DNA of 64,000 nt from Narcine bancroftii (taxonomy: Eukaryota), in the NCBI RefSeq assembly GCF_036971445.1, contig NC_091481.1, positions 65,410,001 through 65,474,000 of the forward strand, written 5' to 3'. Both the position numbers and the translations under genes were made by a program. The notes beneath the pieces are model-generated. The model was given only the letters and a program-made list of their open reading frames with translations, did no database searches and was not told the DNA's origin. Positions 1-64,000 of this stretch are shown here, piece after piece (position 1 is the stretch's first letter; every line of letters begins with the position of its first letter).

Positions 1-277
1 GGCATGTAATTATTTACCTTCTGTGAATTGAGCTAATTGTCTATCTTGTAATGTGCAGCACCTCAATGTCTGCTTTACAGGGAAGGGGTGCCCATAAACT
101 TTGAGCAGTGTCCTAAGGAGTTGGGGGGGGGGGCTGCCATAAAAAAAGGTTTAGAATGGCTGGTTTAGCACCTGAAAAAGGGTCTTTGACCTGTTTTTGT
201 CTTCACAGATTCTGCTGATTGCTCCCAGCATGTTCTGATTTTATTTCAGCTTTTGCGGCATCTGCAGAGTTTGATTT

Positions 278-578
278 GCATTAGGTTCAAGACTGAAGCG
301 GGCAAGGCTGCCAGCCACCATCATGTTGACCTTCTGCATGAGCTCTATCGAGAGCATCACAGTGCAGGTACGGTTGCTGCAGAGAAATGGATCAGAGGTC
401 AATCCGCAGGGCTATCAGAGAGATAGAGAGGATCCCCGGGGTCTCCCTCTCCCTCATCGACGTGATCTACCGGGATCATTGTCGTAAGAGGGCCGCAAAA
501 TCATCGAGGAACCCTTCCACCCCTGCACACAGCATCTTTCAGCTCCTCCTGTCAGAAAAGAGATACAGGAGCATCAGA
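278..578 (+). mobile_element. Rex1/Babar-type LINE 3' fragment
   Basis: Encodes ...SSIES...HPAHSIFQLLLSEKRYRSIR. Same family as 29450-30535, 35310-35790 and 42770-43650. Confidence 0.7.
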
Positions 579-2279
579 AGCGACGCCATGTACAAGTCAC
601 CGGGGGGGCAAGGGTGTACCCAACGTGGGCCTCATCCTGATGACCACCTTCATGAGTGGCTGCATCAGGCTGTGCGTGGAACCAAGGTACGAGGGTACCA
701 AGCCCCGCTACGTGCTGAGGTTGTACCAGTCCCAAGTGTTGCAAAGGATAGGCCTGGCCCCGCTGCCACGCAGCACCCCAGTTAGCTGGACGTTGCCGCA
801 CTACCTTCATGGAAAGGTTTGACACCTGAAGGTAGAAACTCACGTGAATAGGGTGGTGAAGAAGGCTTTTAGTATGCTGGCCTTTATCAATCATTGCATG
901 GAATATAGGTGTTGGGAGGTGATGTTGAGACTGTATAAGGCGTTGGTGCGGCCTAATTTGGAGTTCTGTGTGCAGTTCTGGTCGCCTAATTAGAGGAAGG
1001 ATATAAACAGAGTGGAGAGAGTGCAGAGAAGGTTGACCAGAATGTTACCTGGGTTTAAGCATCTAGAGTATAGGGAGAGATTGGACAGATTAGGTCTTTA
1101 TTCTTTGGAGCGTAGAAGGTTGAGAGGGGATTTGATAGAAGTATTTAAGATTATGAAAGGGATAGACAGAGTGGATGTGGATAGACTATTTCCGTTAAGA
1201 GGAGGAAAGATTAAAACAAGAGGACATGAGTTAAGAATTAAGGGGCAGAGGTTTAGAGATAACATGAGGGGGAACTTCTTTACTCAGAGAGTGGTAGCCG
1301 TGTGGAATGATCTTCCGGGAGAAATAGTGGCGGCGGAGTCAATTGTATTATTTAAGAAAAGGTTGGACAGGTATATGGATGAGAAGAAGATGGAGGGTTA
1401 TGGGCATTGTGCAGGGAGGTGGGACTAGAAAGGGGTGTTTGGTTCGGTGCGGACTAGAAGGGCCTAATGGCCTGTTTCCGTGCTGTAATTGTTGTTATAT
1501 GTTACAAGGCCATCAGGCAATGGTCAGCACCGAACATACTGCAGAAACTGAGAGCCGAGGACTCGATGAACCTAGTGATGTTGTTCCCTGAACTGAACAT
1601 CCAGGTTATCTGGCAGAATGCTCATCGCCAGGGCTCACAAACAAGCCTGGCTGGCGGTGAGGGGAGCCATCCCAGTCAGATCCTTCCTGTACAACCAGAA
1701 CAACACATGTGCTGCCCTCGAGACGTGTGGAGTGGAGTGGAGACAGTCGTCCACCTCTTTGCCAAATGCAGATTCGCCCAGAGTGTGTGGAGAAGGGTGC
1801 AAGGGTCCTTGTCACGGTTCATCCCCAACAGCAGCAGCACGACAGAGGACTCTCTGATCTGTGGGCTGTTCCCGGCAGAGTGCACATAATCAGATATCGA
1901 AAACTGGTGGAAGACCATCAACTGGGTGAAAGATGCACTTTGGTCGGCTCGAAACCTGTTGGGTCTTTCAGCGCACGGAGACGGCGGTGCTGACTGGCAC
2001 ATTCCAAGCTGTAGGAGGACGTGGCGGGGGACGCGCTGAGGCCTGGTGTGGCCAATGCAAAGGCGCCGTGGGGAAGGGTCACAGTGTGGAGACCTTCCAT
2101 CGCCGGGGCTGAGACTCAGAGAAAGTCCCTCAACCTATAGGGCTGGGCAAGGGGGGGAGGGAAGGTAATGGTGTAAATGGAACTGAATGTAACAGGCCAG
2201 GGTGATGGAAATGTATAGATATGAAAGTAAGGGTGGGAACAGACTCTGAACGGTTTTCCTTTTGTAATAGTTTATTGTG
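579..2279 (+). mobile_element. Tx1/L1-clade LINE 3' part (zf-RVT region), interrupted by a CR1, tail resumes at 3656-3685
   Basis: Degenerate ORF2 C-terminus AWLAVRGAIPVRSFLY...ETVVHLFAKCRFAQSVW...WKTINWVKDALWSARN, ending in aataaagtctatttttgg(a)n after the RTE insertion. Confidence 0.75.
824..1503 (+). mobile_element. CR1 LINE 3' fragment nested in the Tx1 element
   Basis: LVRPNLEFCVQFWSP...ERVQRRLTRMLPG...LERRRLRGDLIEVFKI...TRGHEL, with a short gttatat repeat tail. Confidence 0.9.
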
Positions 2280-3644
2280 CCCGATGGAGATGTGGGGGGG
2301 CTGGTAGTCATGGTGGGGAGCTGGCTGATGGAGGACCTCAGTTTTCTTCAGGCTGACTTCCAGGCCAAACATTTTGGCAGTTTCCGCAAAGCAGGACGTC
2401 AAGCGCTGAAGAGCTGGCTCTGAATGGGCAACTAAAGCGGCATCATCTGCAAAGAGTAGTTCACGGACAAGTTTCTCTTGTGTCTTGGTGTGAGCTTGCA
2501 GGCGCCTCAGATTGAAGAGACTGCCATCCGTGCGGTACCGGATGTAAACAGCGTCTTCATTGTTGGGGTCTTTCATGGCTTGGTTCAGCATCATGCTGAA
2601 GAAGATTGAAAAGAGGGTTGGTGCGAGAACACAGCCTTGCTTCACGCCATTGTTAATGGAGAAGGGTTCAGAGAGCTCATTGCTGTATCTGACCCGACCT
2701 TGTTGGTTTTCGTGCAGTTGGATAATCATGTTGAGGAACTTTGGGGGACATCCGATGCGCTCTAGTATTTGCCAAAGCCCTTTCCTGCTCACGGTGTCGA
2801 AGGCTTTGGTGAGGTCAACAAAGGTGATGTAGAGTCCTTTGTTTTGACCAGTTTACCTATCTCGGCTGCACCATTTCATCAGATGCAAGGATCGACAATG
2901 AGATAGACAACAGACTCGCCAAGGCAAATAGCGCCTTTGGAAGACTACACAAAAGAGTCTGGAAAAACAACCAACTGAAAAACCTCACAAAGATAAGCGT
3001 ATACAGAGCCGTTGTCATACCCACACTCCTGTTCGGCTCCGAATCATGGGTCCTCTACCGGCACCACCTACGGCTCCTAGAACGCTTCCACCAGCGTTGT
3101 CTCCGCTCCATCCTCAACATCCATTGGAGCGCTCACACCCCTAACGTCGAGGTACTCGAGATGGCAGAGGTCGACAGCATCGAGTCCACGCTGCTGAAGA
3201 TCCAGCTGCGCTGGATGGGTCACGTCTCCAGAATGGAGGACCATCGCCTTCCCAAGATCGTATTATATGGCGAGCTCTCCACTGGCCACCGTGACAGAGG
3301 TGCACCAAAGAAAAGGTACAAGGACTGCCTAAAGAAATCTCTTGGTGCCTGCCACATTGACCACCGCCAGTGGGCTGATAACGCCTCAAACCGTGCATCT
3401 TGGCGCCTCACAGTTTGGCGGGCAGCAGCCTCCTTTGAAGAAGACCGCAGAGCCCACCTCACTGACAAAAGGCAAAGGAGGAAAAACCCAACACCCAACC
3501 CCAACCAACCAATTTTCCCTTGCAACCGCTGCAATCGTGTCTGCCTGTCCCGCATCGGACTGGTCAGCCACAAACGAGCCTGCAGCTGACGTGGACTTTT
3601 TACCCCCTCCATAAATCTTCGTCCGCGAAGCCAAGCCAAAGAAG
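2280..3644 (+). mobile_element. RTE-clade LINE, 5'-truncated with 5' inversion (2280-2846 on -, 2847-3644 on +)
   Basis: The - segment encodes RT (DLTKAFDTV...GVKQGCVLAPTLF...LLFADD). The + segment continues QFTYLG...CNRCNRVCLSRIGLVSHKRAC*. GAA tail. TSD AGTTTATTGTG at 2269-2279 and 3645-3655. Confidence 0.93.
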
Positions 3645-3829
3645 AGTTTATTGTGAATAAAGTCTATTTTTGGATTTTTTAAAAATTAACGTGTTTTCAA
3701 AGGCATTACAAAGCCTGTACATGACATTGGTGAAACTGCACCAAGTATATTTTGTGTAGCTCTGGCCTCCACCAGGCTGAGGTGCAGATGGTTCCCCAGT
3801 GTAAATATCTCCAGTGTCCACCACATCCA

Positions 3830-4170
3830 TGCAATGGCCAAGAAGGTACAGGCACCAGAGCCTCTCCTCCCTCAGAAACCTGAGGGAAGCTGGTGCATCA
3901 CCTGCGTCCCTCATGAACCCCCACAGGGGCATCGTTGAAAGTATCCTGTCAGGGGGCATCACTCTGTGGGACGAGACCTCTCCGCCCAAGCCCCTCAGGG
4001 ACTGCAGAGGGTTTGCGAGCACAGCCCACGACCTTGTGAAGTGGGGGGGAGGGGGGAGGAGAGACACCCTCTATGAAGCATTTGAAAGCTGCCAAGAAAT
4101 TCTATCTCAGCAAGGTGCCAGGGGTTTTCGGTGCCCCCCTCCCCACCCCACATCAGCTCCTGGAGAAGGG
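3830..4170 (+). mobile_element. Old Rex1/Babar-type LINE fragment
   Basis: Degenerate ...LRNLRE...HRGIVESILSGGITLW... motif. Confidence 0.55.
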
Positions 4171-4754
4171 AAGGAAGAGCCAATATGCTGAGGAATCAAT
4201 GCCTTTGCCCATCCCCTCCTCTTCACCTCTGCCCCGATCTATTGTCTCTTCCACCCTGGCTCCCTGCAAAGTGTGAGGCGGTTGTGTGTGGGGTGGGGGG
4301 GGGGAGGAGGGTAGCAAAGCCAGCCAGCACGTCAAGGGTTAACTCTGCAGTCTTCCCAGGTCTGTCTGCCTGTGATGTTTCGAAATGTTTAAAAATAGAG
4401 CAGGTTCGTGTTTTAAAGTCAGCGACCCTGCAGTGCCAGAAATAGAAACAAGGTTGGTCGTGCACAGACTGCTGAGCAGGAGGTTCGTGCGTAATCTCCC
4501 AGCTGCAGAGCTCAGCTGAGCAATGGGCAAAGCAGGCGAGCAGGTTCCACACAAAGGGACACTCTCCAATTGGACGATGGGGGTTAACGCTTTAACTCTT
4601 ATATGTCCACTACCTGATGCTCATTCACTTGCCTGCTAACCTGTATTTTTTGTCCTTTTACAAATGTAGTTTATCCAATTATGACAAGAAGCCACATTAA
4701 AACAATATTTCCAGTGTTTCAGTTTCACATTACACGCTCAGATTATAACGTGGT

Positions 4755-5370
4755 CATCGCTGGAGAGACTCAAAGACTTCAAATTTCTAGGTGTCAACAG
4801 CTCCGAGGATCTGTTCTGGAGCCTCCGTGTCGATCCAATCACAAAGAAGGCTTGAGAGCACCTTTGCGAGGCACTTGAGGAGCTTCGGTTCGTCCTCAAA
4901 AACTCTTGTAAACTTCTACAGGTGGACCACGGAGAGCATTCTGGCTGGTTCCTTCACTGCCCGGTACGGAGGTGTCAACTCTCAGGACAAGAATAAACCC
5001 CGGAGAGTGGTGGACTCGGCCTGCAACATCACGGGCACCAGATCGAGGACATCTACATGAGATGGGGTCTTAAACAAAGTAGCCTCTATCCTCAAAGACC
5101 CCCACCACCCAGACCCTGCCCTCTTCACTCTGCCACCGACGGGGAAAAGGAACAGGAGCCTAAAGACGAGCACTCAACGGCACAAGGACAGCTTCTTCCC
5201 CGCTGCCGTCAGATTCCTGAATGATCAATGAACCAGACGCTGCCTTACTTTTCGTGCTCTATTATATTTATTTTTTATAGAAATGACATAAAATGATTCA
5301 TAATATGAACGTTTGCTGCAAAACACAGAATTTCACAACTTGCTCATAACAAAAAATTCTCATTCTGACC
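4755..5370 (+). mobile_element. Rex1/Babar-type LINE 3' fragment
   Basis: FKFLGV...NFYRWTTESILAG...RHKDSFFPAAVRFLN, with a (attctg)-type tail. Confidence 0.8.
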
Positions 5371-5379
5371 ATCCAGAAC

Positions 5380-5890
5380 ACACTCAATCCCCTGTGGCAC
5401 TCACCGGTTCTGGAAATCCCTCATCGTACCCGTCAACCCCGCATGCTCCTTCTCCAAAGACACACGGGCACGGGCGTAACCTCGGAAGAGGGCAGGCAGT
5501 CAGCCCGATGCCAAGCCCTCGACCACCCGCTGTCTGTACCCATATGGGTGGCCAACCTGGCCAGGCCCAGGAGCAAACCGAACAGGAGATCCCCCCCACC
5601 CCGCCGAGCGACCCACCCCACTCCTCCTCACAGGGTGACCAAAGATCAGGAGCATGAGAGTAAAATGCAGCCAAAACTTGAGGAACAGCCCCTTCAGATA
5701 CTCAAATAGAGGCTACACCTTCTCACCGTCCGTATCTACATGGTACACCGTTTCCTCCTGGCCGCAGAAATGACAGGCAGTCAGGGTGTCAGTAAATTTG
5801 TTACACGGTACAGCTCGGTGTAACACTTCCCAACCCAGGTCTCCAATGTAACAGGGGAGGACTCCTTCGAAGAGAGGACCTCCATCAGCT
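5380..5890 (-). mobile_element. Tx1-clade LINE 3' fragment
   Basis: The - strand encodes GVLPCYIGDLGWEVLHRAVPCNK...CHFCGQEETVYHV...GDLLFGLLLGLARLA (zf-RVT), with stops. Confidence 0.75.
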
Positions 5891-6044
5891 CCACCTTCTG
5901 ACCTGTTGTGAGTCCATGCACTGGACAGTGGAACTCCGTCCCCATTCAGATAATTATCACTTTTAGAATCCTCTTACTGAGGATTCTTACCCACGTTAAT
6001 ACCCATTCATTCACCCTCTTTCTCCTTATTGTCAGTACGATGGA

Positions 6045-6635
6045 CCCTCAGTATGACTCATGTCTGTCCATGGCCTCGTGTACTGTCCCACCAAGACCAT
6101 CCGTAAAATGGAAGAACCACACTTGATTTTCTGTCTGGGCACTCTCCTGCCGGATGGCATTAACCTCGACTTCTCCATTTTCTGTTGGCCCATTCTCCCT
6201 CCCTCCCTTTCCCTCATCTTCTTTCCTCTAGCTCTCCACCCCCTTCTCCGGTTTTCATTAAACCACCCCCCTTCTTCTTTCCAGTCTCCTTCACCCCAGC
6301 TCTCCTTCTCCCTCTCTCTCTCCCCTTCACTCTGTCCCCTTTGCCCCAGCTCTCTCTCTCTCTCTCTTCCCTTTTTCCTGTCTCCTTTCACAGAGCCAAA
6401 ATCCATTCTTGCATTTCCTCTTATCGTATCCAATTAGCATCTTTTGTCCGTTGGCCTGGCTTCTTCCCTCCCGTTCTTCCCTTCTTCTCTCTCCAGTCTT
6501 TTTCCAGTCTCATTCCTGTCCTTTGTACCTTGAAGAAGAAGGGCTCAGGCCCAAAATGTCGGTGATATTTCTTTACCTCCTATGGGTGCTGCGAGACCAG
6601 CTGAGATCCTCCAGTATCTCTGTGTGTTTCCACCG
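6045..6635 (+). mobile_element. Penelope-like element 3' part (GIY-YIG C-terminus plus pseudo-LTR)
   Basis: MSVHGLVYC...RKMEEPHLIFCLGTLLPDGINLDFS, a pyrimidine-rich UTR, then tgaagaagggctcaggcccaaaatgtc...ctgagatcctccag. Confidence 0.75.
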
Positions 6636-6764
6636 CCATTCAATAAGATCATGGCTGATCTCTGGATCCAGCTCAGCCACTCTTCTTAGTCTGGAAGTTA
6701 AAGGTTACTGAAGCAAGGAGGTAAGATGTAGGAAATGTGAAGGTTAATTAGGAACTTTAAGTTC

Positions 6765-7500
6765 ACAAGATACAAGACAACAGAACAGGTGCAGGCCACT
6801 AGGCCCATCGAGTCTGTTCCGTAAATCTGCACTAAGCTACTCTACACTAGTTCCAATTTCCGGCCTTTACCCCATATCTCTTGATGCCCTCACTCATGAG
6901 ATGCTTGTCCATGATGTTTAAATACTCGCAGTGATCTGGCTTCCACTTCTGTGTGCAGCAGTGAGTTCCATAGATCCACAACCCTCTGGCTAAAGAAGTT
7001 CTTCCTAATCTCTGTTTTATATGGATAACCTCTAATTTTCAGACTATGACCCCTTGTCCTCGATTCACGCACCAAGGGAAACATCTTACCCCCATCCACC
7101 CTATCTAAACCTTTCAAAATATGAAAAGCCTCTATCAGATCTCCTCTCATTCTCTTATACTTCAATGAATACAACCCAAGAACTGCCAAACGCTCCTCGT
7201 ACGTTAGCCCTTGCATTCCGGGAGTCATCCCTCTGCACCCTCTCCAACAACATCATCCTTTCTAAGATAGGGAGCCCAAAACTGCACATAATTACTCCAA
7301 ATGAGGCCTCACCAGTGCCCCATAGAGCCTCATTAACACCTCTTTACTCTTGTACACTTTTCCTCTTGAAATGAAGGCCAACATAGCATTCGCTTTCTTC
7401 ACTACGAATTTCACCTGGTCATTAACTTTTAGGTTTCCTTGCACGAGGACACCCAAGTCCCTTTGCACATCCGAGGTCTGACAAAAGTTGTCCCCATTAT
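6765..7500 (-). mobile_element. CR1 LINE 3' fragment
   Basis: QRDLGVLV...LYGALVRPHLE...MRGDLIEAFHILKG...TRGHSLK. Confidence 0.9.
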
Positions 7501-7999
7501 CTGACTGTGTGGTAGAATTTGGGGAGATTTGATGGGAATATGTGGACATAATAAAATCAGATTAGTCATGGTCAATACCAGGCTCTGCTCAACATTTATG
7601 GAACCATTCTCTGTGAAGCAGTCAAGTTTAGTTGATTTCTTCCTTATTTCTCTCTGACCAATTGCATAAAATATTTTATGATTTTTGTCCGTGAACCCCC
7701 CCCCCCCCCTTAAATGTGCTGTGGCCCCAATGGGAATGGCTGGTACAGGCAGGGATCCAAAGGGCCAGTTTCCATGCTATTTGACTCAATGACTGTCTAT
7801 AAATCAGCCACAATCCCAATGGATTCAGAATAGGTTTGAGGGACTGAATGGCCTCCTTCCAGTTCCATTTTACAACATCATACCATATCCTTCATGGGCT
7901 ATGTCTCAGGCAGTCCCTCATGGTTGGGAAGACTTGCTTCCACTCTGGTAGCCTGGTCCATTGTCTAAGGTGATCCAAGACCATTAGAAGCCAGTCTTT

Positions 8000-8560
8000 A
8001 CTGCACATACTTGGTGCTCGCCAGCGGCTATACTTTGTGAAGATTTTGAGGAGATTCAGTATGCCACCAAAGACTCTAGAAAATTCCTCCAGGTGGACCG
8101 TGGAGAGCATTCTGACTGGTTGCATCACTGTCTGGTTCAGAGGCGCCAACGCTCAGGACAGGAAAAAACTCCAAAGGTTGTTAACCCGGCCTGCAACATC
8201 ACAAGCACCAGGCTTCACTCCATCGAGGACATCTACAAGAAGCAATGTCTTAAGAAGGCAGCCTCTATCCTCAAGGACACCCCCCTCACCCCACCACCAC
8301 CCAGGCCAGGCCCTTTTCACTCTGCTCCCATCAGGAATAAGGAACCTGAAGATGAGCACTCAGCGGCACAAGGACAGCTTCTTCCCCTCCACCATCAGAT
8401 TCCCGAATGGGCAATGAACCCCAGACATGGCCTCACTGACTCCTATTTTCTTACACTATTTATTTATTTTTGAAATGTTGCTTGTAGCAATATTTGCTCT
8501 GTGACTCTGCCACAAGGCAACGAATTTCATGACATGTCCGTGACAATAAATTCTGATTCT
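8000..8560 (+). mobile_element. Rex1/Babar-type LINE 3' fragment
   Basis: TVESILTGCITVWF...RHKDSFFPSTIRF, tail acaataaattctgattctg. Confidence 0.8.
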
Positions 8561-9004
8561 GCTTGCATTGACAGGCACATCCACACTCACGTGGCGCGGA
8601 ACACTGAACTGGGAGCATTGATCTAAAGTGGGACTTGAACCATAACCGAAGGTGAGTGAGATCCCAGCAGTCACTGATGACACTCTATACTCTCTGCTAC
8701 CCGCCATCGCCCCCACACCCACCTCCTACCGTATGCCTGTGCTTTCTTTGGATGCAACCTGCTTCTATGCTCCCTGTATCTATTCATTTCCCCACATTCA
8801 TTCACAAAGCTTCTCTCTGAGACCTCTGTTCCCATTCACAGTTTCCCTCGACATCCCTTCATCCCCATGCACAGCCCCCTGGAGGCCCAGGTGTTGCCAG
8901 GGAGATGCTGGATGGACACTGAGCCAGGACTTTGTCAACTCTGTGGTCGTTCTAGTTGGGAGTGGGAGGAGAGGTGAGAACAGAAGAAGGGAAGGTACAC
9001 CCAG

Positions 9005-9005
9005 A

Positions 9006-9049
<44 letters not shown>

Positions 9050-9241
9050 CACCCAGACAAACACACACACACATGCCCAGACACACAAACACACACAAAC
9101 ACATACACACAGTCACAAACACATGCAAGCATGCATGTATACACACATGTACACACACAAACACATAGTCACACACATGAAAACACACATGTATATCATA
9201 CATATACACTCACACACATATATACACACACCCAGAGTCAC
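9005..9241. repeat. (CA)n and degenerate CA-rich microsatellite
   Basis: Directly visible; partially duplicated at 9892-10050. Confidence 0.95.
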
Positions 9242-9436
9242 NNNNNNNNNNNNNNNNNNNNNNNNNNNNNNNNNNNNNNNNNNNNNNNNNNNNNNNNNNN
9301 NNNNNNNNNNNNNNNNNNNNNNNNNNNNNNNNNNNNNNNNNNNNNNNNNNNNNNNNNNNNNNNNNNNNNNNNNNNNNNNNNNNNNNNNNNNNNNNNNNNN
9401 NNNNNNNNNNNNNNNNNNNNNNNNNNNNNNNNNNNN
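9242..9436. other. Assembly gap (N run)
   Basis: 195 consecutive N. Confidence 1.
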
Positions 9437-9719
9437 CAAGCAGGCCTTTGTTTGAATGATTAGCCACTCTAATGGAGTCCCTGTTCCTCCATGATTTCAT
9501 TCTTTCACAGAGCCGCTGGGACTCGGGCAGAGCTGAGGATTCCCCGCCTTGCTCTCACTGTCTTTTCTTTGGTGGTTCCTCCACGTTGACCCTGACCCCC
9601 ACCACCACTGGAATCCCTACAACACTCAATGGTGAACTTATTATCTATCTACCTATCTTATGTATTCATTGTCTCTTTCAATGTAATTTACAATTATAGT
9701 TTTTTTTACAAGTTCAGCT

Positions 9720-9890
9720 ATTGCATTCGCTGGAATTTTGAAGAATGAGATTGGATCTTAAAGAAACGTTTAAAATTATGAAAGGAATAGAAAGGTAGAG
9801 GTAGGTAAGTTGTTTCCATTGGTGGGGGAGACCAGAACTAGGGGACACAGCCTCAAGATTGAAGGTAGATGATTTAGGATGGAGATGAGG

Positions 9891-9924
<34 letters not shown>

Positions 9925-10412
9925 CACCCAGACAAACACACACACATGCCCAGACACACAAACACACACAAACACATACACAGTCACAAACACATGCAAG
10001 CATGCATGTATACACACATGTACACACAAACACATAGTCACACACATGAATACATAAGATAGGTAGATAGATAATAAGTTCACCATTGAGGGATTCCAGT
10101 GGTGGTGGGGGTCAGGGTCAACGTGGAGGGACCACCAAAGAAAAGAGAGTGAGAGCAAGGCGGGGAATCCTCAGCTCTGCCCGAGTCCCAGAGAGGGGTG
10201 GGGTGAATCTATGGAGTTCACTGCCCATTGAAGCAGTGGAGGCGACCTCAGTGAATATATTTAAGGTAAGGTTGAGTGGATTTTTACATAGTTAGGGGAT
10301 TAAGGAGTATGGGGAAGCGGGATGAGCCTGTCACAGATCAGCCATGATCTCATTGAATGGCAGAGAAGGGCCGATGGGCTGAATGGCCTGCTCCTGCTCT
10401 TATGTTCTTATT
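9720..10412 (+). mobile_element. CR1 3' fragment split by a roughly 295-bp templated insertion
   Basis: CR1 sequence stops at ...gagatgaggaa (about 9892) and resumes at tcccagaga..ggtgaatctatgg (about 10186). Confidence 0.8.
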
Positions 10413-10609
10413 CTTGTTCAGTTGAGTATGATAATAAATTCACCATCATTTTTAACACAGATCGAACAACAAACCTGGTTCTTTCTCGAGGCTTTGGTCA
10501 TAACTCACTATCCACTTCGTGCAAAAAGGCCACGGACTTGGTAACATGACCACGTCCCACAGTCTGATCCTGAGAGATTTCTGTCTCTCAGGTGAGCCAC
10601 GAGGACCAA

Positions 10610-10985
10610 GGAACACTACAGCGCAGAAACAAGCCCACAGGCCCTTCTAATCCCCACAGACCTGTTCCATACCCCCTTCCCATCCATGTAACTGTCCACA
10701 TTTTTCTTCAGTATCAGTATTGAGCCTGCCCTCACCACTTCAGCTGGCAGCCTGTTCCACACTCCCACCACTCTCTGCATGAAGAAGTTCTCCCAAGGGT
10801 AAAACGTGAAAGCCTGCAGACACCATGATTGAAGTAAAAACACAACGCGGGAGAACTCAGCAGGTCAAACAGTGTCCTTTATGTAGCAAAGATAAAGATA
10901 CAGAACTGATGCTTTGGGCTTGAGCCCTTCATCAAGGTTAATGTTACCTTTAAACTTTTTGTCCTTAATCCTTGTCCTCTAGTTT
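10610..10985 (-). mobile_element. CR1 3' fragment containing a Penelope pseudo-LTR (about 10800-10938)
   Basis: NFFMQRVVGVWNRLPAEVV on the - strand; gagaactcagcaggtcaaac...gagcccttcatcaagg inserted within it. Confidence 0.7.
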
Positions 10986-11404
10986 ATTTTTTAATCTCAC
11001 CCCCCTCGCCCCCCCGCCCCCCCCCCCTGCCTCCCACAGTTCTAAGGGTGTTAGGGATAGGAGTAACTACTGGAGTGATCACTTCTTGCAATCAAAGGGT
11101 TAAGGACAAAAACATCAGGTGTAGCCTGAGGTGGTAGGTTAGATTGAAATTTGGAGCATAGAGAGAGCATGGTGCTTTCAAATTTGCTGTTGACCCAACC
11201 CCTCCCTCCCAGCATCCTCCAGTGCTGTTGGGGTGATCCCAATCTCTGCGCCCCCACTCCTCCCCTCCCCTCACCCCCTTGCTGTGCATTTATGTGTCTA
11301 GCTTGGCTAAATCTAATGAGGCTTCAGGCATATGGGAATGACTCATACCAATAGAAGGCTTCCCCTTGCTTTCTCACTCTCTCTCTCTTTCTGTCTCTCT
11401 AATA

Positions 11405-11736
11405 TTTTTTAGACCGCAATGTCGGGGAAATCGCTGAAAAAATTAACATAATTACTGCCCATATGGTCGGTCACAATGGGCATCTTTTTAGACTGCAAGT
11501 ACCTGAGTGCAACAGTCCCGGGGGGGGGGGGGGGGAGGGGTTGGACGTGTTGTAGACAACTAATTTTTCTGGAACAATTTACACTGCAGGTTACCTCCAA
11601 AAAGTTGTAGGGGTCCTGCTGGATAAATCGCAGGGCAGGAATGGACTCAAAATTCCTGCACTCTCCTTTTCAGACTGCCCGTGTAGAGGCAAAATTCCTG
11701 GATTGTGCCATTACATGCCTGCAGTCTAAAAACCAT
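11405..11736. mobile_element. Non-autonomous DNA transposon (MITE-like, possibly PIF/Harbinger)
   Basis: Inverted ends ttttagactgca / tgcagtctaaaaa; internal repetition of the same motif. Confidence 0.45.
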
Positions 11737-12169
11737 CTCACTCTCTCACAAAACGTACATGCACACGCACATGTACACACACGCGCGTGCGCATCTCTAT
11801 AATCCACCAGCCTTCCTTCCCTCACTGAAGATCACATAGATTAACCTAACTTCACCAAGCAATGAGTCACAGTGTGAGTCAGGATTCCCTTCTTCAAGGA
11901 TTTAACACTTAGTCTCTGTGACATGCTGTGCCTAGGCTTCACTGCTGGGAATTCCTTTGTTTAAGCAAGTGCTTCCAAGATTCCTATGTAGAGTAGCAGG
12001 GTAGTCTACCACATGGAGAGGGCCACTCGCTCCAGATGTTCAGACTCAGAGCGTTTGGGCTGAATAGTTCTTTCTGTTCTATTCTTTTCACTTACTTATC
12101 GATGGAACGTGAATATCATCGGCATTTACTGCTCATCTGAGCTTGAAAAAGCAACTGTACTGGGGCTCT

Positions 12170-13110
12170 GTTGTCGCTGCTACCATCAGGCAAGAGGTAT
12201 AGATGCCACAGGACTCACACCACCAGGTTCAGGAACAGCTGCTCCCCCTCCATCATCAGACTCCTCGACGACAAACTCAATCAGGGCTCTTACTCGTGCA
12301 CTTTATTGATTTGCTTTTTGTTCTCTCTGTATTGCATAGTCAGTTTGTTTACATTCATTATCTGATTACTGTTTGTTTACATGTGATGCAATCACAAAGC
12401 ACGGCTATACTTAGTGAGATGTCTGAGGCAGTTCGGTACGACACTGAAGACCTTGGTAATCCTCTACAGGTGGACCGTGGAGAGCGTTCTGGCTGGTTGC
12501 ATTACTGCCTGGTATGGAGGTGCCAACTCTCAGAACAAGAATAAACTCCAGAGGGTTGTTAACTCGGCCTGCAACATCACTGGCACAAAACTTCACTCCA
12601 TCAAGGACATGAGGCAGTATCTTAAAAAACCAGTAACTACATCCCCACCCCACCCCCACTAAAAAAAAAATTTTATAAAAAGCAGCCTCTCTCCTCAAAG
12701 ACCCACCACCACCCAGACCCTGCCCTCTTCACTCTGCTACCATTGGGGGAAAAGGTACAGGAGCCTAAAGACGGGCACAAGGGCAGCTTCTTCCCTTCCG
12801 CCATCAGATTCCTGGATAATCAATTAACCAAAGACACGGCCTCACTTTTCATGAACTACTACAGTTATTTTTTTATATAGTAATGTCATAAGATGGTTAC
12901 AATATGAATGTTTGCTCTACAACGCTGCCGCAAAACACCAAATTTCATGACTTGTTCCTGACAATAAATTCTGATTCTGTTTTACACTGAGTACAGTTTA
13001 TATTTTGCACTACCAATAAGTGGGAATTCTGCCTGGCCCACAGGAAAAAGAGAATCTCAGGGTTGTATGTGATGTCATGCATGTGCTCTGACAATAAATC
13101 ACAAATCTGA
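12170..13110 (+). mobile_element. Two nested Rex1/Babar-type LINE 3' fragments
   Basis: Family A (KRYRCHRTHTTRFRNS, 12170-12380, tail resuming 12980-13110) is interrupted by family B (TVESVLAGCITAWYG, about 12385-12979, ending acaataaattctgattctg). Confidence 0.75.
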
Positions 13111-13199
13111 AAAAATCTAGAGTCTCATGTGGTCTGATCTGGGTGGCAGATATTAGGAAAGAGCATAGGTTTTCACAGCAGCCTAGTAGTTTAATAGAT

Positions 13200-13775
13200 G
13201 TTTAAAATTTCAAGATTATTTTTAGATATGTAATGAAACAGGAAATGTGATATTACATAAAATTTCTTTAGTCTTCCATAAGCAGACAAAGGTCCGCCAT
13301 CACCAGAAATTGCCCGGCGCTCCTTACAGATGGAGAAAGAGAAGCAAAAGAGAATCTGCCCAGTGTCCGTCAATTGGCCTCCAGCGCTCCCGCAGGCACA
13401 CAGACTCCAGTCTAAACCACCAACAACCCGAGTCTCAGATGCAAACCTCTGACACGATCAGGAAGCCTCCAGCGCCCTTGACACCCTCTCACATCCCGGC
13501 ACCAAGTCTACAGCCAGTCTCCAGTCGTCCACAGCCTGGTGTGAGTCCTTTGACCTCAGTCGCCAGCAGCCTGCGTGGGTTCCTCACCTCCAGTCGCCAG
13601 CAGCCCGCCACCGCCAGTGTGCTCATCAGCCTTGGCACCCTCGCTGGCCCGCCGCCGTGGTCACCGTCCCTTAGGGTCATCTCCTCTGCTTCTCCTTCTC
13701 AAACGGGGCATGCTTTCCTCGTTTTCTGGTGCCCTGTCCCAGTCCACCTTTTCCCCAGAATCTGCAACCCCTTGT
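13200..13775 (-). mobile_element. Unclassified interspersed repeat (second copy at about 33590-33790)
   Basis: Shared ataagcagac..ggtccgccatca...ccttacag..gagaaagagaagcaa sequence in both copies. Confidence 0.55.
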
Positions 13776-13777
13776 GT

Positions 13778-14400
13778 CTGATGCTGAGCTTCGCCTTCAT
13801 GAATCAAAGTATTGAGTCCAGGAGTTGGGATGTTATGGTAAAGTTGTATTAGACATGGGTGAGGCCACATTTGGAGCATTGTGTGCCGTCCTGGTCGCCC
13901 AATTACAGGAAAGATATCAATAAGATTGAAAGAGTGCAGAGAAGATTGACTAGGATATTGTCTGGACTTCAGGAACTGAGTTACAGGAACGGGTTACTTT
14001 AAGATTAGGAGGATATATATCTTTTATATAGTTTATTTCTAGGAGAATAAGGGAAGATTTGTTAGAGGTACTTAAAATTATGAGGGGTAAATGTAGGAAG
14101 GCTTTTTCCATGGAGGGTGGGTGAGATACAAACCAGAGGACATGGGTTAAGGGTGAAAGGGGAAAAGTTTAGGGGGAACTTCTTCACCCAGAGAATGGAG
14201 GGAGGGTGGAACGAGCTGCCAGCTGAAGCGATGAATGCGGGCTCAATTTTAACATTTAAGAAGAATTTGGACAGGTACATGGATAGGAGGGGAGGCGAGG
14301 GTGATGGACTGGGGGGCAGGTCAGTGGGTTGAGGCAGAATAGTAGTTCAGCACAGACTAGACGGGTCCTGTTACTGTGCTCTAATGTTCTATGGTTCTGT
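13778..14400 (+). mobile_element. CR1 3' fragment
   Basis: VMVKLY..VRPHLEHCV...TRGHGLRVKGEKFRGNFFTQR, tail ttctatggttct. Confidence 0.85.
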
Positions 14401-14700
14401 GTAACACTTTTGGGATCTGACATCTGTACGTAGACTGCCCAAAAATTAGATTCCAGGTGTAACTCTTAATGCATATGTAAACCTTCCAAGCCAATCAATT
14501 AGATTACAGATGTAACCCCACATTCGGGTATCTGTCACCAAACTCCTCATTTGGATTCCAGGCGTAACTCACATCGGGAGCTCACTTGGGGTAGTTCATG
14601 AACTGCCAGAAACCCTCAAATGGATCCCAGCCTATAATTGACTCCAGTATATCAACACTGATATTTATTAGACCTGTCAATTAGACCCAGCCTGATATCA
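14399..14700. repeat. Degenerate minisatellite (period about 52-69 bp)
   Basis: Core aattagattccaggtgtaactc recurs at 14444, 14497, 14549, 14618 and 14679. Confidence 0.6.
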
Positions 14701-14751
14701 GGATCAGGATTATCTGAACTGAGAAATCCCAAATTGATGTGTTGGTCGCCA

Positions 14752-14765
14752 CTGCCCTCTGCTGG
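14752..14765 (-). promoter_or_regulatory. Candidate CTCF site
   Basis: The - strand reads CCAGCAGAGGGCAG, matching the CCASYAGRKGGCRS consensus. Confidence 0.45.
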
Positions 14766-14781
14766 CAAAGAATGGAAAGAA

Positions 14782-15070
14782 ATCACACAGAGAGGCTGGA
14801 TGAACTCAGCTTCCACAGGAGGTAAAGATCTATTACTGACATTTCGGGCTTGACCCCTTCTTCAAAAATCAGACAACTCCCCTTCCCATTCTTCCCCCTC
14901 AATCTCTCGTCTTTGATTGAGACGCTTGCCTGTTCTTTGCTTGTGAAGAAGGTCTCAGGCCCAAAATGTCAGTGTCTTTACCTCCTCTGGACGCTGCGAG
15001 GCCGGCCGAGCTTCTCCAGCATTTATTTCGGTTTTTACTACAATCCCAGCGCCTGCAGACTTTCATGTTT
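14782..15070. mobile_element. Penelope-derived mini-element with inverted pseudo-LTRs
   Basis: Arms gctggatgaactcagc...gacatttcgggcttgaccccttcttcaa and tgaagaaggtctcaggcccaaaatgtc...gagcttctccagc are mutually reverse-complementary. Confidence 0.7.
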
Positions 15071-15082
15071 CATTCTGGCAAA

Positions 15083-15330
15083 TGGCGGCGCGGTTAGCAT
15101 GACACTGTCACTGCACTAGCGGCCGGGACCGGGATTCGAATCTGTAAGGAGTTTGTACGTTCTCCCTGTGTCTGCGTGGGGGTTTCCCCAGGGGGGGGCT
15201 GCGGTTTCCTCCCACCATTCAAAAATGTACCGGGGGGGGGGGTGTAGGTCAATCGGGTGTAACTGGGCGGCATGGGCCCGTGGGCCGAAATGGCCTGTTA
15301 CTGTGCTGTGTGTCTAAATTTTTTAAAATT
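15083..15330 (+). mobile_element. tRNA-derived V-type SINE. Further copies at about 17535-17740 (+), 20500-20685 (+), 31730-31875 (-), 39140-39430 (+), 39745-39895 (-), 40180-40386 (+), 41210-41450 (-)
   Basis: A/B-box-like head (ggcgcggttagc...ggattcgaatc), core tgtaaggagtttgtacgttctccctgtgtctgcgtggg, tail gtatgtctaaattt. Confidence 0.8.
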
Positions 15331-16561
15331 AATTTTAAGAAAGAATGGAAAAAAAGGTGTAGTAAAAACACATAGAAAAATGTTGAAGGAATTCAGCAGG
15401 AAGTGATGCTTCAAATGGTCTTGTGTTTTCACCCTGCACCATTTGGGTTAACAGCCCAGATGAAAGAGATGGTGACTGCAGGAAAATTGAGAATTCAAAG
15501 TAATATTGAAAAAGAAAGGAAAAAATGTGGACAGGTACATGGATGGGAGGGGTGTGTCCTGGGGTGCAGGTCAGTGGGACTAGGGAAAATAATAGTTCAG
15601 CAAAGACTAGAAGGGCCTATTTCCATGTTGTAATGGTTCGATCAATATTTATCACTTCACTAACTGGTCATTATAGCTTTAGCAACTGTGGGAGCTGACG
15701 TGCATAAATCGCAAGTACATTTCAATGAAGAATACCCTTCAAAAGAACTCACCGCTTGTAAATTTCACTGGGGAGTTCTGAGGCTGTGCGCAGCCTCCAC
15801 GTATAAAAGGGAATCTTCACTTCCACTATGAATGTCCCTCCATCACAATTTCACCCTTTCTACTCATTCCCCCGTGCAGCGAGAGTCAGAGAAAGCGCGG
15901 CTTACACGCCCTAATGCGTTGAGAGAGAATAAACATATAGAATAAAGGGAGACCAAGGTTAGGAAATGAAATGGACAATTGGGAATGCTTTGTTGCCCTT
16001 GGGAAGAAAGATATTGGCCATCTGATGTGGGTAATCAGGTTGCAAAAGGCAACTGCAAATTTCCCAGCTCTGTCATGTTGAGTAATTTCTTCATTCACTC
16101 CCTTGAGGTTGACGATGCCCTCGAGTTTGAAGCTGATTATATCACGACCCTGCACTCACTCCACCGCCACGTGCCACCATAACAATTATTCACTGAGATG
16201 TCCTGTGTGACCAAAGTTACATCAGGTCAGCAGTCCACACTGATCAGGAATGGGTCTCAGAAAAGATTTTAATGCCCAGCCGCATATTAGGGTCAAAGGT
16301 TTCGGAGAGTGTAAAGGGAGATGGAGAGCTGAGGACTTCCACTGTGCGCCATTAAGTCACAGAGAACGACAGGAGAGAAGCAGGCAGTTCAGCTCACTCA
16401 CTCCACACCAAGAACCCATTTGACACTACTCCTTCCAGTACAATTTCATTCTCCCCACCTTCCCACCAACCTCCCAGGTTCTCTCGACCGCTCATCCACA
16501 CACCAGGGGCAATGCAAATTAACAGACCAACCCACAACTCCTGGGATGTGGTCGGAAATCA

Positions 16562-17218
16562 TTGCGGGGATCAGAGGTGGAGAGGGTGAGCAAATTTAAG
16601 TTCTTGGGAGTCACTATCTTGGAAGATCTTTCCTGGACCCACTGGCATCATGAAGAAAGCACATCAATGCCTCTACTTCCTCAGGTGTTTGCAGAGGTTT
16701 GGAATGACATTGGAAATCCTGGCAAATTTCTACAGATGTGTGGCAGAAAGGGCGCTGACCAGCTGCATCATAGTCTGGTATGGGAACAACAATACCCCTG
16801 AGCGTAAAGTCCTGCAAAAGGTAATGGACATAGCCCAGGACATCACACCATCGAGAACATCTACAGGGAACGTTGCTGTTGAAGAGCAGCAGTGATCATC
16901 AAGGACTCACCCCACCCAGCTCTGTTCTCGCTGCTGCTGTTGGAAAAGAGGTACCGGTGCCACAAGGCTCACACCACCAGATTCAGGAACAGCTGCTACC
17001 CCTCCACTATCAGACTCCTCAACGACAAACTCAGTCAGGATTCTTACTTTTGCACTTTATTTATTTTTTTGCTCTCTGTATTGCATATCGGTTTTTTTAC
17101 ATGTGCACGTTGAGTACACTGCCGATAAGCGGTAATTCTGCCTCGCCCGCAGGAAAAAGAATCTCAGGATTGTATGTGATGTCCTGTATGTACTCTGACA
17201 ATAAAGCTGAAATCTGAA
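16562..17218 (+). mobile_element. Rex1/Babar-type LINE 3' fragment
   Basis: VERVSKFKFLGVTI...KKAHQCLYFLR...TTRFRNSCYPSTIRLLN, tail acaataaagctgaaatctgaa. Confidence 0.85.
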
Positions 17219-17939
17219 AGCCATGCAGTCAGAGGGAGAACATGCAAGTTTCACAGTGTCAGGGTTGAACATGGGTCACTGGAGATGTGATGCCACAGCT
17301 CTATCAGTAACACCACTGTGAGTTCACTGTGTCCAGACACGTCAGGTCTGGACACTCGTTTTCCCCTTCACTTTCCAAGTGTGCAGCAGGTCAGCGCCTT
17401 TGAATTATGTTTATAATTAACTTGAGTTTGGTTTGAGTTGGCAAGTACCATAGAACATTACAGCAGAGAAAACAGGCCCTTCAGCCCTTCTATTCTGTGC
17501 CAAACTATTTTGGTGTGCTTTTACTACGGGCTTTCGGCAGCAGCACAGTTGGCGTAACGGTTAGCTCAATGCCATTTCAGCACCAGCGATCGGGACTAGG
17601 GTTCAAATCTGGTGCTGTCTGAAAGGAGTTTGCACATTCTCCACATGTCTCCGGGGGCTCCGGTTTCCTCCCACAGGGCGGCACGAACCCAAGGGCAGAA
17701 ATGGGCTGTTACCATGTTGTATGTCTAAATTTAAATTTGAACATTTTTATGCTGGCTAGGGTTCCTCCAGCATTTCGATACTAACCTGTATCTATCCCAT
17801 AGACTTCCATACCTCTCCCATCCACGTACCTGTCCAAATTTTTCTTGAATGTGAAAATTGAGCCCACATTCACCACTTCAGATGGCAGCTGGTTCTCACA
17901 TCTCTCCGGGTGAAGAAGTTGACGTGAACTGAGGTAACA

Positions 17940-18430
17940 GCGTACAGAAATGGTGGAGGAACTCAGTATCCATAGGGGTTAAAGACGTTTCAGGCCTGAG
18001 TCCTTCTTCAAGGAATAACAGGAAGGCATCAGAATTAAGGCTGGGGGAGGAGTCCAGGCCAACAAAAGGTGTTGATTCACTATGGTGAGAATTGATTTTG
18101 GCTCTGTGAAAGGAGACAGAGGGAAAAGGGAAGAGAGAGAGAGAGAGTGAGAGTGAGAGCAAGAGAGAGAGAGATGGGGAAAGGCAATGGGGGAAGAAGA
18201 AGAGGGGGGAGGTTTAACGGAAACCAGAGAAGCCGAAGTTAATGCCTTCCGGTTGGAGGGTGCCCAGATGGAAGATGAGGGGTCGCTCCTCCAATTTGCG
18301 GGTGGTCTCCGTCCGCCAGTGCAAGAGACCACGGACAGACGTGTCAGCAGGGGGAATTGAAATGGGCGGCCACTGGGAGATCCAAGCTTTTGCGGCAGAC
18401 GGAGCCGAGGTGCTCAACAAAGCAACCTCC
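17940..18430 (-). mobile_element. Penelope-like element 3' part
   Basis: TSVRGLLHWRTETTRKLEERPLIFHLGTLQPEGINFGFS followed by pseudo-LTR cttgaagaaggactcaggcctgaaacgtc. Confidence 0.78.
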
Positions 18431-18689
18431 CAGTCACGTGAACTGAGGGGACGGGGAAGAAGCTTGCTCTGCGGGCTATACAGCAAGTCAACCCGCACGG
18501 TTTAGTGAGTGCAACAAATAAAACTTCACGCAGAGTGACTTACCAGGCAGAGGTCGGCCAGAATGGAGCAAGAGGAATGTTACGAGTGAGACCTTCCTTC
18601 AGAGTCTGATCGTGGTGGGAAAGAAATGGCCACTGCAGGAAGATTTACAAAAAATACAACTCCACCTCAGATATAATTTTACTTTGTGA

Positions 18690-19170
18690 CTGACCCTGGT
18701 GACGTCATTGCTTCCTAATTAGCATATCAGCTGGATTTGCTTGAACCATTCTGCACCAGATATTGAAACAATAGGAAACGTTTTTATATATACAAGTACC
18801 CTCTCATTAATCGAGTCCTCATGCAGACACATAGACCTGTGGCAAATTAATGAGACCATACAGGTAAGTAGAAAAGGGAGTTGGGGAGGTTTTCTCACGT
18901 TTATTAATGATTAGTAAAATTACATAATAATGAGAAAGGGACAGGAGCTGAATGATGAGGAGGGAGCTGGGTTGAGCTCCCGCTTTAAGGAGGGGGGCGG
19001 GAAGAGGTGTTGAATAGGGGGCTTGCCTTCAGCTCAGTTCCATGTAACACAGGTAGAGAGAGCTCCGACTGACGTCACAACCCGATGACGACAAGGCCTT
19101 TGGAATTGCGTCTCTGTGCAGGGGATTCCCTGCTGGCTCGATAGTGACCGGCCGCTGGAAGAGTGTGAGT
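18690..19170 (+). promoter_or_regulatory. Candidate promoter and non-coding first exons of the GARIN-like gene
   Basis: Perfect CRE palindromes TGACGTCA at 18700-18707 and 19070-19077, GC box at about 18994-19001, consensus donors CAG|GTAAGT (18863/18864) and |GTGAGT (19164/19165), in non-repetitive, locally CpG-containing sequence. Confidence 0.5.
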
Positions 19171-19424
19171 ACCGGGGCAGCGAGTGGGAGCGGGCAGCTT
19201 CTCGGGGTCCCTGAATGTGTGAATCACCATGTTCTCTTTCGCGACCCGCGAAGACTGCGGCTCCTTTCGCCAGCTTCAGCCACGCCAGACCCTTCGGCCC
19301 AACTTGTCGCTGCTAGCCGTTTGCATTCTGGGCTAGTCCCACTTGCCTGCATTTGGTCCCCATTGCATCTGAACCCTTCTTATCCAAACACCTGTTTGTG
19401 CCTTAATAATTCCCACTTCACCAA

Positions 19425-20235
19425 GTTTCTCTGGTGTCTGGGTCCAGATATGGACCACCCTCTTCGTTGAGCACCTCGGCTCTGTCCGCCGCAATAGCGT
19501 GGATCTCCCAGTGGCCACCCACTTCAGTTCCCCCTCCCATTCCCTTGCTGACATGTCTGTCCGTGGTCTCCTGCAGAACTGAGACCGCCTGCAAATTGGA
19601 GGAACCCTCCAACCGGATGACTAACATCAATTTATCTGGTTTCTATTAAACCCCTTCTTCCCTCTCTTTTCTCTCTCTCTCTTCCCCTACCCCCCCCCCC
19701 CATTTCCCTCTGTCTTATTACAGTACAAGCCCTCACTATTGCGCCGATAGCAAAAAAAACGAAACCCTTTCTACCTTGTAACCCTCTATTTTTCTTCCAT
19801 TCACGTGTCCCTCTTAAATGTCCCAATCGTTCCAGCTTCCAACACCATCCTGGCAATGCATTCCAGGCACCAACGACTCGTGTTTTTTTTAAAAAAGCTT
19901 ACCCCTCATGTCTCCCCTAAACTTTCCTCCCTTCACTTTTGTACAGATGTCTTCTGGTGTTTGCTATTCCTGCCCCGGGGAAAGGCACAGACTGTCCACC
20001 TTATCTGCGTCTCTCAGAATCTTGCAAACCTCCTTTCACAGAGCCAAATCAATTCTCACCTTTCCTCTTATCACATCCAATTAACACCTTTTGTCTGTTG
20101 GACTGGACTCCTGCCCCTTTCTTTCCCCAATCTTTAATTGAAGCGCCTGTCTTTTTTCACATAAGGGCTTAAGCCCGAATCGTCTGTTCTACGTCTTTAC
20201 CTCCTATGGACGCTGAGCTCCTCCAGCATTTCTAT
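19425..20235 (+). mobile_element. Penelope-like element 3' part interrupted by a CR1 fragment (about 19715-20030, -)
   Basis: GIY-YIG remnant (...CRTETACKLEE...NINLSGF) and resumed UTR/LTR cctttcacagagccaaatcaattc...gagctcctccagca. Confidence 0.65.
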
Positions 20236-20779
20236 GATTTGACCCTCTGAAGGTTACCCCTCAGGTCCCTCTTAAATCTCTCTTGAAACTTGCGTCCTCT
20301 AGTTCAAGTTTAGTTTTTTAATGTGTCCTCTTCACTTCTGTCCTCGTTCCCCATGGGTTCCCAGAGAGATGTGGAGTAGAGAAATGGAGTGTGTTACACC
20401 TCCACTGGCATCAAACTCGTACTTCACCTCCCACTTCCACACCTCCCCATCTCTCCAGCTGCTCTTTGTTCACATTTAGAATGACCTACTAGTTCTAACT
20501 CCCGTGCTGTCGAAAGGAGTTTGTACATTCCCCCTGTGTCTGCTTGGGTTTTCCCTGAGGGCTCTGGTTTCCTCCCACCATTACTGGGGATGGAGGTTAA
20601 TTGGGTGGCACAGACTCGTGGGCTGAAATGGCCTGTTACTGTGCTGTATGTCTAAATTCTTTTAAAATTTTTAAAATTCAAATTTAAGTCTCATCAGCTC
20701 CATGCAAGTCCCAATAAGTAATCCCATTAGCCCCAATCCTTTCTCCTTGATCCCCACCTCTTGATCTAACTTGTGAAGC

Positions 20780-21100
20780 AACATGGACAGAGTAGATGTA
20801 GAAAGGTGGTTTCCTGTGGTGGGAGAGTCGAGGACAAGAGGGCACAACTTCAGGATCGTAGTGTGTCCACTTAGAATAGAAATGCATAGGAATGTCGGAT
20901 GGTGAATCTGTGGCCAACAGCGGTTGTGGAGGCCAAGTCATTGGGTGTATTTAAGGCAGAGATTGATACGTTCTTGTTTAGGTTATGGGGAGAAGGCTGG
21001 GCAGTGGGGCTGAGGGGGAAAATGGATCAGCTCATGATTAAATGGCAGGGCAGACTTGATGGGCAGAATGGCCTAATTCTGCTTCTATGTCTTATTGTCT
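20780..21100 (+). mobile_element. CR1 3' fragment
   Basis: SRTRGHNFRI...VNLW...AKSLGVFKAEID with a typical 3' UTR. Confidence 0.8.
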
Positions 21101-22539
21101 TGAAACAATAGAGCACACCCACAGGGCCTTTGTCCCATGATGATAATCTGACCAAGATGTCAAAGAAAACCAATCCTGTCTTTCCACACCTGATCCACAT
21201 CCCTTCGTTCCCTACAGGTTTTCATACGCCTGCTTCAATGCCATTTAAGTATTGCTACACATCTGATTCTGTCACCTCCAAAGCAGCCCATTCTAGCCAC
21301 CCATCACCTTGTGTAGAAACTATCCCCCTCTCAACTTAAACCTATACCCTCTCCCTCTCGTATTTGAAATTTCTGCTCTGAAAGAGAGAGATTCTGACTG
21401 TCTACAGTGGTTTTCAAACGTTTTCTTTCCACTCACATCCCTATGCCATAGGTGCTCTGTGATTAGTAAGGGACTACTTTCTTTTTAAATTATTTTTAGT
21501 AAGGGATTACCCCATCAATGCCTTCATAATTTTATACTTAGCCCTCAGCCTTCGACGCTCCAGAGAAAACAAGCCAAATGTATCCACTCTTGCAGCTCAC
21601 ACATCCCTAACCTGGGCAACATGCTGGTGAATCTCTCCTGCACCCTCTCCAAAGCCTCCACAAGACCTGACAAAGGGTTCACGCCTGAAAAGTCTGACCA
21701 TTCTTCTCCCACTGACGCTGCTCGGCCCGCTTAGCTCCTCTCGCGTCCACTGGACGGCGGGAGCCCTGGTCTAAACTTGCGATTGAGCCAGTGAAGTGAA
21801 CTAAATGCTTAGCCCGCTGCTGTTTAATATTCTGCCTTCATCCCAGCTCCTGCATCATAATGGGCAAATGAGGGCAGAACGGTGGGGAAGGAGTTGTGAG
21901 ATGCTGCGGTCACAGGCATTGCTGTGTCAATTGAAACTTCTACACAAAATATGTGTTGCATTTATAAAGCTCCTTTGCTGGCATCTCGAAGGAAACTAGG
22001 GTTTGTGTTACCCAATGCAGTAATTCATGGCGTCGCCCTTCATGGACCTCCTCCTGATTTTTCTTCTCCTTTTCCTTTAATTACTACTTCATTCTCAAAA
22101 GAGTTATTGATCTCGGTTCACAAATGCTAACGACCGCGATACTGCAGCTAAAACACCTGAACGTTTGGCAGAAGCAGCGACTATAAAAACACCTGCAGCA
22201 ACAAAAACAACAGCGCGAGCTGATGAAACCACACGATTCGAAGCGTTGTTGTCATTGGGTAATAACGACGGCTCTGACTGGAGTGCGTTAGAAGGTTCAA
22301 AAAGTAAATTAGCATCGAGTTTTAGCCTCGTAGGTATAGATATGTGGAACCTGGCCTTACGGAAAATGTTTTTTGTTGTTATAACTAACTACAGAGATAT
22401 ATTCTGCAGAAACTCTGCACAAAAATTTTATAGACAGTCACTTTGATGTCACCCCCCCTCTGATGGTATCACCTGGAGCGGTCCATACCCCCCCCCCACA
22501 CCCCATAGTGACGCCCAGTGCACCCAATCTGTGCACTGC

Positions 22540-22790
22540 AAGGTCCCACAAGCAGTAACATTATTATGAACAATTGACCTGTGTTTTAGGCCTGTGGGTT
22601 ATTGCCCAGCAACACAGGATCCATTCCCCTGATCTTCGTCGAAATGTTGATCTGGTGTGCCCACCTGAGAATGGCAGCCAGGGTCTCAGAATTGCAGATG
22701 ATCGGGAAATTGGCACCTTTGACAGTGTAGCTCTCCCCCAGGGCTACGATGAGGCACTGGCCCCCCAGGGATCTGTCTGGAGTAAGAGCC
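22540..22790 (-). mobile_element. Old Deu-domain SINE (SacSINE/AmnSINE-like). Related 3' pieces at about 15650-15820, 35120-35210 and 39510-39665
   Basis: aaggtcccacaagcagtaa...cccctgatcttc...ccacctgaga...ggcacctttgacagtgtagc matches the recalled reverse DeuSINE core. Confidence 0.55.
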
Positions 22791-23284
22791 AAGAGTGAAG
22801 CCAAGATACTGAGGTGGCCAGTGACTCGAAATAGTGGAAGTATCTCACAGGAGCAGGCCTGACATTGTGTCAGAAAGACAAAGGGGAGTAGCTGGACAAA
22901 GATAAAAGATGATGGAAATTTGACATCCACACATTAAATCCAGTAATTCAGAATAAGAATTTATTATCATAAACATGTCACGAACATTGTTTTGCAGTTG
23001 CATCACAGGGCAAATATTTATATAAACCAAATAAATGAAAAAAAGTGCAAGGAAAAGTCAAAGTAAGGCAGTGCCTGTGGTCTATAAATGACAGGTCAGG
23101 CAAAATTTATGTCCTGGGGCAGGAAGTCTGAAGCGTGAACCTTGGTTCTCTCTCCGCAGTTTGCCTCCTGACCTGATGAATATTTCCAAGATCCTCTGTG
23201 ATTTTTTTAAATATATATCTTGACCTTTGGGGAGAAATGTTCACATCATTTTGCTTTCTTGTTTCTGTTGGGTCAGGAATCAGA

Positions 23285-23446
23285 ATGGTCTCCCCGGATT
23301 CAGAAACAACTGAGCTCTGCAGTCCTCTTGCGAAGCAGAAAGTCTGCTTTGAATCCCCAACCCCTGGGGCCCTCCAGCAGCATCTGTTCTATGGAGAGTA
23401 CGACCCCTTCAAGTATGCCCCCATCTTCGAGAGCGACTTCATACAG
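23285..23446 (+). CDS. GARIN/FAM71-family (Golgi-associated RAB2 interactor, DUF3699) gene, coding exon 1
   Basis: Acceptor ...ttgggtcAG (exon starts 23277), ATG at 23285, donor CAG|GTATCA (phase 0). Encodes MVSPDS...GALQQHLFYGEYDPFKYAPIFESDFIQ, matching the FAM71/GARIN N-terminal motif. Confidence 0.9.
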
Positions 23447-24284
23447 GTATCAAGGAATCCGTTCACGGGCGCTGTGTCCTCCCTCACAGAAGCTGACAGA
23501 CATTGAGGCCACTGTTGGAAACTACACTGAGGCGATTGCATAGGCTTGCAGCCCAGAAACAGGCCATTCAGCCCATCAGATCCATGCCCCATACAGATGT
23601 AACCCAATTAGCAATTCTTTCTCCTGCTTAGTTGGTTTCCTCTCGCACATAGTAAAAACATGCTAAAGAAACTCAGCAGGTCGAACAACTGATGAAGGAC
23701 TGAAACATTGGTTATGTCTCTTTATCTTTGCTGAATAAAGTACAGTTGACCTGTCAACCACAATATCTGCAAACCTTCATGTTTTACTTCCTTCTTCTCT
23801 TACACATCTCCGCTTGGCATCTAAATCATTCCTTTGGGAACGAGGGCTACTTTTTCAACTATCCCTGAGTGAAAAATAACCACCTGAACTCCCTGTTGGA
23901 TTTTTTTTGTGGCCGTCTTTATGTTCATGGACTTAGTTTTTAATCACCCCTTAAAGAGAACCAGTTTTTGTGTTGTTTTTTCAGTGTTTATATAAAAAAA
24001 CACTTTCACTGTATAATTTAACGTATTGCTTTCTGTAAATCTGTGTGTGCACTTGGTTCTGATGCCATCCGGCAGCGGAATTGTACTGCATCTCTGAACA
24101 ATGCCGCAGTTCCACAGGCAGCCTGGTTTGCACCAAGAGCTCTGAGACTCCACTTGTAAATAGTGCTGGGTCCTGTGGATAAACGTCCAACTCTTTCGAT
24201 AGAGACTTATGTATTCTGATGACATGCATTGTCAGTCTTCACCTTCCAAGAGAAACGACCACTGGTTTACCATATTGGTAACTC

Positions 24285-25003
24285 GGTTCAGAATTTATGG
24301 TCACGAACAAGTCATGAAATTCAGAGTTTTGCACCAGTGACATACTTGTACATCCATCTTCTACCATCTTGCTACATCACTGCAAGGAAAAAATAATAAA
24401 TACATAAATAATAGTTCACGAGAAGTAAGATGGTGCATTTGATTCATAAAATTATTGATTATCAGGAATCTGATGGCGGAGGGGAAGAAGCTGACCTTGT
24501 GCCACTGAGTGCTCATCTTCAGGCTCCTGTATCTTTTCCCCGAGGATAGCGAGTTTGAGAGAACGTGGCCTGGGTGGTTGGGGGGTCTTTGAGGATAGAG
24601 GCTGCTTTTTTAGGACACCGCCTCGTGTAGATGTCCTCGATGGAGTGAAGTCTGGTGCCTACGATGTCGCAGGCCGAGTTAACGATCCTCTGGAGTTTAT
24701 ACTTGTCCTGAGAGTTGGCATCTCCATACCAGGCTGTGATGCAACCGGCCAGAGTAATCTCCACTGTACACCCGTAGAAGTTTACAAGCGTCTCCTGTGA
24801 CATGCCGAATCTCCTCAGACACCTCGCAAAGTATAGCTGCTGGCAGCCTTCTTTGTGATTGCATCAACGTGATGGCCCCAGGACAGATCCTCGGAGATGT
24901 TGACAGCCAGAAGTTTGAAGCTCTCGACCCTCTCAACTACTGAGCCCTCGATGAAGACCAGGTTGTGTCCACAATCATCTCCTTGGTTTTGCGGACATTG
25001 AGA
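24285..25003 (-). mobile_element. Rex1/Babar-type LINE 3' fragment (GARIN intron)
   Basis: VERVESFKLLAV...NFYGCTVEITLAGCITAWYG. Confidence 0.85.
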
Positions 25004-25189
25004 ACCCTAGACTATTGATCTGGAGACAAGATCAAATCCAATTACCCTATTTAAGTAACAATGAATCAGAAGTGAAAAAATGCTCGTCCCAGTAATGGAA
25101 CCCTTGAGTGACTAGATTATTGTAAAAGCCCTCTGGCTCATTGCTTTTCAGGGAGGGAACTGCCTTCCTCTCCTGGATCTACGTTAACC

Positions 25190-25482
25190 CCAAATGAAAC
25201 ATGAATGTCTGAGACGCTGTGATTGTAGTTAAAAACACACAGAAATGCTGGATGAACTCAGCCAGTCTCGCAGCGTCCATAGGTGGTAAAGCTGTATTAC
25301 TGACGTTTCAGGCCTGAGCCCTTCCTCAAGGTAGCAAAGAGAGAAAGGTGTCTGAATAAAGACTGGAGAGAGAGAAAGAGGGGGAAAGAATGGGAGGGGG
25401 AGGGAGACCAACAAACAAAAGGTGTTAAGTGGATATCATAAGGAGGAAAGTGAGAATTGTTTGTGGCTCTGTGAAAGGGGAG

Positions 25483-25513
<31 letters not shown>

Positions 25514-25755
25514 CTGGGAGAAGAAGGCGTGGGGTTAATGGAAACCAGAGAAGATGATGTTAATGGGTTGGAGAGTGACCAAACAGAAGATGAGATGTTG
25601 TTACTCCAATTTGCAGATGGTCTCAGTCTGGCAGTGCATGAGATTTCTTCTCCCTTTCTCTTTCCAGTGTTTATTCGGATGCCTTCCTGTCTTTTGCTTT
25701 ACCTCCTATGGACACTGAGACGAGCTGAGTTCCTCCAGCATTTCTATGTGTTTTT
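25190..25755 (-). mobile_element. Penelope-like element with an inverted pseudo-LTR remnant
   Basis: LTR tgctggatgaactcagcc...gacgtttcaggcctgagcccttcctcaag, GIY-YIG remnant at 25560-25640, opposing arm gctgagttcctccagca at about 25723. Confidence 0.7.
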
Positions 25756-26203
25756 ATGATCTGTTACTCCCCAACATTCATCAATATTCTCTGCAGGCGT
25801 CGAGGAACACTGATGTTCCTAAGGCAAGCCCCAGTGGGCAGCTGATAACCTTGCCTCTGACATCCATCCTGTGGATGCTTGTATTTTATCAGAAAACCTG
25901 AGTGCGGATGTGATCCTTGTGGCCATAAGGACAGACAGACCATTCGACCCATCAAGTCTGCTCCACCATTAAAATCACAACTGATGTATTTTTCCTTAAC
26001 TCCATTTTCCAGCCTTCTCCCCATTTCCTTTGGCACCCTTGCTAATCAAGAACCCATCAACCTCTGCCCGTGACCTGGCCTCCACAGCCGTCTGTGGCAA
26101 CGAATTCCACAGATTCACCATCCCCTGGCTAAAGAAATTTCTCCTCAGCTCCATTCTAAAGGGATGTCCTTTTATTCGGAGACTGTGCTCTCTGGCCCTA
26201 GAT

Positions 26204-26576
26204 CAGAGGTTCTCAACCTCTTTCTTTCCACTCACGTCCCACTTAAAGTACTCCCTATGCCATCGGTGCTCTGTGATTAGAAAAGGAATTGTTTAAGGTG
26301 GATGTGGGTGGAAACAAAGTTTGAAAACCTGTTTTTTAGTTGTCCTTAATTGACTCGTTATGTGCAAGGTTTCATAACTCCAAAGGAAATGGGCCAATGA
26401 CAATTTTTCTCAAGCAAAATATTTCTGTAACAATTGGGTCTCGAGCAGTGATTCTCAACCTTCCCTTCCCACTCACATCCCACCTTAAGCGATCCCTTAC
26501 AAATCACAGAGCACCGATGGCAGAGGGATTACTTCAAGTGGGATGTGAGTGGAAAGAAAAAGGTTGAGAATCACTG
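26204..26576. mobile_element. hAT/Charlie-type MITE, compound palindrome (partial copy at about 21404-21510)
   Basis: TIRs CAGAGGTTCTCAACCT / AGGTTGAGAATCACTG. Two roughly 125-bp TIR-bounded units in inverted orientation. Confidence 0.8.
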
Positions 26577-26661
26577 GTATCAACTCTCCCTCGACTGGAA
26601 ACATCTTCTTCATGTCCATTCTATCAAAGCCCTTTCAATATTCAGTGTGCTTCAATGAGAT

Positions 26662-26964
26662 GAGAGTAAAACACAAAAGTCTGCTGACCCCGTGGTTGAA
26701 GTAAAAGCACAAAGCTGGAGAAACTCAGCAGGTCAAACAGAGTCCTTTATATAGCAAGGATGAAGATACAGAACCAGCGTTTTGGTCTTGAGCCCTTCAT
26801 TAAGGTATGAACAAAATGTAGCCAGGTACCCAAACAAAATGTTTTGCTAATTTTGCTAATTGCCCTGATGAAGGGCTCAAGACCAAAACGCTGGTTCTGT
26901 ATCTTCATCTTTGCTATATAAAGGACTCAGTTTGACCTGCTGAGTTTCTGCAGCATTGTGTTTT
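26662..26964. mobile_element. Penelope-derived palindromic mini-element
   Basis: Near-perfect inverted arms of about 100 bp (26703-26805 / 26862-26965), flanked by duplicated tgtg(c/t)ttcaatgagat. Confidence 0.8.
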
Positions 26965-27284
26965 TGTGTTTCAATGAGATCCCTCCCCACCTAATTCTCT
27001 GAGAGACCCAGAGCCATCAAATGCTCCTCGTCCATTAACCCTCTCCTCCCCAGGATCATTCTCCTAAAACCTCCTCCAGACCCCTCTCCATTACCATACG
27101 GGGGCCCAGAGCTGGCACGATCACATTGCTATTTTGGAGAACTTAATGTGTACAAGCCGACTGGGAGTTCCTACATTGCCAGCTGTGGCTCCACTTCCTG
27201 CATTAGCAACAGCATGTTTCAGGGTGTCCAAAAGGTTGTGAGAAAGATTTTGGAAATTAAAGGTTTCCAGTCTATTTTTATTTT

Positions 27285-28245
27285 TAAAAAAATTTAATTA
27301 AACATTTCCACCCCCCCCCTCCATTAAACGAACCTCTCCCTCTAAACAAGGTTAACTTGCCTATCTAATGTACATAGGAAACGAAGGATGATGTTTGGAA
27401 ACCAGACCAGATCAGGAACACCCTAATTCATTAAATTATGTTAATACTCCATGAATGGGCTCCACATCGTGTAGAAATTCACATCTTTTAATATATAATC
27501 TGATATTTTTTTTCTCTCAACTTAGGAAGGACATGACCTCCTATAGTCATTGAGTATGAGTAGGTGGGGTACTGTCTTTCCCTTTCATCAAAATGGCCCG
27601 TCATGCTATCAATTAAGGGGCTTGGGTCTAATTTGACCTTAAAAATGATTTGAATTTTTAAAAATATTTTTAACCATACATGCATTCAAATATATTTCAA
27701 AATACAGATGCAATAACGTATTCAATAACAAATACATGATGACAATACCCCAACACTCCCCCCCCAACCCCTCCACAGTCCCAAGGAAAGATAAAAGAAA
27801 AATGTATAGAATTAAGTGTGAAAATAGAAAGAAAGGATACGAATGAACTGATGAAAGTGTTAAGTCCCATTTGGTCAAAAATTCACACCTATTTCATCGT
27901 TAATAGGGTCTCACATCCATCTTAAAAGCTAAGAAGAACATTTAGAAATGCAAAAAAATTCAAAATTTAACCCTATTCTTTGTAAATATGGGTGCCAAAT
28001 TTATAAAACTATCAGATTTTTCCTCAAATTATATGTAATTTAAATTGTATGTAACCCTTGAAAATGATTGATAAACGTTAGAAATAATTTTTCCAAAAGT
28101 TTTATAAATTAGGGCAAGTCCAAAATGTGGATCAAAGAAGCCTCAAAAATTTTACGTTTATCACATATTGGATTAATATCAGAATAGAAGTGAGATGGTT
28201 TAACTTTTGAAATATGTGCTCTATGCACCATTGTGAGTTGCAACC
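27285..28245 (-). mobile_element. L1-clade LINE 3' fragments (AT-rich)
   Basis: The - strand has LTMVHRAHISKVK.SHFYSDINPICDK; related to 63050-64000. Confidence 0.6.
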
Positions 28246-28293
28246 CGTTTCCAGTTTTGAAAGCTAGGATTGACTGAATTCCATCTCTCGCAG

Positions 28294-28481
28294 GTGACGA
28301 AAAAGGGGGAGGTCCTAAACATTCATAATCAGGTTATCGTGGTGACAGTAGGAGTGACCTCCACCAGCCCAAACTTTTCCCTCCCAAATGTCATGCTGCT
28401 TGCCCGGCCTATCAACGTCTTGAGGGAGATGATGTGCAACTGCCAGGTTACGGTTGACAGATGCCCCATGGAACTCACGAG
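28294..28481 (+). CDS. GARIN/FAM71-family gene, coding exon 2
   Basis: Acceptor ctctcgcAG, donor AG|GTAAGA, 188 nt (phase 0 to 2). Encodes VTKKGEVLNIHNQVIVVTVGVTSTSPNFSLPNVMLLARP...MELTR, typical of FAM71. Confidence 0.92.
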
Positions 28482-28644
28482 GTAAGAAAGAGGTCTTCTG
28501 CGGAGCCTCAGTGACAATCGATAGCCAGTGAAATGGTGGGGGGTGGGTGCAAGGGGGGGGGGGGTAGTAGGTGAGGTAAAGCAAGTCAGTTGGATTTGAC
28601 AACATTGTAGGAAAATAAGAACTGATGTCTCAAATGGCGTAACA

Positions 28645-28970
28645 TCACAAAATATAGGAGCAGAAGTCGGCCCATTGGGCCATCGAGTCTGCTCAGCCAT
28701 TCTAATCATGAGCTGATCCATCCTCCCACTTGGCCCCACTCCTGGCCTTCTCCCCGTGACCCTTGAGGCCGAATGATCAAATACCTGTCAATCTCCACCT
28801 TAAATCCACCCAATGACCTCACTTCCACGGCCGCCTGTGGCAACAAGTTCCACAGACTCACAACCTTCTGACTAAAGAAATTTTTCTGCATCTGTTTTAA
28901 ATTGAGGCCCTTTTTTTCCTGAATCTCTTGTCCTAGACTCCCCTATCACAGGGCACATCCTGGCTACATC
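28645..28970 (-). mobile_element. CR1 3' fragment
   Basis: KNFFSQKVVSLWNLLPQAAVEVRSLGGFKVEIDRYL. Similar copies at about 43965-44235 and 50478-50640. Confidence 0.8.
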
Positions 28971-29449
28971 TGGTTCACCTCAGGTATCAAATCAACACAG
29001 GTGTTGACTGTGAAACACACCCATGCATGAGGCTAATAATGATGGATTGTTCTTATTCATTTTGGGGAGGGAGGGGTTTGGAAATTACAGGCAGAATCCT
29101 GCAGAAGGTGAGGGTGAGCTACCTTCTGGAGGCACGGCAGTCCTTTTGGTGAAGGGGGAATTCCTCGGAGCTGTTGGGGAGGGAGTTCCAGAATTTAGAC
29201 CCAGCAAAGGTCTGCCAGATATTTCCATGTCAGGACGGTGTGTGAGTTGGAGGTGGACCTGTAAGGGGTCGTTTTGCCCATGTATCCCTTTCTGGTGGGA
29301 AAGTTTAGGAGGTGCTGTCAGAATCACTTGGCGAAGTAACTGATGGGCATTTTGTAGGTGGCGCACACAGCAGCCCCTGTGCCAGCAGTGCCGGAGGGAG
29401 TGTTTAAGGTGCCAGTTTGCTGAAGCTTCTTTAGAGTTGTCAGAGCTGT

Positions 29450-30537
29450 ACACACTGGCTCTTGTTCATTGACTTCTGCATGGTGTTTAATCCGATCATT
29501 CCCCAGAGGCTGGTGAAGAAGCCATCCTTGCTGGGACTCAACACCCCTCTCTATAACAGGATTCTGATCTTCCCAACGGAAAAACCACAGCAGAATGTTG
29601 AGCACTGGCGCACCTCAGGGCTGGATGTTCAGCCCACTCCTGTTCACGCTACTGATCCAAGATGGCAACACCAGATCCAGCTCCAACAGTGTCATCGAGT
29701 TTGCAGATGGCACCACAGTCGTTGGCCTCATCAGCAACTATGATGAGTCGCGCTACAGAGAAGAGGTGAAAAATCTCATGACATGGTGCAAGAGTAAGAT
29801 AGACAAGACAAAGACGATGACCAGGAATGACCACCCTCCATTGCACATCAACTCTGTAGTGGAGAGCACCAAGTTCCTTGGAGTTCACTTCACAAGTGGA
29901 CACTCAACATCTCCTCACTTGCCAGGAAGGCCCAACAGCGACTGCACTTACTGAGAAAACTGAAGCGGGCAACACTACTGGTCATCGTTATATCACCCTT
30001 CTATAAGAAGTATATTGAGAATGTTCTGTCTGACTGCATCACAGTGTGGTACAGTTGCTGTAGAGAAATGGATCAGAGGTCAATCCACAGGAGCATAAGA
30101 ATGGTTGAGAGGATCACTGGAGTCTCCCTAACCCCAAGCCACATCAACGCGATCTACTGGGATTGCTGTCTGAAGAGGGCGTGCAAAATCACTGAGGACC
30201 TCTCCCACCCTGCACAGCATCTTTCAGCTGCTCCCATCAGGGAAGAGTTACAGGAGTATCGGAGCCAGCACCACCAGGCTGAGGAACAGCTTCTTCCCAC
30301 GGACAGTGAGAACGCTGAACAACCAAAGGAACTGCTCGCACTCGCCATCCGAGACTCTCATATTTTAAAAAAATATATTTCTTTATTTGTTTGTGTGAAT
30401 ACATGTCCTGCATATGTATTATTTGTCTGTATGTGTGTTTAGTCTGGTTGTGTGTCTGCATGTTTTGCACTGAGGATTGGAGAACTCTGTTTCATCGGAT
30501 TGTACTTGTCCAATCTGATGACAATAAACTTGACTTG
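29450..30537 (+). mobile_element. Rex1/Babar-type LINE RT fragment
   Basis: [13 protein letters not shown]...[15 protein letters not shown]...[10 protein letters not shown], tail acaataaacttgacttga. Confidence 0.85.
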
Positions 30538-33500
30538 ATACAAGTGGAGAGCATTCCATCATACACTTGACCAGTGAGTGAGAAAGATATTTCCATAGGT
30601 GAGTACTATACAAGATAGCCTGCACTTACAACCGCAATATTTATCAGGGGTAAACACACAGCATGGAAACAGACCCCTTGGCTTAGTGAGTCCATGTTAA
30701 GCTTCATATCCCCATTTATACTAATCCCACTCAACATTTCCTGCATTCTGACGACTCCCCCACCTCCATCCCACATTCCATCCTATACCTCACAATGCAG
30801 TGGGCAAATAATCTAACCAGCACATCAGGTTTGGAATTGCGATGAAGCTGCTTTGAGTTTTTAATTTTCCTTGTGTTGTCAAGTGTTTTAAGGAACTGCT
30901 TACCTCAATGTCCTGGAAGGGATGGCCCAATTGGGAAACTCCCAGACTCCCTTCTCCTCCCCCTGTGACTCCATACCACTGCATTCCCCCCTCAGTCAAA
31001 CACCAACCCCTCTATGCGATTAAGACCTTTGATTAGCTACTTGCATTTCTTCCCTATCAAATAATTTGTGTTCCAGTTTGAGGGCCTAAGGGATAAAAAT
31101 ATTTCATTCCAGATGCCTGAACCTACACTCCTATTCCCAACAACCTGTCCATATGGAGCAGACTACACAATAACCCTCAGCGTTCCTGATCCTTTTAACC
31201 AAGACCCTTTTGACTTGGAGAAACTCTGAGTGGTCTTGCATGATATCCACTAGCTTCTTCAAATGTGGAGCAAGAGAAAGAGTAATCCTAAATTTGGATA
31301 GGTACAGAGGGCTATGGACTGGGTGTGGGTCGGTGGGACTAGGCAGACAAATAGTTTGGTACAAACGAGAAGGGCTGTGCTGCAATATTCAATGGCTCTA
31401 TGTCTTTGGGATGTGGGAGGGAACCAGAGAGGCGAAGGAAAACCCATGGAGTTAGAAGTGGAACATGCAAACCCCAGACACTCAGCAGCAGAGGTCACGA
31501 GGAAGGATCTCCACCAGGTGTGCCACCTTCCGTGCGGCTGGTTCAGTCCTGGTCAATAGTGGGTTACCCCTGGGATGTGGATGGTGACATCTAGTGACAG
31601 AAATGTCTTGGAATGCTTATGGTTAGTTCTCTCTTTCTCTCTCTTCCTCTGACCCCCCCGCCCCCCTCCCCCCCCCCCCCCCAACATTGAGATAGCCATT
31701 GGGCTTCTGCGGAGCAAACTTTTTTTAAAAATTTAGACATACAGCACACTAACAGGCCCACAAACCCATGGTTCCCAAATACACCAATTAACCGACAATG
31801 CTGAACATCCTTGGAACGAGGGAGGAAACTGAAGCACCAGGAGATGACAAGGAGAATGCACGAACTCCTTACATTGGATTTTTCTTTTGGGCAAGCATGG
31901 CTTTGTTATGTGCACATGGGCAAGAGAGAACCGGTTGGTGACAGTAGGACATGCTGAAGCATGAACCATCTTCCCGACTGTAGCCATTGTGCAAATCGAC
32001 CATTTGGTTGGCAGCAACAGCTGGATGACTTGATGCTGCCAAACAAGAAAACACTTTACTACGAGACAGGAGGGAGCGGAGTGACACCAGCTGTGCAGAC
32101 GGGGAGAGCTGCTCAGGCTGGTTACATTGGAACTCTAAGTCTGTAGGGTAATCATGAGCCAGGTCTCCCGTTCAGCGGCACTTGCTTCTGGTTTCCCACA
32201 GCTCTCCGTTCTTCCCGTCCAGTTCCTTCTCTACCTGCAGTTCTCCTGAGAACTCTTTCCCCCCCCCTCCCCCAAACCCCTGTATAACCCTTGTATGTCA
32301 CCCACTATTTTTGACCCAGGCCAGCAAATGGTTAGGTCCCAACATTAGGACCTAACTACCAAGTTCCTCCACCACCAAACTCCGCAACAACAGTCTCAAT
32401 CAGAGACTCATTTAAGGACTCTTGCATTTTATTGATTTGTTTTCCTCTCTGTATTGCACAGTCAGTTTGCTTACATTTTTTATGTTTACATGTTCGTTGA
32501 GTGGTTTTTTTTCTGCACTACCACCAATAAGAGATGATTTTGCTGCACGCACAGGAAAAAAGAATCTCAGGGTTGCATGTGATGTCATGTACGTACTGAC
32601 AATAAATCTGAAATCTAGATATCAGCAATGATTACTGCTTGAAAGCAGTTCCACACCAAGGATTACATCACACAACAGTCTGACCTCCGTACTGATGCAG
32701 AAATGTTTAAGGTGGGAAGTTCCTCTGTCTGTCTGCCCGACTCTATAAACTTCTCCTAACAAAGGAGGAAAGTTGTCCTCTGAATTATCAACTAATTTCC
32801 TGTCTGAAACATCAAACTCCCAAAACACCCCCCAATTCTCCCCGCCTCTCCCTCCTGCTCCACTCTGAGCAAGATTTTTGGCAGAATGCCCTTCACAGCT
32901 TTAGCGGTTTCCTATACGTACTGTGTTGGTGCTCAAGAGGTAGGGCCATTGTGATCTGTGGATGACTGGGCATAGTTCCTCTCAATATTTCCCCTTTAGC
33001 CCTGGTTTAAGATTATTTGTTTCTTCACGATCTGTGTAGCTAGCAGGAGAGGATTTACTACCCTCTTCCTGAAGTTAAGAACAATGGAGGAATATACAGA
33101 GATAAGATATACAGTAAAGCCCCTGGTATCCAGTGACTATGGTAAATGCCGGATCTAGATAAATGTATTTTCTAGTTGCTTGAGATTTTCTCTTACAATA
33201 TCTAACTAATACACTTGCATTAAGAATAAACAGTTTAAAAGACAAAAATACTAGACTGTACTTGCACCAAACAAACTTTGCTTGCATGAATATATAAACC
33301 TTAAAGCATTTTACTTTATTTTCAGTCACATCCTTTGAAAACATTTAACCATTCCTTCTCCATCACTGAACCTACCGAAAGAGGAACAATAACGTAATAG
33401 AGAATTATCCTTCACCCCCCCCCAATGTTTACAGATAAAGCCTCTGACTAAGCAGGGATAAGGAGACACTTGAAGAGACACCCCAATGGCGAGCGGCATC

Positions 33501-33976
33501 ATTCAGCTCTTCATCCTGGGCGACACCATTGCACAACTTTATTCAAGCAGCTACTATGGCCAAACCGCGACCAAGGCTCTCTGTTGGCTGTGTAACTTCA
33601 GATAACATTTTCGTCTGCCATAAGGCAGACAGGTTCGCCATCAGAATTTTTCTGAAGCTCCTCTTACAGTCAGAGAAAGAGAAGCAAGAGTTTCCTCAAA
33701 GTCACCACGTGTCAATGGATTCACATCCAGCACCTCCCGCAGCCCCCACAGCCGCACTGTCCAGTCCAAACTATCAGCAACTAAATCCTCACTCTCTGTA
33801 TTTCTCCTTCTCCTTCCCTCAATCTATTTTCTTTTATTCCCAATCTCCCTCCTTTCCATTAGAAAGGCTGCTCCTGGTCATTGTGTTGTAGATGTGACTA
33901 TCCCTTCCACGGTTTGGCATCGGTAGTTACCGAACGGGAATTGCTGACTGTGGTTCAGTCTGTGTTTCTCCAACAG

Positions 33977-34274
33977 GCTCTTCCCCCTGAGTTTCGTCAA
34001 CATCTCCATCCACGACGTCTACAACAGACGGTTGCGACTGAAGCTGGCCAATGGTCGGACCTTCTACCTCCAGCTCTACGTTCACCCAGAATGTGAGAAC
34101 AGGGTGTTTGAGCGCTGGATGAAGCTGGTGACCCTCCTCCACGCCAACCCAGAGGAGGTGTACGGCTATGAGGCTGTGACACCCGAGATTGAGTGCATCC
34201 TGGAACAAGGCAGTGTGGAGACCTCTGTCACTGAACTCTCAGAATGGCAACTGGAACCTCCTGAGATGTCACCG
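33977..34274 (+). CDS. GARIN/FAM71-family gene, coding exon 3 (DUF3699 core)
   Basis: Acceptor tttctccaacAG, donor CCG|GTAGGT, 298 nt (phase 2 to 0). Encodes LFPLSFVNISIHDVYNRRLRLKLANGRTFYLQL...VFERWMKLV, the FAM71 'LKLATGRSFYLQL' motif. Confidence 0.92.
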
Positions 34275-35309
34275 GTAGGTCCTGGGCTTTGGTCAATGGT
34301 AGATAGATGCTCCTTTGAAAACCAGGCCATTACCACCCATCGAGCTGCCATCCTCTTGGTTCTTCTCCCTCATCCCTCTCCCTAGGCATCCTTCTCATCT
34401 GGATGCGATTCATTAGAATCAATTCCTTGCCCCTACTCCATTCCACCCCACTTGTATTCTCTCCTCTAGAAGAAACCCATTCGATTCCAGTCAAATGAAC
34501 ACAGTTCAAGCCACCAGGCTCACCAATAACCTCATCTGCAGGGCTGGATTAAGGTCAACTGATGCCTTAAGCACAGCCCAACAATGGTTCCCCCTCACCC
34601 TTCCATTGTCTAACTTATTAAGCCTCAATAAGTGCTGAATGTGAAACAATAGATTAAAAATTCAGTTTTCTTCTACGCCAGACCCCTAATATATATTTGT
34701 CTCTCAGTCTATTCTCCACGCAAATCAATATGGAGCACACTAGAAATGTCCAATGGGGTTTCAGCAGAGGTAACATTTGATGCTGAATGTCATGACCACA
34801 TTGAATTTAACCTTTTTGGTCATATGTTCATTACCGTGCTGTGCATTTATGTACATTCAGAATAAAAACAAGTGGCCAAACCCAGTTCAATATGGGCCCA
34901 AAAGAGCGAACCAACATTGGCTGAAGCTCTTCACAGCAGAGGAAACAATTCAATACTCAACTCAATCCAGCAATCGTTTCCTTGCTCAAACCACAGTTCC
35001 AACTCAGCACTGAGACCCAAGGAGATGCTGACCCCTCTCAGATGATTTTGCAGTTGCCATGGGCCCTTTTTGAGCTGGAGTCGAGCCTGCCTTGCTTCCT
35101 GACCAATATGAAACATTCAGCCAATCCGTCAGGAGAAAGATATTTTCTAGTGACCTGCTGTGCTGGAATCTTGTGGTGCACACGTCGGCTATCCTGTTTC
35201 CTCAACCACAAATGGAATGAGGTTGGAGCTCGTGGGTGAATACTGAAGGAGTGAAAGGCACTCATTTAAGTTTTTATTTACTTCATTAAAACAAAACCCC
35301 TCGCTATTT

Positions 35310-36875
35310 TAAATTGTTTATTGTAATCTGATTGTACAAGTACAATATGACAAAACAGCATTCTCCGGTCCTCGGTGCAAAACACACAGACACACAACCA
35401 GACATAACATGCATACAGATACACAATATATATATATATATGCAGGACAAGTATTCATCTGTACAAATAAATAAATAGTTTAGTGAATATGAGAGTCTTG
35501 GAGGGTTAGTATGAGCAGTTCCTTTGGTCGTTCAGCATTCTCACTGCCTGTGGGAAGAAGCTTGGTTCTGGCTCTGATCCTCCTGTATCTCTTTCTTGAC
35601 GGGAGCAGCTGAAAGATGCTGCGTGCAGGGTGGAAGGGGTCCTCCATGAATTTGTGCACCCTCTTTAGGCAACGATCACGTTGATAGGACGGAGGGAGAC
35701 TCCAGTGATCCTCTCTGCTACTTTTAAGGTCCTGTGGATTGACCTCCAATCAATTTCTCTACAGCAAAAGTTCCACACTGTGATGCTACCGAACAACAGT
35801 ATGTTTTGACTGCCAAATCACCCAGTATCTGTTGTAATGTGGGAAACTTGAGTCAATATGATAACATTTCTAGCAATGTTCAATATTGCGAAGGTCAGTT
35901 GGGATAAATGTTCTTTGAAATTGTGCTTCCCTCAGACTAGTCCAGTGAGGATTGTTAGGAACATCTCCATCAGAACCAGAGCACCACAGGGCTGCGTTCT
36001 TAGCCCCCCCTGTTCTACTAGCTATGACTGTAGCATGACTGCACCACCACCATCTACAAATTCGCTGATGACACCACAGTGAAGGGTCGCACAAAAAAGG
36101 AGCAATGAGTCAACATAGAGGGAGATTGAACACTTGGCTGAACGGTGCACCAACAACCTCGCACTCAATGTCATCAAAACCAAGGAGCTGATTGACTTCA
36201 GGAAGGGAAATACCAGAGGTGTACGATCCATTGATTATTTATAGGGATCAGAGTTGAAAGTGAGCAAATTTGAGTTCTTGGAGGATCTTTCCTGGACCCA
36301 ACACACCAATGGCATCGTGAAGAAAGCACGTCAGCACCTCTACTTCCTCAGGAGTTTGGTACGACAGCGGAAACCCTTGAAAATTTCTACAAATGTGTGG
36401 TGGAAAGTGTGCTGACCGGTTGCATCACAGTATGGGGACCAATACCCCTGAGAGTAAATCCCTGCAAAAGGTAGTGGACACAGTCCAGGACATTACAGGC
36501 AAAACCCTCCTCACCTTCAAGAGCATCTACGGGAAACACTGCCGTTGGAGAGCAGCAGCGATCGTCAAGGATCCACCCACCCAGCACACGCTCTATTCTC
36601 ACTGCTGCCATCAGGAAAGAGGTATCGGTGCCACAAGACTCGCACCATCAGCTGCTCCCCCTCCACCATCAACTACAAACTCAATCAGAGACTTGTTTAA
36701 GGACTTACTTATACACTTATTGAATTTTTTCTCTCAGTTTGTTTACATTTCTTTCTTTATTTACATGTGCACATTGCATTTTTTTTTGCACTGCCAATAA
36801 GTGGTAATTCTGCCTCACCCTCAGTTTTGTAAGTGATGTCATTCAAACATATACTCTTGTCAATAAATCTGAAAT
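35310..36875. mobile_element. Two Rex1/Babar-type fragments (35310-35790 on -, 35945-36875 on +)
   Basis: DPFHPARSIFQLLPSRKRYR on -, and RAPQGCVLSP...YKFADDTTV on +. Confidence 0.8.
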
Positions 36876-37144
36876 TAAAAAAAAGCCAATTGCTCAAATC
36901 TCCCCACTTCAGGTCCCTCCCTGAGAACCAACCTACAAACTCCCTTCTCAGAACCTTTCTTGACGCCCAAGCTTATTTCTTTTTGGGTTGTTGCCTTTGA
37001 GGTATTGAGTCACTTGATGTGAGGGAGGATGGGGAATAGGAAGTGGTAGGGGAGGATTAGACGATGGAGGAGTGAGAACTGGAGGGTGAGGTGGATTGGA
37101 TTGTGCATAGGGTTGATGGGATTTGTGGAGAGGGGAGACTAAAA

Positions 37145-38095
37145 CTATTTATGGTAAGAGGGGATTTAAAAAGAAACCGAGGGGCATTTTTGCCCACAGA
37201 GGATGGTGGGTGTGTGGAGTGAGCTGCCTGAGGTAGTGGTGAATACAATGGGAAGGTTTGGAAGACATTTTGAAAAGTACATGGATAGGAAAGATTTAGA
37301 GGGATATTGGTCAAATGGGACTAGTTCCGGTAAGCAACTTGGTCAATGTGCACGGTTTGGGCTGAAGGGGCCTGTCTCTGTGCTGAGTACGGAAGGGAAC
37401 TGGGGAGTGGAGAAATCAGTGAAGGAGATCAGAGTGGAATTGATGTAGGGGAGTGGGAAGTAAGTGTTGAATGCCCCTATTGATTTCTGCTTTGTGGAAG
37501 AGGGGTTCGTTCATCTGGAACTCTTGATTCATTAGAGTCAAGAGATCATGTTGCAACCCTTCAAATCTCTGGTGAGACTACACTTAGAGTATTGTGTTCA
37601 GTTCTGGTCATCTCATTACAGGAAGAATGTGGAAGCTAATGGAGAGGATGCAGAGGAGATTTACCAGGATTTTGCCTGGATTGGAAAATAAGGTTAGCAG
37701 AGCTGAGGCTTGGAGTGATGAAGGAGACTTAATAGAGGTCTATAAAATTCTGAGAGGCATAAATAAGGTGGACAACCAGCGCCCTTCCCAGGGCAAGACT
37801 AGCAAACTCCAGAGGACACCTATACAAGATGAAAGGAGGAAGGTTTAGAGAAGACATCAAGGTTTTATTTTAAATATACAGAGTTCTATGGGCCTGGAAT
37901 GACTTGCCAGGGATGGTGGTGGAGGTTGAAACATTGGGGGCATTTAAGAGACTCTTAGATAGGTACATGGATGAAAGAAAAATAGAGGGTTACAAGGTAG
38001 GATGGGTTTAGCATTTTTTTTGGTAGGAACATATAGATTGGCACAACGTTGAAGGCCGAAGGGCTATACTGTGGTGTAATGTTGTATGCTCCATG
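37145..38095 (+). mobile_element. CR1 3' fragments (two)
   Basis: VGVWSELPEVV; LVRLHLEYCVQFWS...ERMQRRFTRILPG...GDLIEVYKILRG. Confidence 0.8.
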
Positions 38096-38621
38096 CTCTC
38101 TCTCGCTATCTCCACAGATGTTGCCTGGCCCTTCTGGCTATTTCCAATCTCTCTCTTTTTGCCAGGATTTGAGCAAGGAGGCAGAAAAAAATTGTCAAGA
38201 TATTCAAAACCGAGATGTCCACACTGAAGCAGAGCTGGGGTCGAGGGCAATGGGGAACGGGCCAAGAATTGAGGCCCTGATTGGATCATCCGTGATGTCT
38301 GCGAGGTAGTCAGGTCAAGGGACTTAACAGCCCACTCCTGCTCCCATCTCATAACAACGTTTAACGTTTCTGGAAAGCAATAGATGGCTCAACGTTTTGG
38401 GCTGAAACAGCATACCAGGAATGCTGTGAATCTTTATTCCTGGAGAAGGGTTTTTGGCCTGAAACATTGACTACCTAATGCTTTCTATGGATGCTGCCTG
38501 GTCTTGGTAGTTTGTGAGTTGGTTTAGTTTTCCAGGATCTGCAATCTTTCATGTTTATCCTTGAACTTATTTCTCCCTCCTCCTCCTCTCTCCTTGCATG
38601 CTTCCTGTGGCCACCACAAAG

Positions 38622-38836
38622 AGCATGAGGCAGTACTATGAGGCCAGTCATGCGAGCAGCAAGAAGAGCGAGAGGAGCGAGAAGAGCAAGAGCGAGAAGA
38701 CCGAGGATTGCAGCGAGAGGTCCCAGAGCCGGAGAAGCAAGAAAAGCGGCTCCAGCAAAATGAGAGATAGCGAAGAGGAGACAGAGAGCATTCGTGACCT
38801 CTCGCAGGAGCAAGAGCCCTGGCCTCCTGTTGAGAT
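38622..38836 (+). CDS. GARIN/FAM71-family gene, coding exon 4 (S/K/E/R-rich linker)
   Basis: Long pyrimidine tract then acceptor caaAG, donor AT|GTGAGC, 215 nt (phase 0 to 2). Open frame SMRQYYEASHASSKKSERSEKS...PWPPVE with strongly coding-like codon usage. Confidence 0.75.
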
Positions 38837-40782
38837 GTGAGCATTTTTGTCTTCCCTGCTGCAGGTTTGGGGGGGGGGGGGGGGTCAGCGGTGCAGCCAG
38901 GCAGTAAGAGAGGAGGTATTCCCCGTCCGAGAATCACCAGGTGTGGGCTTGGAGTCCCACTCCAGTCTCTGCCGTGGTGTTGAGACAGCATGGGACTGTG
39001 ATGTGATGTGCAATTGAAGTGGTCCACGCTCTCTGAGGGAATTAAAAGGTTCCCCCCCTCCCCATTGAAGATGTCATGGGGTAGTGCATGAGTGCCACCT
39101 CCCTGCTGTTCTACCACTATTTATCAATCTGGTCAATCCGATGTGGGCAGCACAGTGGCACAGTTGGCTCCACAGCTCCAGAAACCCAGGCTCAATCCTG
39201 ACATCGGAGTTTGCATAATTTCTGTGACCACATGGATTTCCTTCCTCACATCCCAAAGCCATGCATGGAAGGTTGGGAGGTGAGTTGACTGCTATCTAGT
39301 GTCCTTCAAGTAGATGAGTGACAGAAGCAGAGGGGGGTTGATGAGAACATGGGGAGAATAGGACATGGGATTAGTGTAAAATGGGTGTTTGATTGTGAGT
39401 ATGTACTCCGTGGGCTAAAGGGCCTGTTTCAACCGTGAATGTCAATCATTCTGAGAGATGGCAGTAATTGCAGGTAAGCTCTGGACAATAATCCTCAATG
39501 AAGATTGTTAAAAGCAAATTATCTGCTCATTGTTGCTGATGAGGGTTGTTGAAAACAAATTGGCTGTGTCGTCCCGTTCCCCCCCCCCCCCCCCCCCCCC
39601 CCCGACAAGCACTGCAGAAGTACTTCAGGGGTTATAAAAGGCACTATGCAAATGCAGCTATTTTGGAGAAAGAAAATGAATTAACATTTCAGCTTGATGA
39701 AAGATCAATCTAAAACATAACCTCCATTTTTAAATATAAATATTTCATGGTAACAGGCCCTTTCAGCCCATGCCGCCCAATTAGATCCAATTGACTTTTA
39801 ATCCCCAGTAATTGTGAAAGGTGGGAGGATGTACAAACAGCGTTGTTTTGAACCCGGGTCGCTGGCGCCATAACAGGGTTGCGCTAACTGTGGCAACGTG
39901 ACTCTCTCCATGCTGCCCAATCTGCTGAATATTTCCAGTATTTGTTTTTAACCTCCAATTTAAAAAGATGCAATCAATGTACATGCAGTTTCTCTTGAAA
40001 GGGCAGACAGAGGTGGGTGAAAGGGACCTGAGAATGGTGGTGAAGCTGGAGGGATGGGCCCAGTGGGCAGAGACCTGAGAACAGTGGTGATGCTGCATGG
40101 GTTCAGGGGGCTGGAGAAGTTGTGGGAGAGATTCTGGGATCAGAGTCAAGGCATTGAAGGGAATTGGCAAAAGAATAGGTGGCACAGTTCATGTAGTGGT
40201 TAGCACAACACTGTTACAGTGACACTGGTTCAAATCTGGCACTGTCTGTAAGGAGTTTGTACATTCTCCCCGTGTCTGCATGGGTTTCCTCCCACTGTTC
40301 AAAACATACCTGGATTGTAGGTTAAACGGTGTAATTGGATGGCACAGGGTCAAAAGGGCCTGTTACTGTGCTATATCTAAATTTAAAGAAAAATTATTAG
40401 GAAGGGTAGATGGGGGTTGCAGCAGTCCACAATGTGGTCTGGAAGGACAGCAGAATGGGTTGGAGAAGGGATTGGAAGCTTCCTTAGATGGATAAAAACC
40501 TGAAGGGGAAGGATAGCGGCAGAGGGCTGGGACCCAACCTGAAAGGTCCTTCAAAGAGTTATCATGGATGGAAAAGGCTGAATAACCTTCTCCTGCAGCT
40601 TAAGTACCACAGATTGTCAGTAGAATCTCCCACTCGATCATTTAACTTATCTTGACATCAAGAGATGGTCACCAACTCTCAGTCTGTCTCCATTCTTTGC
40701 CCTTGTTCTTAGGTAGTCACAGATTTAATAGAATCACGTTTGTTGCAATGCAAATTTAACTCCGTTATGCTTTATCCCACAG

Positions 40783-40802
40783 GCCACAGAAGAAGACTCG
40801 AG
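40783..40802 (+). CDS. GARIN/FAM71-family gene, 20-nt micro-exon 5
   Basis: tttatcccacAG|GCCACAGAAGAAGACTCGAG|GTATGG. Phase 2 to 1 exactly bridges exon 4 and the last exon (M-PQKKTR-G). Confidence 0.7.
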
Positions 40803-41555
40803 GTATGGCATTCGACTGACAGAGGTTCTGTTGTTGGGTAAAGAATGAGTAGGAGAGTGGCAGGGAGCTAGTCAGATCCTTCAGAGTTGACCCTGAGGTC
40901 CTGATAGCAAGAGACATTGGAACTGGACCATCCTGTGCAAACATCTGGGTGTCTATTCCAACCTTGAGCTATTCTCAGCCATTGTCTTCTTCCCAATTCT
41001 TAAAATGTGCTTCATCCCCAGTTAGAAGGTTGTCCTTCTCCACATGTGCCGGCAGACCCTCAATTCCCACTATTTTCTGATTTTTCAGAGAACTTGTGGC
41101 AAAAACTTTCACTTCACTCTTCTCTAATTCGTAATGACCTGGAGATCAGGTCTCGAGGCTTCAACTGCTTCTTTCTTTGGGGGTCCTCTGCATTGATCAA
41201 ATGGAGTAATTTTTTAAAACATACAGCATGGCAACAGGTCATTTTTGCCCAGAAGTCTGTGCCACCCAATTTACACCTTACTAACCTACACCCCCAGTAA
41301 TTTTAAACGGCGGGAGGAAATCAGACCCCCTGGGAAAAACCCATGCAAACACGGGGAGAACGTACAAACTCCTCACAGACAGCGTGGGATTCAAACCCGG
41401 ACCCAATCGCTAGCGCTATAAAGGCATAAAATGCCAACCGTGCTGCCCAAATCAGTTTTGCCATGGTTGTCATGACAGCCACCCACTTTATGCCATCAAT
41501 GAAGGTCCCCAAATTCTTGTGGTGCTTGAGCAAATCTCTTCTCTTTTCTTGCCAG

Positions 41556-42049
41556 GGCCAATAGGTTTCAACTTCTTCAAGGGAGACAAGGGTTCCAAAG
41601 AGAAGGCTCTGAAGGAAGGCCATAAAGCCAGGCCAGCGTCTGCTCCTCTCCCAGTTAATGAGGAGAAACCAAAGCTAGAGGAGGACAGGGAGGGAAAGGG
41701 TGACAGGGAGGAAGGCAAAGGAAGGCAAGAGAAATCCAAAGGCAAGGGGGACAAAGCGGAGAAAGAAAGGAAGAGGAAGGATAGGGAGAAGGAGAGAGAG
41801 AAACTACAGAAACAGAAGGAAAAGGAGCGGCAGCTTAAGGAGAAACAGCAAGAAAAAGATGACAGGAAGCAGAAAGGGAGGGAGGAGAAGGGCAAGGTTA
41901 AAGAGAAGAGGCAACAAGAAAAGGAAGAGAGGCAGCGGAAAAGGGAGGCCAGGCAGAGGGAGAAAGAAGAGAAGAAGCAGCGAGAGCGGGAAGACAGGAA
42001 GCAGAGAGGGATGGAGGACAAAAAGGTCAAAGAGAAAAAGAAACAATGA
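41556..42049 (+). CDS. GARIN/FAM71-family gene, last coding exon (K/E/R/Q-rich helical tail)
   Basis: Acceptor ctcttttcttgccAG, phase 1, open to TGA at 42047-42049, with AATAAA about 160 nt downstream. Confidence 0.78.
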
Positions 42050-42211
42050 AGGGCAAAGGGAGTGATTCGTGGAAGTAACGGGTGGGAAAGCAGTTTGAAA
42101 TGGGTCGGGTTTAACTATTGATACAAAGTAAGTGGTGGATTCAATGCAGAAACATGGCAAAGACAGGTGTTTAAATGTATCAAGAGATCTAAAGGATCCC
42201 TGTCACGAGGG

Positions 42212-42217
42212 AATAAA
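42212..42217 (+). terminator. Polyadenylation signal of the GARIN-like gene
   Basis: AATAAA followed by a U/GU-rich stretch (ttattttggttttg). Confidence 0.6.
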
Positions 42218-42764
42218 GTGCTTTCTTGCAATTTATTTTGGTTTTGACAAAAGATTAAAAGCCATACAACCCTATCTACACGTTTCCCATTCTGTGAAGA
42301 CACAAATCTTTTAGTTCCACGTGTCGACTGTGATCAGTGTGTGAGAGACTATCTTCCTTGAGCTCCCAGTGCATCAACTCCCCTGACAATTTCTCTCTTT
42401 TGTGATGTCACTTCTTGTTTTGGGAACACTCAGTTGAAAACTTCAGTTTAAAGTTTTTAATATCTTTCAGATCTCATTCATATTTCTTCACCCTATTGTG
42501 CCAGAGTGGAACCAAAGAGACTCTCCCAACTCACAGGAGGACTGGCCTGCTCACGTTCATCAATGTTAAGCATTCATTTGGTAATTCTTCAAATTGCAAA
42601 GTGTACACCTGCAGCAAAAGTACACCCAGTGTGTTGGTGTTCATTCTCTGTACAGCTGGGATGGCCAGCATAGCTATTTGCTCTCAAAATGGATTTTGTA
42701 TTTTATCTATGTACATGGGTGAAATGCTCGACGTACCTACATCAAGCAGAGCACTGTTCCCCCT

Positions 42765-43648
42765 TAGGGCAATGTGCTCAGCCCACTACTGACCCACAAC
42801 AGCATCTCTAGATCCAGCTCCAACAGTGTCATCAAATTTGCAGATGATACAACAGTCGTTGGCTTCATCAGCAAACAATACACTACAGAGAAGTGGAAAA
42901 TCTTGTGGAATGGTGCAAGGGTAACAACCCGAGTCTCAATGTTAGTAAGATGAAGATTGTGGACTTGAGGTAGACCACGAATGACTACCCTCCACTGCAC
43001 TTCATTAACTTCCAACAACTCTGTAGTGGAGAAAGTGGAGAGCACCAATTTCCTTGGAGTTCACTTAAGGAGTGACCTATCGTGAACACTCAGTATCCCC
43101 TCACTTGTCAGGAAGGCCCAAGAGAGACTGCACTTCCTGAGAAGACTCAAACGAGCAAGGATACAGGCCAGTATTGTGTCAATCTTCTATAGGAGCTCAA
43201 TTGAGAGCATCTTGGCTGGCTGCATCAGTGTGGTATGGATCAGAGGTCAATCCACAGCATCATAAGAATGGCAGAGAATCACTGGAGTCATTTCCACCCT
43301 CCCCCCACCATCGATGTGATTTACTGCAATTGTTGTCCAAAGATTGCACATAAAATCATTGAGGACCCTTTCCACCCTGCACACAGCTCCACCGGTCGGG
43401 GAAGAGATCCAGGACGATCAGAGCCTGCACCACCAGGCTGAGGAACAGCTTCTTCCCATGGGCAGCGAGAACACTGAACAACCAAAGGAACTGCTCACAC
43501 CGACCCTCCAAAAAACTATTTATCTGTATATATGAATACTTGTCCTGCAGATGTATTATTTGTCTGGATGTGTCTGCACATTTTGCACTTGAGGACAGAG
43601 AACATTGTTTTGTCAGGTTGGACTTGTAGATGACAATAAGCTTGACTA
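42765..43648 (+). mobile_element. Rex1/Babar-type LINE RT fragment between the two genes
   Basis: GQCAQP..SVIKFADDTTVVG..SSIESILAGCI, tail acaataagcttgact. Confidence 0.8.
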
Positions 43649-44249
43649 ATCAAATGTGTGCATTCAGCATTTCCTAAACACCAAGCATTAACCAATAACT
43701 CCTACATCGCAGTATTAATCTATCACCACCCTGTGACTTTCAGAGGGAATTGATATAATAACCTCTTCCTACTTAGCCTTGGAAATCTGTCATCATGTCT
43801 GCCTGGTTTCCTTTGCAGGACAGCCCTGTAACCCTTGGCTCATATGTTCATTTGCCAAGCTTTTTTCAGGGCAAACTAACATGGTTAAAGCCCTGTTCTA
43901 CAATATAAGGAACTAACCCTGGTAGTTCTATGAGTGTACTCCATATGGTGACATGATCATTAATTTTAAGAGCAGAAATAGGATGAACAGGCCATTGAGT
44001 CTGCCTCACCATTTAATCATGAGCTGATTCCCTTTGCCACCACTCAGCCCCCACTGCCCGGCCTTCTCCCCATAACCATTGATGCCCTGGCTAATCAAGC
44101 ACCTATCAATCTGTCTAAATACACCCAATGACCTGGACCCCACAACCGCCTGTGGCAACAAATTCCTCTGGGTGAAGGAATTCCTCCGCATCTCTGTTCT
44201 AAGTGGACACCTTTCAATCCTGAAGCTGGGCCCTCTTGGCCCACAGACT

Positions 44250-47200
44250 GACAAAATATGTTTTAGGTTTATATAGTCGGTATAAGTACAAAAGACACCA
44301 ACTAAACGACTGCTTCATAGGGAAGGGAGCCTGTAAACTTGGAGCAGAGTGCAAGAGGGCCACAGCGAAAAAAAAATTGAGAATGGGTGCTTATCAAACG
44401 GGATGTTATAATCTGCAAGTCTGTCATAATGAAATGTTAAGTGGAGAACAAAATGCCAGAAAAGTCCAATGTGATTGTATTAACTTTTATACTGAAATCT
44501 GACAAAAAAACACAAAAAAAATACAATCAAAACATCAATCCAGCTAGTATCAAGTCATTTTCTTAAAAAGTCAGTTACTGACAGTTTGCTGTAGATGTCC
44601 ACAGTGACTTCAAAGGGGTCCTGCTGTACTCTGGGTTCGCCACAAAAGATGCACAATCAGGAATCCTTTTCTTTGTGCTAGTGTGGCACACACAAATGGG
44701 CCATTCACATTACATTCTAAAAATCCTGCAGCAAGAAATATCTGCAAGCATGCATCTGGTTATTTTTACTCAAAACATTTTTCAGAACGAGGTTGATATG
44801 TTTCAGGGTACAGGTTTGGAATATAGAAGAGTTCAAAGTATTGGGAATTTACAACATGTATATCGTAAACTTCCAAGTTCCAATGCTAACTGTGTTTTTA
44901 AAAAAAAGCATTGCAATGATAAGCAGAATGACAAGTACTGTGCTCCTTTTTAAAAGAACTAAAATGAGCACATGGAACTCCTTCCCATAGGTCTTTCATC
45001 TATGCATAGCTGCCAAAAAAATAAGCTATCTTTCCCACCATGAAATCCCTGGACTGGATATCAATAAATGTTTTCAGACAGTTCTTTTTCACTTCATTAA
45101 GATGCCATCCAATGTTATTAAACTGTTGTACAGCACTCTGTAAAAGGCTGCTTTTGAAGTTTCACAAAAAGATGGCCTGAGATAGGGATGGCCTTTGGTA
45201 GCTTCTGCATTCATGTGAGAAAATGCGCGCAAATGTAAGCAAATCTTAAACCGAAAGCATTTCACAGCAAGATTTTGGTAGAAAGTATTTGGAATGGGCT
45301 GACCCTCTTGTTTAATCAGCAAAACAAAGACAGACAAATTCCATTATAGCATTTTAATCATTTAAGACCTAGTCAACCAAGTTCAGAATTGAGAGCTTGA
45401 AAATCCAAATTAAACACCAGAGCTACAGGTGTGGCTAGCCTAACCATGCTAAAAACTTCATTAAACTGAGGTGAATTTTCTAACCATCTCTGTAAGGTGA
45501 CACTTTTCTGACCTTGCCAACATTAAAATGCAGAAATATCTAGCCTTTGTGTCTTAGTATCGGTCACGATCATTGGGAAGCCAGAAAATGTATCTAATAC
45601 TTCCAGCTATTTTTCAGTTCTATTAACTGAAGTTAGGCTATGGAGGAAGAGTCTCTAAAGGATGCCATGTGATGTCAGTAATGATTTGGGATTGAAGTCT
45701 GAAATTTCAGTGCAGCTGGATTCCTCTAACTGATTCTATCAGAAATATACCCCATTAAAAAAAAACTTATTTGGAATAACAAGTAGGAAGAAATATATTG
45801 CAATCTTACTACCCTGGAGGATGTAGCCCCAGGAATATCTCTACATGAAACAGACATCTGCTGGGCCAAGCAGGGAATTGATGAAATTCTCATTCATTTG
45901 GAGAATTAACTGGCAATTAGACATAAAAGGCCTCAGGCAACAGAACAAACTATATTAGTTGCGACCACAAAATTCCAGGATCATGACTCCCATCCCCTTT
46001 TAATTTCATATCAGGCAGACACAATGAACTTGATAATTGTTAGCATTTTAAACATTAATACAAACATTAAGTTATGCTGTGAGCAAGGTCAATGTCACTT
46101 GAGTCATGTCCTTTAATACAAAATCTGTTTGTCAGATAGCAACACACTAGGTCTGAGAGTGTTAGAGACGGCTTACATTAGCAGGAATGTTTCTCAACTC
46201 CATCATCCCAAGGAGAGCAGGGTCAAATGATCTGTTGAAATAACACAACACTAACCTGATCAAAGCACTAAAACTCCCATTATAAATGAATGCCCTCATG
46301 CACCATGGGTTGTTATTTTTACATTTGATAAGATTTCTCTTCTGCCAAGCATCATTTCCCATACGAGCAGATTACCGATTAGAAAATGTCCCTCAAGGAG
46401 GTAAATGCTTGCAACCAAATGGTCTCTTGAAGCAATGATTATTTAAACCAAATTCTACTGTCCACGAGCAAGGTACATATGGCCAGTATCAGCAACAAAT
46501 GAAGTTTGATCAGTTACTTTGCTAGGGCTCTGTCAGTTTTCTGTAGCTTCAAACATTGCAAAAGCAAACTTTACAGACAATATTTACAGACAATACTCTG
46601 AGCACTGCAGCCTGTCCAATCAGTTAAACTGTTTTATCACAGATCAAAGAGATCAGAAAGTTAGATAATGCCTAATGAAACTTCGGACACTGCTAGTTCT
46701 TTGGATGATGGTTGTCAGAACTTTGGGGTCAATCTTTACTTATCTCCTGAACATCAGAAAAGATGTGCACAACAGAGATGCAACTCAAATAAGGTGTTCT
46801 TCAAAAGCATCAACCACAGGAGGAAAAGAAGCTTCAAAGCAAGAGCGTACACCACTTAATCTATTTCACACCCCAAATCCTGTCATATTTTGAAGGATTG
46901 TTTTGCTGCAATGTAGAATGAACCCTACGAAGTCAATTAAAACTGAGATATAACCTCCTGCTGTCAGCCAAACTCTTCCTGGTATATCATTTCTTATATT
47001 GAAACGCATTATAGTATGAGGTTTCACCTTATTTCTCAAGGTTCTCCTGGTACAGGGGCAAACACAATTAGCGATACATGCTCTAGACGCTACATTAAAG
47101 CAGCAATAATGTGGTCCCCATTGACTGTGAGCCTGTTGATCAAAACTGACCAGTGCGCATCAATTAGTTACGACCGCTGCTTCCTTCCACACTCCTCCCT

Positions 47201-47882
47201 ATAACTGCCCAAATCATTTCTTACATTGTTCAATTTTCAGTTAGTAGACAAGATCCTTTCCTTAAAAAGCAGATCTCTGCCTCACTGCCATGAAAGCTTC
47301 CTGACGACTGAGTTCAAAACAAAGATCAACCTGACAAAAACAAACTTAATTTCTGCTCACCTCTAAACTGTTTCCCCCTTCCTCACTCATGCCTTCTGTA
47401 AAACAAAACGAGTTCTGATGATGTAGTTTATAATCAGTACCTATATCTTGGTGAAAACCTTTTTCCAGTCACAATAACTTATCATTGCAATGCAAGACAT
47501 AAAGTAATAAATGCACTGAAAGGGATTCAATGAATAACTGTTGACATCACTGGATATCTAATGAAAGAAATTAACAGTACATGACTTATAAGAAATGGAG
47601 GTTTTGTTGCTGTTCCAACACTGGTTTGACCCCCCTTTTCTGATTTGTATCAATTTTTGTAGTTTTACTTGACTTTTTTTTTGTCTTTGTTTTTAAAAAA
47701 GTTCCCAAATTTGGTGAGCTGGTTAAAGCTCATCCTCCAAACCAGAATAAAGGACAGCAGGCCTCCTCCCCGACCCCACTCTGCTGCATTTTAAGCCTGA
47801 CCCATCGTAGAATCTCAGGAGCACTGCAGTCATTCATCTCCGGTAGGTCAGAGGGGAGAAGAGGCCGTCTCCACCACAGATA
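44250..47882 (-). other. SRSF3: Probable long SRSF3 3' UTR
   Basis: About 3.6 kb of AT-rich sequence with no recognisable TE directly after the stop. U-rich tracts and variant TATAAA signals on the - strand near 44485 and 44270. The end point is uncertain. Confidence 0.55.
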
Positions 47883-47910
47883 CTACTTTCTCTCGATGGA
47901 CCGGGAGCGA
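47883..47910 (-). CDS. SRSF3: SRSF3 last coding exon
   Basis: ctccatgcAG|T CGC TCC CGG TCC ATC GAG AGA AAG TAG = (S)RSRSIERK* (human SRSRSNERK*). Confidence 0.93.
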
Positions 47911-48141
47911 CTGCATGGAGGAAAAGATAAAAGATCAGGTGTGAGATGGAAAACAAACACTCGAGGAAAAATTTCACCCTAACATTGAGAAACTCCTGAC
48001 CCCAGAAGATATTATGGAGGCTTTGGTGTTATAAAATTCACAAGAATGGCAGTCAATTCAATAAGCTAAGCTGAGGCTGAATCAGTTTGCAGCTATATGA
48101 AGATCCTGATTTACTGCAAAGACCACAACCATTGTTATTTT

Positions 48142-48382
48142 ACCTTTTGGACTCTGTGCTCCTGTTTTCAGGGATTACCAACAACCACATGTACTCAGTG
48201 TCCCGGTTTTCCGGGACTACCAACAGTGCATATACTCCCATGTCCTGGTTTTCAAAGACTACCAACAAGCACATATACTCTGTGTCCCTGTTTTCCACGA
48301 CTAGTTTTATACCCAATCACCAGCTGGTTCATACTGTAGTTTACCCATGGACCCAGTCCAGAGAAGGTTAAAAATGGCTGGA
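48142..48382. mobile_element. piggyBac-like MITE with an internal 42-bp tandem expansion (3.5 units, about 48160-48303)
   Basis: Starts ttttaCCTTTTGGAC; unit cctgttttccgggactaccaacaagcacatatactctgtgt. It is an inverted homologue of 50792-50931. Confidence 0.6.
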
Positions 48383-49725
48383 GAACAAAGAATTAATTAT
48401 TGAGCAAATACAAGTGACAACTACTTTTGGTCGATATGATGATCTCAGCATCTAATCTGGAGTAGCTGCAATCTGTAATTATACCACACCTTTAACATAG
48501 AAAAAAAATTCCTGCAATTTTCTCAGAAAAGTATTCGCAGCATTCCTCATAGCAGAGGAACACGTCAGGTGAACTAGCTTGATGAGGCAACTTAGAACCA
48601 TTCACAAAATACACTACAGTGATTTGCCAAGACTTCAACCCACACAGCTCTCAAATCTGCAGGCCCTAACAAGAACAGTGCCCAAAAGACTTGAAAATAA
48701 ATCATTGTTGTTCTATTGTCACTGGGCCAAAATCCTTGCACAACACTGGAGATAGAATTACAAGGGCTCTGTTGGTTCTAAAGGAAGTTGCTTCTCCAGA
48801 GCAACTCGGGATGTGCATCAAATGCTTGGGCTGGCTTTGACAAGAATACCAACATCCTGTTAAGAATCATACAGCACAGAAGTTGAGGAATTAACTTAAA
48901 AGGTTTAGGGCCTAGAAAGCCAAAAGTATGGCCAAAATGGAAAGGCAAAGGAAGGCTTTTGTAAAAGAGAGCTTTTGGAGTTCTAGCCTACACCAATCCA
49001 GCATCAAGCTCTGCAAACTTAATGACGAAGCAACCAAACCAATTTTCAGTCAACAACGACATTAACTGTACTCACAAAATGAAGACTGGCATCCCCTTGA
49101 TATTACTGTATTCCACATACACTTGGAAGATACCCAAATTATCACCGCCACATGGAACAAACTGGTGTAACCTGGTTATCTTCGCAAAAGTATCATTATA
49201 ATCTTCATGCTGTGCACCAGAACTAACTCTTAATTTTCTCTGTCCTCCTCCCCATTCAATTATTGTTTTTAATTACAGACAGTCACAATTTGTTCAATGG
49301 CATGCTCTTATCTGTTTGTTGTGACAGTCTCTTTGCATGCTATTTATCACAATATCAGCAACAAACTATTAAACAATTATCAAATGAGTGGTCAGGGACA
49401 ATTTTAAACAAGCAGAAACATTCTGCCCTAAACAAACAGCTTTCTTGCTGTTTAGTGCTCTGTCTTGCTAGTTTTGACAATGCTGGTCATTTCACACACT
49501 CATCTGAGATTTATTTTAAAATGACATCTTGCATCTACCTAATCTGACAAATTTATCCTTTCAAAACAGTATAATGTCTGAATTTTTAAGCTAGTGAAAC
49601 CATGATTAAAAAAGTGCCCCTTTTTGACAAGCAGGCATGCAAGTTTAAATATAGAAGAATCCAAGCCATACTGCAAAGGAGCACACTGAGAAGGAAATTA
49701 CATTAAGAAATTCAACAGCACTAAC

Positions 49726-49812
49726 CTATGCGATCTGGAGAAAGATCTTGATGGCTCCCGTCTATCCCGTGAAAGCGAACGCTCACGTCGCCTGTTCTCC
49801 CTGGAGCGAGAC
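49726..49812 (-). CDS. SRSF3: SRSF3 RS-domain exon (87 nt)
   Basis: cactatAG|G TCT CGC...CAT AG|GTTAGT. Encodes [28 protein letters not shown], matching human [28 protein letters not shown]. Confidence 0.95.
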
Positions 49813-50791
49813 CTATAGTGGAGCAAGCAAAGGAAGAGTAAACAGACACAAGCCAACTGTAACCAGGCTTCACAAATTCCATGGCACAGATCTTATAAAA
49901 TACAAGAGGGAAAACACCATAAGAATGAAAAATATCAAGCTAATTTAATGCAAACCAGACTAAATAGCAACCACTTTTATTCTCACTAAATGATGTTAGT
50001 GCACTTTCTGAATTGGTCTGTGAACAAATGCACAGAATTTGGCAACTTAAAAAGAGTGAACTTGTCCTCCCTGGTACACAAAATACACAGGGAAGTAAAC
50101 CTCTAAAAACCTCAAGGTAGGAAATGCATCAACTTCATGATACATCTTCACGGCCCTTCAGCTTTGTCCAGAACTGTTTGTTTAGCCAATAGTGGTGATG
50201 CAACCATTTTGAAAACAAAATATTTAATCAAAATTGATTCCAGAAAAGAGCACCATCACCATCTAGCTTCATTTCGTTAGCATTCGGAGCATGTTAATTT
50301 GAGAGGAAAATAAATCCCGACTTCCTTCCCCATTAGCTGCAATAACAAAGTCCAGTGTGCAGTGTAGTCGGACCTTGAAGAGGCAGTAACCACCATTTTA
50401 AATCATGCAAGCTCTGAACCTACTCACTTCTAAAGTCCTCTCTTTTTAACAGCAAGGGTGGAATGATGCAAACCACAAGACATTGGAGCAGAGATAGGCT
50501 ATTCAGCCCATCAAATATGCCCTGCCATTTAATCAGGAGCGCATCTATTTTCCTACTCAGCCCCACTGGCCAGCCTTCTCCTCATAACCTTTGATGCCCT
50601 GGCTAATCAGGAACATCAATCACCACGTTAAATACACCAAAGGCTTCAACTGTCAATCATTACAGCTATATAGGTAACTGCCACTGACAAACTATCCTCT
50701 GACACTTCCCTCTATACTAATCCTTCTAGGCAAGACTACTTTGATATCGGAGTTGAGTAACCATTTATGTTCTTCTGTGACATTCCTTTAA

Positions 50792-50931
50792 CCTTTTGGA
50801 CTCCTGCCATTTTTAACCTTTCATAATATATACTCCGGACTGGGTTTATGGGTAAACTACAGTACGAATACCAGTACAAACCAGCTAGTGCTTGGGTATA
50901 AAACCAGTCCCGGAAAACAGGGTCCAAATGG
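50792..50931. mobile_element. piggyBac-like MITE
   Basis: TTAA|CCTTTTGGAC...GTCCAAATGG|TTAT (TIRs plus a TTAA-type target site). Confidence 0.65.
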
Positions 50932-52873
50932 TTATCATTCCTTCATACCCCTTTGCAAAAAAAAAAAATCAAACTACTAAGGTAAAATCTATGCCACAAC
51001 AGTTCAAAATTCAATGGTTGTACTGACATCAATTCTTACATCTTCAATGTTCTGGCGATCATTACTGACCAGACTCAAGCGGATAAGCCTTGACAGTACT
51101 GTGGATTTAGTAACAGGCCGGAAACTTGGGACTAACTGTTTCACCACACGACACGCCTTTTCACCATCTACATTACATAAACTAGAAGCACAATGGAACC
51201 CTCAGAACAAAACAACTGATGCACTGACATCCCATCAACCTTAATGACGATTTCCTTCAAGCCAACACAGTGTATGCCATCTATGAACATGGTGCATTAC
51301 TCACCAAAATTATTCAGACAGCATCTGCAAAACCCACAACCTCCATCATCAAGAGGGAGGAAGGCAGGTTCTATTTTGTGCAAAATCTTTCCTCTGAATA
51401 AAATAGATATTAGAAGACTGACAAACAAATGAAAGATCAATATTTCCATACAGGCAAGAATTCAGATTCTGATCACTATTTTGTCGCTCACACTAGGAAC
51501 CCAAGAACTTCAATTTTAGACTGTAAATAAATTATCCTACAAGCTCGGTCTCCTTGCTCTATTCTTAAAGAATTGTTACCACCATTAATTCATCACCAAG
51601 GCCTCAGTAGGAAGAACAATTTCCAACCGAAAATTCCAAAATGCACGATAGTAAGCTTGGATTTATGTAGAAACATTAACGTCTTTCAAGACCATTACTC
51701 CTGTTACTTGTGCACAGAATGCCAAAATGAGCATAATTATCATCAAGCCTGTTAAATTGTTTTTCCGACCCTCAAAACAGGATTAAGTTTCTGCTCCTCT
51801 CTCTACCCCTAAACACCTCCCCCAATGGTCATTTCCTCATCAAGGTCATTTCACCATGACTACAAGCACCTGGAAGCATAAACATTACACACACTCAACT
51901 GGTTTGAAATGGCAGCAAGGACATCTCCCGCAACAACCACCTCCAACACCAAGGTCAGATGGCCTTTACCGACGGCTGGGTCAATCTCTAACACAATATT
52001 ACACCCAAGCTTTTAAATAATTACTGGAAGCACGTCATCTACACCATGGCAAAATAATTAAATTACTTTTAAGAAAAATTAACTTGTTTGGATGAAAATG
52101 TTGTACTGTGCCTCAGCACTGAAAGCAACTCAATAAATTCTTGATTTGGGCTACAATGCCCTTCCATCTGAAGGACTCATTCTTAAATAAAAAATTGCAA
52201 CCTGCGAAGTCTGGATTGTGAAGGTAGGTGCTGACCAATTAATCAAGGAACAAAGTGCCCAAACACCCATTTAGAAGACTGTCAAAAATACCTGGTGGCC
52301 ACTGAATTCAAGCACAAGAGCTTCCAAATGCACCTCTATTCTACAGGTTACTGTGGTAGGTCTTATGAAGGCTGCACACAAACATATCCTCATGTCCTGT
52401 AATCAGATCCATTGTTTGACACTTTCCTACGGCAGTAAATAATTAAATATCTATGCTCTCGAAAGATCCCCATTTTCCTAAACACCAAAGAATAAGATCT
52501 AACAATCTTCCAGATTGCCTCAGAAGCTAGGAGATAAGAGGACCAAAATCGACATAGATTTAGTAGATCAAGCAAGTGGAGCTAATGTCAAGATTAATCA
52601 ACTATAATATTTGCTTTGAGCTCAAATACCAATCTCTCAACTAAAATGATCCTCTTGTTAGTCAGAAGGGAGAGAAAATCAAAAATATCACAAAGAAACT
52701 AACATGGAGTCTTTCCTTCTCTAGGATGAAAATTGGAATAATTTAATCACTTGAAAATATTTCCTTTCTGTCTTTTCATGGGAAGAAGAACAGAAGACTT
52801 CTAGCTAAATAATCCAGTATTACATTTATTAGATTTGTCTGGAGCACTCAAAAACCGATACCAGATAACAGTC

Positions 52874-53748
52874 CTGTATTTTTACACATATAATGCAAAC
52901 CCCCCCCCCCGTGTTATCTGCCTGTGCACCCAATACAAGAATATTTTTTACACGTTGAAAAAATGCACACAATAGGGGGCATGGGAAAGTCAAACCGGCA
53001 ATTTATAGTGGGCATGGGAGTACAATTGTGGTATTGAAAGAACACACACAATTTATAGCGGCCATGGGAAAGACATGCCAGCAATTTACAGCGAGCGTGG
53101 AAATATTAAAGTGAGTGTGAGAATATAATAGCGGCAGTGAAAGAATGCACAATTGACAGTGGCTGTGGGAAAGACGCAATTTATAGCAAGCATGGGAATA
53201 TTATAGCAAGCATGAGAATGTAATAGCGGCAATGAAAGAACACGCACAATTTATAGTGGGTGTGGCAAATTTTGAATTTGGGATTATCTCTTTATTGAAT
53301 GCCATGGTATTCCTATAAACAAGACATTCTGGCTAAGGCACTGCTCCTTATCAATATCAATTGCCCAGACACATCCGGAAGGAGGAGATTAACATATCAA
53401 GTGCCTCAGATTTGAGACAACATTAGAATTTAAATCCTAATTAACTCTGAAGCCTGTCTTCGATCTATTTAATTAATTCCTCTCCAAAACTTAATATGTT
53501 GCAGCGGGATATCATCTATATAATGGGCGATTGATACCTCTGGGGCAAGTTAATCGTGTGTTAATTGCAGCAGATACTGGTATGTGGTTTGTCTCGTGTC
53601 CCATTTAAATGCTTTTGCCAATCGGAATTTAGAATACTACACCTGTGCAGTATATATGTGTGTGTGAGCTTATATGAATATATTTTTACACAATTTATGA
53701 ATTGCTGAGGGTTATATACATGTGCGCGTTATATGAGTGAAAATACGG
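52874..53748. mobile_element. Tc1/mariner (Tc2/Tigger-like) non-autonomous element with internal minisatellite (52965-53265)
   Basis: TIRs ctgtatttttacacatataatgc / gcgttatatgagtgaaaatacgg|TA; internal repeats of caatttatagcggccatgggaaag. Confidence 0.65.
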
Positions 53749-53814
53749 TAATCGACCAAGGAGCTCCACAGAATAAATCTCTAGATTTACCTTTGTGATG
53801 GTTTTGAAACTTGC

Positions 53815-54028
53815 ACATGGTTCCATTACTGTCACATAATACTACATTTAGACTGTAACACACATGAAATCCTTTAACTTGTGTCTACCATAAGGAAGGC
53901 AGAGTGTTTCCACTTTGACAAGTACCCCTCACAGAAACCTACGGCACCTGGAGTTCCTACGTGTACTGACCAGGTCTGAATCTGCTTAGCTTCAGAGATC
54001 AATCTCAGGCATGGTTTGACCTTATGCC
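53815..54028 (-). mobile_element. 5S rRNA-derived SINE (SINE3-like) or 5S pseudogene with appended tail
   Basis: The - strand gatctctgaagctaagcagattcagacctggtcagtac...gaactccaggtgccgtaggttt matches 5S rRNA (A box, intermediate element, 3' end), followed by about 120 nt of non-5S tail. Confidence 0.75.
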
Positions 54029-54381
54029 TAAATACAAATCATACTCATTGGAGGCTCGTTTAAAAATTTGAAAACAAAACTGGGAACACAACGTAGGTCC
54101 ACCTGCATTCAACAGCACTACGTCAAGTGCACAGCCTGCTTAAGAACCCAGTGCACTTTTAACGTTTTGCTTTCCTTAAGAGGACATTCAATAGATCTAG
54201 CACACACTCAACAGGAGCAGCAATTGATTCACATTCCAGAATTTGCAGGCATCAATCCAATAGAAGTGTCAAAGAGCCAAGAGTGGAAGGGGCTGAAAAG
54301 ACTACAAGGGATGGGAAGGCGGAGGAGGAAAACACAAAAGTGAATTCTCGATTTAAAATGTAAAAGGCAGATATAACTTAC

Positions 54382-54950
54382 GAGAACGGCCAACATTATA
54401 GCAAATCAACAGCCATCTGCAGGGCATGTCGTGTGACGATGGTGGTGGGGAGGTTAAAAAAAAGGGCCCTGACCATCTGGATTCATGCACGATGTAAAGT
54501 GTAGAATTAAATAAAAAATGGTATTAATTTATCTGCTGTGTATTGGCACGAAGACCAATCGAAGCAGCCCCTTTTAGAGTGCGTTGGTACCAGTTTACTG
54601 CCGATGCAGGCCTTGGGTTTGCAAAGGCTGGCGGACAACCACACCCCACTGATGGATCGAGAGGATTTCAGATGGTTATTTTTTCCCCCGTTGGCTGTTT
54701 GGTCGTTATGGCCGCCGGCAGAAACAGTAGAGAAGGGATGGTTGTTTATAAACAACGTGCTGGGGTACGCAGGAAAAGACCCAAACTTGTCGGTCCAGCG
54801 GCTGGCCATTCGGTTGCACACACTCACAGATACACGTGAATGCTGGACATTTGAAGTGTGAGGCGTTCGTTTAGATTGGGACGCGCTGATCCCCTGATGT
54901 AGACACAACCAGTTGATTGGCTAATGTAGACTCGGAGAAGTGGACGTTCT
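54382..54950 (-). other. SRSF3: SRSF3 poison (NMD-coupled) cassette exon, a conserved element
   Basis: Acceptor ccccatttcAG at 54952-54951 and strong donor |GTAAGT at 54381-54376. CTCCGAGTCTACATTAGCCAATCAACT...GATCAGCGCGTCCCAATC resembles the human poison exon as recalled. In-frame TGA at 54826-54824. The 3' boundary is less certain than the 5' boundary. Confidence 0.75.
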
Positions 54951-57900
54951 CTGAAATGGGGCAGGGGGTGAGTGCGTGGGTTTCAACTGCACATTTCATC
55001 AAAAGAAAAAAAAATGCACAGAAACACCAGTTACTATCTAACCAATCACGATGCATTTTCATTTAACTTAACTTTTCAATATACACATACACACCGACCG
55101 GTATTAGATTTAAAACTTCATCCAACATTGAATATATAAAGAGCAAAGAAAATATTTTTTTCATTTTTTTTTAAAGCGGTTCAGCAGTCGAGTCGAAATA
55201 TTCGGTCTTTTTCTGAATCTGTAAACAAATCTCTAAACATTATCCCACTCCAATATAAAACTTCAGGCGTCGACATTATACCCGCGTTGCTGTGCATTAT
55301 TTTGGACAGTCACAAACCCAAGCAAGCGAACCTTGTGCATTTAAAACAGATTAAACCATTTTAACTTTTATTTTCAAATAGCCACATGTCATTAGGTCAA
55401 ACTCCTGGAACTCTCCTAGCAGCATTGTGGGTAAACCCTCACCTCAGAGACTGCAAGAAGACAGCTCCCCGCCACCTTCTCAAGGGTATTAGGGACAGGT
55501 AATTAAAAGTTGGAACCTATGAAGCCCACATCCCTTGAATTAAAATAAAAATGGAAAATTCAGAGGAAGTAGGAAATCTATCAAAAACAGCCTTAATTCA
55601 GAACCAATAAATCAAGTAACTAACAAGGTTAAATCTAATCCTCAAAGACCTTGTCAGGACTGATAGGAAAACAGCTCAAGGCATAAAGAAGCTCTGAAAG
55701 CTAACCTATTCCATTCTTATACCAAACCCAACATTTAGTACCTGATCTGAAACAATTTAAGTAGCCATCGTTTTTTTTTTGGAGGGGGAAAAAGGAGAGA
55801 AGAGAGGAATTGTTTAATCAGCCTCACATATTCCAAACAATGAAAGCAAGTCTCATGGGCTCATTTACTATCCAGAAACCACTTCTGAAGGGATAGCCAG
55901 GTGCACAGCCATAAGTGCATATGTTTTGAAGACAGAAGAATTGGCCTGTGATCCCTACAATTCCATTTGTGAGTGGCCACTAAGGAAGTTCTCATTTGGG
56001 ATTCTAGTTTTTAAAACATGAAGTTCCCAACATTTATTTTTTAAATGTACTAGGCAGTAAGGGCTAAGATCTGGAAGATTTTGCCATTGGTTAAAAGGGA
56101 GAGATTGGGGGGATAGAGAGAGGAGAGAAAGAAAACAAGAAATAACTTCTATACAGGAAGGATGGAGAATTTTTGAACATATTACAGACAAGAGGATATG
56201 CCAAACATCTCTTTAGCATCACCTTGAGAAGGGTGGTGGGTGGCAGTGACTTGCTTTTAACTGCAAACCAATATGTACAATTAATTGAAATAAAAAGCCA
56301 CATTTTAACAGACAGTGCAACTAGAATAAATTGGAATTATGATTTTTGAACCCAACCCAAAACGTGGAGTTATCCATGGATGCTGCCTGACTCGTTGAGT
56401 CCCTCCAGCTTCTCTTTGTTCCCTCAGGTTCCAGTCAACAATTTTTGTGTTTCTTTATGATTTTTGATGGTTATGATGAAGCCAGGCAACATGGCACAGG
56501 GAAAAGAATGAACAATTCAATTATCTTTCAGAGACCTGCATTCTCATGAAAAGCCATCAACCTTAAATGTTGACATGCTCTCTCTCACTCTCTATCTCTA
56601 CAGATGCTGCTCTATTTGCTCAGGACTATCAGATATTCAGCATCTGAATTATTTTCATTTTGAGAATTTACCTTCTGACATCTGTCAGAAAGTCAATTTT
56701 ATGCAGATACACTGGGAGAAGAATTTGTATACGAATAAATCCTTATTTCTTGCAGACTTTTTTTCTTCTTTAGGGTAGTTTCCTATCACAGTCTTGGAAT
56801 ATGCTTTCTTCTTGAGTCAGAAGTCACTAAATGTTTTGGCAATGTGACTTGACATATTTGATCTTCTCCTCACATGTTCTTGACACACGTCCAGATGAAG
56901 TTCACCAAATACCCAACAGGAACAGAGGACAACCAAGCTATTTTCCCAATTATTTTTAAACCATAATGATTATTAGAACAAGCATTGTTAATTTTACTGG
57001 AATCCCTTCATTTCCTTAAATCTGCAGTAAGTTTAACAGTCAATAAGTGTACTGTATACCAAATCATCCGTTTTGGACTAGCAGTGGAGGCATTTATCAA
57101 ACGTCTTATCTATCTTAGTTGTAGTAGAATCAGTGAGGCATGAGTAAATACTGGGAGAACATTATACATTATAAAACACAAGAGAATAACTTCAAGGTAG
57201 TAATTTGTTTCAAGTCCTGATGGCAACTGAGTACCTGACTGTAATTTATTATTCTAACATTTTCTGCCTTGAAATCACTTCACAGAAGCATTATTTATAT
57301 TAAATGAAAACTCAACTCAAGTAATTAAATAATTAAACATAGCTTAATAAAACAGTGCAGTGCTGCTGTGGTAGCAAGACCTTAGCCAAAGTGTTAAAAG
57401 ATCTGGAAGAAATTTACAAGATCTTTAGATACTTTAATGTGAGAACTCCTTTACTGCACTTCCTAAATATCCTTTACTGTAAAAGGTTCTCAAGAGCATC
57501 TACTTCAATCCAGATATTATCTGGGTGAGGAAGTAGCCAACTAAATCTTTGGTTTTAAAAGGGTATGCTATCCTGAATACACTCTTTTTGTTCAACCTAG
57601 ATTCAACTCTGGTGCAGAACAGCATCTCCACTCCGCAAACAATTGTAATTTTGCTATAGTTTAGATTCTATCTGGATTTCAAAATCAATTCAAAAGATTT
57701 GATCGGTTTCTTCACTATTTGAGGCAATTTGTACATTTATGGCATGTGATTATGAAATTTAATTAGACTTAATACATTGAATTATCCCATGCACTTAGAT
57801 TAGCTGTCCAATGGGCACCTTGAACCAAACATTTAGAGTTTAAAAGGTACACTGGAGCTGCTATCAACACACTTTTGACAAAGATTGGTAGATTTGATGT

Positions 57901-58338
57901 GGCATAATTGCAGTAGGTGAAATAGAAGAAGGTTACTATGTTCTCAAATCACAACAAAAGGTCTTTTACTAAAAAAGTTGTAAAATTAAAATATTCAAGA
58001 TTCCAAACATTATACTGAAGTCACCATTACTCTTGGCACAATAAAATGAAATCTAAGATCTAAAAGACACACAGAATGCAAGACAAAGACTAACTTACCA
58101 ATAAACTTACATGGAAATACAGATTCAGGATTAGTAATTCCAAAAGATTTAGCTTAATATTTGCTAGGTTTTAGAATACACTAAGGCACCAAACTCAGTC
58201 GGAATATTTAAATGTTTCAATAACCACTAAAGGCCCACTGCAATCTTCTAGATTATGGGCCCCATCCCAACTCTGTTCCAGCTTCACACATGGTTGGAGG
58301 TGAAAAACAACCAACATTAACAATGGATCCACTCTCAC

Positions 58339-58482
58339 CTCGAGTAGCGTCGCCGCTGTGGGCTGCGATGGCGATAATCATCATAACGGGGTCGCCTGGT
58401 CCAGGGAGGTGGTGGGCCACGGTAACGCTTCCTCCTTTCACCAGATGACAGCTCCACTCGGACACGAACGCCACACAAGGTT
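58339..58482 (-). CDS. SRSF3: SRSF3 (SRp20) exon encoding the end of the RRM and the linker
   Basis: tgttgcAG|...AG|GTGAGA, 144 nt, phase 2 to 2. Encodes [47 protein letters not shown] (human as recalled: [35 protein letters not shown]). No zinc knuckle, so not SRSF7. Confidence 0.95.
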
Positions 58483-59110
58483 CTGCAACAGTCGGTAAGA
58501 GGTGACTGTTAGCAGCAATGGAGTACAAAATAATTGAAGGTTTGTGTTTCTCTCGGACAACTGAACCTCAACATGATGCAGCCCTTATTCCCCAAAAACA
58601 ATGACTGGGTGAAACTGGTTCCAAAATTCACGAATGACATCTCAACAGACAGAAATAATATTGTGATGCAACAAGCCAAGCAGGCCAGAGTTCATTGGAG
58701 ACACAAAAGACAGCAAAGGATGGAATCTGGAGCAAAAAGAAATCTGCTGGAATAGGTCAGAAGGTTGAGCAGCATTTATGGAGGCAAAGGGATGATCAAT
58801 ATTTCAGGTTGCAATCTTGCACCTGATTTAAGAGTAAAGGGAGAAGATAGCAAAGGTGAATCAAGAAAGAAAATCACAGGTCAGTTCATTTGATGATCGG
58901 TCTCTTCTCTGCTCACTTCACATGGGCTGGCTACAATAGCAATCATATCTTACCATCATTATGCAGGACTTTAGTAACATCACATCTGGGTTAGTGCAAT
59001 ATTTTGCTTCCCCTACTAAAAAATATACTTGAAGCAAAGATTGAGGAGACTAGTTCATGGGATGACAGTCATCCCATGCTAAGTTAGGCTCTATTCCTTA
59101 GGCTTTAGAA

Positions 59111-59449
59111 CAGGGTGGTCAACCCATGGTAAATGCGCCAAAATGATTAGAAATGGCGCATTGAAGGAAACACTGTTAGTGCAGAGGGTGACACGAGTAG
59201 GAGGAGGTCCATTAGCATAGACGGAGGCCTGATTAGTCTAGACAGATTCAAATTCCTCCCCACCCCCAACTAAAACCAACACACACCTCTTTCTTTTCCG
59301 CTCCGTCCACCCTCCTCCTACTGTTCACTCTCAGCTTATTAAAAGGTTGAAGCCAAATACAACAAGACGACCTCCAAAGCCAGTTCTCACAAGACCTATT
59401 AGTCGCTGTTTATTTTGACGCATGACATGTAAAAGGTTGGCCACCCTTG
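59111..59449. mobile_element. hAT-type MITE inserted in a CR1 remnant
   Basis: TIRs CAGGGTGGTCAACC / GGTTGGCCACCCTTG; imperfect 8-bp TSD ctttagaa / ttttggaa. Confidence 0.6.
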
Positions 59450-62400
59450 TTTTGGAAGAATGAGATAATCAAATCAAAAAATTTTTAATACTTAACTGGA
59501 CTGAAATGGAGAGATATTCCTTTGCTCCCTCCATGAACACTCTTACAGATTTTCATGTTCACAGTAGACCATTCCTCCCATTTTCAGAACACCTGACACA
59601 ACTGAAACCTTTTCTGCTCTCCAGGATATTTTCAGTCTAAGCTGGTTGCATGCCAGAAGTTACTTAAATTTTCCACTCCACCCATTCAGTTCTGCCTACT
59701 TAAATGTTGCAGTATCACTAAGGTGAACACAAATATAATCATTAATCCCAGTAAGAGTGTGCTATTATTTGCTAAACTGAACCTGACTTTACAGGAAGAA
59801 AATGTTAATTTTCTGACACCAACTCATACCTCACTCTGGATCGTGACATTATCAGTGAATGTCAGACCATCATCTGCACGTCATTGGCTGCATCTCTTCT
59901 AGACATTACTTCCACAGCCTCTCAACTAACCCTCCCCCACAAAAATAAAATGTCCTTCCCCCGATACACTCAAGCTGGACTATCCAGACAGCGTCATCAT
60001 TTTAACCCGTTGTTGTCATTCAGAAGTAAATTTCTTCCTAATAGGTGGATATTGGGATGAATTTCTGGTTGAAGGTGCTACCTCAGGTATTGCTAGGGTA
60101 ATGAAATTGAAGTCAAGGGTAGATATTTAGTATCCCTTTTGGAAACTGCCATCGGCTGGCATGACGGTAGCCTAAATGTTACCTGCTATTTATCCATCTA
60201 TGCTCAAATGTTGTTTAGATCTTGCTGCATACAAACTTCATCTAGAAGATGCAAATGCAATTGGGCAATATGGAATCAGTGAACACTCCCATTCCTTGCC
60301 TCATGGTAGAGGTCTACTGACGAAATACAACAAAGAACTGCTGGGAATAAGCATGATTAAGCATTAACTACCACAAGTATCATACTTTGTGTCAGTTATG
60401 GCTCCAACCATTAGAAAGTGCTCCCTTTGATGTCGATTGACTCCAGTTTTACTGGAGCTCTATGGTGCCTAACTATCAAATGGACCCTTAATGTGATGGG
60501 CAGTTACTCTCATGCCACTTGAATTCAGTTCTTCAGTCTATATTTGAACCAAAGCTACAGAAAAAAAAGTCTGGCAAAATTTGACCCGAACAAAATCTAA
60601 AATGGGAGCCCTCTCATCGATGACAATAGTCACTTTGCTTGTGGTTGAGACCATTCTGATGGGTGAGAAATTAATCAGATTGAAGTAGTCCTGCTTTTTG
60701 TGAATTCATTCCCCCCCCCCCCCATCTTACTCATGTCCCCATTCGATGTTCCAATTTAGCACTGTTTCCAGAGTTATTACAGAACAAAGATTGCATTTGT
60801 GCAAACTGCCCCCGTTCTCTATGGATCTAGAATATTCCGTTTGCAGTCATTTTCGCTCATCTTTACAAACTTTTGACTATTCTTTTTTGACAAAGTTACC
60901 CCTTTCATTAAAGGATAAGCACATTTACCCTGCAAGCTCAGTAATTTCCAGAGCTACTCCTGTCAAGGTACAAAAAGTGACAACCAAACCACACAGTACA
61001 ATTCAAACAGACTTTATTCGAATGACACTAGTGGGAATGAGCAGTCGTTAGTGTTGGGGAGACAAGGTTACCTCAGTAAGACTGTTTGGTCTCATTCAAA
61101 GAACAGTCACAGGTCACAATATTTAAGGCATTTTCCTGCATACAAATTGGTTATCATTTCTTTGATCGTATTGTTACAACTTATGTTTTGCATTTTGCAT
61201 ATCCTCTTCCGAAAGATAGGGAAATGGTTTGTTGTCAATCATTTATTCTTATGTACATAATTAAGAGACAGCCTTCTTGTAGACAAAAATCAACAGAAGT
61301 CTGGAAGGGTTGCTCTCAGTACACACCAATATCCATTCTCTGCCTGCCTGATTTCTGGTTTTCAATGAACACATGCAAATGGCTAGTTTCATTCTAATCT
61401 TAAATTATTAAAGTTAACAAAAACTTCTGGGTAGAAACAATGTCAACCAGGGACTGAGTGGCGCAGTCAGTAGGCTGTTTCATGTCGGGCCTCCACCTTG
61501 AGCAGATGGAAAAATGGGAATTTACTTTTCAGACAGCAGCCCTAAAAGGCTGCTCCAGCATCCCATTCATATCGAGGCACCTCACAGTGCCCTCCGGATC
61601 TGACGGAGGTGGAGCAACTGGTGCCGTAGTGCCACCCGTCATAAATACGCGGCAGAGCAATGGCTGTCTTTCCTATCCATAATCTCCCACGCAGCTGAAA
61701 CTGCTCTATGATTCCCAGAACAGTTCCAGTTGCGAGGGGAATTATGGGTAGGGAAGACAGCCATTGCTCTGCCACTTTTTGAGCCACAGAGGGCGGCCCA
61801 GTGAGGCTGTCTCAGCCTGCACCGGCCGCCCCCTGCTGCTCCATCAGTTCCCACAGCTCCCGCCCGCTGTCCCGACGGTCCCTGCTGCCCGATGACCCCC
61901 TCTGCCCCAAGGGCTCCTCGCTGCCCCTGGCTTAGAGGAAGAGGGGTGAGTGGGGAGATGGGTCGCAGGCTGATGGCATCATCAGCCCACCCATAAACAG
62001 CCGCTTAGCACGGCTGAACATTCAGATTGATCAGCAGAGGGCTGAAACCACGGAAATTATCCCTCTCGGAGGGGTTGGAATATGCGCTCGGAGATCGCTT
62101 CCACGCATTCATAAAGGTAGGTGATTATGAATTTTGGAGGAGTTTCTCTGTCTTCACATCTCAACTTTTGGGCTATCTGAAATGTTCTCGTGTTGCTGGA
62201 TGCTTATTGAAGCCTTTGACAATTTACATCGCGACTAACAGGTGTGCTTTTGGGCAGGAAACTGATTTATGAACGAGCTGTCTTTCGACAGCTCGTTGAC
62301 TCTATCGGTAGTTATTTAGCATTATTGTGTTAAAGATATCAGGCAGGCATCAGGATATCTGGATTCTAGGGGTTCTGTAGTAGAGGTGAGAATTGATTCC

Positions 62401-62764
62401 TTTCTGGGAGGTTTGTTAGCTTTAAACATAACCTGTTCTCTGGAAGCTTCTGACTGAGTAAACTTCTGCTGTGTTTTTTAATAAACAATTTTTGTAGCTA
62501 TCTTATAAACACAACTTTCTAAACTCTGTTGTCTAATCTCTGCTTGTAAGAAATGTATATAATTCTCCCAGATTTCCAGCTGATCTCATGGCACCATCCA
62601 TAGCTATGCTTTCAATATTCTTTTCATTTACTTTGTAGAATTATATCATCTTCAGTATTCCCAATTACATTTGGGTACCGGTGGTGACAGTGAGCCACTT
62701 CCCCAAATTGCTGATGGACTTTGATAATGCTCCCACATGGTTTTGGAAATTGGGCAGACTCAAC

Positions 62765-62900
62765 AACTTTATAAAATAAAGCCTGCAGACACTGACTGTA
62801 TTATAATACATAAAAGTGCTGGATAAACTCAGCAGGTCATGCAACATCTATAGGAACACACAGGCATCCAACGTTTGGGACCTGAGCCCTTCATCAAGGC
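62765..62900 (-). mobile_element. Penelope pseudo-LTR
   Basis: gtgctggataaactcagcaggtca...cgtttgggacctgagcccttcatcaagg. Confidence 0.7.
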
Positions 62901-63049
62901 ATTTTGTCAGATTTTCTTATTGCATAATTCATCATTTTACTTTGGTAATTTCATGAATGAATCATTTTATTGTTGAATACACAAGTGTAATATACAATGA
63001 AATTATTTTGCTTTTTCTGTTTACAACTATATCTCTAAATGAATTAACT

Positions 63050-64000
63050 AATAATCTGGTGGTTAAACGTACCAAGAATATGGATACAGTTTAGAAAACA
63101 TTTTGGTTTAATGAGATTTTCTCTCTCTAGTCCAATTTTTCCTAATTATTTCTTAAAACCCACGATTGAGGTAACTTTTTTTAAAAAATGGGATAGATTG
63201 GGCATAAAATGTTTTAAAGATTTATTTGTTGAGGGGAGTCTCGCTTCCTTTGAACAATTTTCAGTTAAATATAATCTACCAAATACTCTCATTATCTACA
63301 GATTAGAATTTTTTTTACGATCTCAATTACATACATTTCCTAAGAGGATTGATAAGAATTTAATTGATGTAATTTTTAATTTAAAACCTTTCTATAATAG
63401 TTCAATATCTAACATTTATGTTATGTTATTGGAAATAAGAGAGGCTCCCTCAGATGAAATTAAAAAAGCCTGGGAACAGGACCTACAGCTTTTAATTCCT
63501 GAAGCAACTTGGAATGCAATTTTCAAATTGGTTAGTATCTCTTTATGTGCCCGCCACTCTCTCCTACAATTTAAAGTCATCTATAGGGCTCACATATCCA
63601 GTCAAACTATCATTTTTATGTGGATGCATTTTCTCTTTGTGTTAAATGCAATAATGGAGATGCTTCATTAATTCTTATGTTTTGGACATGCCAGAGTCTT
63701 GAGAAATAGTGGATCGAAGTATTTCAAACTTTCTCTGTTCTTTTTAAACCAAATTCCTCAACTGCTTTATTTGGTATTGTTGGCGTGAGTGCTCGAGCGT
63801 TAACATCATCTGAGCTACATATATTAGCTTTTATTTCTCTTATGGCTAAAAGGGTGGTGTTGCTCAGATGAAGGGATGTTATCCGGCCTCATCATGCTCA
63901 ATGGCGATGTGACGTCATGTCATGTTCAAACTTAGAAAAGATTAGATGCTCAATTTCCGATTTGAATGTAAATTTTCAAACACCGTGGGGATCTTTTTTG
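63050..64000 (+). mobile_element. L1-clade LINE ORF2 3' fragment (degenerate)
   Basis: FFKKWDRLGIKCFKDLF...IKKAWEQDL...SLCARHSLLQFKVIYRAHIS (zf-RVT), with frameshifts. Confidence 0.85.

What the first reader, a model, noticed from the sequence alone, without database searches (positions are those of the whole stretch)
54382..54960. SRSF3 poison exon with a shifted stop codon and an internal donor that would make it a coding exon
Seen: spliced to the upstream exon, the cassette reads R-ERPLLRVYISQSTGCVYIRGSARPNLNERLTLQMSSIHVYL-TGA. That first stop (54826-54824) overlaps a consensus donor, CT|GTGAGT. Using this donor gives a 123-nt, stop-free, phase 2 to 2 exon (54950-54828), whereas the distal GTAAGT (54381) gives a 569-nt NMD exon. 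Known (recalled): the human exon has CTC TGA ATC TGC ATT AGC, where this sequence has CTC CGA GTC TAC ATT AGC in the same frame, and SRSF3 autoregulates through this exon. Inference: the autoregulatory element is ancient, but here it may be a three-way switch (skip, poison, or a 41-aa insert between the RRM and RS domains).
Basis: partly seen in the sequence, partly recalled or inferred. Interest (0 to 1): 0.7.

Follow-up and report, generated by a model that had tools for sequence, protein, structure and literature searches.

The report
Poison exon in shark SRSF3 paralogue
A second, shark-and-ray copy of the splicing-factor gene SRSF3 splices in a highly conserved 605-base exon whose first full codon is a stop, so it is likely an ordinary self-limiting off-switch like the human one, and the proposed protein-coding short version of the exon was not seen.

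Summary
The exon is real, but its boundary and the three-way-switch reading are wrong. The exon is 605 nt and reads AG|T TGA, so translation stops at its first full codon (118 aa). A RefSeq model of epaulette shark ends the same way. No joint at 54950 or at the internal GTGAGT (54828) was listed in any of 8 runs; contigs drop rare forms, so minor use is not excluded. The 41 codons show no coding signature. The gene is not the human orthologue but an SRSF3-like paralogue of sharks, rays and chimaera. The true orthologue lies on another contig and also has CGA at the 'shifted' codon, while frog and rattlesnake models read Trp there, so the stop position simply varies in this exon. Verdict: a conserved poison exon, likely NMD-coupled and autoregulatory (both inferred), in a little-studied paralogue that kept a diverged copy of the ancestral exon. 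Low to modest interest.

The parts
58339..58482 (-). Upstream coding exon (second half of the RRM and linker, 144 nt, ends in phase 2); the first coding exon lies beyond the window (L002:6499-6291)
   Evidence: joints at 58339; RRM_1 and SRSF3 matches of the first coding exon
54987..55014 (-). 3' splice site in use: T-rich tract 55014-55001 and CAG ending at 54987
   Evidence: joint 58339>54986 with GT..AG ends in X3, X4; upstream-exon letters as loose ends behind 54988 in X14, X20
54382..54986 (-). Poison cassette exon as spliced, 605 nt, C-rich (29% C against 17% in the introns)
   Evidence: one contig holds upstream exon, whole cassette and downstream exon in X4 (665 nt) and X20 (666 nt); 96-99% alike in four other organisms
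54983..54985 (-). Premature stop TGA, exon bases 2-4 (AG|T TGA); 118-aa product, stop 601 nt above the next junction
   Evidence: RefSeq model P0015 (118 aa, ends YSS, 114 of 118 identical); no listed difference in 4 of 4 other organisms
54951..54952 (-).
   Evidence: no joint or loose end listed in 8 runs; no listed difference at the AG in four other organisms
54874..54938 (-). Core shared with the poison exon of the canonical SRSF3 (75% over 64 nt); holds CGA 54934-54932 and GGA 54892-54890, where the canonical copy has its stop
54822..54827 (-). Internal GTGAGT (proposed donor), kept in five organisms, absent from the canonical copy, not seen used
54376..54381 (-). 5' splice site in use (GTAAGT); the letters behind it resemble those behind the donor of the canonical copy's poison exon
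   Evidence: joint 54382>49812 in X4; downstream-exon letters as loose ends in X10, X20
49726..49812 (-). Downstream RS exon (87 nt)
   Evidence: joints 58339>49812 and 49726>47910 in 4 of 4 runs
47883..47910 (-). Coding part of the last exon, with the normal stop (155-aa skip product)

Best explanation
This is a 605-nt cassette exon (54986-54382) of a cartilaginous-fish SRSF3 paralogue that puts a stop at its first full codon and likely sends the mRNA to nonsense-mediated decay, likely under control of SRSF3-type proteins themselves. Shown: skipping gives the 155-aa protein; inclusion uses 54986 and 54382 and ends the frame at 118 aa, 601 nt above the next junction; the exon is 96-99% alike in five sharks or rays and shares a core and a donor with the poison exon of the canonical SRSF3. 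Inferred: decay by NMD (50-55 nt rule, established knowledge), feedback by binding of the protein to the C-rich exon (by analogy with mammalian SRSF3), and the history: after duplication this copy came to use an acceptor that carries its own stop, so the older downstream stop could be lost (GGA now) and the 41 open codons are a by-product. The order of these events is not shown.
For: Joints: 58339>54986 in X3, X4, X14, X20; 54382>49812 in X4, X10, X20; skip in X1-X4. Whole cassette in one contig in X4 and X20. RefSeq P0015 ends at the predicted residue. None of the 139 proteins fetched holds the insert; only three canonical SRSF3 poison-exon tails share 5-residue words with it; a direct search with the 41 residues found none (weak). 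Variable sites 4 of 123 in the proposed coding part against 25 of 482 in the rest (p 0.48); 2 of 4 synonymous (p 0.42). Contig cover of the intron below the exon is higher than that of the next intron in X1-X3 (16-47 against 1-5) and patchy in X4, a hint of retention next to the exon as described for SR genes (PMC4379411, passages). Mammalian SRSF3 exon 4 mechanism: PMC11193772 and PMC7544984, passages.
Against: No NMD-inhibition or binding data for any shark. All runs are contigs: rare isoforms are dropped (X1 and X2 lack even the 54986 joint), and 19 joints and 355 loose ends were not displayed. CNYC motifs are 2.5 times denser than in the introns but not above shuffles of the exon (30 against 28.4). 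The AG at 54951 and the GTGAGT are kept in all five organisms, and their in-frame stop-free pairing arises in only 0.7-2.6% of shuffles.
Confidence: 0.88

Rival explanations
1. Three-way switch: besides skip and poison, a nested 123-nt coding exon (54950-54828) is used in some tissue or state and adds 41 residues between the RRM and the RS domain.
For: Both sites exist, are in frame and are unchanged in 5 of 5 organisms; none of the 4 variable sites makes a stop and no indel falls in the 123 nt; shuffles give such a pairing in 0.7-2.6%; the AG at 54951 has 16 of 20 pyrimidines upstream.
Against: 0 of 8 runs list either joint; one contig runs unbroken over both places in 8 of 8. The whole exon is 96-99% conserved, so keeping the sites is expected; four random transitions spare the frame 91% of the time. 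No annotated isoform among the 15 listed of 17 cluster members plus chimaera entries. The donor has no exonic match to U1 (6 of 11, the lowest of the five donors compared whose boundary was set correctly, the canonical copy's included) and is missing from the canonical copy.
Confidence: 0.05
2. The included form mainly escapes decay and works through a truncated 118-aa RRM-only protein, or through nuclear intron-retained RNA that holds SRSF3-type proteins, rather than through NMD.
For: A truncated SRSF3-TR protein is reported in human cells under stress (PMC11193772, passages); contigs cover the introns beside the exon in several runs; RefSeq annotates the 118-aa product.
Against: The stop is 601 nt above the next junction; the same paper says most exon-4 mRNA is degraded; there is no ATG-led frame into the RS exon (4 codons after the last stop), so no SRSF7-like split ORF from within the exon's end; automatic annotation is no proof of a protein.
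Confidence: 0.07

Closest known systems
Mammalian SRSF3 (SRp20) exon 4, autoregulatory poison cassette (PMC11193772 and PMC7544984, passages)
   Same: Cassette in the same intron, between the RRM-linker exon and the RS exons; in-frame stop; product lacks the RS domain; shares a 64-nt core and a similar donor with the canonical copy of this genome, whose frame matches Xenopus and Crotalus SRSF3 exon-4 tails at 20 and 21 of 24 residues.
   Different: Host gene is a paralogue (155 aa, lacks the short RS exon); exon is 605 nt against 456 in human (951 minus 495 bp in PMC11193772) and 469 in the canonical copy here; stop comes at exon base 2-4 instead of 24 codons in; most of the exon no longer aligns with the canonical one.
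SRSF4/SRSF6 shared poison exon and turnover of unproductive splicing after duplication (Lareau and Brenner 2015, PMC4379411, passages)
   Same: Two paralogues keep a homologous poison exon from their ancestor; each became strongly constrained; introns beside the exon tend to be retained.
   Different: Different SR subfamily; here the paralogue was found only in cartilaginous fishes, and the stop moved by use of another acceptor rather than by a new exon in a new intron.
RefSeq 'SRSF3-like isoform X2' of Hemiscyllium ocellatum (XP_060705339.1, P0015)
   Same: 118 aa, same last residues as the predicted inclusion product (114 of 118 identical).
   Different: An automatic model with no functional study; its exon boundaries were not seen, only the protein.

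Membership tests
SR-gene poison cassette exon (AS-NMD) | Both skipped and included in transcripts, with GT-AG ends | tested here: met
   skip in 4 of 4 runs, inclusion joints in 4 and 3 of 8 runs; runs are only guessed to be RNA, but inclusion joints cannot come from the intronless copy on C24, which lacks the exon
SR-gene poison cassette exon (AS-NMD) | In-frame stop more than 50-55 nt above a downstream junction | tested here: met
   601 nt to the next junction, 688 to the last
SR-gene poison cassette exon (AS-NMD) | High nucleotide conservation without a coding pattern | tested here: met
   96-99% alike in four other organisms; 7 indel rows, all outside the first 280 nt; no excess of synonymous change (only 4 sites in the proposed frame, so low power)
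SR-gene poison cassette exon (AS-NMD) | Stabilised when NMD is blocked | not testable with these tools
   no such run listed
SR-gene poison cassette exon (AS-NMD) | Inclusion driven by the gene's own protein | tested here: inconclusive
   exon is C-rich, CNYC (motif recalled) 5.0 per 100 nt against about 1.9 in introns, but not above shuffles; no binding data
SRSF3 family | One RRM plus RS domain, no zinc knuckle, closest to SRSF3 | tested here: met
   best PDB match SRSF3 (E 3e-40) over SRSF7 (2e-28); no knuckle in the linker exon
Orthologue of human SRSF3 | Best-matching copy in the genome, short RS exon present, CDKN1 neighbour (neighbourhood recalled) | tested here: not met
   the C11 copy has the canonical linker, a 42-nt RS exon, the canonical poison exon and a CDI gene 97 kb away; the window gene has none of these and groups with 'SRSF3-like' proteins of sharks, rays and chimaera (98-100% support)
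Vertebrate whole-genome-duplication ohnologue | Duplication older than the split of bony and cartilaginous fishes, paralogous neighbours | tested here: inconclusive
   tree leaves the clade's position open; no CDI or BTB_3 gene on C27, copine genes on both C11 and C27 but tens of Mb away; present in chimaera, absent from the bony-vertebrate rows among the best 120 of 257 hits
Dual-use (coding or poison) exon with alternative 5' splice site | Internal donor and in-frame acceptor both used | tested here: not met
   0 of 8 runs; contigs cannot exclude rare use

The most novel reading that the evidence does not exclude
A coding exon is nested inside a conserved poison exon: the unchanged AG at 54951 and GTGAGT at 54827 are used together in a tissue or state not sampled, turning the off-switch into a 196-aa SRSF3 variant with a 41-residue spacer between RRM and RS domain.
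Probability: 0.05. Interest if true: 0.65.

Novelty: new member of a known kind. Interest (0 to 1): 0.25.

Why it matters
As it stands, it is a tidy evolutionary example. Cartilaginous fishes carry two SRSF3 genes, each with its own poison exon descended from one ancestor. The canonical exon keeps the reading seen in frog and snake; the paralogue's exon shares only a 64-nt core and the donor, yet is now 96-99% fixed among sharks and rays. The shared core points to the part of the SRSF3 poison exon most worth mutating when asking what ultraconservation protects, and the stop sits in at least three places across copies, which says that its exact position is not what is conserved. The surprising claim, a coding exon inside a poison exon, is not supported.

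Tried and rejected
Acceptor at 54950 or 54948: neither seen; 54986 is. Internal donor at 54828: not seen in 8 runs. Protein search with the 41 residues among longer proteins: 1 candidate, none at E 1 or better (weak); no Pfam family. Run search: no holder on record as RNA; 8 of the 22 listed runs were laid. DNA search of the genome with the exon found only itself; the diverged copy on C11 was found through the protein. SRSF7-like split ORF from the exon's end into the RS exon: none in either copy. A short RS exon between 58339 and 49812: three look-alikes near 53960, no joint there, skip goes straight to 49812. Which of the two AGs is homologous to the canonical acceptor: unresolved, a local alignment places the canonical start near 54973, between them. 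Origin by whole-genome duplication: inconclusive. In some searches the downstream exon and the C11 exon were cut one base off; one search corrects both, and the isoform lengths and shuffle results do not change. Literature: no paper on this paralogue or exon in searches (1 listing, a review; 0; 1, read in passages, not relevant; 0); the library lacks most subscription papers, and supplements were not read. Earlier scan notes: none near or alike.

Full report
Observation. From the AG at 54952-54951 the frame set by the upstream exon runs 41 codons to a TGA at 54826-54824 inside CT|GTGAGT, and a GTAAGT starts at 54381. On paper 54950-54828 would give a 196-aa protein. Whether these sites are used is a separate question, and it could be tested.

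The gene. The first coding exon lies just beyond the window and matches SRSF3 best. The genome holds five matches to it: this gene, an intronless copy of it on C24 made from the skip form, a canonical SRSF3 on C11, and two genes with SRSF7-type linkers. The C11 gene has the canonical linker, a 42-nt RS exon, a 469-nt poison exon and a CDKN1-type gene 97 kb away (the human neighbourhood is recalled). The window gene encodes 155 aa, 137-154 residues identical to the five 'SRSF3-like' entries of chimaera, sharks and rays compared and 101-120 to the five canonical or lamprey entries compared. Seven such 'like' proteins form one clade with 98-100% support in a 21-row tree whose deeper forks are open. 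Its diagnostic residues occur in 18 of 139 fetched proteins, all from cartilaginous fishes (only the best 120 of 257 hits were listed). So it is a paralogue older than the chimaera-shark split; whether it dates from the vertebrate genome duplications is unresolved.

Splicing. I laid 8 of 22 listed runs, all assembled contigs, four from one study of the best-matching organism and one each from four other organisms. Skipping (58339>49812) appears in 4 of 4 runs that could show it. The upstream exon joins the cassette at 54986 in X3 and X4 (joints with GT..AG ends) and in X14 and X20 (loose ends that are the end of the upstream exon): 4 of 8 runs, 3 of 5 organisms. The cassette joins the downstream exon at 54382 in X4, X10 and X20. 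X4 and X20 each hold the whole 605-nt cassette with both neighbours in one contig. No joint or loose end is listed at 54950 or 54828 in any run, and in all eight a single contig runs over both places. Limits: contigs drop rare forms (X1 and X2 lack even the 54986 joint), and one search left 19 joints and 355 loose ends undisplayed; one search was shown in full.

Consequence. The upstream exon ends in AG and the cassette begins TTGA, so the frame reads Ser-stop. The product would be 118 aa with the stop 601 nt above the next junction. An independent RefSeq model from Hemiscyllium ocellatum is 118 aa, ends in the same residues and is 114 of 118 identical. With this acceptor the internal donor would still leave the stop 155 nt above a junction. 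A coding exon needs both unseen sites at once.

Conservation. The exon is 96-99% alike in the four other organisms. TGA 54985-54983, the AG at 54951, CGA 54934-54932 and the GTGAGT show no listed difference in any; in X14 the stop lies 3-5 letters from the end of the aligned piece, where a difference might go unlisted (22 counted, 19 itemised). For the rival: shuffles give a stop-free in-frame GTRAGT in only 0.7-2.6% of cases, given that acceptor, and no indel falls in the 123 nt. An open frame of 41 codons alone arises in 26.5%.

The 'shifted' stop. The C11 poison exon shares a 64-nt core with this one (75%), in the same frame, and its donor and the letters behind it resemble those at 54381. 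It has CGA at the same codon and stops 14 codons later; the window gene has GGA at that place. Xenopus and Crotalus SRSF3 models read Trp at the codon in question and end where C11 ends; a partial Albula model ends just before it. The stop therefore sits at different places in different copies, and CGA is common to both shark genes. The internal GTGAGT is absent from C11.

Mechanism. Most likely (0.88) a two-state switch: skip gives the full protein; inclusion gives an mRNA that is predicted to be degraded by NMD, and inclusion is likely promoted by SRSF3-type proteins binding the C-rich exon, as reported for mammalian exon 4 (PMC11193772, PMC7544984; passages). The splicing and the stop are shown; decay and feedback are inferred. 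CNYC words are denser than in introns but no more than the exon's make-up predicts. Contigs cover the intron below the exon more deeply than the next intron in three of four runs, a hint of retention like that described beside SR poison exons (PMC4379411; passages); contig depth is a poor measure of level. The likely history is that this copy came to use an acceptor with its own stop, which freed the older stop; the order is not shown, and which AG is ancestral is unresolved.

Novelty. A poison exon in an SR gene, shared by paralogues, is a known kind (PMC4379411). I found no paper on this paralogue or exon (listings, with passages of PMC5766196, PMC11719525 and PMC12632421 read, none on it). 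An earlier unchecked note of this scan describes SRSF5 copies of rays that each keep a poison exon; it fits the pattern but is no evidence here. Verdict: new member of a known kind, interest 0.25; the coding-exon reading keeps about 5%.

Noticed in passing
L010:1182-1665 (G000 C24): Intronless retrocopy of the window gene, made from the skip form, 86-94% alike by exon, with a small deletion in the RS exon and the 3' UTR attached.
   Followed up: partly
L014:4698-5166 (G000 C11): Poison exon of the canonical SRSF3, 469 nt, 24 codons to the stop; frame nearly identical to Xenopus and Crotalus models. Its use was not tested with reads.
   Followed up: partly
L008 and L018 (G000 C27, 86.65 Mb); L009 and L022 (G000 C9): Two genes with SRSF7-type linkers: one on C9 with a zinc knuckle, and a second on the window's own contig, 21 Mb away. 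A second SRSF7-like copy may parallel the second SRSF3.
   Followed up: no
window 58338-49813: The window gene has no counterpart of the 42-nt RS exon of the canonical copy; a Mobula model of canonical SRSF3 (P0035) skips that exon too.
   Followed up: partly
window 54381-49813 and 58338-54987: Introns beside the poison exon are covered by long contigs (up to 4.9 kb) in the four runs, unlike the next intron: possible retention.
   Followed up: partly
window 33948-34385 (+): Exon-sized match to Pfam PF12480 GARIL_Rab2_bd (E 7.5e-16): a GARIN-type gene on the opposite strand below the SRSF3-like gene.
   Followed up: partly
window 994-3589: LINE-type pieces; 2133-2852 (-) matches RVT_1 (E 6e-22).
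   Followed up: no
window 41414-42049 (+): A 211-codon open frame rich in Lys and Glu; may be a low-complexity exon of the neighbouring gene or a repeat.
   Followed up: no
proteins P0020, P0002: Other annotated isoforms of this paralogue: a 14-residue insert before the last exon in a skate and one extra Ser at the junction to the RS exon in a sawshark.
   Followed up: no
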